From: Haliotis rubra
Taxonomy: Eukaryota
Direction of reading: 5' to 3'
Length of the DNA stretch: 64,000 nt
Assembly: GCF_003918875.1 (NCBI RefSeq)
Contig: NW_025767302.1
Span: 1,860,001-1,924,000, forward strand
Shown: piece by piece, positions 1 through 64,000 of the stretch
Numbering within the stretch: the first letter of the stretch is position 1
How the letters are laid out: each line of letters opens with the position of its first letter
Program-made: the position numbers and the translations under genes
Notes under the pieces: model-generated
The model's database searches: none
What the model saw: only the letters and a program-made list of their open reading frames with translations
Told to the model about the DNA's origin: nothing

Positions 1-3000
1 GATTGGGTTTTACTCCCTACGACTTCTGACACTATGAACAGAATCAAGCAAATGTTCAGCGCGAAAAGACAAAACACGTTTTTCTTTTGGAAGGTCATAC
101 CGACTGAGTGCGATCAGTTATTCGTTAAAACGATAATAGAACACAGAGCAAAGCCAAGCGCTGGAGGAGTTTACTTCGCCATGGCGGGGTTTATCAATGA
201 ATGGCCAAATGCGTTGTTCGGCATACATGCAGAAACCATTCCCAGTGCATGTTTCACACGTCAACCCGACTAGCCATAACAGTCTCCGATGTCCATTACT
301 GTGTCTTGTCTATATAATAACCCTCTAGTCGACGATCAAAAATCCAAACTGCTTGCAAATTGTAGTGTCAACAACACACCAAGGGAACAAAAATAATCAC
401 ACAGCCTTGAACTTCTGTTATGAAGTGAACACGACAGGCTCAAAAATGTTAGCCAGTATGTTGAGGGTAACACGCGAACAGGTCCAATTATTTCCTGATC
501 AGAAAATATACACTTAAAACAATCTTCTGGTAAGTGTAGATGCCACTTAAAGATGAGGATCAGGAAACAGATTCTCTAAAAAGGTCACACTCGTAAAGAT
601 GGACTCAGTGCAGCGGAAAAACAGACGTAAACAACCTCTCGCGCTGATTGGCTGGTATTCAATACTATTTCCCTAACACCGTACTATGGAACTCGGCTTT
701 TCTTCCAATTTGCTTCTCAGCTGACATTCCCAGGTTATGCTGAACAGGAACACATCCAGCCACACCACCCTTACGTCAGTAATAACCTGTAATCCTCGAT
801 GTGTATGAGCGAATCAAAAGAAAGCAATACATACAATTTTGGAGATAAACCATTCGTTTTTACAAGTGCCTAGAAACTAGGTACCTAGGAACTATTTTAT
901 AGATTTTGTTTTTGTTTAAGGTAATGGGTTCGTTAGCAACATTTACGTTAGCAACGTTTACTGTGGAGGAATATGCATTATCAATCTCTCAGACAACCAT
1001 GTTATGCTAAGTATATCACAGACAGAGTATCTTCAGACTATCGACCAGTTTCTGTACGTGACAGAAATCATTAAGCGGGCACCTGCTCTCTATGTACAAA
1101 AAGAGTTGCACAAAATTACACATGATTACTGCCATTTGCTGCAAATAACAGCAAAGAAATAATTCAACACTATGCATGATGCGGTGATAAGAAAATTAAG
1201 AATGTATGTTCAAATTAAAACGCTCCGATTTTCAACATGGCATTCTGTTGATTGGCCGACACGCTTCGTAGATAAGGATAACACGTATAGAAGAAAGTAG
1301 TATATTTCATAGACTGAGCTAGCAACCGATTCGGCTCCACGAGCCCAGTTGTCGGCTATCAAGGCCACACGTCATGTAATTCTGCTGCTGCTCCTCGTGT
1401 GAATGACTTAGCTCTGTCGCCCGGCGTCCTATTCAAATCTTGATTTTTTGAAAACAATGAACATTTAAAGGTAAACACCTCATTTCTCGACTATTTGTAG
1501 CAATGTATCTGCAAACTATTCAAGCTTCTTTTAAATATTGTTTATTAGAGAAATAGTGGTAATTTATAGTATATTTTTCTTCAAAAAGCATATTGCCCCA
1601 TCGTCATGGATGAGATTACTTTAAAAAATGAATGTATGTTTAAAAGTCAGAACAAACTGGGAACACTTTTCTGAATTGTGGCATGTTCTTAGCAACATTA
1701 ATCTTTCTTGCCAACATTAATTTTCTTGCAGTCACTAATTGTGTTATTACATACATTTACATCAGTTAAACAGGACAAACCGGTGCCATATAGTTTGGGC
1801 TGTTCTGATGAATATTTCTCATGATGATTTGTTGTGTTTTGAGGGTTTTTTTGGTTGTTGTTTTGTTGTTGTTTTTGGGGGGTGTTCTTTTTGTGTGTGT
1901 TGTTGTTTTTGGGGTGGGGTGGGGTGGTGGTGGTGGTGGTATTTTTGGTGACAACATTAATGTTTTCGAATACAAAAAGGTTTTCTTGAATATATTTATA
2001 GATAACCAGCAGATTAACCGACAGTGATTAGAAATAAGCTTTGATGTTCTTTTCCGCTTCTTTTTTTTTTTAAATACATATTCGAAAAAATAATTAACAC
2101 AGCTTGAAGAATACCAAGCATTATGGCAGACATTGAGTTATTCTATAGATTATATATTGTTTGTTGTTTAAGGACGCACTCAGCAATATTTCAGCTATGT
2201 GACGGCGGTCAGTAAATAATCGAGTCTGGACCAGATAATCCAATGATCAACCTCATGAGTATCCATTGGCGGATCCCCTGAACTCTACCATGTCGTCGTT
2301 CGGGTTCCATCATTGTTTTCGAAAAGGACTCGAGCTCAAAAACACATGTCTGTTTGAATGTGAGTTTATTTTTACAACGCTTTTAGCAATATTCCAGCAA
2401 TATCACGACGAGGGACACCAGAAATGGGCTTCACACATTGAACCCATGTGGGGAATCGAACTCGGACCTTCGGCGTGACGAGCGAATGCTTTAACCACTA
2501 GGCTACCCCACCGCCCCTTTGATGTTTGAAAACATGATTATGTGCATTCATTGTGTAGGTATATTGTCCTTCAAACAATTAAGAATAATAAGTGTCTTAA
2601 TCTGCATGTCCGTCATTATATACGAATTACCTAAAATTAATCTTAGCGGTTGGGTAGCCTTGTGATGAAGGCGTTCGCTCGTCACGCCGTAGATCCGGGT
2701 TTGATTTCCCAGATAGATACATGTGTGAATCCCATTTCTGCTGTCCACCGACAAGATATTGCTGCAATATTGCTAATAGCGATGTAAAACTATACTGACT
2801 CACCCCAACAATAGCCACAACGTTTGATATTTTAAACAAAGATGTATATATGATAGGCGACATCTAGGTTTGTATTTCAACTTTATTCTGCAATTTTGTA
2901 CATGTATTCTTTGTTCCAAGATATTCGCGCAATCTGAAAACTGCGATACCCGAATCATATCCAAGGGGCGCAACTCTGCTGAACTAGTCATGTCGTCACA

Positions 3001-3630
3001 CGTGCCTACTAGTAGTCTAAACCTCATTTTTTGCATTAATATCTTGGTTGGGTTAATGTCACATGTTGAATTTGAGACTCAATTAACTACACTAAACACG
3101 ATTGACTGCATGTCTATTTTCACATGAATATTAACTTGACCTATACATATCCCAGCACGTGGATTCGGAATCGTATTACAGCGACCTGCACATGCAGTCC
3201 ATGGTTTGTTTGTTGTTTAACGCCGCACTCAGCAATATTCCAGCTATATGGCGGCGGTCTGTAAATAATCGTGACTGGACCAGACAATCCAGTGATCAAC
3301 ATCATGAATATCGACCTATGCAATTTGGATACGAGGACATGTGGCAACCAAGTCAGCGAGTCTTACCGCACGATTACGTTAGTCGCCCCTTATACGACAA
3401 GCTTGGGTTGCTGAAGACTAATTCTAACCTGGACCGAACTATGATGGATGGTGTTGCTAGTTGCTTTTCAACATGATCCCTTCCACACTTCTGCCAACGA
3501 GCACATAGATCCCACTGGTGAAGACATTGTGAAGGCATCCTCCTATTGGTGTAAAACGTACATCACATGCAGCAGAAATGACGCCATCATGCTTTACTCT
3601 ATTTACATAATCCTTGCTGGAAAGTTATTT

Positions 3631-3856
3631 ACCCGTGAAGGTCCGGGTTAGAATATTGATCTTCAGTAACCCATGTTTGTCGTAAGAGCCGACTAACGGG
3701 ATCGGGTGATCTGGCTCGCTGACGTGGTTGACATATGTCATCGGTTCCCAGTTGCGCAGATCGATGCGCATGCTGTTGATCACTGGATTGTCTGGCCCAG
3801 ACTCGATTATATAGCTGGGATATTGCTGAGTGCGGCGTAAAACTCACTCACTCACT
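3631..3856 (+). mobile_element. Meta-domain SINE-like family B (~240 bp; representative copy)
   Basis: Core CCCATGCTTGTCGTAAGAGGCGACTAA (Meta/MESC-like) and the same 3' tail as family A. Other copies at approximately 3205-3436(-), 6030-6260(+), 7598-7828(+), 9578-9812(-), 10691-10878(+), 11525-11708(-), 22790-22962(-), 29345-29575(-), 37310-37548(-), 47263-47508(-), 47995-48220(+), 50950-51135(+), 53966-54204(-) and 57240-57472(-). Confidence 0.85.
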
Positions 3857-6652
3857 TAACGTTTATTAAGATGTTGAATTCTGACGTTGCCAACTCTGGT
3901 AAATAAGGACCATGTGAAATGAGACAACAGACTTACAGACTTGGGCTCATTTGGAACCACATACCATTTCCACGATGTTCAATCCTGTTAATCACAAGCA
4001 GCTGCCTCAGCAGAGCACCACAATATTGGCCAAAATAATAGCCTGACTTTTCGGGATAATGTCCAAAAAGTAAATTCCTTTCCAAAAAAGACCCCGGATC
4101 CATCACTTTATCAACTGATGGACCAGACGTCGATGGAAGACGTTTCCCCTGATTTGACTGTTGTTATGCTGTATCTGATCCCAAATCACCAAGATAGTCT
4201 GCTTGTGTGTTCTTCAGAGCGATATACAGTCTCATGAAACTGATGAACCTGGACCATTTCTGATCAGAAGGTGGAGTCGGATCAGAGTCAGAAGCCCTGG
4301 AGTGAGTGAGTTTAGGTTTACGCTGCTTTTAGCAATATATCAGCAATATCGGCGGGGGTGTTCTTTTTGTTTGGGGGGTATTTTTTTGCGACAACATTAA
4401 TGTTTTCGAGTACACATATATTTATGAATCTTATAGTCGTCAATAAAACTTATATTTCTAGGTAAATATGATGCATACCAGCATGTTCAGTCACGTAAAC
4501 CACAAAAAATAAGAGACGTTAGTTGCGATCGATGTGCTTAGGTGCGCGGAATTACCGGACGGCATTGTATTTGATTTCCGATGAAGATGCATCAGTCTGG
4601 AGATTATGTATCCCTGTATACAACTGAGAAGGAAAAAATAATAAGTTTGATTTTAACCAAACGTGACATGGCAGCCATACTGGAATTTCAGTTCTAATGC
4701 CTTGAACATTATTAAACTTGATCTTCGTCGTAATAACAAACACTCACACCCAATTTTAGCCGATACCGATACTTGCGACACAAAACCCACTGATCTTACT
4801 ATAAACTGGCGGTCAAGCTGAATATTAATCTCCAAACCTGTTTTGAAGGATGTTTCATGGACACCTGCCGTTATTGCACTGAGCATCTGGTACACTCAGC
4901 GGGGTTCCAGAAGTGTAAACTACACTTGTCGGTTCATGTCTCATAGTTTATCAAGTTCATGGTTCAATATCGGTTTTACTGCATATGTTACACCCAATCT
5001 GTGCAACTACACATTGCCTGTATTGACAAGGCCGTTTGTCCAATGCGTGCGATGTGCAATACAACTTGCCTATTATTTGCTCATTGCATGAAATGGGAAA
5101 TAGTTGTGAGTAGTATCAGTTTTACTGCATGTGTTACACCCAATCTGTGCAGCTGCACAATGCTTGTGTTGGGAAGGCCGTTTGCCTTATATGTGTGGGA
5201 TGTGCAATAGAGCCGCGTCCATTATCTGCTCATTGCATGAAATGGGCAACACTGTAGTTGTAAATGAAAAATAATGCTCCCAGTATTTCACAATATGGAC
5301 AACCAGCTTGCTCAGTTCATGCATTGGTTGGTAATTGTTCTGCCAAATGCACGTACAGTAGAACACGGATATAACGAACTCCAAGGGACCACGAAATTTA
5401 GTTCGCTATATCCGGTGTTCGTTATTCACATTTGACCGCCATCTTGGATTGTAGAGATGTAGAGACACGTATATGCTGAGGCTACAAATATTAATTCTTG
5501 TACATGTACATTGACATAACATTAAAATTCCGAATTTATCATTCACAGACATTAGCTAGAACATGTTTAACAATCACAACAATCTCAACAATACATGTAT
5601 ATAACTTAATTACGTTTAACAAAGTCCACAATTTTGGTCTGCACAGTTGAACTTGGTATGTTTTCGTTGTTTTGTTTTTTGTAATAATGTAAACTCTATT
5701 ATTAAGTGAATGAACTGTAACAAATATCGACCAAACATGCTTTGTCGGGTGTGAAACGTCTACATCAATAGAATGTGGCACATCGGAAACATCAACATTT
5801 GTAGCATGAAAATCAGCTGACACAACAATTGCGCACGCTGTATTGCACACTACACGCATGGGTCAAACGGTCTGCCCAGTGCACGCAGTGGGCAGTTGTA
5901 CAGATTAGGTTAATACATACATGGACGCGAGAAGATCCAGTGATCCTAGAATCGAATAGAATGTTTCATGAAATAAAACAGTAAGATGAACCTTAAAATA
6001 TCGCAGCAAAAAACCCGACAATGCATATACCCGTGAAGATCCGGGTTAGAATTGATCTTCAGCTACCCATGCTGCTCGTCAGAGCAACTAGCGGGATCGG
6101 GTGCTCAGGCTCGCTGACTTAACGGAGTTTGTTATCGCATCCCGACTTCGTAGATCGATACTCATAAAGTCAGTCTCTGGACTGTCTGGTCCAGACACGA
6201 TTATCTTTAGATTAATGTCATGTTACTGGAACATTGAGGCTTTTAACAACAAAACAAACAAACACACCACCTAACGCCGTTTTTCTGTATCTGGCAATAA
6301 GTGAGTATGGTTTTACGCCGCTTTCAGCAAAATTCCAAATGAGTTTGTATGCATATATAAAGTATTTTATAATGCCAGTAGATAAATGGAAGATGAGCCT
6401 GATTGAAATCTTTTAATAATTGCAAGCGAGGCGTGTGTGTGAGTTTTAGTTTTACGCCGCTTTTAGCAATATTCCAGCAATATCACAGCGGGGAACACCA
6501 GAAATGGACGTCACACACTGTACTCTGCATGCGGGGAATCGAATCCGGGTCTTCGGCGTGACTATGCTACCCCACCGCCCCATGATTTGCATTAAGTGGA
6601 TATAGCATGAGAGTTTAACGTTGCCTTGCCTTGCAGCACCTACACTGACTAA

Positions 6653-6816
6653 NNNNNNNNNNNNNNNNNNNNNNNNNNNNNNNNNNNNNNNNNNNNNNNN
6701 NNNNNNNNNNNNNNNNNNNNNNNNNNNNNNNNNNNNNNNNNNNNNNNNNNNNNNNNNNNNNNNNNNNNNNNNNNNNNNNNNNNNNNNNNNNNNNNNNNNN
6801 NNNNNNNNNNNNNNNN
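6653..6816. other. Assembly gap (164 N)
   Basis: Run of N followed by a 67-bp tandem unit (6817-6920), suggesting a collapsed repeat. Confidence 0.99.
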
Positions 6817-7249
6817 CACCCACTGCCTTGAATGGCATCGATGTACTTGTGTCCACAATTAAACCCCCCAAAACATGCCAGTTCACCCACTGCCTTGAAT
6901 AGCATCGATGTACTTGTGTCCAGAATTGTTTAGGCTTCATTTTTGTTGTTCAGATTTGCTGACAGCTCCATGGCTAAAATAAAAACTATGGATGTTACAG
7001 GTTTTAAGGACTGGCACATGCAAAGGGACAGACATGCCAGTGAGTGAGTGAGTTTAGTTTTAAGCCGCTTTTAGCAACATTCCAGCAATATAATGGCGGA
7101 GGACACCAGAAATGGGCTTCAGACATTGTACCCATTGGGGGAATCGAATCCGGGTCTTCGGCGTGACGAGCTAACGCTTTAACCACTAGGCTACCCCATC
7201 GCCCCCAAATGATGACAGAAACTTTAATACTTTCACAAATTTGGACCCG

Positions 7250-8308
7250 GGATGATTGGAATATTTTATTTGTGAGGTGAATAAGTTAAACGGCTCGGAC
7301 TGTCTTCCAGATAAACTGTACAGATTTGACACTGTGAATGATGTGATGACAGTCTCCAGCGAGACCTGCAATAGAAGACACACGCCCAGATTATTACACC
7401 GGAAGAAGATTATTATGGTCAAAAGGTTGTTTAGGAAGTGACCAACGCTCCCAGTTGCTAGACACAACGCTATATTGATTGGTGTCAGTTTTGTATAGAA
7501 ATATTGCAACTTGCACCGAGAACCATTTTCACAATATAAGATCTGTGAACGTCAAATATACGTTATGCTATGTACGCTGATCAGATTTCGAAAACAAACG
7601 GGTTAGAATTGATCTTCAGTAACCCATGCTTGTCGTAAGAGGCGACTAACGGGATCGGGTGGTCAGACTCGCTGACTTGGTTGACACACATCATCGTATC
7701 CCAATTGTAGGTCGATGTTAATGCTGTTGACCACTGGGTTGTCTGGTCCAGACTAGATTATTTACAGACCGCCGCCATAGAGCTGAAATATTGTGGAGTG
7801 CGGCGTAAAACTAAACACTCACTCACTCGAAAACAAACAGCAGAGGTCTGAAACACCTTCGATAACAAACGTGTTATTGTCTACGCAAATGTGGACAGAC
7901 CTGGTAAATGCATTGTTAATTTGTTTGAAAAGTATCATTCACTGTGTCCAACTGATAGCTGTTACTTGCGACGAGTAAACAAGCCATCTTAGAAGGATAT
8001 CTAGTATTGTGAACAACTTTTGGGGCAACATATATATGTTTGTGTGTGTAGTTTCAAGAATATGCAAAACAGGTCTGAGGTATCACTCACTGCGCGCCTC
8101 TGCAGCACACCAACTTTATGAAGCGGGAGTAGACGAATTAACATGTGAAATAACTGGTCACATATCCACGACTGTGTGTAACTTCAAGCGCACAACAGTA
8201 TCTCAGAAGAAGGTTCTGAGCTGGAGTAATTCAGCTGCCAAAATTAATGGCGGAGTTTCTGTTGACAAAGAAAAGATATACATTGCCATAAATGTGAATG
8301 TACATTAA
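7250..8308 (+). mobile_element. Degenerate Crypton (tyrosine recombinase/DUF3504-type) transposon relic, interrupted by a SINE
   Basis: Collinear fragments EYFICEVNKLNGSDCLPDKLYRF (~7259), VIVYANVDRPGKCIVNLFEKYHSLCP (~7870) and YHSLRASAAHQLYEAGVDE...EITGHIS...NFKRT (8080-8195). These give the HxLR/GH/Y catalytic box with Y replaced by F. Frameshifted; SINE inserted at 7598-7828. Confidence 0.75.
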
Positions 8309-8547
8309 AATGTACATTAAAATATTTTCAGATATTAAAGTTTAGGCTTATTACTAATCGTGTGTTCAGTTGTTTTGTCATAAACATTGCCATAAATGTG
8401 AATGTACATTAAAATGTACATTAAAATACTTTCAGTCATTAAAGTTTGGGTTTTTCTCCTAAGCGTGTGTTCAGGTGTTTTGTCAAGGTTTTGTATTCCA
8501 ATCCTATTCTAACAAATCTAAGAGTTATAGAATATAGATACTGATAG

Positions 8548-9370
8548 ACTAATTCTTAGATGTTTCGCTGAAAGATCAAAGGAGCCGACAGTTCTTTATC
8601 AAGCTATAATATAAAGCACGCTTTTTGCATGACGTCACACTGTATTGACGTCACTACCCCATTTTCGTCTGCCCCCTCGTTTACAAACGTACCCTTGTTA
8701 ACATACGATAAATCTAAGGCAGAAAAACAAAAAAAAGCGACGGTGTCTGTGACACAAATCATTAACAATCCTCGCTCAGGGCTAACCGACGTGCTATTCT
8801 GTTGACGCATCTGCCCCCCCCACCATACGTTAAGACGCACGTTACTTTTGAGAACTGTTTACGTTTGATTTAGATATGATCCCTATATTATTTTAATTAT
8901 ATCTGTGATTATCGTAAACCACATAGGGCAATATGAATGTCGCATTTCGGCTACCAACGTAACAGAAAATCCAGATGAAGCTGGCTTGTCACGCGACATT
9001 CTACGCATGCATTGTGGGACTGCGGACCTAGGCTAAGTTAGGCGAACGTTGCCGTGTCGCTGTTAAATTCTGAGTTGAGCTGAGACATTTTTTCCGTCGG
9101 AAAAATAAAACGTAATGTTTCCACCAAAGTTATTAGCCGTGTGAAGCAACTGCGACCCAAGAAACGGGGTGCTACGGAGACTGTACTTTGTGATGACAAC
9201 TGACATGCCCCGTGACGTCGGTTACCAAGGGTACGCTTGATTACGAGGGTGTAGAATGGAATGGCTTAGTGACGTCTATACAGTGTGACATAATGTAAAA
9301 CGTATAATTTTTCGTCTGATAACGTACTGTCGGCGCCTTTGATCTTTTAGCGAAACATTTTAGAATTAAT
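8548..9370. mobile_element. Non-autonomous DNA element with ~120-bp imperfect terminal inverted repeats
   Basis: aattcttagatgtttcgctgaaagatcaaaggagccgacagt at 8551 is mirrored by actgtcggcgcctttgatcttttagcgaaacattttagaatt at 9326-9367. The inner gtcacactgtattgacgtcact is also mirrored. Confidence 0.7.
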
Positions 9371-9984
9371 CCTTTTAAGAGGCTATGTTACTCCCATACA
9401 ATTTAATCAATCAAACACAATAAATACCAAAGAAATGTATATTTCATGTCTAGTACATTATGTGAACTTTGACATAAGTTGATAAGATCAACTTTAAAAA
9501 CCAGAACGAGTTTTGAATGGCGAAGATAGTCTGGCGGACAGCTCCATTCCGATGAATCATTAGCATAATTTTAGAGTAAGTGAGCGAGTTTAGTTTTACG
9601 CCGCATTCAGCAATATTCCAGCTTTATGGCGGCGGTCTGTAAATAATCGAGTCTAATAATCTAGTGATCAACATGATGAGCATCGATCTGCGCAATTGGG
9701 AACCGATGACATGTGTCAACCAAGTCAGCGAGCCTGACCACCCGATCCCGTTAGTCGCCTCTTACGACAGGCATGGGTTACTGAAGACCAGTTCTATCCC
9801 GGACCTTCACTGGCTGCATACTTCTTTGAAGGGAATTAATGGGATTGAGCCAGTATGAACTTACACAAACTTACTTGCTTTAAAGTTACATTTGAAAATC
9901 TATTTCATGTAAAGTTACAACATGTACAGGTATGAAACCGTTTAAATGTCTTCCACATTTGCGAAAAATAATCAAAATAACTGT

Positions 9985-10390
9985 GAGCCGAGGATCTTAC
10001 CACAATAATAACCAATAACTGTGGACTCAAAATAACGAATAACTGGCTGTGGGCGCAGGATCTGACCAACATAATAACCGTTAACCCTGGACCTGACCAC
10101 CACAATAACCAATAACCGTTAACCCTGGACCTGACCACCACAATAACCAATAACCGTTAACCCTGGACCTGACCACCACAATAACCAATAACCGTTAACC
10201 CTGGATCTGACCACCACAATAACCAATAACCGTTAACCCTTGACCTGACCGCCACAATACCCAATAACCGTTAACCCTGGATCTGACCACCACAATAACC
10301 AATAACCGTTAACCCTGGACCTGACCACCACAATAACCAATAACCGTTAACCCTGGATCTGACCACCACAATAACCAATAAAAACCGTTG
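9985..10390. repeat. 38-bp minisatellite (~10 copies)
   Basis: Unit ccgttaaccctggacctgaccaccacaataaccaataa. Confidence 0.95.
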
Positions 10391-13300
10391 ACCACTGATC
10401 TCGTATAACTGGGATACATAAATTGCATGATAAATACATGACTGTAATGTTAGACACAATTTTCTCTCTAAAGCATGTCGCCATTTCCAATACATTCTGA
10501 GGGTAAGATTGACATATTATATGCATATTATAGAAAAACAACAAGAAAGGAAATCCCTATATGCAAAATCATGAAAATCATAACAAAGTACTTCTGGAAC
10601 CAACAGGTTCTAGTGATTTGTCTGTCACAAGCTATGGGTGATATATGATTTTCTGTAGTCCTACATAATATAAGGACCTACAGTTGCATCGACCCGTGAA
10701 GACCCGGGGTTCATTAACCCATGCTTGTCGTAAGAGGCGACTTACCGAATCGGGTGGTCAGGCTCGCCGACTTGGTTGACACATGTCATCGTATCCCAAC
10801 TGCGTAGATCGATGCTCATGCTGTTGATCACTTGACTGTCTGGTCGAGACTCGATTATTTACAGAGCTGGAATATTGGAATATACATTACAGTTGCATCA
10901 GCTTTACTTGTTACAGACACACGTTCAAAATGGCCCGTGAATTACTGATTCAGCGTCAACTGACACAATAGCGTGGTACATTGTTATATATACATATTTG
11001 AAAGCTACGTTAAAAGAAACAACAGGAGTGAATCCTAACGATATGATTGATCATTCGTGTGGTAAGAGTCATTATCTCGGGACAACACCAAGGAAGGATT
11101 TTATAGCCGCTTAATACATTTCGCCTGAAGTCCCTATCGGTTTTGTACTGTTAGCATAAAATACGGATAATAAAAGAAACTTTTGACACTTTTTTCATGA
11201 TATTATTGAGATTGCAAACCAATTTTAAGAACACGACACCGCTGTCACAATTATTATAAGAAACCCACGTTCTGTGACGTGAGGAATGAGTCCGTATTAA
11301 TTTCGTGAGTAATTACAATTCTTAATCAGCTGGATGTTTGAATGGTAATAGAAACAAAAGAACTAACACACCAAAAGGGTCATGCCAGATAAGGTTTTAA
11401 ACCAAAAGGTCTAACATTATTGGATTGATTCTGTTTTATGAAAAATATACTGCCGCGGAAAACAACGTATACACTTGTGTTTGGTAGTGCTGACAATGAA
11501 ACAAACCATGGCGACGGTTGTTTGGTTGGCTTGCTGATTGACGCCGCACAGACAATCCAGTGATCAACAGCATGAGCATCGATCGATACAATTGGGATAC
11601 GATGACATGTGTCAACTATGGCAGCGAGCCTGACCATCCGATCCCATTAGTCGCCTCTTAGACAAGCATGGGTTGTTGATTGAAGACCAATTCTAACCCG
11701 CATTTTCAGGCAACAGACTCCACGCAAGTGTCTTAGTAATGTGATCTGGGTGCTGGTGTACGAAGCGATCTTAGTGTTAAGGTGACTACTATACTTTAAC
11801 GTAGACTTACGATAATCGTATAGCGCTGAGGTACCCTGGACCTTAAGATTGCAGAGTTTCGGTATTGTTATAACCCTGGTGGCGTTCTAACAAAGTTTTG
11901 TAATATTTTGGTTCATTCCTATTTTTAAGTGTATACTTTCTGCCTGTCCGATAGTTTAGGAATAGACAAGCACTTTAGATAATAGTTTAAGCTTTATTGT
12001 ATTATAAGCATCTGGTGTGATATACACACTTGTACAACAGTGGTATATGTAATATCAGCTTAGAAATTGATACATTTCGTCAGATTGCACGTTTGGAATA
12101 TCTGTTTTGTTTTCAAAATACGTTTTGTACCATACGTGAACAAAGTAAAACAATACAAATCGCCTTTTACGAGAATGTCTGTACTGATTATCTGTCCCTA
12201 ACGTTTTCGATTCTTATTTCACCCAAAACGAAGAGCTAAATAATTTTCCAGGAGGAAACAGGAAATTCTTTCTTAGTAGGTTATTCCGAATATTAGTCCT
12301 TGTTGTTGGACACTGTCACAAGATGTGTGTCTGCACAGTCGAGCTATTGTTTGTAAGACAATGAAGAACGTCATCCTCAATCGTGACAAAGCCTTATGAC
12401 GTCACGTTGCCAAGGCCCGCTTTAAACATTCAAACAATGTAGCAACAAGCGATAATTAACCAATCAGCATGAAGTAAAACTAAAGCTCCGGGGAGACATA
12501 CCGATAATGTCGACTACACTATATTTATATACTGTTGCAGAATGTACACTGGATGAAACATTTTAACTAGATCTCGGGTCAGTGGGGTGCATGTGTAATG
12601 TCATGACTGTCCACAGTGATTGACTACCAATGCCAGTATCACAAGAGAAACTCATGTAAGTATACGAAACAAACGAGAGCATACGGCTCATGATGATTAA
12701 TATTGGAATTGAAAGGTACAATCAAATTCGCCGAGTGAACAGATGAGTATACCACTAACTAGGTTATAGCAGGACAATGCATTGAGTGAGTTTAGTTTTA
12801 CACCGCTTTGAGCAATATTCCAGCTATATAACAGCGGGGGACACCAGAAAAGGGCTTCGCGATTTTTATTCATGTGAGGAATTGAACCTGGACTTTCGGC
12901 GTCACGAGCGAACGCTTTAACCACTGGGCTACCCCACCGCCTCACTGCATAGCAACTGCGCCAGGGAGTCTTTACAAATGTACACGAAACTGGGTTTGTC
13001 GGGTTACCATGACATTGTCCTGGTCGTAGAATGGATGGTTCTGAGACTGTATAATTAGATAAATAATCTACAGCCTACATACGCATATATCCCACATCAT
13101 CCACTTCACCAGGAAGTGACGAGGCCTACATTACACAGGGATGGCAAATCTTGGCATTGTCAGCAGAAAATGTATTGAACACATCCGCGAATAGACGAAG
13201 CGAGACCTACTGGTACATAAACGAGCAACCGTGTGTGGAGCTGCGAGACAGGCATCAAGGCCAGATTTACCGATATCGGCAATCGATATCTTCGGGTGGA

Positions 13301-15461
13301 CACAGTAATAAATGTGTCAGGTGAAAGAACTTGGAACGGTGAGAACGCGTGTACTTAGCAATCACCGCGTAGGAATCACGCTTTTACTTTGCCCAAAAAA
13401 TTAAATAACAAAGAACAGGTTGGGGTTTTTTTTAATAATTTTTACTTAAGTACAACGCACTGTACGGCATAATTAAGTGCTGAGTGTTACAGGTGAGAGC
13501 GTAGAATGCCCGACCATTGTGCCATAAGAGACGTTCAGTACTTCAGGAAACATGTATGGATAAACTGTAAAGGCTAACGGCAAACAAACTATCAATACAA
13601 GCACTAACTTCCACTGGCACAAACCCACCGCCCAGACACACAGTACACGTCATTTTACACGTTATGTCCCACACACCACACCCCATAACAACGTTGCAAC
13701 GTTTTCCGCAACGTTCAGGAAATTATTATGCGTGGGCTCCCCCACAACGTTGTTTCGTCATTTTATAACTTGTTGTATACGTTGACTTGCAGTATTAGTG
13801 GGCACTTACATTGTACATACATTTTATGAGAGAGTGGGGTGTCATTGTACACATTTTGTACAAGCCTCTCCATAAAAATCATCATCACCACCCCCTACCC
13901 ATAAATTATGAACGGTCCTTTATGGGGATAAGCATATACCTAACTTGAGGGAGTCGCTAGTCTGTTCTACATTCCCTGAGCCCTAAGTTTTACTTCGCCC
14001 AGCCCTTGTCCCCCGTGCTGTAGTCCCAAAGGCAGGACACTGCATAGCAGGCCTTTACAATATTTACAGACTTGTTCCTTTCTACCCCAAAACATTTTTT
14101 CAGTGAGTATGCGTTAGTCTTGCGTGTTTCGGTAGAGCGTTATATAGCTGTTGAAATATAGAGGGCATTAACTTTCAAGGAATATTCTGTTTTATATTTT
14201 TAAAATAAAAGTCACTCTCTCTACTCGCTTGGTAATTTTTTGAAAAATATATGAATTTGTTGATAATATTGCACTGTTAATGCATACTTGGACAAATATA
14301 ATCACAACAGTGGTGAAAGAGTGATACACATAAGTGGAGGCTATGTTCGTCTGGCAGAACTGAGTACACAATGTCTTAAGACATGTTTTTCGATATGCGA
14401 CAGAGGAAAACCTGACAAACAGAGGTTTTGCGTTCCCCAAACATGGTCTAGTATTGAAGGGAGATAACTCATTCGTAGCCAGTCCGGTCTTTGTGGTCAG
14501 AATACCGGACTGGTCTCATTACTCCCAGCAGTGCGTGGGTTGTTGTCAAAGTTCAAATGGTAATGAACTTCGACACCTACATCATCTCTGCAAGGAGTCC
14601 TGAGAGTGACAGATCAATCTTGGTACACCAGAAGTCGGTGACTGACCTGCGTCCGAATTTCTAGCCATTTATTTTGAGAAATTGGCACAATCAACAAACA
14701 GAGCCAACATGGGGAGACAGTGAAACAGTAATCGTATAGTCATAACTGAATACAGTTGATTCTGTGATAAACCTTAGACTGAAACAGTACCAGCAATTTA
14801 TGGATAGATAGATAGATAGATTTGTTTAAACATAAACACCAATACAACTGAAATAAACATCAAATAAAACCAAATCAGCGCTTGCGTTCGCCGATTCCAA
14901 AGCTGTGGACGAGTAAGTTTGGCTGCACAATGTCTGCTCATGTCAACATATTTACGTCACACTTCGGTGGCACAAGATGCCAATGCATGTCCAATGAGTA
15001 CTTGTGGAGCAGTGTTCAAATTAGTAAGATAGATAAGATATAACTTTATTATTCCGGAGGAATTTCTTTTTGCATCAAAAACAGCCTCAAAATGAATATA
15101 TATACAAAATTCACAAAAATATACACAATAATTGCATGCACAGTAGCCTTCGTATTAAAATATTCGTTAAAGCATCCGTAGTTTTCATTACTGACGCAAT
15201 AGTGTCTTGAATAATAACATTTTGATGAATATAGTTTTATTGGTATTGTTAGCATATACGTTACAAGAAACCTTAAATTTCTTTTGTTTATTTATAATCA
15301 GTAAGACAAATTTGGTGATCATTTTGCATCCTTATTAAATGTTCTGTGTGTTATTTTGGACACACACCATACACCGATATGTGTCTCAGTTTTGAACTAG
15401 CTTTGTTGTCGACCAATGAAATAACTTGTTACAGGACGTCGACATTAGCTAATCAGACTTA

Positions 15462-15889
15462 GGCTGAAGGGGTCGTTGTCGGCACGGGTACTACAGATAT
15501 GTACCCCAGGTATGTTTCTGTATACAGATATGTACCATGGCCATAATGAGAATACAGAAACGTACCCTAGGACGATTCCATTCCCATTGTGTCGTATTCT
15601 TGATCGGAACTGTCATGCTGTTGTATTAGATACATTTGATTGCGTTATGTAAGTTATGAGAATACACAGTAACGGATATTTCGCGATGCACATGAATACC
15701 ACTCGCAATCAGTTGAACGGGAACAACTACATGCGGTTTCGGTTTTGGATTGCGGAATATGGACTCGGCCGCCTTTTAGGGTACCGGGTACGTTTCTGTA
15801 TTTTGACTTTGTTTAGGGTACATATCTGTAACAGAAACGTACCTGTGGTACGTATCTGTAGTACCTGTGCCGACAACGACCCCTTCAGC
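15462..15889. mobile_element. MITE, PIF/Harbinger-like (long TIRs, TTA/TAA flanks)
   Basis: GCTGAAGGGGTCGTTGTCGGCAC at the left end and GTGCCGACAACGACCCCTTCAGC at the right, with subterminal repeats. Confidence 0.8.
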
Positions 15890-17809
15890 TAAAATATTCT
15901 CAATTCGAAATTTCCCAACCACAGAAAATTCTTCGATGCCTAAAAGACTGCTGAGATTGTATGGCGGTATACTTGGAAATTTAAAGTCTCTACCGTACAG
16001 TCAATCATTGTCGTTCGGAATTCCTCGTGTTAACATTTTCGAGTTTGCGTGATTAGAAAACGCACTATGACTTCCATCTTTGTGATCTTGTAAGCGGCTT
16101 TCTGATTGGTCGGCAAAAAGGTCGTCCTGACATGACCTGGGGTGTCCTCGTATCTTTGTGCAGCGGGAGCACGCATTTATTTTGGGTACTGCCCAAGTTA
16201 TATTTGATTGGCATTGGTTATCTAGGTTAAATGTATTCAACAATTGGTTGCCAGAAATATGGTAACGGAGGTTGACTCAGGACACATTATATTTAATAAT
16301 AAACCACAAGCAATGACAGTATCGTTACGGAATAGCTTTACACAGCTTTGTGACGTGTGTAGCCATTATATAAATCGACCAAAATGTGAATACGATATAT
16401 ATCAATAAATATTTTTCAATTCTTATATTTAGACATAATGCGTTTCTGTGACTTCTAAGCATACATTTTTTGATAAATGTGTCAACTGAAAAATCGAATT
16501 CGTTATGTCAGTACATTCAAAATTCCTGATTTATTGCAGTTAAGCAGTTAAACGGCCTCTCATATGCCTTAAGATATTGTTACTGTTATTCAGGTTATAT
16601 CTAGATCATACGTGTCAGCAGGGGGAGGTGGGGTAGCCTAGTGGTTAAAGCGTTTGCTTGTCGGGCCGAAGGCCTGGGTTCGATTCCCCACATTGTTACA
16701 ACGTGTGAAGCCAATTTCTGGTGTCCTCCGCCGTGGTATTGTTTGAAAATTGCTAAACGCGGCGTAAAACTATACGAACTCACTCACACTCCTTCGTGTC
16801 AGCAGAATACCACAATTTCTACAACACGATGGTTTGGAATGTAATTAATAAGATAGACCAATGGACGAAATCACGAGCACCATGCATCACGACAGCGTGA
16901 TCTTGTGGTCGGCATCAGTCAGTCTACAAGAACCTATCGCCCTCAACCCGCTACGACTTAACCATTTTTATAGCATCTTACACGAGTGGGTGAGTGAGTG
17001 AGTGAAAAATGAACCTTGCATCGGCAATATGTCAGTCATAGAATGCGTTGTAAGCAATGGGCATTCGCGTATGAACAATCTGATGAATGAGTGAGTTTAG
17101 TTTTACGTCGCTTTTAGCAATATTCCAGCAATATCACGGCGGGGGACACCAGAAATTGGCTTCACACATTGTACCCATGTGAGGAATCGAACCCGGGTCT
17201 TTGGCGTGACGAGCGAACGCCACTAGGCTACCTCACCGCCCCTTTGGTGTAATGAATGATAGATCTAGTATGTTTAGAACTACTCGTCAGAAATGTAGAG
17301 GGGGAAGTTATGCCGTGTTGACACGCTGATCGGGGTAATTGCGTTCACCCTATCAAAGGTATTTCAAACTTTAAAAACCCTCTTGTTTGTTCCCGCCCAC
17401 CTGAGGATTTAAATATAACTGAAGGTGATAAACAAGTATGAAGTGCGAATTGTGTATGCTCGACACCGTCAGGAGGAAGGCTAGACGGTATCCAGATGGC
17501 AGTCCCGCGCACCACTGAGGCAGACCGTGACAAAGAAGTTGATTCTTTGTACACACCCCTGTCTTGTATAATCAAACACTGAGCTCATGAAGTCATGAAG
17601 CCTTTGTCGAATGTCATATTCACTGAAGTTATAGTTGAAATAATCTTTTTAAAGACTTGAGTTGTTACACAATAGTTTTCTCTCTGTTACCATAATAGAA
17701 CTGGCTAGACCTACTCTGTTTTCTTTTGGTTTGGTTTTATGAAATACATGCGGGCAATGGTTCAGATTCAGCTGAAAGGCTGTAACGTTCAGGTAATGCA
17801 TTAAATTCA

Positions 17810-18962
17810 TCTGAGATCGTGGGACGCTCAGATAATGCTTTAGCAGAGAGCTAGGGTACGTCGTTTAGACAATGCTTTGCTTGCAGCTGAGAGGGTAGAT
17901 CGTTCAGACAATGCTTTGCATGCTACAGGGAGGGTAGGTCGTTTAGACAATGCTTTGCATGCAGCTGAGAGAGTAGGTCGTTCAGACAATGCTTTGTATG
18001 CAGCAGAAAGAGTAGGTTGTTAAGACAATGCTTTGTGTGCAGCTGAGAGGGTAGGTCGTTAAGACAATGCTTTGTATGCAGCTGAGAGGGTAGGTCGTTC
18101 AGACAATGCTTTGTATGCAGCAGGGAGGATAGGTCGTTAAGACAATGCTTTGTATGCAGCTGAGAGGGTAGGTCGTTAAGACAATGCTTTGCATGCAGCA
18201 GGGAGGATAGGTCGTTCAGACAATGCTTTGTGTGCAGCTGAGAGGGTAGGTCGTTAAGACAATGCTTTGTATGCAGCTGAGAGGGTAGGTCGTTCAGACA
18301 ATGCTTTGTATGCAGCAGGGAGGATAGGTCGTTCAGACAATGCTTTGTATGCAGCTGAGAGGGTAGGTCGTTAAGACAATGCTTTGCATGCAGCAGGGAG
18401 GATAGGTCGTTCAGACAATGCTTTGTATGCAGCAGGGAGGGTTAGGTCGGACAATGTGCAGCTGAGAGGGTAGGTCGTTCAGACAATGCTTTGCATGCAG
18501 CTGAGAGGGTAGGTCGTTCAGACAATGGCTTTGTATGCAGCAGGGAGGATAGGTCGTTAAGACAATGCTTTGTATGCAGCTGAGAGGGTAGGTCGTTCAG
18601 ACAATGCTTTGTATGCAGCAGGGAGGGTAGGTCGTTCAGACAATGCTTTGTATGCAGCAGGGAGGGTAGGTCGTTCAGACAATGCTTTGTATGCAGCAGG
18701 GAGGGTAGGTCGTTCAGACAATGCTTTGTATGCAGCTGAGAGGGTAGGTCGTTCAGACGATGCTTTGTATGCAGCAGGGAGGGTAGGTCGTTCAGACAAT
18801 GCTTTGTATGCAGCAGGGGGGATAGGTCGTTCTGACAATGCTTTATGTGCATCTGAGAGGGTAGGTCGTTCAGACAATGCTTTGTATGCAGCTGAGAGGG
18901 TAGGTCGTTCAGACGATGCTTTGTATGCAGCAGGGAGGGTAGGTCGTTCAGACAATGCTTTA
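17810..18962. repeat. 39-bp minisatellite (~29 copies)
   Basis: Unit gagagggtaggtcgttcagacaatgctttgtatgcagct, with a gggagg/gcagca variant; degenerate at the left edge. Confidence 0.95.
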
Positions 18963-19975
18963 TCTGGTACTAAGTGTTTCCGAAACCGCCACCAGCTGTA
19001 TAACACTAGGCAAATAACTCTAGTAATTAAGTGTACAGGTAAGGTGTCTAACAGGAGGGTGAGGCTGACACGAGTGTACAGGGAAGGTGTCTACTAACAG
19101 GAGAGGGGGGTGACACAAGTATACAAGTATCATGTCTGACGGGATGGGTAAGAATGTATGAATGTAAGAGGCGATCGATCGATGTTCACGTTGTCAATCA
19201 CTGGGTGTATTAATCATAGCTCCGATTACAGAAATATCCAGTCACAAACAGTGAAAGTGTCACTATAACGCTGAGGATACTACATGTGAAAAGAACACAT
19301 GTACCAGTGAACATGACCTGCAGTCATAACAACTGATATACCCCAGACACAAAACAACAGTCACTATAGTCATAACAACTGATATACCCCAGACACAAAA
19401 CAACAGTCACTATAGTACACGTGTGGAGTACAGTGAACTTTCAGTATCAAGCGAAATACGGGGTCAGGTTAAACTGGTCTTCCACGTGCTGCACGCGTGA
19501 TCACAGCGTTTATCAATTATAGCCAGTCAGTAATAACAAACAAATGCGGATTTTGATGAATGAATATTTTAAAGATCAAAGTGAAATAGATCTTAAATAC
19601 AAAAGTAATATCAAAACATTTTATGAAACATAATTAAAGATTACCAAAACGTTTATGCACAGGAATGTGTCACCTTGGCCGAGCTTCACACCAGGAAGCA
19701 GATATAGTTACGTCTATACGACTGTCTTGCAAGTTGGAGCACGTCAAAACTCGAGATGTCAGTATGTGCATATAGGTATTCGCCAATCAAGTATCTACGC
19801 AGAATGTAAATGTAAACGCATCATTATATTGTTTTACACTCGTGCATACGAGATTGTATTTCCCGGTCAGCGGAGCGTTAATTAGTCCGATGGAACGATG
19901 TGTGTGTTGAACTTATCTATTGTACAAACTTAATCACTGTCGAAGGAAATGGGAAAACGAAAATATAAGTATATG

Positions 19976-19976
<1 letters not shown>

Positions 19977-20007
<31 letters not shown>

Positions 20008-20042
20008 CTGCCTGCGTGCGTGCGTGCTTGCGCGCGTGTGTA
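19977..20042. repeat. (GT)n/(GCGT)n microsatellite
   Basis: Directly visible in the sequence. Confidence 0.9.
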
Positions 20043-21685
20043 TGTTTGAATGTATATCATTGGGAATCCAATTTTATTACTTTAATCATATTCAATATAA
20101 TGACTGACATACTGCATGGAGACATTGTCTCGGTGGCAGGCATGGCACTCGTTACGACGTCTAGACCAGGACTGATTATGTAGGAATGAACCATATCCCC
20201 CAGGAGAAACCATACGTGTGCTCCGGTTAGTGCTTTTAGTGTCCCATAGCGAAATGTGTTGCTAATTGGATAACATTATAGGGAAAGTAATGGGGTGTTT
20301 GTCCATATTAATGTATGCCGCCATGACTCGGTAAAGACTGTCTAAGGTCAATAACTCGTGGGCGTTGAGTCCAAGTGTCTGGTCCCATGCAGCCACCTGC
20401 AGTTTTGTTCACTACCCAGTTTGTCCGTTCTGTATCTTAACACATCCGGGATTTAAATGATTACATAACGTTAATATTGTGACGAAAACAAATGACAGCT
20501 GGGTTGAGAACTCACAATTATAAGATTGTGTTACCTTTTAACTATCAGGATGTGATGTATATAAACTTTGATGCAAGTTGTTACATATTGAATAAACTGG
20601 CACGAGAATAGACTACCATGATCCCCATGAACGTTATATTAGGTCACAAAATGAAGGGTCACGTCGACCTGAGCCCTCGCTCAGCTATTGAAATATCACT
20701 GTCTAGTACATAATATCATTACAGGTCTATTTTCATTGCAGCTTAGCTAACACGCCACTTAGACACGCACACCACGAGAGAGGCGATCGTACTAATTATT
20801 TTTACAAGTAGCTTTTCGTCTCGATATATTTTCTAAATTCCGCTAAAAAGTAGGTTACAACGAAGAGTTGAAGACAAAAAATGATAAAACATACATCCCA
20901 TTGAGTTAACTCGCACGTCTGCTTTGGGTTCGATCTACAGACTTCGACGCAAGTGGCAACGATGCATGAACGCATGATCAGCAGTCCAACCAGAGTAGCG
21001 TCCCTTACATGTAGTTGCTCGGTAAGAAACAACACGATGTTCATAAGAGAATGTTTGAATCTGAAGAATGGTTTGTAATCGATATTCGCACATGCAAGGT
21101 GTAATGATTCTTCAACATTCTACTCAAATATCTAAGTTCTAAACTAGATCAATAGGTTAGTTAGGCTTGGCCAAGACTGTGGTTGATTTTCCTGTGAACA
21201 TCTAGACTAGTCGAGCATATAACTACTGCAGACGACTTTGCACTATATACCAAGGTGTGCTCGATGTAGGCCTTGGCTGGAATATACGAGTTTATTCATA
21301 TGAACTAGTGGACATCATGCCACTCGTGGATATGATATTGGGATTATTGTAGACAACTGTTGAATTATTAACCTTACAGGGATGTGTCACAAGATAGGGG
21401 ACTTAGGGACCGTTCATAATGTATGGCTAGTGGGGTGATGATGATATTACCAGTGTAAATGTATAATGGGAAAATGTATCTGGTTATGGCTGGCAATCAA
21501 TATAGCTCATACAAATTGATAATCAATAACTAAATATTGATCAATTATCGATAAATATCAGAGAAGTGAATTTGAGCAAAACTCCATGGATTGCTGACAA
21601 AAACAGCATCCTGAGCATACATATCAAGCAGCCTTTGAATAAAAACTTTCATTGAAATGTGTGTGTGTGAATTAAAACTTAATTA

Positions 21686-22070
21686 GGGAACGTTCATAAT
21701 TTATGGCTTGGGGGTTGGGGGAAAGAGTGATAATAATTTTTATGGGGAAGCATGTACAATGTGAATGCCCCCCCCCTAAAATTTATGTACAAAATAAGTG
21801 ACCCCCTGCATGTCATGTACAAAATCAATTACCCCCCCTCCCCTTCCCATAATTTCTAAGCATAATTTTAAGCATATTTTTATGCACAAAAATTGCTTCT
21901 TCTTTTTCTTCCCCCCTAGTATGTGTGTACAAAATTGCTGACAGCCCTGCCCCCTTGGCTCCCCAGATCAAATTGAGTGAACCAACCAACCAACCAACCA
22001 ACCAAACACCCCCACCCCCACCCTCCTAATATCATCATCAACTCCCTAGCCATAAATTATGAACGGTCCC
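21686..22070. mobile_element. MITE, PIF/Harbinger-like
   Basis: TIR GGGAACGTTCATAATTTATGGCT / AGCCATAAATTATGAACGGTCCC with TTA/TAA flanks. Partial copies at ~13840-13920, ~21406 and ~22571. Confidence 0.75.
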
Positions 22071-23220
22071 TAATTCATCTCAGTAGTTTAAGTACTATGT
22101 TATTGATGACACAATTTTCAAAGGATAATCATTGACAATTCTTCCCATCGACAATATTTCCAATTATCAATCTTTTTAGCCAACCCTGTATCTAGTGAAA
22201 ACGGTTCCATGGGAATAATTCCTATAGAGAAGTTAAGTATGAAGGAACAGATACCCTGTTACATTAACTACATATGAGGATTCCAGGTTCAAACTGGGCC
22301 CAGGGAATCTATGCTGGTCGTAAGAGATGGATCAGGTAGTCTGACTCATTGACTTGGTTGATAGAAAGTTTTCATAATGTACTGTCTGCTGTCATATAGG
22401 TGGAGTATTGCTGGGTCATAATGGTGTTGAACAACATATAAACCCAATATCCCTACTATACGACAGTGGCCTTTAAAAATAGAGTTTGGATCAGACAATG
22501 AAGTGATCAATATTGCGAGCAACAATCCACAATTTGGGCTACACCGACATACAGTCAAACAGGTCACTAAGGGACTGTTCATAATTTATGGCTAGAGGGG
22601 ATGATGATGATGTTTATGGAGACACATGTACAATGAGAATGACCCCCCACTAAAATTTATGTACAAAGTAAGTGACACTCCCACCACCATCCCCCACCCC
22701 ACATGTCATGTACAAAAATCAATGACACACACACACTCACCGATACGAAAACCGACATATTCTAACAACTGCTTGGTTGGTTGGTTGGTATGATGTCTAA
22801 CGCCACATTCAGCACCACCAGCTACATGGACCAGATATTCCAGTGACTAACATTATGAGTTGGGATGTCAACCAAGTCAGCAAGTCTGACCACCTGATTC
22901 TGTTAGTCTCCTCTTACGACAAGCATGGGTTGCTGAAGATCAATACTGACCTGGACCTTCATGTATATTCTAACAAAGGATCCCAAAAGGAGTATAAGAA
23001 CCAGTGAACATATATTGAATGCAATCCTAGTTGTCGTTTAGTGATAATATAACTTATTTGCAATAATAAATCAGTATTTGACATCTAGATGAACTTATTT
23101 GTATATAGTTCATGGAGTTACATTAATCAGCCATTCAATTGTTCAAAATCTTACCTTCCTAGTGTTTTTGTTAAACGATAGAATTTCATATGACTAATTG
23201 AACATTCATGTTTTACAGAG

Positions 23221-26200
23221 ATGATGCAGTCAAGATTCTGCCTCCTGAAAAAATTATATTGTGCTCTACAGGACAGAAGGGAACATTGTTTATCAAAAGA
23301 AACATTTCAGCAACTACTGCTTGAGACACGTGTGTCAAATGAAGACTCACCATGCAGAGAGCAACTAGGGGACTTACATGATTCACAGGAACAGAATCAG
23401 CACATTACTGATATCTCTACCATTGAAGGTAGTGAAAATGTGGTCAGGCCTGACCTCACTGGCCAGCCTTGTAGACAGGAGACTCTGCTGATGTTGTCGT
23501 GTGTGACGCTGGTGGTGGAGGCTGGACAGCGTTCAGGACATCCAGGTGTCGGAAGGTGTCCTGGGGCAGGGTGTTCTGATGCTGGACTGTTTTCTGTACA
23601 GAATGCAGGTGGATCGGATGCAGATAGTCACTCCAAGAGAAGACTTTTACATGTGAACATAGCTGAGGATTCATTGATGGATGGTTTGAAGGAGATCAAT
23701 ATTCTGTCAGTTTTGGTGAGAACTTGGGAGCTTTGGTATTATTGCATCTAAGTTCTATTGTAATGTGTGGTAAAATTAAGCATGACATTAATTATTTTGA
23801 TAGAATATGGGTAGCTAGGAGACACACTCAATTTTTCACTCGTCAGAGGGGTACTCAAAGTATGTGGTCTTGACTACCAATTGTCTGATGTCCATTTTGT
23901 GATGGCTGAGTGGGTTAGATTGCTGTCTTTGTGTGCTGGCAATTAGGTGCCCTGCTCGGAGTGCGTTTGAATCCTTGACTCCTCCAAATAAAAATACTAG
24001 AATATGTACTTTACTGAGAAAGTGTAATCCCAAATATAGTGTGTTAACCACTTTATTAATGGCATTGTGTATTCTAAAATGACTGGGCCACCATTGCCCT
24101 ATATCCAGAGAGAACATTTTGCTAATTTGAACTAAATCACAGTTCAGTGTCATTATGTTTTGTGGATATGGTCCAAGAATTTATCAACATTTGAAAAGTT
24201 TATAACACACTAAAATCTTCATGATCATGGTCTTTCTTTCTGTCATGCGTCTGAAAATGTCACATGTTCTACATTTCCACTGAAACTATCCTGAAAGTGT
24301 ATACAGTGGGCAAATAAGTATCAGATTCTATTGGTGACCATCGTGGACATTGTTGTATTTTTATTTCAAATCATTGCATCGTGAATATGTAGTGTAAAAT
24401 AACCTTTTGCAGTTGAAGCTTTCACACAGTAGTGATAGATTCATCAAGTATGCTGCATCCAAGGCCATTCTTGCTGTGGTGAAATGTCCATTGTTTAATG
24501 TAAGTATGATTTATCATGTTAAACAAAAACATATCCTGTATCTTCTTAGCAGTAGAAATATTATGATTTTTAGAATGTTCATCAGTTCCACTTGGATGCT
24601 CAGTAAAATGTAAAGAGGTTCTTTATGTTGGTGTTTGTTATGGTTCACTGGAAAAATGGAAATTCTGTGTATGCTTTAGGCTAATTGTTATTATTAGAAT
24701 AAATTCTGCTTCACATAAATATGACATGCTGCATATACTGCTATTAACCAGAGTATGTAATAAATGCTCAGTTGTCAGGTTTGTTACACTTTTACATGGG
24801 ACAGATAATTCAGGAAAATATATATACACTAATTAGAGTCAGTGAGTAATAAGTATGGTTGTACAGAGCTTTCAGCAATGTTCCAGCAGTATCATGGTGG
24901 TGGACACAAGAAATGGACTTCATACTTTGTACTCATGTTGGGAATGAACACTTGTCTTTAGGATGACAAGCGAACGCTTTTACCTCTAGGCTGCCCCTCC
25001 ACCCTATCATGAGTACCAGTAATGTGTTAGATTAATCTGCTTTGCTGTCATTCCCATTCTATGGAAAACACATTGATTATTAAAAATTAATCAGATTTGA
25101 TTTTGACCCGTCCAGTCTTAATTCAATTACATATGAATACCTATTCATCCTTTTTCTAACATTATGTTCATATCATTGGACAAATATTCTGTGATTTCAG
25201 AAAGCAAGGGAGCATTTCCTAGAGGAGGTGATGTCTGGGGTGATCAACTCCAGCCAAGCGTCAGTCAGGATATCCAACATGGAGTTACTGAAACACCTCA
25301 TGTCAAACAGACATGGCCAGGATCTCAATACATGGTGCCATCAACATCTGACATCATCTCACATACTAAAAGCTGAATATGTTCAAACCATCTTGAGATA
25401 CAAAGAGCATCAGTCCATTGATGAACTCAACACATTTCTGACATTGTTACAGAAAATTGTCAAATTTGTAAATAAATTTGAAAAAGAATTGAAAGAAAGT
25501 CATTTAGAATCATTATTAGATTCAAATCAAGAACATCTGCTCCAGTTCCTGATAAGATCCTTGCAGTATATTAATAAACCAGAGGGGAGAATTGTGTGTA
25601 AAAAGACACTGGATATTTTCAACACATTTCTCCCGTATGGCAGCCATCTTGCAGAGAGGAAGGTTATCACAAGCTTTTACAGTGAGATGTCTGAGAGACT
25701 GCTATCTGAGGTGTGCTCGTCTGCCTTGACGTCTGCTCCCTACGTTCGTCAGTTTGTGTGTTTTGGAGGCAGCCATGTTGAGGGTACACTGGCCGAAATG
25801 CAGAATGGAGATCTGGCTCTTCTCAGGAAACTCATTCTAGCTCTGCTTAAATCCTGTGCCATAATAGTGAGATTGACCCCACAAGTTCCTTCATGTAAGC
25901 ATTTTTTTCAAAGACTCTGAAGCACATATCTTTTGTGTTATGGTCTGTTCAACACATGCACAGCAGAGCTTATCATCATCTTCTTTGTAGATGTGGTCTT
26001 TCTTAAAAATTCCATTGGAAACAACTAATGGGGGCATGGTGGGCGAGCTGGCTAAGGCACCAGGCTAGTTATGAGGTGCCGGGATCGAGCCCACCTGTGA
26101 CCGGGTGTAAAAACCTTGGAGTCAGTTGTGGGTACATCAACTTGCAGTAAACTTGGACAAAGTACTGTGACTATGTGTCCCAGTCCACCAAGCTGTGAAT

Positions 26201-29200
26201 GGGTACCTCGTAGAGATGGGAAAGCCGCAATAACTCGGTGCGCCTAGTGGCTGCAAGAGTTGTATGATCCCCAAGGAGTTGAGATTGATAATAAGATGTG
26301 CTGTTGAGATTGACATCCAATGATCGAGGGAAAAACTACCAGCGCCTTGAGCATGTACTAGTGCGTGGATATGTGCTATATAAATATCCAATAATATCCA
26401 ATAATAATAATCACAAATTTTGGGTGTTTTATCACATTCTGATGTATTCTAGAAAATGATTTACCGTATGTGAAAGAATATCTCTTTCCATCTTCAATAT
26501 TCAAATCTGTATGTTTCAACCTGTTTCTGTGGAAAATATGTGGGAATATGTTTCTATTACAATTGTTCTAGACAAAACACTTAAAACTTGGAGATTGGTA
26601 GGTATAAATGGCTGTTGAGTGTGACAAATTTTGGCTGGGTGACCACTGTCAATGACTTTCATCAGCCTGTAATGGATGCTCATGCTGTTGACCATTGGTA
26701 TCTGTTGCCCGGGTGATATTACAGGCTCCAGTCATAGTAATGTTCAAGGTTCAAGATTGTTGTGTTAAAGTGCCAATGGCAGGGTTTGTATCATAATGGC
26801 ACCCTAACAATATGTCACTGGTGAGTGCACACTTGCAGAAATCATATCTCTTAAACAAAATTACTCTGAAAGGATGTTTAGCATATGAAGCCGGTAATGA
26901 CTGTATTTTGTACAAATACACTGGGCAGACATTTAGGAAGTGAATATGTGAGTGAGTGAATTGTTTGGATTATTGCAAAGAAAGTGCATGCCTGAATTTG
27001 TAACAGCACAGTGTCACGTGTTGTTATACCAGGAATATAAGTGATCAAGTAAAAAAATCCAGTAGAATATTGGCACCAATTAGTCATATTATTACTTGCA
27101 TTCACTCTGATGCAAACACTACCAACAACTCCATGATACAGTTATAATAACTCTCTCAACTGATGGTGGGGCGGTGGGGTAGCCTAGTGGTTAAAGCGTT
27201 TGCTCGTCACGCCGAATACACGGGTTCGATTCCCCACATGGGTACAATGTGTGAACCCTATTTCTGGAGTCCCCTGCTGTGATATTGCTAGAATATTCCT
27301 AAAAGCGGCACAATACTAAACTCATTCACTCAACTGTTAGTTGTATGTTGTAATGTTTCTCTTTGTGTTAAGGCCAGCAGACGGTATCCACCTGTCTGGA
27401 CAGTGTGTCTGAGCTCATGCAGAAGACATTCGATGCTGGAGACCTGCAGTGGCTCCCCCCTGGTGTTCGGGGACCAGGACGATGCATGGGTGGAGGTTCT
27501 GCTGTGTTTGTTGGACATCTATGTGAATACATTGAGGTAGGGCTGGACATATGCTTTTAGCCATATACATTGTATCCCACATATTACACCTTTTTTGTGT
27601 CATGATAAATACGGGTGGTGGCGTAGCCTAGTGGTTAAAGTGTACATTTGTCACGCCAAAGGCCCGAGTTCTATTCCCCACATGGGTACAAAGCGTGAAA
27701 CCCATTTCTGGTGTCCCCTGCCATGATATTGCTGGAATATTGCTGAAAGCAACATAAAACCATAGTCACTCACTATGATAAAGTGAGTGAGTAAGTTTAG
27801 TTTTACGCCGCTTGACGAGCGAATGCGTTAACCACTAGGCTACCCCACCACCCCACTATGATAAATACCCTGGATCCACTTGCCACCATACCTTCGTATT
27901 GAGCATCATCCATAGGATATATTTTACCTGCTCAGACCCTGATATTTAGCTCCAAGTCTACACCAAATTACTGTTAGATTTCCTTCTTTTGCTTCATGTT
28001 TCAAAAATGAATTTAAAAAAGCAATTTCATTACAACATGATGACATATCATGATGAGAACCATGATGAGGATGAGCATTCTTCCTTCTTCCAGATTGAGC
28101 CCAGACTTGACTCTGTCACACAAAGTCAACCCTCATCCCATCTTCTTGGAGTTCATGGATTCCAATGATCACATGGTCCTGGTTGACCTCTTGACCTCCC
28201 CTGAGACATGTTTCCTGCTCTACTTCCTGCGGTACCTCAAGTGTCTTGTGTGTGAGTGGGACAAGTTTGTTACAGCATGTCATCTTAGATTTTGTGTGTC
28301 CCAGAATGAACCCATGGATCTTGAACTGAGTGGACAGACTGCTTCCAGAGTGTCAGACCACCCAGAACAAGAAGTGTGCGACAATGTACCAGTTGAACAT
28401 TCACAGCTTATAGAGGATAGATGCAAATGTTTACAGAAGTCAGTAAAGACAGACCACCCAGATGGTAGGGATGGTGAATGTAGGAGCTCAGATAGCAGCC
28501 AGATATCTTCAGGAGCAATGACATCCCCTCACACACAGCCATTTCCAACACAATCATCTACTCCACAACCATTTCCTACACAATCATCTAATCTACAGCC
28601 ATTTCCAACGCAATCATCTAATCTACAGCCATTTCCTAGACAATCATCTACCCCACAACCATTTCCTACACCATCATCTACTCCACAACCATTTCCTACA
28701 CAATCATCCACTGCGCAACCATTTCCTACACAATCAACCACTCCACAACCATTTCCTATACAATCATCCACTGCACAACCTTCTCAAACACAATCAACTA
28801 CTCCACAACAATCATCAAATCCACTATCATCTACTTCACAACCATTTGCTACACAATCTAATCCTCAACCAGTTCCTACACAATCATCTAGTCCAAAACC
28901 TTCTCAAACACAATCATCCACTGCACAACAATCACAGGCTAGAGGACACTGTAGTGGGTTGTCTTATTTGGCAGCATACTGTGATGATGATGATGATGAT
29001 GGTGGCAGTGATGGAGACATACGTTCTTCTGCCACAACACTGACAGATGGGGTTGTGCTGACCCCTGGAACAGTGCCGTCTACTGTCCAACTCAGTGCAA
29101 GGTCATGTGACCTACAGTGTGTGGAGAGTGTGATGAGTGAACTTATCCGAGTTGGTCTAAGAATTGAGAGACTGTCCAGTCAAGACCTGTTCCCCTACAA

Positions 29201-29279
29201 CCCCGGGCCCCTGTTGTCCCTGCTTGAACAGTGTGAGCTTCTGTATGACGGAATGGAAACTGACAAACATGTGCAGTAA
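23221..29279 (+). CDS. LINS1: Protein Lines homolog 1 (~874 aa after correcting one apparent +1 frameshift)
   Basis: Coding exons with GT-AG boundaries at 23221-23715, 24413-24499, 25201-25894, 27373-27536 and 28094-29279. Lines-family motifs: WLPLVFGDQDDAWVE (needs one C removed from the C6 run at 27455-27460), NPHPIFLEF...LVDLLTSPETCFLLYFLRYLK and C-terminal IERLSSQDLFPYNPGPLLSLL. An acceptor AG just before the ATG suggests an upstream non-coding exon. Confidence 0.88.
26029..26410 (+). mobile_element. CORE-like tRNA SINE with an L2-type tail
   Basis: tRNA-like head, CORE-like CCCAGTCCACCAAGCTGTGAATGGGTACC and tail AGCGCCTTGAGCAT...TGGATA...(aat)n. A related, more diverged element lies at ~29640-29935. 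Confidence 0.6.
27168..27331 (+). mobile_element. tRNA-derived SINE family A (~165 bp; representative copy)
   Basis: Pol III A box (TAGCCTAGTGG), B box (GGTTCGATTCC) and tail gatattgctggaatattgctaaaagcggcgtaaaactaaac(tcac)n. Other copies at approximately 2358-2517(-), 2645-2802(+), 6437-6580(-), 7040-7206(-), 12783-12941(-), 16621-16790(+), 17087-17242(-), 24845-25003(-), 27613-27773(+), 27783-27854(-), 31803-31954(-), 34068-34212(-), 36481-36645(-), 37038-37196(-), 42536-42681(+), 52866-53000(+) and 60416-60571(-). Confidence 0.9.
28530..28935 (+). repeat. Coding 30-bp repeat (PQPFPTQSST) within the last LINS1 exon
   Basis: About 13 copies of a 10-aa unit, in frame. Confidence 0.9.
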
Positions 29280-30525
29280 TATACAAGAAATCATCAACAT
29301 TGCCGTTTTGTAATCTCGTTCTTTATGTTGTATCATGTTTGTTTTGTTTGTTTGTCATTTAATAACACTTAGCTATATGATAGCGATCTGTTGAAAAAAA
29401 TAGAGTCTGGGACAGACAATCCACTGATTGACATCAGGAGCAGCAATCTACGCAATTGGGATACAATGACATATATCAACCAAGCTGGCGGGCCTGAGCA
29501 TCTGAACCTATTAGTTGCCTCTTGCGACAAGCATGGGTTGCTGAAGACCAATCCTAGTCTGGATCTTCACGGGTCTTCAATTGACTCCGGACAGTCCTCG
29601 GATGGGTGACCGTGTTTGGCAGCTTGACTCCTGAAAGTTTCTAGGACTTCAGTCCTGCCCCACAACGAAGCGCATGTGATGCATGTGGTCTCACCTTAGG
29701 CAAGTGGGTTTGTTCAAAATTGCCTCTGTCCACCCAGCAGTAAAATTGGATACCTGGTATGATACGATGGTAGTTTGAATTTGAACCTTGAGAGCCTGAC
29801 AGGCGACCGGTTGTATTCTTAACATGGAGTGTTCTGTACTCGTTGACCAGGGGTAATATGTCAGCGCTTTGAGCATGCAATGTGCATGGATAAACGCGCA
29901 ATATAAATGGACTATTATTATTATTATTATTAATTAAATATTGACTGTACCCATTGTCGGTTGCAAGAACCAATTATTAGTATCTGGAAGTCACAATGCT
30001 GGACCTCACTGCCAGTAGGACATCACAGCTAGACAGCTTGGATGGTTCCTTGTGCTGTCAGGGACTGGTTCGACTGGCCTGGCCCTGATTACAGGTAGCT
30101 TTGATGGGAGCTGGACAATAGCTGTGGTAACTCAAGACTTCAAGTACAAAACCTATTCTGTTTCAGTTCAACTCATGAGCAAAGTTTCTCTGATCATGTA
30201 TTGCAGTCTCTCTACAATACTGTTACATATCAAGAATGATGGCCTTGGCACAACATCTTTGATGTCCTTCCTTAATCACAAACTTATAAAAGGAGGAATA
30301 TATAAAAAGAATTATAAAAGTTGTCAGGACACTTTCATTCTTTCTCCACTGTAAGACACATTTGTCAGTAAGGTTATTTTGAGATATTTCTTTCTTTAAT
30401 CAAAATGAACTTCAGAACCTGAAATACTAGTATATATCTGTGCCTTGCTAACTGCTGTCCATCTCACATGGACAATTCTTCAGTCATATGGATACAAATA
30501 CTCAAACAAAGATTACAATTTTGAG

Positions 30526-30531
30526 TTTATT
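30526..30531 (-). terminator. Candidate AATAAA polyadenylation signal of Cactin
   Basis: tttatt on the + strand, about 90 nt downstream of the Cactin stop. Confidence 0.45.
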
Positions 30532-30622
30532 TACAAGGGATAAAATTGTCATATCTACAGGCGACGTATGTACAAATGATGATGATGATGGTGGTGGTGA
30601 AGTCACACTGTGTAGTCACTGT

Positions 30623-33600
30623 TCATCTCCGGTAACGATATCTCTTGAAGTGGAACCACAGCTGGAAAATGTTGTTTTGGAACTGACATCGGAATCCACG
30701 CTTGTACGAATATTCCCACTCACGATTGACGATCTTGAAGGCAATGTCCTACAAATATTAACAATTCATCAGAAACGTAAAACCTTCTCACCAAAAGCCG
30801 CCATTATTGTCTTCACATTAATATAATCTTTGAACTTATGTTTTTGCTATTCACTTGGACTAACGTCATCAATATGAAGTGAATGAACCCTTTGTGGATC
30901 TACTTTGTGCAACCCTCTTTACCTGATACTGAAGCAATACGTACCTCATAGGGCGGTCCAGCATGAAACCTAAGTGTGGCGAAATCTTTGTTGTCATCAC
31001 ATGGAGTCTGTCAAGGAAGATAGAAGTGCTCCATCAGTTACACAATACACAGGGGTCTATATACATACTCTTTTACATCCATCTTATGTCAAGAAGAATA
31101 TGGCGGATAAATACCAATCTACAAAATACTGCTAATAATGTTTCATTACAAATTATTTTTGAAGGGGTTCTGGATCTGTCTGTCATGATGGCACATGAAG
31201 TGCTTCAAATGTTGAACAAGTTGAAATACTACATACTTTGCTTTTTATATGTACATTGTGTATATAAATACGATCAGCATATAAATTTAGGAGTCAGGAG
31301 GTTTCGAAACTACTACAATATCTGTAGTTGTAATTAGTATAACTAACACATACATGTACTTGTATGACAGGTAGGTTGTTCAGGATACAAGGCCATAGTG
31401 TGCGGTTTCCATGATGATGGTAAGGCAACAAATACTCCATAATTTGCATTTGTAACATCATACTACTGCTCTTTCTATTAATGGCTGGTTGACCATATCA
31501 CTTTACTAGAATCTGATGGCCCACTTACCAGTCATGGTTCACAACATAATTAGAGCATTGACACACGGAAACATGAAGTGGCTATCAGGAGTCATTACTC
31601 TGGAGACTGATACTCTACAAGAAATGATACTGTGTTCTGTGGGCAGTATAAATGATAAAAGCACACACATCCTCCAGTAAATTGTATACAATGACGGTAT
31701 CCAATGAGTGAGTGAGTAAATATATGTCAGTTATAATGGGTTGTAAGCAATTTGTATGCACGTATGTACCACCTGGTGGTGATGTCACTGGTCTGTGATG
31801 AATGAGTGAGTATGGTTTTACACCGCTTTTTAGCAATATCACGGCTGGGGACACCAGAAATGGGCTTCACATATTGTACCCATGTGGGGAATCGAAACCT
31901 GGGTCTTCGACGTGATGAGCCAACGCTTTAACAACTAGGCTACCCATCGCCCCCGGGTAACTATTCACATCTGAGTAGCCTCACTCACCACAGTGTATTC
32001 TGGTGTTGCTGTCTTGTCGATCAGATCGGGGTAGAATATCTGGAACAGATGAGTACAGGGTAACAACTTGGTAAACTCAACAGTCCCATAGACAGCAGAC
32101 GTCTCCTGACTGATGATTAGATGGAGGGTTACTCTCCCTGTCATTTGTAGACAGGTACGATGACATGACTAGTGGTCTCACAATTGATGTATTTATCATT
32201 GTAAATCTACACCTGGCAATATGATGCCTTATACACCATCCTGTGTGTAATGATGTTATTTTGTATTGTTTTTAATAAAATGACGTTTGAAAGAGATTGC
32301 ATGGTACGCAATATTAAACTCCATAACACCCAAAAAATGGTTCAATCTTACTGCATGATGAAACTAACTATTCATCTGATTAAAATCGAACAGAAGGATA
32401 CCGATGGTGTTTTGTTGGCCAGGCCAGATAGAGTGAGTGAGCATGGTTTTACGCCATGTTTAGCATTAATACATAAGGTATCACACCTGATGAGGTATCA
32501 CAATATGCATCCACTGATATTAAGGTAAATCAGGAATTACCATGCAGTGTGATACTTACAGTAACTCAGTGATCTACTTACATTGAACTTGTAACCCTGC
32601 ACAATCTTTGGCGGTGGGTTGTCTATATCGTAGTGAGTTTGATTGTACTTGTTCCATTCAAAACCCTGCAAAAAAGACATGTTCATCACTTTGGAATCAT
32701 TCCCACCATAAATATTTCACAGACAAAGATTTCACAACTAGAATGATGACATAGCATAAACATCATTGCATGCAACAACAAACAGCATGTCTTATTAAAC
32801 CATGAGAGTGTTGTAAATGAAACAGAATGATGATTGTGCAAGAAACAGATAGATTTACATGCTGATTATACATTTAAGAATGGAAAGAAATGGTCATTGT
32901 ATTTTCATACATTTAAGAAAGGAAAGACAATGGTCCTCATGAGGTGACATTTCAATTTCAGTTTTAGCTGTAACATGTTAAATTTGGGATTACACTTTCT
33001 TAGTAAAGTACAGATTCTAGTACATTTGTTGGGTTGAGTCCCATCCGGGATTCAAACCCACACCCTCAGAGTCAGGCACCTAATCGCCAGCACACAAAAT
33101 CAGACGTCTAGACCGCTCAGCCGGGAAGTCGGATAACTGGTAGTCTAAACTGCGGACTTTGTGTACCCCTCTGATAAGTGTTAGCTGTTCTCTATTGTTA
33201 TCCGCCTCACTTGTTTGAACAATGACATGCAATGAAGTAAGTCACCGAATTTGACCACATGTCACTAAATCACGATGTACAACTAGCACAGGTTGCTGTG
33301 AACCTTCTCTAACCAGGCATCCAACCTCATCCTCATCCTCTGCCTCAGGCTCCCTAAAACAGGTTTGTCAAGCTGTGTCCGATTTCAGACATGACACTTT
33401 ATCAAAATGGCTGAAAATATCCACAATACTAGCCTATTGTATCAATAAAGTTTATGTTTTGCTCCAACAACTAAGTCACTTTTCACTCAGGTGTGCTCTT
33501 CCAACAAGTCTGTTCGTTTGCTTGTTGCTTCATGCTGGACTTGACTGAATTCCAACAATATGGCAGCAGTCTGCAAATTATCAAGTATCAACAAGACAAT

Positions 33601-36600
33601 CCAGTGACTTACATAATAAGCATCAATCTACACAACTGGGTTACCATGACATGCTTTAACAAACTCAGCCTGACCTTCCGATGCTGATGACCCATTCTCA
33701 CCCAGATCCTCACAAGGTCTGTGTAGAGTTACTTCCCCTGGTACTCACCGTATGGACTCTGTTGAAGAACCTTGGTTTTCGTGGCCTGTACTTGTCGGAC
33801 CACAAGAAAGCCTGCTTATCTAACGTGACTTCAACACTGAACTGAGCCTCATCATCATTCATCCCCTCTCGGGCCTTCTTCTCAAACAATGTCTCTCCGT
33901 CAAGCTGAATTAGAGCAGGGAAAGCATACTGGATAAAATCTAGCATTATGTTATCAACACATAATTTATCTCAGCAATAAACATGATACTGTGTATACTC
34001 ACAATAGGACCAGGTGTAATTAAGCACCAGAAAATGTTACAATGTTCATTTCATAATGTTTTAGTCTGAGTGAATTAGTATGGTTTTACGCTGTTTTTAT
34101 CAACATTCCAGCAATGTCACAGCAGGGGGACAACAGAAACGGGCTTCACGCATTGTACCCGGATCTTCAGTGTAGCAAGCAAATGCTTTAACCACCACGC
34201 TACTCCACCAATCCTTACAGTTTGAGAAATATTCTAATAATGTACAATTTGTCCAGTATCTGTTTGGATGCTTATAATTACTCAGTCAACATACCAAAAC
34301 TTAGGCAGTGGAAAATACTTGATCCTGAATCCTACCAAACGACATCTTTGATTCCTACACACCAATATTCTTGACAACACACCCTAACTCCTAAATCCTT
34401 CACAACATACCCTAACTCGGCCAGTTGTCCGCACTTGATCCCGAGCAAGGTCCAGTTTCTTTGAGGTCGTCCACTGGATCGTACACCACAGCGTCGATGT
34501 CCAGCTCGTTGCTCCGCAGCAGCCTAGGGCTGTAGCTGCCAGCAGTGTAGTCATCCACAGCCTCCTCCTCCAGGTCAGCTTCAGTGATCAATGGCTCCGA
34601 GCTGGAAGAAAGCCAGGTGGGGTGTAACAGGGTTTATGGTCCTTTTCAAGTGTGCTTGTGTGTCTGCTTGTACAAGTCTCAACAAATGCTCTTATATAAT
34701 GCTTGCCTTTAGCCAAGGTCCTAAACATGAGCTTTCACTTTTGGGGAAGATGTTCACTCTCTCGACCAGACAACTGAGGCAGTGATCATGTATCTTTATC
34801 TTTCACACACTGAACAAGGAGAACGTTTCACAGGTAATCTCAGCAAAGAAAAGAAATGCCCGGCATCCTCTTTTGTAATGTTTGGAAATCAACTCAAAGA
34901 GAAAGCTGTCCATATTCTATCATAGAGGATCAGGGGTCCATTTCACTGAGACCTTTTTTGTTCTGAGGTGATCTTAGCTCCCACACTTCAACACAGACTT
35001 ACAACATTTATAGTGCTAAGATAGCTTTGCCATGTAGTACCACCCTATCCAAATTGTATCCCATAAATTATTAGTAAACAGAAAGATACTTCTGAAATGT
35101 CTTGATGTACATACTCTTCTCCATCATCATCTTCTTCCTCACTGTCCTGCCTCTCTGCTGCCAGATCCTCCTCCTTCACACTGGGCTGCTCGTCAGGCTG
35201 GGATGAGGTTCCTGGCAGGGGGGCAGGGGATGACCTCTGGGGGATGGGTGAGGCTCGATGTATTGCAGGAGACGACCGATGGACTCCTGGTGCGGGAGAT
35301 GACCTATGGACTCCAGGAGATGACCGATGGACAGCGGGTGAGGAGTGACCAGATGCACTGCCCCTTGAATCGTCATGTAGCACAGGAAATAGTGGATCTG
35401 AGTCAATTCCTTGCTGGAAGCATAATCACAAGTTGAGCAGTACTAATGTGGAAACAGGTCATAGAAAGAGTGCTGAAAGTAGCTGCATAAATGACGTTCA
35501 CCACATGAAGCACCTAGTTGCCCCTACCTATTAGTGCCTTCGGCTTCCCCGGGAAGTAACCCTCCAATAATACAACTAGGACTGTACGCTGGGACAAATC
35601 ATACTCCAGCCTGGTGTACATATTTACCTTTCAGCATGTTTAGCTCAAGTAAATTTTGTCCCACTAGGTGAGGTGAGGTGAAATTGGGTTAAACGTCGTG
35701 CTTGAGAATATTTCGCTCATATGACGACTTGCATGCGTGTGTTTATGTATGCGGGACTGCTGGTTTTATAGTGCTAGCCCACTGAGATACCACGCCGCAG
35801 TGAAGCATGAATACCCCACTCAGACACATTATACTGACTCCGAGCCGACCAGTCCTTGTACCCATTAATGCCGAGTGCCAGGCAGGGACCAACAAGTACC
35901 ATATTTTGACGTCTTTTGGTATGATGCGGTCGGGGATCGAACCCGCGACCTTCCGCGGACGCTCTAACAACTACACCACGGAGGCGGTCTTGTCCCACTA
36001 GGAGCTAATCTAGGTTCTTAAAACTTCATATTAGTTACACCACATAATGTTTAAATAAATCAAACAAATATCTGAAACTTAACACCATGTGGTCTTGTTA
36101 AAGTGAGATAAGAATTCAGTCAGACCAGATCTACTATCTTGGCATGTTCTCAGCATGTTTACCTCTCTCTTGAGGGCATTCAGCTTCTGCTTGAGGACAT
36201 CCTGATGACGTTCCCGAAGCCTCGTCCGGGCCATGTGTGCCTTCAGCTGCTGAAGCAGGGACTCCCAGTAACCTGGAACAGAAGGACATAGCATCTGCAC
36301 TGTACATTTCACTATCCTAATACATGAATATTTCCTATGTCCACATCTTGCCGTGGCACAATTGTCTCACTGATCCAATTCAGAGTCAGATTATGGTTAA
36401 AGGAAGATATATACCATATAATGTTATGAGGTAACTTGAAAATGATAAAATGTATGTCAATGATAACACCAGCACTTACAGTGAGTGAGTGAGTCAGGTT
36501 TTACCCCGCTTTTAGCAATATTCCAGCAATATCAAGGCAGGAGACACCAGAAATGGGCTTCACACATTGTACTTATATAGGGAATGAACCCTGGCCTTCG

Positions 36601-38627
36601 GTATGACAAGTGAATGCTTTAACAACAATTCTACCCCCCGCCCCCAACACTAGGTATTACCATCAGGAGTCTTAGATGCAACCCAGGAGGCAAGATAACT
36701 GACATCTCAAGGCCTTATTACTGCCATAGTCCATCTTGTAAAGTGTGTATTGGAACATCCAATGATAGATAACTGACTGTGCACCTGAAGGCCCAACTGC
36801 ACTCTCTACTTTGTTAGGTGACATGAATGGCGAGAAGTCACACTCACCAATATCAATACCCTCTCCACCAGTGAGCTTCTCTCTGATCTGCTGCTCCAAT
36901 AGTTTCAGCTGGTTCGTCGTCTTGCCCTTGAAGATGTTGCTGACTTCGCTGGTCACTGCCGTGTTGATGCCCTCGCGACGGTCACCAAAATATTCTGAAT
37001 ATGTCACATAAGAAAGTTATACCAACTAGACTGACTGACTGAGTTTGGTTTTACGCCGCTTTTAGCAATATTCCAGCAACATCACGGCTGGGGACACCAG
37101 AAATGGGCTTCACACATTGTACCCATGTGGGGATTCGAACCCGGGTCTTTGGCGTGACAAGTCAACGCTTTAACCACTAGGCTACCCCACCGCCCCTATA
37201 CCAACTAGACTATAATGCAGTTACAATGCTGCTGGGTATAACCAGCATTCTCTTCACACTGCAGCCAGTGTCCAAGTCCAAGACAGTTACCCAAGACATG
37301 ATTTCTTTGGTTGGTTTGTTGTTCAACGCCACACTCACTGACTCAGCAGTATTCCAGCTATATGGCAACAGCCTGTAAATAATCAAGTCTGGACCAGACA
37401 ATCCAGTGATTAACATCATGAGCATTGTTCTATGAAATTGGGATACAATGTCATGTGTCAACCAGATAAAAGAGCCTGACTACCCGATCGCGTTAGTCGC
37501 CAAGCATGGGTTGTTAAAGACCAATTCTAACCATTATCTTCATGGTTCACAATACATGAACGACTGTAAGATATTTAATCAAAATAGTTTTACCTGTTCA
37601 TTTACTATCAAATTAGAGCATCTACTGAAAACATGGTAAAGCTATGCTCCACCCATGCATCTGTTATAAAAAAACAGTGAAACCTGCACCTGCACCTGTC
37701 TAATCCGGCACACTGTCAAAACTGAAATTAAATTTTGGTCCCGCCATTTTACAACCATATTATGATCATTAAAACATTGTCTAATCTGGCACCTGTCTAG
37801 TCCGTATTCTGGCACGACTTTCTGGTCCCAACAAGCAATTTTAACTGTAATTAACACTGTCCAAACCGGCATGGGTATGAGCAGTCCAATCAAGGACCCA
37901 TAATCCAATACACTAATTAATCCTCTTGGCACACTAGATAATCAGGAAGTATTGATTGCACGGTGAATCAAACACTCGTAGGATTACCGTGGTTATGCTT
38001 TATAAACACTGGGGAATTGCATTAACTGTTTTCAAGTGAGTGACATGTGTCATAGATTAAACAAATAGGCATTCGTTCTGTCATCAACATTGTTTTAATT
38101 TGTTCCACAAATACAAAAGATCAAAGGCATTACAGAGATAAAGAGATTGACGAGTGTAAATGGCAGCCATGTTAGAAAATGATCGTCATTGTCTAATCTG
38201 TCACCCTGTCTAAACCGGCATTTTATTTCAGTCCGTGGGGTGACGGTTCAGACAGGTTTCACTGTACCTTATATCTAAGCATCTCCCAGCATACCATTAC
38301 AAGAGCATAGATCAGCTACAAAACTCACCAAGACAACATACTGTTTATGTCATTATGGCATTTTATGAAAACATCGTTGTGTATAATCACAAGAATAAAG
38401 GTTTAATATCTTCCATAAAACTGAAATACATATAATACTAATAACAATGAAACAGATCTTTGAGAAATCTAACCTCTTGTGCTAGCATCCAGCTTGCGGA
38501 GCTTGTTTAGCTCGTCTTCAGTCACAGTGACGATGTCTCTCCAGTAGTCTGTGTTCTTTCCCTGCTCCAGCTCCAAGTAGACCTTAATGTCCTCTAACAG
38601 ATCCTCCAGGTCTGTGATGGTCAGACC
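30623..38627 (-). CDS. CACTIN: Cactin (spliceosome C-complex factor), 3' part only (~459 aa); 5' exons not found in the window
   Basis: Exons in transcript order: 38474-38627 (GLTITDLEDLLEDIKVYLELEQGKN), 36848-36994, 36163-36272 (GYWESLLQQLKAHMARTRLRERHQ), 35115-35413, 34411-34601 (one extra base near 34460), 33749-33904 (WSDKYRPRKPRFFNRVHT), 32582-32665 (GFEWNKYNQTHYDIDNPPPKIVQGYKFN), 31989-32039 (IFYPDLIDK), 30945-31007 (FHAGPPYE) and 30623-30748 (DIAFKIVNREWEY...LWFHFKRYRYRR*). All introns are GT-AG; phases are consistent once the extra base is removed. Confidence 0.95.
32985..33130 (-). mobile_element. Short tRNA-like SINE family (other copies ~23920-24032 and an inverted pair at 48548-48740)
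   Basis: Shared GTGTGGGTTYGAATC...GGACTCAACC...TACTAGAATCTGTACTTTACT...GTGTAATCCC block found at three loci. Confidence 0.55.
35667..35990 (-). mobile_element. V-domain-like tRNA SINE in a Cactin intron
   Basis: Closely similar to 56778-57135. Confidence 0.75.
37675..38264. mobile_element. MITE, Tc1/mariner-pogo-like, in a Cactin intron
   Basis: CAGTGAAACCTG...CAGGTTTCACTG followed by TA, with internal repeated tctaatccggca motifs. Confidence 0.65.
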
Positions 38628-40545
38628 CTACAGTCACAGATATGGTACGAGTCAGACCCTACAGTCACAGATATGGTACGAGTCAGACCCTACATTCACA
38701 GATATGGTACGAGTCAGACACTACAGTCACAGATATGGTACGAGTCAGACCCTTCAGTCACAGATATGGTACTAGTCAGACCCTTCGGTCACAGATATGG
38801 TACGAGTCAGACCCTTCAGTCACATATATGGTACGAGTCAGACCCTACAGTCACAGAAATGGTACATGTCAGACCCTACAGTCACAGATATGGTACAAGT
38901 CAGACCCTACAGTCACAGATATGGTACATGTCAGACCCTACAGTCACAGATATGGTACGAGTCAGACCCTACAGTCACAGATATGGTACGAGTCAGACCC
39001 TACATTCACAGATATGGTACGAGTCAGACACTACAGTCACAGATATGGTACGAGTCAGATACTTCGGTTACATATATATGGTACGAGTCAGACCCTACAG
39101 TCACAGATAAGGTACGAGTCAGACCCTTTAGTCACAGATATGGTACAAGTCAGACCCTAGAGTCACAGATATGGTACGAGTCAGACACTTCGGTTTCAGA
39201 TATGGTACGAGTCAGACCCTTCAGTCACATATATGGTACGAGTCAGACCCTACAGTCACAGATATGGTACGAGTCAGACCCTACAGTCACAGATATGGTA
39301 CGAGTCAGACACGACAGTCACAGATATGGTACAAGTCAGACCCTTCGGTCACATATACATGGTACGAGTCAGACCCTTCAGTCACAGATATGGTACAAGT
39401 CAGACCCTTTGGTCACAGATATGGTACGAGTCAGACCCTTCAGTCACAGATTTGGTACAAGTCAGACCCTACAGTCACAGATATGGTACAAGTCAGACCC
39501 TTCAGTCACAGATATGGTACAAGTCAGACCCTTCAGTCACAGATATGGTACAAGTCAGACCCTACAGTCACAGATATGGTACAAGTCAGACCCTTCAGTC
39601 ACAGATATGGTACGAGTCAGACCCTTCAGTCACAGATATGGTACGAGTCAGACCCTACAGTCACAGATATGGTACGAGTGCAAGTCAGACCCTTCAGTCA
39701 CAGATATAGTGCAGAGTCAGAACCCGACAGTCACAGATATGGTACAAGTCAGACCCTTAGGTCACATATACATGGTCACAGATGTAATGAAATGCAGTCA
39801 GACCCTTCAGTCACAGATATGGTACAAGTCAGACCCTTTGGTCACAGATATGGTACGAGTCAGACCCTTCAGTCACAGATTTGGTACAAGTCAGACCCTA
39901 CAGTCACAGATATGGTACAAGTCAGACCCTTCAGTCACAGATATGGTACAAGTCAGACCCTTCAGTCACAGATATGGTACAAGTCAGACCCTACAGTCAC
40001 AGATATGGTACAAGTCAGACCCTTCAGTAACAGATATGGTACGAGTCAGACCCTTCAGTCACAGATATGGTACGAGTAAGACCCTACAGTCACAGATATG
40101 GTACGAGTAAGACCCTTCAGTCACAGATATGGTACAAGTCAGACCCTTCAGTCACAGATATGGTACTAGTCAGACCCTTCGGTCACAGATATGGTACAAG
40201 TCAGACCCTTCAGTAACAGATATGGTACAAGTCAGACCCTTCAGTCACAGATATGGTACGAGTCAGACCCTACAGTCACAGATATGGTACGAGTCAGACC
40301 CTACAGTCACAGATATGGTACAAGACAGAACCCACAGTCATAGATACATAACAAGTGCAACCCTACAGTCATAGATACATAACAGGTGCAACCCTACAGT
40401 CACAGATACATAACATGTGCAACCATAGTCACAGATACATAACATGTGCAACACTACAGTCACAGATACATAACATGTGCAACCCTACAGTCACAGATAC
40501 ATAACAACTGCAAACCCTAGTCACAGATACATAACATGTGCAACT
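38620..40545. repeat. 31-bp minisatellite (~55 copies) grading into a related ~30-bp unit at ~40320-40545
   Basis: Unit gtcagaccctacagtcacagatatggtacga; the later unit is acagtcacagatacataacatgtgcaaccct. Confidence 0.97.
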
Positions 40546-41006
40546 TTTAACGTAATGGTCTGTCAGTTGCAAATTCCTATTCAATGCATGGTGGTGCATG
40601 CATAAAGTACATTATCTGGTTCCGTTGTTCGTAGAATTTTACTGAAAAGTATAGGTACTAGGGTATGACATGTCTAAATATTTGTGTGTTTTTTCGCTAT
40701 TTGATTGCTATTTTTCATTAGTGTCATACGCTGTAGATAATTTACTAAAAGAAAATATATTTAACAATATTATCTATGTTGTTAGTTATAACTGTTATTG
40801 TTCTTTCATTCGTACATTGTGATAGATTAATTCCATTTTTACGAAATATAATATCTGATACTTCAGGTACATTTATGAACTGTCCGAAAATTGTAGTAGA
40901 ACAACATTGTTTCCAGCAAAATAACATCTCGTAATAAGAAATCATAATCCGAATAATAGTTTCGAGTTTTTTTAAATGAAACAACTAAGGGGAACAACTC
41001 GTCATC

Positions 41007-41014
41007 ACTTCCGT
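41007..41014. promoter_or_regulatory. ETS-like motif (ACTTCCG) just upstream of the MED27 ATG
   Basis: cacttccg about 25 nt before the start codon; this motif is typical of housekeeping or bidirectional promoters. Confidence 0.3.
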
Positions 41015-41036
41015 TCAAGACGCTTTCTCCGGAGAC

Positions 41037-44000
41037 ATGGAAAATAAAACTGCAGCTAAATTGTCTTTAGAACAATTAGATAATCTAAACCAAGCAATTC
41101 GACTGACTCAGAAGCTGAGGTCAAGTGTTTCAAGAGTGTTTCATGATCTCAGCGATGGAATTGACAACACAAAGGGAAATGAAAAGACATTCCTGTCAGA
41201 CATTCAAAAGTCAATCGTGTCTGTGACAAATGATTTCAGGTGACCAGAAAATCTTCAGCTATGCAAATACTAAAGCTTTACCAAGCATGTGTACACGTGG
41301 AAGGTCATACAAATGAATTTGTATAAGTCCAATATTCACAGTGTATTCTCACAAATATAATATTTTTGTAATGCTCGTAATCTGAAAACATGTCTTGGGC
41401 CTAAACACTGCTAAAATTGGTATTGGACATCGTCCAACATGACGCTCAGCTTTCACTTTTGTGTTAGGCAGTTATCAATAGTGTGCTGTAATGGCTGTAA
41501 ATAGCATTCACTAACATGACGTTACAGTCACATAACAAATACTATTTTGATAAGACATGGTCTTGGTAAATGAAAGCAAGTAGTGCACTTTACCATGTTT
41601 CTTTCCTTCAGCAAGGAGGTTTGCATGGAGGATTGAACTTAGCTAAGTGAGGTTAATGAGTTAATGTAAGCAGCCATCACTATGAAGGGACCATGGGAGC
41701 TAACACAAATAATTAGTGCTCTTTTACCATTTGATCAGCATCTGAGTGTTTACCTTGATGTACATCACTATATGTGTAGTTGCCTTTCCCCCATTATAGC
41801 TGAAACTTTATGATCTTGATGAAACCAAAGTTGTACAGATGTTCCTGAAATTTTATTGGTTTAATTCACTCAAGCAGATAGGTACCTCACATCTAATCCT
41901 AAGACAACTATCCCTAAGCATCAAGGAGGCTACACGGGTTCTGTCATGCAGGAGATGCAGCCTCAATCAATATTGCACAAGAAGCTGTTCTTTGTAAACT
42001 GCAAAATAGCCTTTCCTGCCCAGAGTACATTATAATGGTAATCAGATGGAGAGCAACATAATCAGTGGTCAATCTCTTAGTTTCATTTTCTTTCTTCATA
42101 TCATGATTTTTTGTTTCCTGCATGTTCAAGAAAGCTTAACACTGGTGTGGATTATTTTAATATGAGATAGTATTGAGGTGAAAGAAAGGTCCTGTCAGAT
42201 GTTATCAGGGATATTAGTTAATGGTTTAATGTTTCAGTGAGCTTGAGAAGGTAGCCAACAACCTGAACCCCATACTCCAGACTCCAAACAGTGCCAATGT
42301 GTGCTTGGATCCTGCCATAGACAAGCTGCCTGTGTACTCACAGCTACTACAAGCATACAAGTGGACAAATAAAGTAAGAGATAAATGTTGGATTTAGGAA
42401 TATATCATAGTTTTATGATTAGGTTACTAATGTATCAGTGTTAAGCCTATTTCTGGTGTCCCCCACCGTGATATTGCTGGAACATTGCTAAAAGCGGGGC
42501 AAAACCAAACTCACTCACTACTAATGTTTCAGGCATTGGGGTAGCCTAGTGGTTAAAGCATTCGTTCATCACGCTGAAGACCCAGGTTCGATTCCCCACA
42601 TGGGTTTAATGTGTGAAGTCCATTTCTGGTATGCCCCCCTGGAATATTGCTAAAATCGTTGTAAAACTAAAGTCACTCACACGAATGTATCAGTCTAGCA
42701 GATAATATAGATAAGCTTATTGAAGGACATGGAATTAGGAAATGTTCAACAGTGGCAGTTTGATAAGTAAGTCATGAGGGTCCATAGAACAGGTAGTCCT
42801 TGAGACTGATTGCCTTGAAATGTAATAGTCCTAGTATTACTATCCCTTTAACTGTCAAATACACGTGATACATGTGCACGGTATGGTTTATGATACACTG
42901 GTGAATACAGACACTCTGTTGATATGTTAAAGGAGTTGTTTCATATAAACATAGTAATGTTATTAGTGGTTATGTTCAATTTAACATTTGCTGTACATTT
43001 TAACATTTGCTTAGTAGAATCCCTTGGTATTCAAAGATCCTGCATGTCTGTAGCAGCATAAGTTACCATACAGTTGTTTACTACAGAGAATAAGTTTTCA
43101 TGATGTGTTCCTACTACAGACAGCTGAGCATGCAGGGGCTGCTGCCGGTATCCTGCAGATGAACACGTTGAAGCGGTCTCCTCTCCCGGGAGTTTCATCA
43201 GGGATAAAGGGCATCAAGAGATCCAGAGCTCTTCCCATGCCATACAATGTGCCTGCATCGTAAGTGCTTTGTGCTTGCTTAGACAATACAGATATAACGG
43301 TATCCATGTGACCGTCTCCATCATGCTGTATCTGTATAATTACACTGTTCCCAGCAGCTGAGAATACATTTCAGAACTTTGAATATTGCTGAGCACAGTG
43401 TTAAACAGAAACCCCTATTAACGATAAATCAATCGATCTGAGACTCCATCAGTGTAGCGATCCTCACAATCGGTTTATCAACATTTATAACTTCCAAGAC
43501 ATAAATGTTGTCATTTGATATGATTCATATAACAATGCTCCATCAGATAGTTCAGGAAACCAAGTTTGATAAATGTTTGTATTGATTGATATTCATGATG
43601 TCCGTCAATCATTTACAGACCACCATCCAAGGTGTGGCATTAAACAAAGATAAATATAAAGCCCCATTAGTAATGGACATTTTAGGGTCATTTGCATCAA
43701 TGCATGTTGACTCTGCTCTATCTGATACTTTAGGAAAGATGGCTTGTTTCGTAACTGTTTATCTCTCCCACAGGGTGGTGGACAACTTGATAGCGGGTCT
43801 GGATCGTCAGTTTCCTGACATGGGAATCTGAGTCACCAGGCCCCTGGGGAGTTGTGCCATAGTACAGGTAGGTGGATGAATGGTTGCCAGCAAACTTGTC
43901 ATGCCTGGTGCAGAGTACATTCTGTGGATATTTATGTTGGTCTGTTGTTGAACATGTCTGTAGTGTGCCATGGAATAATTGAATCATATTTCAATGCTCC

Positions 44001-46709
44001 ATAGGGATGGTATATGTCCCTAGCACACTATTTAGGAGTAACTAACTTGGAGTGTGTTATCAGCCTTTGTGATTTCTTTGAATGTGCATCATCATGAGGT
44101 GTTAACTTTGTGTATTAGTACTAGAAATGAAGCTAAGTATATGTCAGTGACATGCCTAAATTGCATCCTATTCACCTCCAAACAACCAGCCAGATTCATC
44201 CCACTCATCTGAACACTCAGAATATCTCTGTGAAATGTTGTGTCACATGATGTGATACACATGATAGGAGGTAAACTGTTGATAAGATGACTGTAACTGT
44301 AAGTTGATGACGATATGTCCACTGTACATGTCATTGATGTTTTCAGTTGACGCTGGAGAGGACGTTGCGTGCCCTGATTGTGTTGAGAGGCTGCGTCATT
44401 GAGTGGGTGAAGATCAAAGGTTACCATGAAAACTTCCTTGCTGATGATGGCAAGGTGAGTTAACTCCTGTGTTTATATATTAAACTCCAGCCCAACAGCT
44501 AATCTAAGAAAATTGGCTGTCCCTGAGTTGACAGTCCCGATACCAAAGCTTCATTCGGGAATTCAGTTTTCAATATCTTACGTCTGGCATAATCTGCCCA
44601 AATTTCAATCCAAAGCCATGCTTTCAGGGAGCAGTAATTGGATGCAGAATACAAACTGAGCCATTTATGATATGTTTAATGCACAAAAGTCAGCAACTCT
44701 GTCAAGTGTTATCAACTGATCATGCATTGTTGACCTACGGGGATTATCATCGCAAGGTTTCTGTGATGTATATCAATATCTGGTCATATCAAAGTGCCAC
44801 TCATGACATGAATTTATCAACTAAATCTGCAAAATACATATAGGCCACCCCACCAAAATGTACATGTGTTTAAAAGCTCTTTTGTAGGTCAGGATTCAAA
44901 CTCTCTTGTAAATAATTATATCACTATCAGTACTCACTATCTGGCTGACAGGGTTACAGTCAGGTGGAGGGCAGGTAATGAAATAATGACATGATTATTG
45001 ATGTGATGTGACATCTGATTCTGTTCTGTTTGTTTGTTAACAGCATGAGTACAGGAGTTTATGAGGTAATGACACTACTGTTTCTCTTGCAGATTGACAT
45101 TTGGTCAGCCTCACGATACCAGGTGTTCCAGAAGGTTTGTGTAACCCCAGCAGTTGTCTTCTTCATGGGATTCATTATAATCTGTGTCAGGGTTAATAGA
45201 CCTGCAGTAGTTTTGTACTTGTAGATGTCTGTGTTGGAAAGAAGAATTATGTCTGCTATGGCCAAACAAAAAAAATTCTTTAAAATTTAGGGTAGGTAGG
45301 TAGGATTTTTTTCATTTTGGGGGGGAAGTAAAGTACAAACTAGTAACACATTTACCAATGTATAATTGTTTATGCAATAAAGGTTTAGGCCATGATGTCG
45401 ACTTTCTCTATCAGAAAAACCGATGTCTCTCAGTGCCGGGAAAAAACAATGGTATCTGAAAGCTTATTTCATTCATACCACTTTAAAAAAATAGGGTCGG
45501 CACCAGAATTCTAGGGTCAGTTGAGTAATGGGAACCACACATTTTTTTTAGGCCTATGCATGTTACTTGAGTGCATATGGGCTCAACAACACAGGTTAAT
45601 ACTCACTTTCTCACAGTTTGGTTGCTGATGATGTAAACACACTACATCACTTTATGTGGCCACAGTGATTGTGGCTAGTCCTTTTCTGAACATGCTAAAT
45701 ATGAAGTTTTTCAGAGGATATAGAATTGGTATATAGGCATAGTGATATCTTTCAAGGTTTATTGTGAACACATCAGGCATGCATTGAACTGGAGCTTTGC
45801 TGTTCAGGCAGTAAGTTAGACTTTGATTGAAATGAAGATGAAGTCTTTCTGTAGGAATAAATCACCTCTTGTCTTTCATTATGAAGGGTTTGCATGCACA
45901 GCTCACCTTAACAAATTCAATAATGCACTTCAGAGATCTAGAGTACAGGAACTCATCTTATTTCATGTAGGGCTATTGCCATGATTTCTGTGCAATGATG
46001 GTGAGATAAGTTTGTTGTGTTAAATCAGGGTTTACATTCTCAGTGTGTACTTGCATGGATTAACTTTGACTTCTTCTATTCCAGATAACTGATCATGCAA
46101 GTGCAGCATCTCTACATTTCTATCATCCCACCTACACAGAGCTGACAGTCAAATCACTTGTGGTGGGTGTACTTGGTGTTGTTAGTGGTTTGTCTGTAAC
46201 CATGGTAACTAGATGACTTACTGATATTTTCATGATTTTGTCAGCTTTTGAAAGGACATTCTCCTATTTCGTTAAGTAAGTTTGAAAAAGGTCAGTTTGG
46301 TGGATGAAATGTAGAGGCCATGGTTGGACCATTTGTACAAAGTTATGCTTGCCAGAATCCTGTGAAGACTATTCCAATTTAAAATCAATTTTATCATTAA
46401 GGTTCCTCCTAGTTATGATTCTTAATTTGTTGGCTCCATAACCATTCTTGTGGGTTTCACCAGAATTGTAAAAATCTGGACCTGCATCACTAAAGGTCCT
46501 CCTACCATGTTGAGTTGACTCACTGATAGAACTATGTCCTACAAACACAATAATCATGTGTTACTCTCTTCCAGCTGTGGCTTCGAGCCTACAACACACT
46601 GTTCTCGGCCCCCTGCAACAAGTGTGGCAAACACCTCCAGGGGGCACTGCCACCAACATGGCGAGACTTCCGCACACTTGTACCATACCATGAAGGATGT
46701 AAACAATAA
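41037..46709 (+). CDS. MED27: Mediator complex subunit 27 (311 codons plus stop; in-frame TGA at codon 179)
   Basis: Exons 41037-41239, 42238-42373 (LDPAIDKLPVYSQLLQAYKWTNK), 43120-43259, 43774-43867 (TGA at 43829-43831), 44347-44454, 45093-45134 (IDIWSASRYQVFQK), 46085-46162 (ITDHASAASLHF) and 46575-46709 (WLRAYNTLFSAPCNKCGKHLQGALPPTWRDFRTLVPYHEGCKQ*). Total 936 nt, all GT-AG. Confidence 0.93.
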
Positions 46710-46760
46710 ACTGATAATGTAAACTGTTTGTATCTTATTGCCTCATGAGATGGGCATTAT

Positions 46761-47027
46761 CAGTGTAGGAAAGATAGCCCATCCCAACGTCCGAGACGGG
46801 TGAATTTTGTGGAGGACGGGTTAAAAAAATATCTAGTCCGTCTTCATGTCGGGTCAATTTTAGCAAACCAATGACATATATATAATGATTATAACCTTTT
46901 TGAATATTTACTGCCTAAGGTGTTTTATTTATATTTGGAGGACAGGCCAGATTTTGGCAGGACTGGTAAAAAATTTGACCTGCCAGTCGTGTGGACAGGC
47001 TAGATTTTCTACATCTTTCCTACACTG
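46761..47027. mobile_element. hAT-like MITE just downstream of the MED27 stop
   Basis: TIR CAGTGTAGGAAAGAT / ATCTTTCCTACACTG with the duplicated flank gcattat on both sides. Confidence 0.75.
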
Positions 47028-49970
47028 GCATTATCATGATTGCATTTTCATCTTCCTTTCACAGTAACTGTCTATATATAATTAGGCGTGCAAGAACTTT
47101 TTCTTTGATGGTTTGATCGCCAGAAACAATGTGATAATGTTCACAAAGCAGTAAACATTCCAGATCCACATAGCCTACGGTTTTCTTTTCACAATAATGT
47201 GCCAGAATGTGACAAATGGCTTTTTCAAGCAAGCTTAATTAAACAATACTCACAACTATATGTGAGTGAGTGAGTTTAATTTTGGCATCACTCAGCAATA
47301 TTCCAGATGTATGGCAGCAGCCTGTAAATAATCAAGTCTTGACCAGACAATGCAGTGATCAACAGTCTGAACATGGATCTATGCAATTAGGATGCAGTGA
47401 GATGTTGGTCAACCAAGTCAGAAAGGCTGACCGCACAATCCTGTCAGTCGCCTCTTACCACAAGCATGGGTTACTGAAGATCAATTCTAACCAGGAGCTT
47501 CACGGGTTCTCAATGATATGTAATTGGAGTGTTTGTTTGTTATTTTGTCCACACATACATCTCTCCATGCAACAATGCATCAAGCAACCTCACTCACTCA
47601 TCTTCAGCTGTTCACAATAATTAAGAATTGTTTATTTGTGTACTTATGATTAATTACCCTTGTTCTTGGAAATATCTTTTGACAGATAATGATGTATTTG
47701 TACAAAGTGTGGGCAAACAAATTCTTTTCTTTCATCAATGTGTCTATCATCCAGACCAAATACAATCTGGTCCCTATAATACATACATACACATGTTTCA
47801 CATAGCCAACTGGTCACACATTGCCGACATCATATGTTCTATTTGCGATTACACTTTCTAACAGACACCACAAAGCCAGTACCACAATCTGGACATGCCA
47901 CACCAGTTGGCATTTTGATTAAATCATATCCTGGAAAAAAAACGTGAAACACACCAACATGACAATATGGAACCAACTCCTCAAGGACGCGATACCTTGA
48001 AGATCCGGGTTAGAATTGATCTTCACTAACCCATTCTTGTAAGAGGAGACACAAGATCGGGTGGTCAGGCTCGCTGACTTGTTTGACACGTCATCGGTTC
48101 CCAATTACGTAGATCGATGCTCATGCTGTTGATCACTGGCTTGTCTGGTCCAGACTCGATTACTTACAGAGCACCGCCATATAGCTGGAATATTGCTGAG
48201 TGTGGACAAAACAAAACCAACCTCAAGGAGGCTCTGTACACAAGTAGCTGAGTGAACGTGAATTAAAACTTAACGTAATGGCAGAAAAACAACAATATGA
48301 TATTACATTTTTCAAACTTAATCATGCTTGATTTTAGTAACAATTTCAAAGTGCTAGCTCTTAGTTGTTGAGTTTAGGTTGCAGCTACGCCTGTCCATGG
48401 GGTGGTTGACATACCACTGTTGACATCCAGCAGTGTCAGGCTGACCACACAGTATGAGTGTAGAGACCTGTGTGGCTAACAAACTATGTCTCACACACCC
48501 AACTCGTCACACATTGCCGACATCACTCCTTAACACATGGCATATTTAGGGTTAAACTCTCTCAGTTAGTACAGATTCTAGTTCATTTGGATGGAGTCCC
48601 ATCCGGGATACTAAGTCACACTTTCAAGGTGAGGCACCTAATCATGAGCGATCTCAACTCCCAGAGTGTGGGTTCGAATCACCGATAGGACTCAACCTAA
48701 ACAAGTACTAGAATCTGCTTTACTGAGAAGGTGTAATCCCTGATACAATGTTAGATTTGACCATGTTCTAAAAGGAGTGTTTTGTTGTTATTACTCTATG
48801 TTGGTACAACCATTAGCGAGCTCCGTGTCCTCCGGTATCTCGAGTTGCTGCCACAGTATGAGGCCTTCACCAATGACATACATAGTTGTGACTAGGATGG
48901 TTGGAAGATTCGTACATCATACCAAAGATATTGGAGTCTATTGTTTTGTCAGCATAGATAATATATTGAAATGCCATTTAATGTCAAGGATAATACTGGC
49001 ATCTCTTCCTGATGCCATAATATTACTGGAAATTCTTGGATAACATGGAAACTATGACATACGTAATCACTGATGCATTATCATAAACACACACACATAA
49101 CTACACGTTTGATTTTGGCATTGATCCAAATCTGAGACTTGTGCAAATAGTGCTTGCTAAGCTGCTCTATCCACCACTGACCCGTGACAATAATTAAAAC
49201 CTTTTATAGTCGCAAATCCTTTGTGGTGCCATGTTCTTTAATTATAAGTTATTATTAGTCACTCATACCGACCCTGAAGCAAATGTGTCTTAATTGTGGC
49301 AAGTCTCGATTACTAGATAACACTTTATTATATTTAATAAAGTTAATTTAGGAACCGTTTTTTCTGTAAAACATGTTCATCTCAGAGACGAGATCTTAGT
49401 CTCAGGTTAATATGTGTGCATAACGAAAACAAATGTACAATTTCATGTTGTTTCTCTCCCAAGAATAAGATATATTTAGGAACAGTTGATATGGACCTAT
49501 ACCTGGACCTATTCATAGAAGCGATCACGTGGTGAGATAAGGTAGGGAATATTTTACGGACTAGCACCACCTACATTTTGCGTTGTAGCTGTCCCCGGCT
49601 GAGGATGTGGAGAGACTTACTGCTGTGAAGGTAATGCCATATAGCATGTCGTAGTATAGATACCCTCGTGTATCTGACACTAGCATGTAGAAACAAGCGT
49701 GTGTTGAAATACATGGGAGTATCATCGACATTAACCATGTATTGATGAAGAAACATTGTAAATGGGAAATATGATTGTGTAGAAACATAACTCTTGTTTA
49801 ACAGAGTCGGTCTGTTCCCAAATATTAGCTCTGAGAAATGAAACAGTTATGCAGTTATGAAATAACACCAGTTGGATTATGCATGAAAGAAGACGCATAT
49901 CTACCGAAACTGGGGCCAGAGCTGCAATGTTATCGTTGTACATACGAATTATTGACTATTATGTTTTAAA

Positions 49971-50146
49971 GAAAACCAAGTTCTATGGATAGTCAACTTC
50001 TTTATTGTAATATGAGTGCGACGTTTCGGAGTGCGCTGGTACTAACACCGTTATCAAGCAAGTAATGGATGACTGTGTTAGTACCTACACCGAAACGTCG
50101 CACTCATTGCAATAAAGAAGTTGACTATCCATAGAACTTGGTTTTC
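49971..50146. repeat. Long near-perfect inverted repeat (Penelope-like terminus)
   Basis: gaaaaccaagttctatggatagtcaacttctttatt...gagtgcgacgtttcgg is mirrored by ccgaaacgtcgcactc...aataaagaagttgactatccatagaacttggttttc. Confidence 0.7.
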
Positions 50147-51734
50147 CTTCAACTTTACGACTTCTAAAAATGCATCTCAAAGAAGATACCATGTTTTACT
50201 TAGAAACTGATGTCCATGTTTATTTATGTACAATTTTTGCCTTTATTGTTTTATGGAGAACATGATGTTTAATAGTTGTGTTAATTTAGATGTTCATTCA
50301 TTAAGATCACAGAGACCATGTACTGACATGTGGTCGCTGGTGACAATTACAACATAAGTTTAGGTCTAACTCACCTTATACCAGACGTTATTGATTTTTA
50401 AAGCATGCTCTTCTCCCTTCATAGAATGGTATAGTAAGCGTTAGTTCCATTTGCTTGTTTTTCCAACCTCAAATGTTCTTGGAATAGGAAAATGTCATTT
50501 AGTTTGACATGAGTTTGTTTGTTTGTTTGTTTACATTTGAAGAACGTAGATTATGTCTGGCATGAAATATGGTGAGTTGGATGCTATTTATAGACTGTGG
50601 AAAACCTATACCGTCAGCTGCTAAATGTGACGCGTAATCCTACATCAGCTGGTGGTCGGCTGAGCTTCACATGTTGTCTATTTAATTATAGGCGCCGTCC
50701 AAGGGCAATAATGAACAGACTCTCTGAGTTTTCAGAAAACAGGTAAGTTCGACTGATTTCTGATAAAGAAATTGTTACTAGTTTGAAATTCTGTATTTAA
50801 CAAGCAGTTTTCTTAAAAGGTCTTGAATATTTCTCTGAAAATTGGATAACGTATTTGACTTGCTTGGTAATCCAGATACTGTGATGAAACGAATCTTATC
50901 TCGTTCTCGATATTTGCCAGTTTTGTGATTTGGATGTGAAAAACGTCTCTGAAATCTCATGACGTGGCCTCCAGCAACACCTGCTTGTCATAACAGGTGA
51001 CTGACAGGATAGGTCAGGTTGATGCATGTCATCGTATCCCAACAACGTAGATCGATCACCATGATGTCACGATTCGATTACTAGTATTTACAGACTGTCG
51101 TGATTATTGCCAAGTGCGGCGTTAAACAACAAACAAACAAATAAACCATGTACTCATATTGCTTGTGTCCTGAACTTTCAAGGTAAACAAATCAAATACC
51201 CTTTAAAAGTTCAATTCACTTGTTGTTTCTCTATGATGCGTGTCTTCGTTTACTCATGGTATGATTTAAAAGTCTGTAAATCCAATACCTATTTAAAGTT
51301 CAATTCACTTGTTGTTTCTCTATGATGCGTGTTTTCGTTTACTCATGGTATGATTTTTCTTCCTCGTGTATAATATAATGAATGTGGCATGGTCAGTGTA
51401 AGAGGGTTCACCCAGGCGAGACAACGCATGCACAAGATTATATATTCGTTTAAATAGAATGATATGTTTTAATCAGTTTTCAATTTGTGCATATTGATGC
51501 TGCGTTAAAAACTTATTACCTTTAGCATCCATACCTGTTGACAATTCAGATGGTTATTTTTCTGTTCTGTATGCGTTGTTCGAATGATCAACGTAATTCA
51601 CGACTGTATATAGTGGCTGTTGACGTAACTACTCGACAACATTGTCTTATCTTTCTATCTTATTGTGATTTGTGTTCTTCAACACCGTTCTCAGCACTAT
51701 TTCAGCTGTATGGTGGCGATAAACGAGCGAGGAA

Positions 51735-51905
51735 GCAGAGAGCGTGAATAGAGAGTGAGGGTGATATAGAGAGAGAGAGAGGGAGGGAAGCAGAGTGAAA
51801 GGGGGGAATAGAGTGATGGAGAGGGTGATAGAGGGACGGAGAGAGGGAGAGGGACGGAGAGAGGGAGAGAGAGAGAGAGAGGGAGAGAGAGGGAGGGAGA
51901 GAGAG
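51735..51905. repeat. GA-rich low-complexity/microsatellite tract
   Basis: (ga)n and ggga runs. Confidence 0.9.
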
Positions 51906-52345
51906 GCTTTTCGCCGCACGAAGAAGTACTGACAACAAGCCATGTTCTTTAAAATGCATGAAGAATTATAATTCACAATTGTCGACTGTCTCACAAAAAG
52001 AGTTTAATCTTTGTTAAAATACGTTCAGAGTCATATTTAGCGGTTACTTCATCCAACAGGGAAGCATACTAGTCATAATTGATGACTATCATCCGGGTCT
52101 TCCACTTGCATATGGTGTAGGTCGCCAGCTACGTGAAGATCCCACAACAGCCATCTGGAGGAATACCCGCATGGATGAATGTCACCAAGGTGTGTTCACT
52201 TGACTGAATGTCACCAAGGTTTGTTCACTTGGTGTACAGTGGGCCCAGAGACGAAGCAGACGGAGGTGCAACTGTAGGTGGGTCAGTCTACAGTGTGTCA
52301 GAATAGTGTCAGAGTAGTGACCCAGGCAGGTGGGAAGGTCGCCAG

Positions 52346-52562
52346 GGTCCCCATCCATAAAGCGATCGTAGCGCTACAACAGTCGTAAGTCTATGTTAAA
52401 ACATGGGAGTTATGATCATCTTAGCGCTACGAACGCTTTGTGGACCGGGACCCAGGACCTAGATTTTCGAAGCTCTCTTAGCGCTAAGATAGTCGTAAGT
52501 TAATGTTAATGTATGGCACTTACGACTATCTTAGCGCTAAGAGAGCTTCGAAAATCTAGGCC
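52346..52562. mobile_element. Two tandem 107-bp hairpin mini-MITEs separated and flanked by CAG
   Basis: CAG[52346-52452]CAG[52456-52562]CAG. Each element is palindromic, the second near-perfectly. Confidence 0.7.
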
Positions 52563-54474
52563 CAGCTCTGTAGCTGGAGAGTGCACAATTTATCCATTAT
52601 TACCCCTTCCTTCCTTGCTCAGGATGCAGTACCTTGTATGTTCTCTTACATAAATGAGGAAAACCATCATACCAACTTTTCTTATGTTTATTATTTTTAT
52701 TTGATATATTTCTGCAGCGTACAGTGAAGAAATGCGTATAAAAGTGAACGCATAAAAGTGAACATATTGTTAAACTATACACGCTATTGTGTCACAGGAT
52801 TGTCTGTCCACACTCACTTTAACAGGATTGTCTAGCCGAGACTCACTTTTTCTAGATTGTCTTGGACGGAAGGGTAGCCTAGTGGTTAAAGCGTCCGCTC
52901 GTCACTCCAAAGGTCCGGGTTCGGTTCGAAGCCCATTTCTGGTGTCTGTGATATTGCAGAAAAATTGCTAAAAGCGGCGTTAAATCATACTCACTCACTC
53001 TAGATTGTCTGCCCTGACCCGGTTAGTGATGTTCAGCCCTCGAATGGCAGGTAGACTACTGGATGCGACATAGGACAACTAAAACTTCAGTGAGAGAGAC
53101 AGGTCCTACCGGAAGTGCAGGTCGTGTTAACCCTATCTGTGAACAGTAGTGTCATCACTGATTTTTAGTATTCATTCAGACAATTTTGCCTTTTATGACA
53201 AATGGAATTTGTTGTTTCGGTATTCGTTGACATTTTGAATTTACGTTGAAAAGCAAAACCTAATATCCATGTCAGTCATTATTTATAATTGTACGGAAAT
53301 CTATGCCCAAATTTCCACAGGCCAGACAAATATGAAAGACAAATATCTATTGAAAACACTCAGAGTGACACTCTGCATTTCACACTATATAATTACCACA
53401 AACAAAGACAGAGTACCTTAACGATGAGCTAATGGTATTTTTATAAAGCATACTTTGCGGAATTTTTGTAAATATTAGAAAAAGGTAAATGATGTGGCAA
53501 CGTATACAACCAAGTTAATCAAGAGAATTCGCTGGGTCTATTAATAGAAACAAAATATCGCACAAATGACGTCACGCAATACTTAACATCAGTATCACCA
53601 GTTTCTGAACGAGGTTGGAGTATGGAGATTAGATGAATAAACGCCCTACTTTCACAGCATCTTGCAAGGCGTAGCTACCATTATATACAAAAGCCGGGCT
53701 TACACACGATTGTTGCTAAAAAGGTTGGGCAAGCCCTCAATACTATCTAAATGTAAAGATTTCCAACATGTCGGGCTTACACGAAAAACATGGCTTGCTA
53801 CTGTACTTGTTCTGTTGCTGGCTGCATCCGAAAACTGTACAATCATGGTTACTGTACTTCAACTGCATGGGGTTATCAGAGTCGAATATAACAGCGATCG
53901 AATGCTTCAAATACATGGTGCATAAATAACATGCACATGTTATAAATAGGAGTTTTGACAGTGCTGTGAGTGAGTTTAGTTTTACGCCGCACTCAGCAAT
54001 ATTCCAGCTATATGGCGGCGGTCTATAAATAATTGAATCTAGACCAGACAATCCAGTGATCAACATCATGAGCATCGTTCCACGCAATTGGGATACGAAG
54101 TGTGTCAACGAAGTTAGCGCGCCTAACCACCCGATCCCCTTAGTCACCTCTTACGACAAGCATGGGTAACTGAAGATCAATTCTAACCCGTATCTTCAGG
54201 GGTCACGTTTATTAAAAAAGTGATGGTATTAGGTTAGTTGTCGTCAACATGCTGTGGTGTTCTTTTGGTTTACTTCCGTAGAGAAACACGTATTTAGTCC
54301 CTGTACTTGTCTATTCTTATAAAAATCATTTAAGAATATGTCAAAACAATACAAATGAATATTTTTTCGACTTCGTGGGCAATTAATCACGACCAATCTA
54401 TTTTTTGGCCATATATATGTGAATAACCAAACAGACTTTTTTAAATGTTGCAGGTTTTGTCCGCCAGGCAATGC

Positions 54475-55431
54475 ATGTATCCACTGAAGAACTTCATGGA
54501 ATATGATCGGACAAATAAACGGAGTTCGAATACACCCAAACACCCAAAGTACAAAACATACAGCTCCCGAGTTGAGTCATTTGTTGCCTGGCCTATACGG
54601 TATGTCCCGAAAACACCCGAGCAGCTGGCATCAGCCGGGTTCTTTTACATCGGGTCAGCTGACCGGGTCACGTGTTTCCAGTGCGGGATAACTCTGAGAG
54701 ACTGGGAGGAAGAACATGACCCTGTGGCAGAGCATCAGAGATACTCGGAACACTGTCAGTTCATCAACAAAGTCACTGTAGATCAGCTTGGGGTTGTCAA
54801 AAGAAGAAACGGTTCTCTCGTAAATACATCCGCGTCTTGCACTAAGGCCGTGGGAGATGCCATGGTCACCTCTGAAACAGATAGAGAGGAGATTAACCAA
54901 GTATCAGTCTCAACACCGAAACCAGATGGTGGAGAAATCCAAGAAGCCAACAATGACCTTCACCTTGGTGGAGGAGCATGCGCACCTCCGCAGGGCATGG
55001 ATGTTCCAAGCGAGGCTCGTGAGGACGATCAAAATGCAAGACCGTTCTCCTCTCTTTGTGAGCGATTAGGGGCTCTAACAGTACAGCAATGTAAAGATGG
55101 CGGTCTCTCAGAAGGTGATCCTGTTCCAGCAACCATTTCTAGTGCAAGAAAACAGGAGGCTCAAGGCTCAAAGGTTCCCACCACATCTCAAGACGGGAAA
55201 GAAGAACCAACGGTTGCTAAGTCTCCAAAGAATAACCTGATATCCATAAAAGCTGAAAACAGGCGTTTGAAGGAGCAGTCTACTTGCAGAAAGTGCAGAA
55301 TAAAGGCCGTGTCAACCCTCTTCCTGCCCTGTGGTCATCTCGTCACGTGCTCCGACTGCGCAGAAGAAGTTGACGCATGCGTGGTGTGTGGTACCACTAT
55401 TCTCGGGACAGTAAAAACATTTCTAATTTGA
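54475..55431 (+). CDS. Inhibitor of apoptosis protein (single BIR + C-terminal RING), single coding exon
   Basis: BIR: RVESFVAWP...LASAGFFYIGSADRVTCFQCGITLRDWEEEHDPVAEHQRYSEHC. IAP-type RING: CRKC...LFLPCGHLVTCSDC...CVVC...VKTFLI*. The ORF opens at 54445, but ttgcag at 54448-54453 looks like a splice acceptor, so the start is more likely the ATG at 54475 (or 54496). Confidence 0.92.
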   Translation: MYPLKNFMEYDRTNKRSSNTPKHPKYKTYSSRVESFVAWPIRYVPKTPEQLASAGFFYIGSADRVTCFQCGITLRDWEEEHDPVAEHQRYSEHCQFINKVTVDQLGVVKRRNGSLVNTSASCTKAVGDAMVTSETDREEINQVSVSTPKPDGGEIQEANNDLHLGGGACAPPQGMDVPSEAREDDQNARPFSSLCERLGALTVQQCKDGGLSEGDPVPATISSARKQEAQGSKVPTTSQDGKEEPTVAKSPKNNLISIKAENRRLKEQSTCRKCRIKAVSTLFLPCGHLVTCSDCAEEVDACVVCGTTILGTVKTFLI

Positions 55432-56777
55432 TGTGTTTCAAACATCCGTTACTAAATGAAAATAGAGGAATCGGTTGAGACATATAATCGAGAATCGTTA
55501 TCCCATGGCTGTGACGCTTTGTAATGCATGTTTACAAAAGATCTGTGAAGATGTCTGTTCGACGTTTACAAGTTTTTATTCTCAGTTTTATACAGAAAGA
55601 TATTCTCTAGGTGCTGTTTATACGTAAAACAATTATTGGCTCTCGCAGAATATGGTAATATATACACTGGATCGGGAAGGATATGGAAATATATAATATG
55701 TACATATTGGCACATTTCATCTGTTAGCATTTCATGACATTTTTTGTCTGAAGAATAGTTTTATCTATTTGTATTGCGCATATATATCAAAAGTACAGTT
55801 GAAATGCACCCAGTGAAGCATATTCCCGATAGGCTTTTACACAGATATAACTATCTGAGAAAATCAAAAGTCGTTTCGTGAATGCAATATGTTGTTGTCT
55901 GTGATACCTACATGTATTTATTGGTTATTGGGTAGCCTCCTATTTTCTATTACGGCAAGTTATAATGCACTTGTTTGTATTGTGTATTTGGTGTGTTTTT
56001 CTCCAGGTGGGCATTATTTAGCAAATCTACAGACTTCGGATACCTATTTATACAGTGAGCCTAGCACCGATTTTTATGAAGGCTTTTTTGTGAAAAGCGG
56101 ATTAATCACGCTCTCAATGAATAGTTCTTTCAAGTGTACTTTAGTAAAGTGTATTGCTGTTTAAGTGACTTTGTGGTTGCAGTTGAAATTGTAATGATCC
56201 TACATTATGTAGTTACCTTGGGTACGTATTGAAATGGTGATGCTATATGATAGATGTACATATTTTTTTACTTGATATCTATTTTGAACCTTTTCAGTCT
56301 TATACAATGAAACTTCGTTAATTCAAACTTCAAGACTTGATTTATTGCTTAAGATGAAAAACAAATAAAATATATGTTCTTCAGGTATCGATAATATGTC
56401 ATTGATCTTTAATAGATATTCGGGTAACTGGATGATTTTAGTGATCGAAAGAAGTTCGAGTTCACGAGGTTTTGCTGTACACATATCTTGCCTGAAATAA
56501 ATGCATTTTAATGTGACTGGAGATTTGCTGTTGTGTTTTCATCATACGACGTACATAGTGATATATTTACAAGAGTCATAATGATAAAAATACATATTCC
56601 CTGCGAAATTAATACTATGGCAGAATCGTTTGCTTGAGTTACAGAATAACCAGCCTACATCCTTGTCGTCCTCTTCAAATATTTCCCTTAAGGAACATTT
56701 GGCCGCATAGTTACCTGGTGACGTCCGTACCGATGTATGTATTGTGTTTACTTCAATTCACACAACAACATGATAAA

Positions 56778-57135
56778 GGTGAGGTGAGGTGAAATTTGGT
56801 TTTACGTCGTGCTTGAGAATATTTCGCTCATATGACAACGTGCATGCGTGTGTATGTGTATGTGCGGCTGCTTGTACTAGCCCAGACTGAAGCTGGTTTT
56901 ATAGTGCTAGCCCACTGAGATACCATGCCGCAGTGAAGCATGAATACCCGACTCAGACACATTATACTGACTCCGAGCCGACCAGTCCTTGTTGTACCCA
57001 TTAATACCGAGCACCAGGCAGGGACCAACAAGTACCATATTTTAACGTCTTTTGTTTTGACGGGGTCGGGGATCGAACCCGCGACCTTCCACTCTCCGGG
57101 CGGACACTCTAACCACTACACCACGGAGGCGGTCC
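56778..57135 (-). mobile_element. V-domain-like tRNA SINE
   Basis: tRNA head (GTGGTGTAGTGGTTAG...GGTTCGATCCCC), body GACTGGTCGGCTCGGAGTCAGTATAATGTGTC...GCTAGCACTATAAAA and a (tcacc)n tail. A closely similar copy lies at 35667-35990. Confidence 0.75.
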
Positions 57136-58455
57136 ACAACATGATAAATGTATGTCGGACGTCAAGTAGGAGGCAGGACAGGGAGTGACATGTAATTATG
57201 ACTGTGTGATATGTATGTGTGTTTTGTTTTGCTTATTTCTTTGTTGTTTAACACCTCTCTCAGCAATATTCCCGCTATATGTCGGTGGCCTGTAAATAAT
57301 TAAGTAGGGACCAGACAATCCAGTGATCAACATCATTTGCATCGATCTACGCAATTGGGATACGATGACATGTGCCAACCAAGTCAACGAGCCTGTCCAC
57401 CCGATCCCGTTAGTCGCCTCGTACGACAAGCATGGGTTGCTGAAGACCAATTCTAACCAGGATTTTCACGGGTAGTTTACTTGAGTAACACCGAAAAACT
57501 ATTGACATCAAGTACAAGAAATGAATGTGATTGTAATGTTCACAAGTCAAGTTGAAAAACATGCAGCTGGAGTATTGACACCTACGAAGAATAGATACTG
57601 TCATCAAATATTTCTCACATTATTTTTCGGTAGCCATTAGGCTTGTCCCGAGGTGTTCCGTATATATACCATAAAGATGTTTAAACTCATTTAAACAGTT
57701 CCGTTGCTTTTGAGAAAATATAAAATTTGCAATGTGCATGTGTATCTGAAAATAAGGGTTTGTCGGACTGTATTAACAGAACTATGAAATTATTCATATC
57801 AATGACAGTTGCAAGCTTCGTTGTGAACAATAAAAACTGTAGAATGAGTGTGATTGCCAACTTTCTCATTACCAGTTGTTTTTCACGCTAACACTGAACG
57901 TGTGTCTTCAACACCTCCACATCTGAATCTCAAAACAAACGCAGGCAAGAACTTCACGCTTTGACATAAATATGAAATGTAACTTAAAGTGTCTAACAAA
58001 CACACCGATCACTGAGCTGCATTATCCGAGTGTTAATAAGAGTGGGCTGGTGACCGTTAGGTACTAGTATGTTATTTGGAGACATTGCAACAACACTCGA
58101 CAGGTGCTGGATCAAGGACACCTTACTACAGTATGTGGCCCAAATGCTGGATAATGAACACCATACTGCATTGTTTGGTCACATAGTTTGTTAACCTTAC
58201 TTTTGGCGCCCCGTTTTCAGCGATTTTATAATTAATGGAAAATAGAAACAGCTTTGGATAGGGGTGATGACGTTGAATCTCTGATGGCAGTGCATCAGAG
58301 TAAATGAACTCTATTAAGGTAAGCTGCATGTCAGTATAGTTAGTATCCTGTGTAGGAATTCACAGTTAGTCAGTGACTTGTTAAAACAAGGTTTTGCCAC
58401 CGTACATGATTTCCAAAACAGACTGACAATAAGTCACCAACACTTATATTTACAT

Positions 58456-58461
58456 TTTATT
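58456..58461 (-). terminator. Candidate AATAAA polyadenylation signal of the GH86-like gene
   Basis: tttatt on the + strand, about 50 nt downstream of the TGA stop at 58513-58515. Confidence 0.5.
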
Positions 58462-58512
58462 GAAACTGGTTTACTTTGTTTGATATCGGATATTATGGCA
58501 TCCGAAGGGAGT

Positions 58513-61210
58513 TCATTGGCCTTTCCTCAGTGTTAGAGCAATTGCAGCGACCTGGCCTTGGTCCTGAGCAAAGCGCATCTGGACAGCATTGGCGTTTTGC
58601 TTGAGGATGGTCGGTGGAACATGATATTCTATCGTTGCCCAGAGATTGTCGGTGTCGTTGTTGCTCGGGTTGTGGAGAATGTAGTACGAGTGGAGATTTA
58701 CTCCATTCACAGTCACTGAAACTGGAATATACTTGGCAGAATGATCAGCGAAACTTACTGAAATGCGAAGTTTCGCTGCCGCAATGTGATGAAGATCACT
58801 GCTGTGGAGCATGATGTTCATGTGAGCTGCTTTCCTGTTTATTATAACCAACATGTCGTCTCCATAATGCACACTTTCGTAGACCAAGGGAACATGAGAA
58901 AATGTGTGACCTGTGGGGAACTGTAGGAAGCATGAGGATTCTGGAGGGACAGTCACCTGATTTCCATTGACATGAATAGGTACTTGCTTATCCAGTTGAG
59001 TGGCCCTCCTGTTATTGAGGTACAGACAGGTTGATGTCCCGTGGGTCAACTTTACCCATCCTTTGTCAAAAGCCAGTGTGACCTTAGCTTGAGCTGTGTC
59101 ATAGTTGTGTAGCAGAACGGTCAGCATTTTGGAACTTGGTTCCACAAGGACATGACTCTGTATCTGCCTCTCTGCCTGGTGGAACTGACTCTCGGATCTG
59201 AGGAACTTCATACTGCTGGTGATGTTGTCCCACAGGTGGAAGGCCAGAGCTATGTCTCTCTCGTTTTTATTCTTGTCCAGGATACTGTAGTTGATGCTTG
59301 CTTGGCCTTTCCTGTCGGTGTAACTGAGAAGGAAGGACACAGCCCTGTCCACCACATATCGAAGCTCAAGAAAGGTGAATATATTCGAGTTGTGAAGGTT
59401 GATGTAGGCCCAGTCCAAGAGGGTCGATGGTTTCTGGACATCGATGCCTGTGACCGTTGCTAGACCATGAGCTGAGAATATGATTGGAATATCCTTCCCA
59501 GTCATCATATGAGCATATGTTTCCACAATGTCCACCGTCCCAACCAGCCTAGCCTCATTTGGGCCATAAAAGTGATATCTGTTCCCCTGGACGACGAAGT
59601 GATTGAAAGGATGGAATGAAAAGAAGTCCAATAGGCCAAGGGACATGTTCATGAATTGTGTTATCCGGCTCCATTGACTAAAGTTCTGTTTATCCATATA
59701 GGTTATTCCAGCAGTAAGGGCAGGCCCGCCTATCTTTATTTGGGGATATATGGCTTTCACCTTCTTGGCCACAAGCTCGAATGCAGTAACGACAGTTGTC
59801 CAATTGACATCCAACTTCCACAGTGTGTTTGGCTCATTGATTGGTTCAAAATATGGAGGGACTGCGCCGTTAGAACCGTTGTATATTGCCTGGACGTGCA
59901 GAGATATGGTTTCCGCTACAGCATCAAGATTATTTGGAAAATGGCCCTTATGTGCAGATTTGTCCATCCAGTGAGGCCATAAAGTTCCTATATAAGAAAT
60001 ATGATGCATATGTAAAGAAATTCATTTGCTGAGATACTGATGAATCTTGATGAAAGTTATCCCGTGCATTTTTTTAATCTTCCTGAACACTAAACATCTG
60101 TAGGATCAGTGCTATAAAGTTTGCATTTTGACTGCCATCACATTGTAACATCTTTAGATTTTCAACAGAAATCCTCTTCTCTGTCAAAACTAATTATTTA
60201 ATGATCTCATGTCTGTTAAGGTGATTCGTGAACTTTACGACATGGACAGAATTGTAAAATCTTATATCGGTTGGAAAGGTTTTGTCTCTACTATTTGCAT
60301 CATATTGGCAAAAAGCAAAGCTGTGCCCCTTGGTAGTATATGAGTGGATCTCATGATTTACACTCAATTTTGGTAAACAGATAAATACCAGTGATTGATT
60401 GAGTGAGTGAGTCAGTGAGTATGCTTTTGCGCCACTTTTAGCAACATTCCAGCAATATCACAGTCGGGGACAGCAGAAATGGGCTTTACATATTGTACCG
60501 AATTGGGAAATCAAACCCAGGTCTTCAGCGTTATGAGTTGACGCTTTAACCACTAGGCTACCCCACCGCCCTGTTGAATACCAGTTGTGGAAGCCAAGTA
60601 CATCAAACCCATTGGTAAAAACAAGGAGACATGCGAGCTCTCTTCACCTACCGCTAAGTTCCAGCATAATTGGTCTCTGTTTTCCATATGTATTCAAATT
60701 GTAGATATATTTCTCAACTAAATTGTGTTGAAACTGCTTGTTTTGGAAGAATGCGGGATCCGGGTACCCCTTTCGGTTTGGATCCTCCGTCACCTATGAG
60801 AAACGTCAACTTTAACACAGTTTAAAGCCAAAACCTCTGGGAAACGATATCTATATAACAAAACATTAAATTCAGTGCTTGAGTAGGTTCATTGATAGAA
60901 ATATTCACGCTCAAGTTTTGCATTTAGAAAATATATATTTTCCAGGTGAAACACTCACTTCTAGGATATAGTCGAACACACATACCTTGTCAAAATAGTT
61001 TAAGTCTGAAGTTATCCATCTTCCAGTGCGGGCTCCGGTTTTCTTCACGTTGTCTAAAGTGTAGTGATTGTCCAGGCCCATTTTACCATTCCACCTGTCG
61101 GGGTCGAAGTTGGTTTTTCCTCCTTGTACGAGGTACTCTGGGTAAATGGTCACTGTATACCCCCTGACACAAGGAAAGGTACAGAGAGCGAGCACAATGG
61201 GTAGCAACAT
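58513..61210 (-). CDS. Secreted GH86 beta-porphyranase/agarase-like protein (clan GH-A barrel + beta-sandwich tail), 613 aa, 3 exons
   Basis: Exons 60986-61210 (signal peptide MLLPIVLALCTFPCVRG), 60652-60793 (VTEDPNRKGYPDP) and 58513-59987. Introns are GT-AG with phases 0 and 1; total 1842 nt. Motifs VPPYFEPINEP, KIGGPA, LDFFSFHPFN, VDIVETYAHMMTGKDIPIIFSAHG and the C-terminal AKLRISV...VTVNG...IEYHVP...NAVQMRFAQDQGQVAAIAL line up, from memory, with Bacteroides plebeius BpGH86A. Confidence 0.8.
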
Positions 61211-61499
61211 GTTCGTCTAGCTGGTAGTTCTATCTTCTGGTGCCAGCAGCTTGTTATGTCCTGGGTTCTATAAGGAAGCCGTTCTGTCCCAATTGGGTTT
61301 AAGTTCAGAACATTTGCATTATCACGATAAGATATTCACTTGTTATACAAATGAATCACAGACAGCATTCCATGGGCTTGTTAAAGCCATATGATTCTAA
61401 ATATGTAATTCCCACACGATAACGACGTCTTCTTTTGCAGAACCTAATAATATTATAAGTGTGAGGTTGGAATTATATTTGGAAGATGAAAATACCTAA

Positions 61500-61810
61500 C
61501 AGATACTGCACATTAAAAGTACAACCCTTTAAGAAGAAGGAAATTACTGTACAATTCCTTACAAAAAACATTGTAGTTCCAGTACTGAAATAAAAGCGAC
61601 AAGACCAGCTGCACCTAATCTGTGGAACAGCCTCCCCACTGACATTAGAAACATTCAAGATGTTGCCACTTTCCAAAAACATCTTAAGACATATATGTTC
61701 ACGAGAGATGTGTTTGAATAGACACCAGTCAATGTAGAGCTCCTAGAAGCGCTTTTGAGCAGTGATCACTGGATACTAGCGCTATATATATCCAAAGTTA
61801 TTATTATTAT
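61500..61810 (+). mobile_element. 3' fragment of an L2/CR1-type LINE
   Basis: Translates to AAPNLWNSLPTDIRNIQDVATFQKHLKTYMF, the typical L2 ORF2 C-terminus, followed by a 3' tail ending in (att)n. Confidence 0.75.
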
Positions 61811-62599
61811 TTCACATAATCATTGGAAATCTCCACTAATTCCAGAGTCCATTGTACCAACCATGAACATGTATGAATCCCCATCAAATAGTGACGAATC
61901 AAAGTCCAAGTGTTCGAAAGAAGATGAGTTCATTCAGACCCACCAGCCGCATCCTCTACAATGGTTTATTGGGTGAAAATAAGAAGGTTGTCATCCACAC
62001 TGTTGCATGACACCAACTCATTTGGGATATTATAACTATAATTTAGATAAAAGATGCCTATGACGTACATAATGGTATTATTTAAAAACTTTTTATTTAT
62101 GTTTGGATTATGCTCACAAATATTCTGGCATTCCAACACAATGATCGTGTTGTCGGATCAGTTTGACTGTGCAGTTTAAAAGTTTGAGACAGCATTTAAA
62201 ACTGATCTGTATTTGAAAGGATACATACGAAAAACTTTATCCATTACTCTGCCTAAGCAGTTAAGCACACTGAATATATCCCAGGAACATCAATGATTTT
62301 TCCCGCTGAGACAAGGCGTTTGATCCGATCTTTATTGGTAGATGCGTTAAAGCATGCAGCATACAGGTCAAATGAACGCCTGAAAAGTTTGATGGTAAGA
62401 CTCATGGATGACCCTGGCCACTTATGGAGTGTTGAGTTTTAGCTGTAACAGGTGGATCTGATTTACCCTGGTTTTAATCTGACACTCGGGACGGCTATTT
62501 GCATACAGAGATAGGTTTTGAGTCAGAGCTAGAGGAAATACACAAAGGAAAGACTTGAACCGTATGGAAGTAGTGTAGGATGAGTCAGAGTGAACCTTC

Positions 62600-62790
62600 T
62601 AACGTGATCTTCTTCAGCACAAGACGGTTTGTACTCTACTCTTACCATTGACACTGCCGCCTTGTATTTCTTCCATCCCTTGTAGGCAGCTCTGTGGTTT
62701 CGTTCACAATTACAACATTTGGATATTGTTTCTGCACCAGTTTCTATTTGGTCATTCTCTGCATAGGGATTACAGGCTTTAAGTTTTACA
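62600..62790 (-). mobile_element. LINE ORF1 (gag-like zinc knuckle) relic
   Basis: The minus strand reads KCCNCERNHRAAYKGWKKYKAA, resembling the last CCHC knuckle of I/Nimb/Jockey ORF1. Confidence 0.5.
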
Positions 62791-63365
62791 TCGAGTTACC
62801 ACATGGCACACAATGCATGGAAACAGAGGCCACCTGATTGCGAGAAGTCTGTGCGAAAGAATGACCAAAAATAACTGTATGAACAAGTATTTCAAAGTAC
62901 TTTACTATGACTAACCTTATCGATAATAAAACCAGCTTATTCGACAATTAATATCAAATATCACACCCTGTACTAAAACTACGTTGTACAAGCTTGAAGA
63001 AGCCCAGCATCTAGGGCATCTCTTCTAGTGGATTCAATAGAAAAAGAGTCATTATTTTCTTCGTCCGGCAGTTAAGATGTTACCTTTTCAGCAGATTGTG
63101 TGAATGACGGGTGCTACCGGAAACACCGGATATGCTTACCCTTCTGAGCGGACACTTGGAACCATCACTGCTTTTCAGTGGTCCATTCATGTGGTTCTCA
63201 CGGCTATTTTGACACTGGTTGGGATCTGTTTTTGAGGATAGTCAAGAATGGGTAAATGACGTTATATATACGCTTTTAACTTTCTTATCTATTTATAGGA
63301 GATGCAGAATTATTTAGTCACCTAAACCTTTTTGGAAACGGATGATGATTAAAGGGGGGTTGCAC

Positions 63366-63669
63366 GTCAGTGTAATTAGTGTCCTGTGTGACACTGTGCC
63401 ACTCTGTCAGTATAATTAGTGTCCTGTGTGACACTGCCACTGTGTCAGTATAATTAGTGTCCTGTGAGACACTGCCACTGTGTCAGTATAATTAGTGTCC
63501 TGTGAGACACTACCACTGTGTCAGTATAATTAGTGTCCTGTGTGACACTACCACTGTGTCAGTATAATTAGTGTCCTGTGTGACACTGCCACTGTGTCAG
63601 TATAATTAGTGTCCTGTGTGACACTGCCACTGTGTCAGTATAATTAGTGTCCTGTGACACTGCCACTGT
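63366..63669. repeat. 38-bp minisatellite (~8 copies)
   Basis: Unit gtcagtataattagtgtcctgtgtgacactgccactgt. Confidence 0.95.
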
Positions 63670-64000
63670 TGCTGCGGCACCATCAGAACATAGTGGGCTG
63701 CCATTTCGCCGACCGGGCGACATTAAAGAACCATGACGCTTTTTCTTCGTATATGGTATGCCATGGGCGCTGCGCCATATCATGGTGTACTCGTGGGCGC
63801 AGCAATCATCAAAATGATGGTATTAACAATGCGGCATGTCCGGGTGGTATTACCATGGAGCGCTTTTCATCTTCGCGGTGGTATTATTCGAACGCAGGGG
63901 CGTATATTGGGCATAGCGAACGATAAGGTATGGGCCGTATACGGAACTTACGCTGTAATGAACATAATTGAACTTTCGAACGCTGGTGGCGATGAGCAAG

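What the first reader, a model, noticed from the sequence alone, without database searches (positions are those of the whole stretch)
58513..61210. Intron-containing, secreted GH86 beta-porphyranase/agarase-like gene in an animal genome
Seen: an intact 613-aa, 3-exon gene with a signal peptide, GT-AG introns (one holding a host family A SINE at 60416-60571) and a downstream AATAAA, so it is not bacterial contamination. Knowledge: GH86 porphyranases/agarases such as Bacteroides plebeius BpGH86A are marine or gut bacterial enzymes acting on red-algal galactans. From memory, the motifs PYFEPINEP, LDFFSFH, VDIVETY and the beta-sandwich tail follow BpGH86A collinearly. Inference: a host-encoded protein acting on red-algal polysaccharide in a seaweed-grazing mollusc, possibly from an old bacterium-to-animal transfer that later gained introns.
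Basis: partly seen in the sequence, partly recalled or inferred. Interest (0 to 1): 0.82.

Follow-up and report, generated by a model that had tools for sequence, protein, structure and literature searches.

The report
Abalone GH86-like gene lacking its nucleophile
The blacklip abalone genome carries a real, intron-containing gene for a secreted protein built like bacterial red-seaweed agarases, but this copy has lost the residue that does the cutting, so it more likely binds the sugar than digests it.

Summary
A 3-exon, 613-aa gene lies on the minus strand at 58513-61210, with GT-AG introns, a high-copy SINE in intron 2 and an AATAAA 52 nt past the stop. It is identical to Haliotis rubra LOC124255411.

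The GH86 assignment holds by sequence (BuGH86 6e-11; family profile 1e-43, against GH39 2e-5). It also holds by fold (AlphaFold pLDDT 87; Foldseek TM 0.73-0.81 to all three solved GH86 enzymes; next family TM about 0.45).

The enzymatic reading does not hold for this copy. The position of the BuGH86 nucleophile E322 is Ala (codon GCT, 59470-59472). That column is Glu in 133 of 133 non-mollusc relatives and in 25 of 30 mollusc relatives. The near-invariant Tyr of the F-H-x-Y motif is Phe.

The five Ala-bearing proteins form one clade within Haliotis. They have intact tandem copies, and exon 3 of the H. rubra and H. rufescens copies gives dN/dS of about 0.22. This is a conserved pseudo-enzyme, most likely a galactan binder.

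The family is old in molluscs. Abalone, mussel and chiton share the same two intron positions. Molluscs are monophyletic among mostly bacterial relatives, but two protist-transcriptome sequences sit next to them, so the transfer route is open.

No RNA data and no paper on animal GH86 were found. The scan had already followed up other GH86 arrays in this genome.

The parts
60986..61210 (-). Exon 1 (75 codons): ATG at 61210, putative signal peptide, first beta-strands
   Evidence: tblastn of P0001 gives 100% identity. The donor is AAG|GTATGT.
60794..60985 (-). Intron 1 (192 nt, GT..AG, phase 0)
   Evidence: The same alignment column carries an intron in Haliotis paralogues, Mytilus californianus and the chiton Liolophura sinensis.
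60652..60793 (-). Exon 2 (142 nt)
59988..60651 (-). Intron 2 (664 nt, GT..AG, phase 1), which holds the SINE
   Evidence: The position is shared across three mollusc classes.
60416..60571 (-). High-copy tRNA-derived SINE inside intron 2
   Evidence: The core occurs 12 times in the window against 0 expected. Word depth is in the millions in genomic runs. There is a weak tRNA match at 60503-60560 on the minus strand.
58513..59987 (-). Exon 3 (491 codons plus stop): most of the (beta/alpha)8 barrel and both beta-sandwich domains
   Evidence: Pfam BPA_C at 4.8e-9, above its cut-off. PDB GH86 hits.
59833..59835 (-). Codon of Glu174, the retained acid/base of the N-E-P motif
   Evidence: PINEPN. The column is Glu in 163 of 163 aligned relatives.
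59470..59472 (-). Codon GCT = Ala295 at the position of the catalytic nucleophile (BuGH86 E322)
   Evidence: The column is Glu in 133 of 133 non-mollusc and 25 of 30 mollusc relatives. E322 is the nucleophile and E322Q is inactive.
59605..59607 (-). Codon of Phe250, replacing the near-invariant Tyr of the F-H-x-Y motif
   Evidence: SFHPFN. The column is Tyr in 99% of the other relatives. BuGH86 has IHLY there.
58456..58461 (-). AATAAA polyadenylation signal, 52 nt downstream of the stop

Best explanation
This is a genuine nuclear gene of the blacklip abalone, Haliotis rubra LOC124255411. It is one of a tandem pair and encodes a secreted protein with the full GH86 architecture: a (beta/alpha)8 barrel plus two beta-sandwich domains.

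It belongs to a mollusc-wide, intron-bearing GH86-like gene family. Most members of that family keep both catalytic glutamates and are probably real endo-beta-galactanases. This gene sits in a Haliotis-specific subclade that has lost the catalytic nucleophile (Glu to Ala) and the Tyr that is near-invariant beside it (Tyr to Phe). The subclade keeps the acid/base Glu and most other conserved barrel residues.

The subclade has kept open reading frames, has duplicated, and evolves under purifying selection. The protein is therefore used, but most likely not as a retaining glycosidase. The best-supported mechanism is that it binds red-algal galactan chains, or a related glycan, in the former active-site cleft without cutting them.

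Shown: the gene model, the family and fold, the residue losses, the single origin of the loss, the selective constraint and the shared introns. Inferred: secretion, the ligand, binding without hydrolysis and the physiological role.
For: Gene model and identity to the RefSeq model.

GH86 by sequence: BuGH86 6.2e-11 and Aga86A_Wa 3.5e-10 with the single protein. The family profile gives 9e-43, 1e-40 and 1e-28 to BuGH86, Aga86A_Wa and BpGH86A, against 2e-5 for GH39.

GH86 by fold: model pLDDT 87.3 and pTM 0.87. Foldseek E 3e-40 to 3e-35 and TM 0.73-0.81 to the three GH86 structures; the next family is at 6e-21 with TM 0.43.

Nucleophile loss: Ala aligns with the E/Q322 position that distinguishes 5ta1 from 5ta0. 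E322 is the nucleophile and E322Q is inactive. The column is Glu in 133 of 133 non-mollusc and 25 of 30 mollusc proteins, and Ala only in P0001-P0004 and P0008.

Further fixed changes at otherwise invariant positions: Y250F, N44M, T212A, V171P, plus H192F in the rubra/rufescens branch.

Single origin: the Ala clade is monophyletic at 100/99.

Constraint: exon-3 dN/dS is 0.21-0.23 between the two tandem H. rubra copies and the H. rufescens copies, and all four are intact.

Retained residues: E170, N173, E174, W228, D243, H248, D275, W375.
Against: No expression data could be obtained. No run on record as RNA holds the locus, and the runs that were laid are genomic.

No binding or activity data exist.

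dN/dS is about twice that of the one E-type orthologue pair measured (0.23 against 0.10). This fits relaxation as well as a new function.

The two Ala subclades are very divergent from each other (45% identity, dS saturated), so their function may not be uniform.

The positions of residues 250, 44 and 212 relative to the cleft are inferred from conservation, not measured.
Confidence: 0.55

Rival explanations
1. It is still an active glycosidase that works without the canonical nucleophile. Possible routes are a switch to an inverting, water-mediated mechanism, another carboxylate, or participation of a substrate group such as an acetamido or sulfate/carboxylate neighbour.
For: The acid/base Glu174 and most barrel residues are retained. 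Purifying selection acts on the gene. Several other formerly invariant residues changed together (N44M, T212A, V171P), which could be a re-tooled rather than a dead site.
Against: The only acidic residue newly fixed in the clade is D288. It lies seven residues before position 295, at the start of the predicted strand 291-302, so by inference at the far end of the barrel from the catalytic face. The Tyr to Phe change makes the nucleophile pocket more hydrophobic, not more suited to holding a water (inference). In BuGH86 even E322Q is inactive.
Confidence: 0.15
2. It is a functionless, slowly decaying duplicate of an active abalone GH86 gene, an annotated but dead gene.
For: The key catalytic residue is lost. 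dN/dS is higher than in an E-type pair. One related H. rubra model (P0003) is truncated or frame-shifted at its C-terminus, and a third H. rufescens copy is fragmentary. No RNA evidence was found.
Against: Intact 613-622-aa frames carry the same Ala in six genes I read at the DNA level: two in H. rubra, two in H. rufescens and two in H. asinina (P0004, P0008). The divergence between subclades is saturated at synonymous sites. dN/dS of 0.21-0.23, far below 1, holds over dS of about 0.44. Splice sites are conserved.
Confidence: 0.07
3. On origin: the mollusc family descends from one ancient transfer of a bacterial GH86 gene into a stem mollusc. It then gained two introns and duplicated heavily in abalone.
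For: 677 clusters at 50% identity match the profile. The named non-mollusc ones are bacterial: Rubellicoccus (annotated 'Beta-agarase') and a metagenome 'agarase'. The nearest Atlas clusters are Planctomycetota and Bacteroidota. Among named animal hits only Haliotis, Mytilus and a chiton appear. Molluscs are monophyletic at 100/100 on a long stem. Intron positions are shared across three classes. Coding GC (0.43-0.48) sits in host-like flanks.
Against: Two EukProt transcriptome proteins, one from the foraminifer Bolivina argentea and one unnamed, group with molluscs at 98/93, though on long branches. The tree is unrooted. Most rows are unlabelled metagenomic proteins. Absence from other animals rests on database content and on the 150 hits that were listed. 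A scan of 185,579 prokaryotic genomes with mollusc-derived motifs confirmed no relative, which reflects the motifs used rather than absence.
Confidence: 0.6

Closest known systems
BuGH86 (Bacteroides uniformis NP1 endo-beta-agarase; PDB 5TA0, 5TA1, 5TA5)
   Same: It shares the whole-length fold (TM 0.79-0.81). The alignment is collinear from about residue 74 to the C-terminus. The N-E-P acid/base motif, the DFF-x-H motif and the C-terminal BPA_C sandwich are present.
   Different: Identity is only 18-19%. The nucleophile E322 corresponds to Ala295, and the Tyr of I-H-L-Y corresponds to Phe250. The gene is animal, with introns and a eukaryotic signal peptide, and there is no polysaccharide-utilisation locus around it.
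BpGH86A (Bacteroides plebeius beta-porphyranase; PDB 4AW7) and Aga86A_Wa (PDB 8H97)
   Same: They share the three-domain architecture. Foldseek gives E 3e-35 and 6e-39. The profile gives E 1e-28 and 1e-40.
   Different: The same catalytic deficit applies. Substrate-specificity residues of the -2 subsite could not be mapped reliably at this identity.
E-type mollusc GH86-like paralogues (for example H. rufescens 'beta-porphyranase A-like' P0005, H. rubra P0020, Mytilus P0015, chiton P0017)
   Same: They share the 3-exon structure and intron positions and a signal-peptide-like N-terminus. Identity is 35-47% over the full length.
   Different: They keep S-E-[YF]-G and F-H-x-Y. None has been characterised biochemically in any paper I could find.
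Catalytically dead glycosidase-derived binding proteins of animals: GH18 chitinase-like lectins and the GH16-derived beta-1,3-glucan recognition proteins of arthropods (from my own knowledge, not tested here)
   Same: The evolutionary pattern is the same. A secreted glycosidase paralogue loses a catalytic carboxylate, keeps the fold and stays under selection.
   Different: The fold family is different (GH86, clan GH-A). The presumed ligand is different. Binding is not demonstrated here.

Membership tests
Glycoside hydrolase family 86 (sequence/fold family) | Significant sequence similarity to characterised GH86 enzymes, stronger than to any other GH family | tested here: met
   Single protein: 6.2e-11 to BuGH86 and 3.5e-10 to Aga86A_Wa, against 2.3e-4 for the best GH39. 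Family profile: 9e-43, 1e-40 and 1e-28, against 2e-5. Pfam BPA_C scores 36.6 bits against a cut-off of 26.2. Porphyrn_cat_1 scores 16.3 bits, below its cut-off of 27.
Glycoside hydrolase family 86 (sequence/fold family) | (beta/alpha)8 barrel followed by two beta-sandwich (Ig-like) domains | tested here: met
   The AlphaFold model has pLDDT 87. Foldseek gives TM 0.73-0.81 over about 650 columns to 5TA0, 5TA5, 8H97 and 4AW7; the next family has TM 0.43-0.51. The architecture is as described in PMC5849685.
Glycoside hydrolase family 86 (active retaining enzyme) | Acid/base Glu in the N-E-P motif | tested here: met
   PINEPN at 59827-59844. The column is Glu in 163 of 163 rows.
Glycoside hydrolase family 86 (active retaining enzyme) | Catalytic nucleophile Glu (BuGH86 E322) | tested here: not met
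   Ala295, codon GCT. It aligns with the E/Q322 position of 5ta1/5ta0. The column is Glu in 133 of 133 non-mollusc and 25 of 30 mollusc rows.
Glycoside hydrolase family 86 (active retaining enzyme) | Endo-hydrolysis of beta-1,4 galactosidic bonds in agarose or porphyran | not testable with these tools
   This needs recombinant protein and substrate assays.
   Pfam GH39 scores 13 bits, below its cut-off of 26. GH39 structures score 2e-5 against 1e-43 for GH86. GH30, GH79, GH51 and GH39 folds score E 1e-21 to 1e-15 with TM 0.42-0.51.
Horizontally acquired gene resident in an animal genome | Physically integrated in the host genome: spliceosomal introns, host repeats, host neighbour genes | tested here: met
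   Two GT-AG introns. A SINE in intron 2. A 2.9-Mb scaffold with an IAP (BIR+RING) gene next door. Independent genomic contigs cover the introns.
Horizontally acquired gene resident in an animal genome | Phylogeny nests the animal clade among donor-domain sequences, and the gene is absent from other animals | tested here: inconclusive
   Molluscs are monophyletic at 100/100 among mostly bacterial or metagenomic rows. Two protist-transcriptome rows are their sister at 98/93. The tree is unrooted and most rows are unlabelled.
Pseudo-enzyme (conserved, catalytically dead paralogue) | Loss of an essential catalytic residue together with purifying selection and intact orthologues | tested here: met
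   Searches show the loss. dN/dS is 0.21-0.23 with intact copies in H. rubra and H. rufescens. Ala-bearing full-length proteins also occur in H. asinina.
Pseudo-enzyme (conserved, catalytically dead paralogue) | Retained ligand binding without turnover | not testable with these tools
   This is inferred only from the retained residues E170, N173, E174, W228, H248, D275 and W375.

The most novel reading that the evidence does not exclude
Abalone turned a horizontally acquired bacterial-type agarase/porphyranase into a secreted, non-hydrolytic red-algal galactan receptor, a GH86-derived lectin. It has been maintained as tandem genes since before the Haliotis species sampled here diverged. It could serve in food recognition, in handling sticky galactans in the gut, or in sensing red-algal surfaces such as the coralline algae on which abalone larvae settle.
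Probability: 0.35. Interest if true: 0.75.

Novelty: new variant of a known kind. Interest (0 to 1): 0.6.

Why it matters
In the structures and papers I could reach, GH86 enzymes have been solved and characterised only from bacteria. Digestion of red-seaweed agar and porphyran in grazers is usually credited to gut microbes.

A mollusc-wide, intron-bearing GH86 family would mean that some grazers carry their own toolkit. The introns are shared by chiton, mussel and abalone.

This particular gene adds a second layer. A subclade has given up catalysis but is still conserved, which is a natural experiment in turning a glycosidase into a binding protein.

It also warns against reading automatic names such as 'beta-porphyranase A-like' as an enzyme activity.

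For aquaculture of abalone, knowing which paralogues really cut seaweed galactans and which only bind them is of practical use.

Tried and rejected
Bacterial contamination is rejected. The gene has introns, a SINE, a host scaffold and host-like composition.

GH39 or another clan-A family is rejected.

A sequencing error at the nucleophile is rejected. GCT needs two changes to reach a Glu codon. The same Ala is found in the tandem copy, in both H. rufescens copies and in two H. asinina proteins.

On laying, these proved to be genomic, because their contigs cover the introns. Expression stays untested.

Scan of prokaryotic genomes with the family alignment: the derived patterns were mollusc-specific motifs, and none of the 66 pattern matches was confirmed. 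This is uninformative about donors.

Identity of the EukProt orphan P0036: a word-based search found only itself, a Mytilus protein (9.5e-26) and two weak metagenomic hits. Its organism stays unknown.

P0046 (Bolivina argentea) has no genomic contig on record, so prey or contaminant origin cannot be excluded.

Literature: six searches for GH86, porphyranase or agarase together with abalone, mollusc or eukaryote terms, and for the RefSeq names, found no paper on an animal GH86. One search was badly posed and uninformative. The metazoan HGT compendium text does not mention it.

Mapping of the BuGH86 subsite residues (Q138, T82, M396) onto the abalone protein was abandoned, because the alignment there is unreliable at 19% identity.

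Full report
**Observation**

- Exon 1 is 61210-60986 and exon 2 is 60793-60652.
- Exon 3 is 59987-58513, stop codon included.
- Both introns are GT..AG, the frame closes across them, and the product is 613 aa.
- An AATAAA lies 52 nt downstream of the stop.

The protein is letter-for-letter NCBI's model 'uncharacterized protein LOC124255411 [Haliotis rubra]' (P0001). It lies on a 2.9-Mb scaffold of assembly GCA_003918875.1.

The element in intron 2 is a genuine high-copy SINE.
- Its core occurs 12 times in the window against none expected.
- It piles up to millions of word-depth in genomic runs.
- It gives a sub-threshold tRNA match.

Exon GC (0.43-0.48) sits in flanks of 0.32-0.41, and nothing looks foreign.

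**Family**

Pfam finds the GH86-specific C-terminal sandwich BPA_C above its cut-off, and Porphyrn_cat_1 and GH39 only below theirs.

Against all PDB sequences the exon-3 protein hits BuGH86 (6e-11) and the GH86 agarase Aga86A_Wa (3.5e-10). The best GH39 is at 2e-4.

A profile of 27 mollusc relatives widens the gap. It gives 9e-43, 1e-40 and 1e-28 for BuGH86, Aga86A_Wa and BpGH86A, against 2e-5 for GH39.

An AlphaFold model built on that alignment has pLDDT 87 and pTM 0.87. Foldseek places the three solved GH86 enzymes first, with E 3e-40 to 3e-35 and TM 0.73-0.81 over the whole length. The next family (GH30) is at 6e-21 with TM 0.43.

This is GH86 by sequence and by fold.

**The catalytic site**

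PDB entries 5TA1 and 5TA0 differ by the E322Q mutation. In the HMMER alignment that position (ISEYS / ISQYS) falls on Ala in the abalone IIFSAHG. The paper on BuGH86 calls E322 the nucleophile and E322Q catalytically inactive (PMC5849685).

The codon is GCT at 59470-59472, two substitutions away from any Glu codon.

I aligned 30 mollusc proteins with 133 full-length representatives from an exhaustive profile search.
- The acid/base Glu of N-E-P is present in 163 of 163.
- The nucleophile column is Glu in 133 of 133 non-mollusc and 25 of 30 mollusc proteins.
- It is Ala only in five proteins: P0001, P0002, P0003 (H. rubra and H. rufescens) and P0004, P0008 (H. asinina).

The same five also carry Phe where 99% of all others have the Tyr of the F-H-x-Y motif. 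BuGH86 has IHLY there. In clan GH-A enzymes this Tyr is known to hydrogen-bond the nucleophile; that point is my own knowledge and was not tested here.

They also carry fixed changes at three positions invariant in the other molluscs: N44M, T212A and V171P. The rubra/rufescens branch additionally has H192F.

E170, N173, E174, W228, D243, H248, D275 and W375 are kept.

The only acidic residue newly fixed in the clade is D288. It lies seven residues before position 295, at the start of the predicted strand 291-302. By inference this is the wrong end of the barrel for catalysis.

**Is it a dead gene?**

The locus is a tandem pair. A second 613-aa copy, 94.5% identical in exon 3, lies just beyond the window's end (L001:1076-5986).

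H. rufescens has two intact copies and a fragment at the corresponding place.

All four intact copies carry the Ala. Nei-Gojobori dN/dS over exon 3 is 0.21-0.23 at dS of about 0.44 between species, and 0.11-0.21 between tandem copies.

One E-type pair from the same two species gives 0.10. So constraint is real, but perhaps half as strong.

On the trees the five Ala proteins form one clade, at 99 in FastTree and 100/99 in IQ-TREE with a mixture model. The clade is sister to an E-type Haliotis group, so one loss is enough.

The two Ala subclades are only 45% identical and are saturated at synonymous sites. The loss is therefore old within Haliotis.

This pattern fits a conserved pseudo-enzyme better than a decaying duplicate.

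**Mechanism**

I commit to the reading that the protein is secreted and binds a galactan-type ligand in the former cleft without hydrolysing it (about 55%). The N-terminus looks like a signal peptide, but this was judged by eye only.

An alternative catalytic mechanism is possible but has nothing positive in its favour (about 15%). A functionless gene is unlikely (about 7%).

Nothing here tests binding, ligand or tissue. The only sequencing runs offered were genomic, since their contigs cover the introns. No RNA holder is on record.

**Age and origin**

Tblastn of each protein on its own locus shows the same three-exon structure. The introns fall at the same alignment columns (about 103-105 and about 153) in:
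- both Haliotis clades;
- Mytilus californianus;
- the chiton Liolophura sinensis.

The gene, introns included, therefore predates the split of those classes.

The exhaustive search of 1.84 billion representatives found 677 clusters at E <= 1e-3. The eleven best are mollusc or mollusc-like. There is then a gap, followed by an orphan from EukProt (P0036) and long lists of bacterial or metagenomic GH86 proteins.

Named examples are Rubellicoccus 'Beta-agarase' and an IMG 'agarase'. The nearest Atlas clusters are Planctomycetota and Bacteroidota.

In the careful tree molluscs are monophyletic (100/100). Their sister, at 98/93, is the pair P0036 plus a transcript assigned to the foraminifer Bolivina argentea. 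Both sit on long branches with deviant composition.

A transfer from bacteria into an early mollusc remains the simplest account (about 60%). However:
- the tree is unrooted;
- most rows carry no taxon;
- the protist sequences leave room for a eukaryote-to-eukaryote step, for independent uptake from an unsampled bacterial lineage, or for contamination of those transcriptomes.

**What is known**

NCBI's pipeline names many paralogues 'beta-porphyranase A-like', 'beta-agarase-like' or 'funoran endo-beta-hydrolase-like'.

I found no paper in the searchable library that mentions a GH86 gene of an animal.

Within this scan, two other pieces of the same genome with GH86-like tandem arrays were already followed up (notes s1-335031 and s1-320397).

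The presence of the family in abalone is therefore not new to the scan. What this report adds:
- the test of the nucleophile loss against 163 relatives;
- its single origin;
- the accompanying Tyr to Phe change;
- the selective constraint;
- the shared introns across three classes;
- the protist neighbours in the tree.

**Verdict**

This is a real host gene and a member of the GH86 sequence and fold family, but not a credible porphyranase or agarase. It is best described as a conserved, nucleophile-less GH86 pseudo-enzyme of abalone. I rate it a new variant of a known kind, with interest 0.6.

Noticed in passing
beyond the window end; L001:1076-5986 (about 65225-70135 in window coordinates): A tandem twin of the gene lies here: 613 aa, 94.5% identical in exon 3, with the same Ala at the nucleophile. 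Its introns are longer, so the gene spans 4.9 kb against 2.7 kb.
   Followed up: partly
window about 52175-55431 (+), = L001:15780-19036: The neighbouring called gene encodes a 330-aa product with BIR and RING (zf-C3HC4_3) domains, an IAP-type protein.
   Followed up: no
window 63366-63669 and 63670-64000: A 38-nt minisatellite (8 copies, 96% matches) ends abruptly at 63669. It is followed by non-repetitive sequence of higher GC (0.49) that runs off the window. It lies between the two GH86-like genes.
   Followed up: no
L002:3-2756 (H. rufescens): A third, fragmentary copy lies upstream of the two intact H. rufescens genes. Residues about 126-275 are missing and there is a frame change near residue 495. 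It is a probable pseudogene in the same array.
   Followed up: no
P0003 (H. rubra LOC124290996, another scaffold): This is a further Ala-type paralogue whose annotated product is 514 aa. It loses register with the family after about residue 440. It is either a damaged copy or a mis-modelled gene.
   Followed up: no
P0036 and P0046 (EukProt): These are two GH86-like proteins from protist transcriptomes, one from the foraminifer Bolivina argentea and one unnamed. Both keep both catalytic Glu residues and match the mollusc profile further towards the N-terminus (from positions 10 and 35) than most bacterial relatives (about position 77). They group with molluscs in the tree.
   Followed up: partly
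window 6653-6816: This is a run of N (assembly gap or masked).
   Followed up: no

Follow-up and report, generated by a model that had tools for sequence, protein, structure and literature searches.

A Haliotis-restricted clade of GH86 proteins without the catalytic nucleophile: a predicted galactan-binding pseudoenzyme of abalone

The GH86 family is known for red-seaweed galactan hydrolases of marine and gut bacteria, and the closest described systems for the abalone gene reported here are the beta-agarases and beta-porphyranases BuGH86 (5ta0/5ta1/5ta5), Aga86A_Wa (8h97) and BpGH86A (4aw7). The abalone protein has the same three-domain architecture and fold as these enzymes and shares with them the NEP motif, the F/W-H motif of strand beta-6 and the beta-7 context P-x-x-x-S-[E]-[YF]-G; it differs in being the product of an intron-bearing animal gene, in its identity to the characterised bacterial enzymes, which for the abalone proteins is 16-19%, and in having Ala and Phe at the nucleophile and Tyr sites. 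The nucleophile of BuGH86 is E322, and the E322Q variant is inactive yet was crystallised with substrate, an agaro-oligosaccharide being bound across the cleft at subsites -3 to +2 (PMC5849685). The abalone protein amounts to a naturally occurring equivalent of the inactive variant that was used for that complex. Closer relatives are the catalytically intact paralogues in molluscs, which include the Haliotis proteins annotated as 'beta-porphyranase A-like', 'beta-agarase-like' and 'funoran endo-beta-hydrolase-like' together with proteins of Mytilus and the chiton Liolophura. These are similar in length (~600-640 aa) and 34-47% identical to the abalone protein, which is distinguished from them by its place in a single clade that lacks both residues.

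Glycosidases that have lost catalytic residues are well established elsewhere among animals. The GH18 chi-lectins, of which YKL-40 is an example, are secreted animal proteins with a glycosidase TIM-barrel and cleft in which a catalytic residue is missing, and they arose as duplicates of active paralogues and have been maintained by selection; they belong, however, to another family and clan, their mechanism is substrate-assisted, and what they have lost is the acid/base Glu rather than a nucleophile. The beta-1,3-glucan recognition proteins of invertebrates (GNBP, betaGRP and LGBP), with their dead GH16 domain, are likewise glycosidase-derived, have lost catalytic residues and recognise polysaccharide, but they have a GH16 beta-jelly roll fold, a beta-glucan ligand and a demonstrated immune role. 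Engineered glycosynthases, made from retaining glycosidases by changing the nucleophile Glu to Ala, Gly or Ser, show the same pattern, in which a small, non-nucleophilic residue takes the place of the nucleophile and the acid/base residue is kept. These, however, are made in the laboratory and depend on activated fluoride donors, for which no natural equivalent is known, and the abalone clade is also without the supporting Tyr. We found no paper in the open literature on an animal-encoded or nucleophile-less GH86 protein, the GH86 and porphyranase matches for abalone, mollusc or metazoa being bacterial only, and the main text of a compendium of metazoan horizontal gene transfer does not mention abalone GH86-like genes.

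The stretch of Haliotis rubra DNA analysed here (the window, 64,000 nucleotides) encodes a protein of 613 aa, in three exons that lie on the minus strand at 61210-58513. It is 100% identical to XP_046545281.1 (LOC124255411, Haliotis rubra, NCBI). The relevant features are as follows.

60986 to 61210, minus strand: exon 1, with the start codon, a signal-like peptide MLLPIVLALCTFPCVRG (residues 1-17) and the N-terminal strand of the mature protein; GT donor at its end
60652 to 60793, minus strand: exon 2, residues about 76-123, with an AG acceptor and a GT donor
58513 to 59987, minus strand: exon 3, residues 123-613 and the stop codon, covering most of the (alpha/beta)8 barrel and both C-terminal beta-sandwich domains
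59833 to 59838, minus strand: N173-E174 (AAT GAG), with the clan GH-A 'NEP' acid/base Glu; aligns with the NEP of 5ta1, 8h97 and 4aw7
59605 to 59607, minus strand: F250 (TTC), the beta-6 position that is Tyr in Glu-type members and in the bacterial GH86 structures
59470 to 59472, minus strand: A295 (GCT), the position of the nucleophile Glu (E322 of BuGH86) by sequence and profile alignment
58456 to 58461, minus strand: AATAAA motif ~50 nt past the TGA stop, a putative polyadenylation signal

Both introns are GT-AG and the reading frame is intact, in agreement with the earlier note on this DNA, which had described the remainder of the frame as uninterrupted. The three-exon layout recurs in 11 paralogues and orthologues of three species, and in the comparison with the intact mollusc relatives it is shared by all nine Haliotis genes with a structure read; the genes lie in tandem or clustered arrangements. 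DNA contigs cover the introns and a high-copy repeat, and ARAGORN found no tRNA in the intron repeat.

By sequence and by predicted fold the protein is a member of GH86. With phmmer it matches 5ta1 at 6.2e-11 and 8h97 at 3.3e-10, and a profile built from 55 mollusc proteins matches 5ta1 (BuGH86), 8h97 and 4aw7 at 1.6e-53, 1.3e-49 and 1.1e-39 respectively, the alignments to 5ta1 and 8h97 spanning nearly the whole length. Pfam detects BPA_C (5.1e-09) and a weak match to Porphyrn_cat_1 in the exon 3 product. The AlphaFold model (pLDDT 89.7, pTM 0.89) aligns over its full length with all of the GH86 structures, as an (alpha/beta)8 barrel and, after it, two Ig-like beta-sandwich domains, and the seven best Foldseek matches are the four GH86 entries (TM 0.75-0.81, E 1e-35 to 1e-40), with TM 0.78-0.80 for the four solved structures; the next-best fold has a TM of 0.45. 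The hydrophobic N-terminus (mean Kyte-Doolittle hydropathy 2.26 over residues 2-13), for which the model predicts a helix at 3-10 within a low-pLDDT segment (residues 1-20), fits secretion, as do seven N-x-S/T sequons; the proposal in the earlier note that the protein is secreted thus agrees with the sequence. The signal-like N-terminus is an observation on the window protein alone.

A GH86 enzyme has an acid/base Glu in N-E-P after strand beta-4, a nucleophile Glu that ends strand beta-7, and a Tyr two residues past the beta-6 His (H-x-Y). The abalone protein has the acid/base residue, E174, encoded by GAG at 59835-59833 within N173-E174-P175 and invariant in 55/55 aligned proteins, and has Ala295 and Phe250 at the other two positions. 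A295 lies in the sequence D-I-P-I-I-F-S-A-H-G, and in phmmer and profile alignments it stands opposite the very residue that distinguishes 5ta1 (wild type, ISEYS) from 5ta0 (E322Q, ISQYS), and opposite the Glu of 8h97 (ISEYG) and 4aw7 (PLAISEFG), a placement derived from sequence and profile alignment plus secondary-structure order rather than from residue-level 3D superposition. The intact NEP motif and the Ala at the nucleophile position reported in the earlier note are therefore both verified, with their coordinates and codons, the latter against a proven nucleophile, and the BpGH86A motif that it quoted was right. Its count of two base changes from GAR to GCT is also correct, but a single change, GAR to GCR, already turns Glu into Ala, and the one at the third base is synonymous.

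The loss of the beta-6 Tyr was missed in that note and is a new observation. In clan GH-A enzymes this Tyr holds the nucleophile, and it is found in 37/37 Glu-type mollusc proteins as well as in 5ta1, 8h97 and 4aw7. Our alignment of 55 proteins comprises 37 Glu-type and 18 Ala-type members, among which the two replacements, Y250F and E295A, co-occur perfectly: Phe is present in 18/18 Ala-type and 0/37 Glu-type proteins, all 37 of the latter reading S/T-E-[FYH]-G and F-H-x-Y. Nine further Ala-type proteins beyond this alignment also read FHPF, so that both replacements are found in 27/27 members from four species, among the matches listed.

The mollusc relatives were gathered by word-indexed searches, and among the matches listed in the databases searched the Ala clade is restricted to Haliotis. 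It is monophyletic (support 100/99) and falls within the Glu-type proteins of Haliotis, chiton and mussel, and one E-to-A change suffices to explain it. A survey of paralogues for Glu or Ala, proposed earlier as a check, thus places Ala in one clade, with the 37 other aligned proteins all Glu-type. The clade contains two subclades only ~45% identical to each other, and N173-E174 is kept in both, in every member covering the site. Their stem branches are 0.51 each, versus 0.15-0.28 in the sister clade, and further clade-wide changes fall at D17, N44M, F149T/M, T212A, F359L and T495V/I. The codon itself is GCT or GCC in the eight Ala-clade genes (three species) for which DNA was read, and in contigs assembled from independent DNA runs (~96% alike) neither 59470-59472 nor 59833-59835 is altered. 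Since the Ala codon is shared by clade members across species and the independent contigs agree, it is no sequencing slip, as had been argued from the single sequence.

The gene is real and selectively maintained. For the window gene and its H. asinina orthologue dN/dS is 0.152 (bootstrap 0.109-0.223), other Ala-clade pairs give 0.18-0.30 with bootstrap upper bounds <=0.35, and two pairs of the catalytically intact sister clade give 0.155 and 0.164; the dN/dS check suggested beforehand therefore indicates purifying selection at about the level of the intact paralogues. A set of 30 outgroup proteins has 106 conserved positions; 78 of these are retained in the Ala clade, including N173-E174, R64, W65, H135, H248 and W375, and the intact sister clade likewise retains 78. 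With both residues lost and selection kept, this is a maintained protein incapable of classical double displacement; the parent fold and cleft are kept, a catalytic residue is lost and purifying selection acts, as in glycosidase-derived lectin-like pseudoenzymes such as the chi-lectins.

We consider that the window protein is probably a galactan-binding, non-hydrolytic, lectin-like pseudoenzyme. A single ancestral event in the Haliotis lineage replaced the nucleophile Glu by Ala, the beta-6 Tyr became Phe, and the rest of the conserved scaffold stayed in place with its acid/base Asn-Glu pair. The covalent glycosyl-enzyme intermediate of the retaining double displacement cannot form, because the nucleophile is absent, and the retained cleft would hold a red-algal galactan chain, of the agarose, porphyran or funoran type, and leave it uncut. 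Abalone have an expanded set of GH86 paralogues that are catalytically intact; the pseudoenzyme would derive from these and be kept alongside them. As E322Q BuGH86 is inactive and still binds substrate, the cleft of the Ala clade most likely binds without cutting; that the ligand may be a red-algal galactan is a guess by analogy with the known activities of the family. The earlier note had proposed a dead binding protein, and the pseudoenzyme part of that proposal is well supported, the nucleophile and Tyr having been lost in an old, clade-wide change in genes under purifying selection; the roles that it named, in food or settlement-cue sensing, mucus or immunity, are candidates. Its analogy with chi-lectins is loose, since those proteins lose the acid/base residue that the Ala clade keeps.

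The retention of E174 sits less easily with a pure binding function, for which an acid/base residue would not obviously be needed, and it leaves room for residual or altered chemistry. It is possible, though unlikely, that the protein is still an enzyme of a non-canonical kind, in which a cavity water or a free anion such as phosphate attacks the anomeric carbon with inversion, or a group of the substrate serves as nucleophile, with E174 in both cases protonating the leaving group; a natural glycosynthase- or transglycosylase-like activity falls under the same reading. The persistence of N173-E174 across such divergent subclades, wherever the site is covered, and a constraint as tight as in the active paralogues are consistent with this, as is the residue pattern, A295 with E174 retained, which by analogy matches that of engineered glycosynthases and anion-rescue experiments. 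Yet the Tyr that positions the nucleophile is gone too, which looks like a half-site dismantled rather than retuned, and the clade has gained no new carboxylate at the catalytic face. D288, the sole acidic residue gained by both subclades, was rejected as a clade-wide replacement nucleophile as it lies at the N-terminal (bottom) end of beta-7, the wrong end of that strand. D376, adjoining W375, was rejected because it is gained in subclade A1 only, and His296 because this position is Tyr or Phe in subclade A2 and the motif is SEHG in P0057, a Glu-type protein; the catalytic face shows no further polar gain common to the clade. The known GH86 substrates, moreover, have no 2-acetamido group for substrate assistance, we know of no activated glycosynthase donor in nature, and a secreted phosphorylase would be unusual. 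The more specific form of this idea, that the Ala clade is a naturally evolved nucleophile-less GH-A enzyme using the retained Glu with an exogenous anion or cavity water, is more doubtful still. Such an enzyme might be a hydrolase that works with inversion, might resemble a phosphorylase, or might remodel red-algal galactans as a natural glycosynthase or transglycosylase; if true, evolution would have arrived at a design otherwise known only in engineered proteins.

There is also a small chance that the protein is non-catalytic but has a main partner other than an algal glycan. It might bind another protein, for instance by associating with the active GH86 paralogues or regulating them, or by acting as a decoy towards inhibitors of microbial or algal origin, or it might recognise another glycan in mucus or immunity. 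The long stem branches of both subclades suggest a burst of change after the loss, several of the clade-wide changes lie outside the catalytic pair, and the recruitment to immunity of the dead glycosidases among invertebrate GH16-derived glucan-recognition proteins offers an analogy; against this, the clade retains the conserved residues of the barrel face no less fully than the active sister clade does, for which the simplest explanation is that the cleft is still in use. Far less probable than any of these is a decaying pseudogene, or an Ala codon produced by assembly or annotation. One H. rubra relative, P0003 (514 aa), does have a gene model whose C-terminal third seems disrupted, but the 613-aa frame is intact with canonical splice sites and a polyadenylation signal, the dN/dS values are low (0.15-0.30 across Ala-clade pairs), the same two substitutions recur throughout the clade, and the independent contigs agree at the codon, so that the selection and conservation data effectively refute it.

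In summary, the galactan-binding pseudoenzyme remains the reading that we favour. Abalone are grazers of red algae, and coralline red algae are where their larvae settle; a clade that is specific to abalone, duplicated and conserved, and that probably grips algal galactans uncut, is therefore a concrete candidate for a part in the sensing, sorting or processing of algal food. It also provides a clean natural experiment in the passage from glycosidase to pseudoenzyme, with two coupled residues lost, the acid/base residue kept and constraint unrelaxed.

The window gene, LOC124255411 of the blacklip abalone Haliotis rubra, is read from the minus strand in three exons separated by GT-AG introns, with both catalytic positions in the third:

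61210-60986, minus strand: exon 1
60793-60652, minus strand: exon 2
59987-58513, minus strand: exon 3, the largest, carrying the catalytic sites
59835-59833, minus strand: GAG, acid/base E174 inside N-E-P
59472-59470, minus strand: GCT, A295 inside IPIIFSAHG

The spliced product of 613 aa is 100% identical to XP_046545281.1 and has a hydrophobic, signal-like N-terminus (MLLPIVLALCTFPCVRG) together with seven N-x-S/T sequons. About 50 nt 3' of the stop codon there is an AATAAA signal. This is the only copy of the gene within the 64 kb window, and a tandem copy in the same orientation (LOC124255410, P0031, 613 aa, 93% identity) is situated about 4 kb upstream, just past the window end, at L011:6001-10911, in which numbering the window gene begins at L011:14926. 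It shares with the window gene the Ala in place of the nucleophile and the Phe on beta-6.

By sequence and predicted fold the window protein is a member of GH86. Searches of PDB sequences with phmmer matched it to BuGH86 (5ta1 and 5ta0, E 6e-11) and to the agarase Aga86A_Wa (8h97, E 3e-10), and a profile of 55 mollusc proteins improved on these scores (1.6e-53 for 5ta1, 1.3e-49 for 8h97 and 1.1e-39 for BpGH86A, 4aw7). An AlphaFold2 model built with 30 homologues (mean pLDDT 89.7, pTM 0.89) has as its best seven Foldseek PDB matches chains of four GH86 entries, over the full length (TM 0.75-0.81, E 1e-35 to 1e-40). After these comes GH30, at a TM of only 0.45. In the model E174 comes after strand 168-170, H248 and F250 are at the end of strand 244-248, and helix 267-285 precedes strand 291-302, which holds A295; as expected, this order fits beta-4, beta-6 and beta-7 of the clan GH-A barrel, a correspondence of strand order rather than of superposed residues.

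The earlier note had described a GH86-like protein that keeps its acid/base Glu and has Ala at the nucleophile position, and both codons are exactly as it gave them. In the phmmer alignment A295 falls opposite the sole residue that differs between wild-type 5ta1 (ISEYS) and mutant 5ta0 (ISQYS); this is the BuGH86 nucleophile E322, whose replacement in E322Q yields an inactive enzyme that binds an agaro-oligosaccharide across subsites -3 to +2 (PMC5849685). The profile alignment agrees, placing mollusc S-E-[YF]-G opposite ISEYS (5ta1), ISEYG (8h97) and PLAISEFG (4aw7), the last being the BpGH86A motif, which the earlier note had given correctly. Its argument that two substitutions are needed stands for GAR to GCT, although a single one is enough to turn Glu into Ala; both catalytic codons are unchanged in independent DNA contigs that are about 96% alike. 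The clade of Ala-type proteins (see below) has gained no acidic residue at the catalytic face; D288, the single acidic gain common to both of its subclades, sits at the bottom (N-terminal) end of beta-7.

Word-indexed searches for paralogues found a large GH86-like mollusc family, among the matches listed, in four Haliotis species, Mytilus, the chiton Liolophura and two environmental sequences. The 55-protein alignment divides into 37 proteins with S/T-E-[FYH]-G and 18 with S-A-[HY]-G, and the beta-6 motif F-H-x-Y follows the same division, with Tyr in 37/37 Glu-type and Phe in 18/18 Ala-type proteins; the three bacterial GH86 structures also carry Tyr here (Phe250 in the window protein). In clan GH-A the beta-6 Tyr hydrogen-bonds the nucleophile, so that with Tyr and Glu both replaced, nothing is left of the nucleophile dyad. 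FHPF and S-A-[YF]-G are also read in nine further members of the clusters, bringing the Ala clade to 27 proteins among the matches listed, and the acid/base N-E is present in each that covers the site. The only distant match among those listed, P0057 (a Logan contig, 636 aa), shares 26% identity and scores E 3e-34 against the family profile; it has intact S-E-H-G and F-H-T-Y, showing that His after the nucleophile occurs in a Glu-type protein too.

In a midpoint-rooted maximum-likelihood tree of 30 proteins, the Ala proteins form one branch (ultrafast bootstrap 100, SH-aLRT 99), and a single change of state suffices. Their sister group is a Haliotis Glu-type clade, outside which lie Haliotis P0014 and then chiton sequences, the Mytilus proteins being in the other half of the tree. 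The Ala clade comprises two old subclades, A1, which includes the window gene, and A2; identity between the two is only about 45%, and several Haliotis species are represented in each. The nucleophile was thus lost once, inside the abalone lineage, before the A1/A2 duplication and before the species sampled here split. Searching with a profile of the Ala clade gave nine clusters at 90% identity, exclusively from Haliotis among the matches listed, with the score falling from 929 to 754 bits on reaching the Glu sister clade.

GH86-like genes are found in chromosomal clusters in H. asinina and H. rufescens. The H. asinina loci (L004, L005, L007 and L009; CM074526.1, 19.95-20.99 Mb) include two Ala-type genes about 30 kb apart and Glu-type sister genes about 1 Mb further on the same chromosome, with fragments of another GH86-like copy downstream in L005; the H. 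rufescens loci (L006 and L008; JALGQA010000018.1, 23.88-23.92 Mb) hold two Glu-type genes about 30 kb apart. The H. rubra Ala-clade paralogue P0003 (LOC124290996, L002:3001-6557, gene model 514 aa) matches the genome at only about 70% over its last 79 residues and has an extra 'intron' in a region that every relative encodes as one exon. The copy may be disrupted, or its gene model may be at fault.

Repeats are also present. Intron 2 of the window gene contains an interspersed repeat of very high copy number (60380-60587; minus-strand start 'GGCGGTGGGGTAGCCTAGTGGTTAAAGCG'), with a summed depth of 3e5 to 4e6 in DNA-run contigs against about 10-100 on its flanks, and with many differing junctions. 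It is tRNA-derived and SINE-like in appearance; ARAGORN called no tRNA in it. The 164 N at 6653-6816 mark either a gap in the assembly or masking. Several minisatellite arrays were also found in the window:

38620-40544: 31-nt unit, array about 1.9 kb long
17853-18961: 39-nt unit, 29 copies
10073-10381 (10.1 kb): 38-nt unit
63366-63669 (63.4 kb): 38-nt unit, consensus differing from that at 10.1 kb
28534-28929 (28.5 kb): 30-nt unit

Pairwise dN/dS (NG86) was calculated over about 490 codons of exon 3 in 12 genes.

dN/dS, with bootstrap 95% intervals in brackets
Window gene and H. asinina orthologue (P0032): 0.152 (0.109-0.223)
Window gene and tandem copy (P0031): 0.217 (0.133-0.353)
Window gene and H. 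rufescens relative (P0002): 0.239 (0.180-0.337)
Other Ala-clade pairs: 0.18-0.30
Intact sister clade, two pairs: 0.155 (0.116-0.223) and 0.164 (0.115-0.232)

The check proposed in the earlier note sets 0.15-0.30 in the Ala clade against the two sister-clade values. A symmetric retention test at 106 positions at least 90% conserved among 30 outgroup proteins gave the same count for the Ala clade and the intact sister clade (78/106 each; 89 in A1 and 76 in A2), and E295 and Y250 are lost in the Ala clade only. Few diagnostic changes run through the whole clade (D17, N44M, F149T/M, T212A, Y250F, E295A, F359L and T495V/I). Ala is encoded by GCT in A1 but by GCC in A2, and Phe by TTC or TTT, the sister-clade genes having GAA/GAG and TAC/TAT at these places. 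We reject the readings of the window gene as a pseudogene or as an artefact, to which we give almost no credence.

With the nucleophile Glu and the beta-6 Tyr both lost, the window protein lacks two catalytic features of GH86 and cannot run the classical retaining mechanism. To that extent the pseudo-enzyme proposal holds. Because the Ala clade keeps the acid/base throughout, we retain non-canonical catalysis as an alternative, though an unlikely one: inversion mediated by an anion or water, or an activity like that of a phosphorylase or glycosynthase. Rather less likely still is a non-catalytic role with some other partner. Glycosidase-derived pseudoenzymes are well known as a class, for example the chi-lectins and the GH16-derived glucan-recognition proteins, and we found no paper in the open literature on an animal-encoded GH86 or a GH86 pseudoenzyme. 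The window protein is probably a secreted, non-hydrolytic binder of red-algal galactan, which its retained cleft would hold uncut, much as inactive BuGH86 E322Q binds its substrate.
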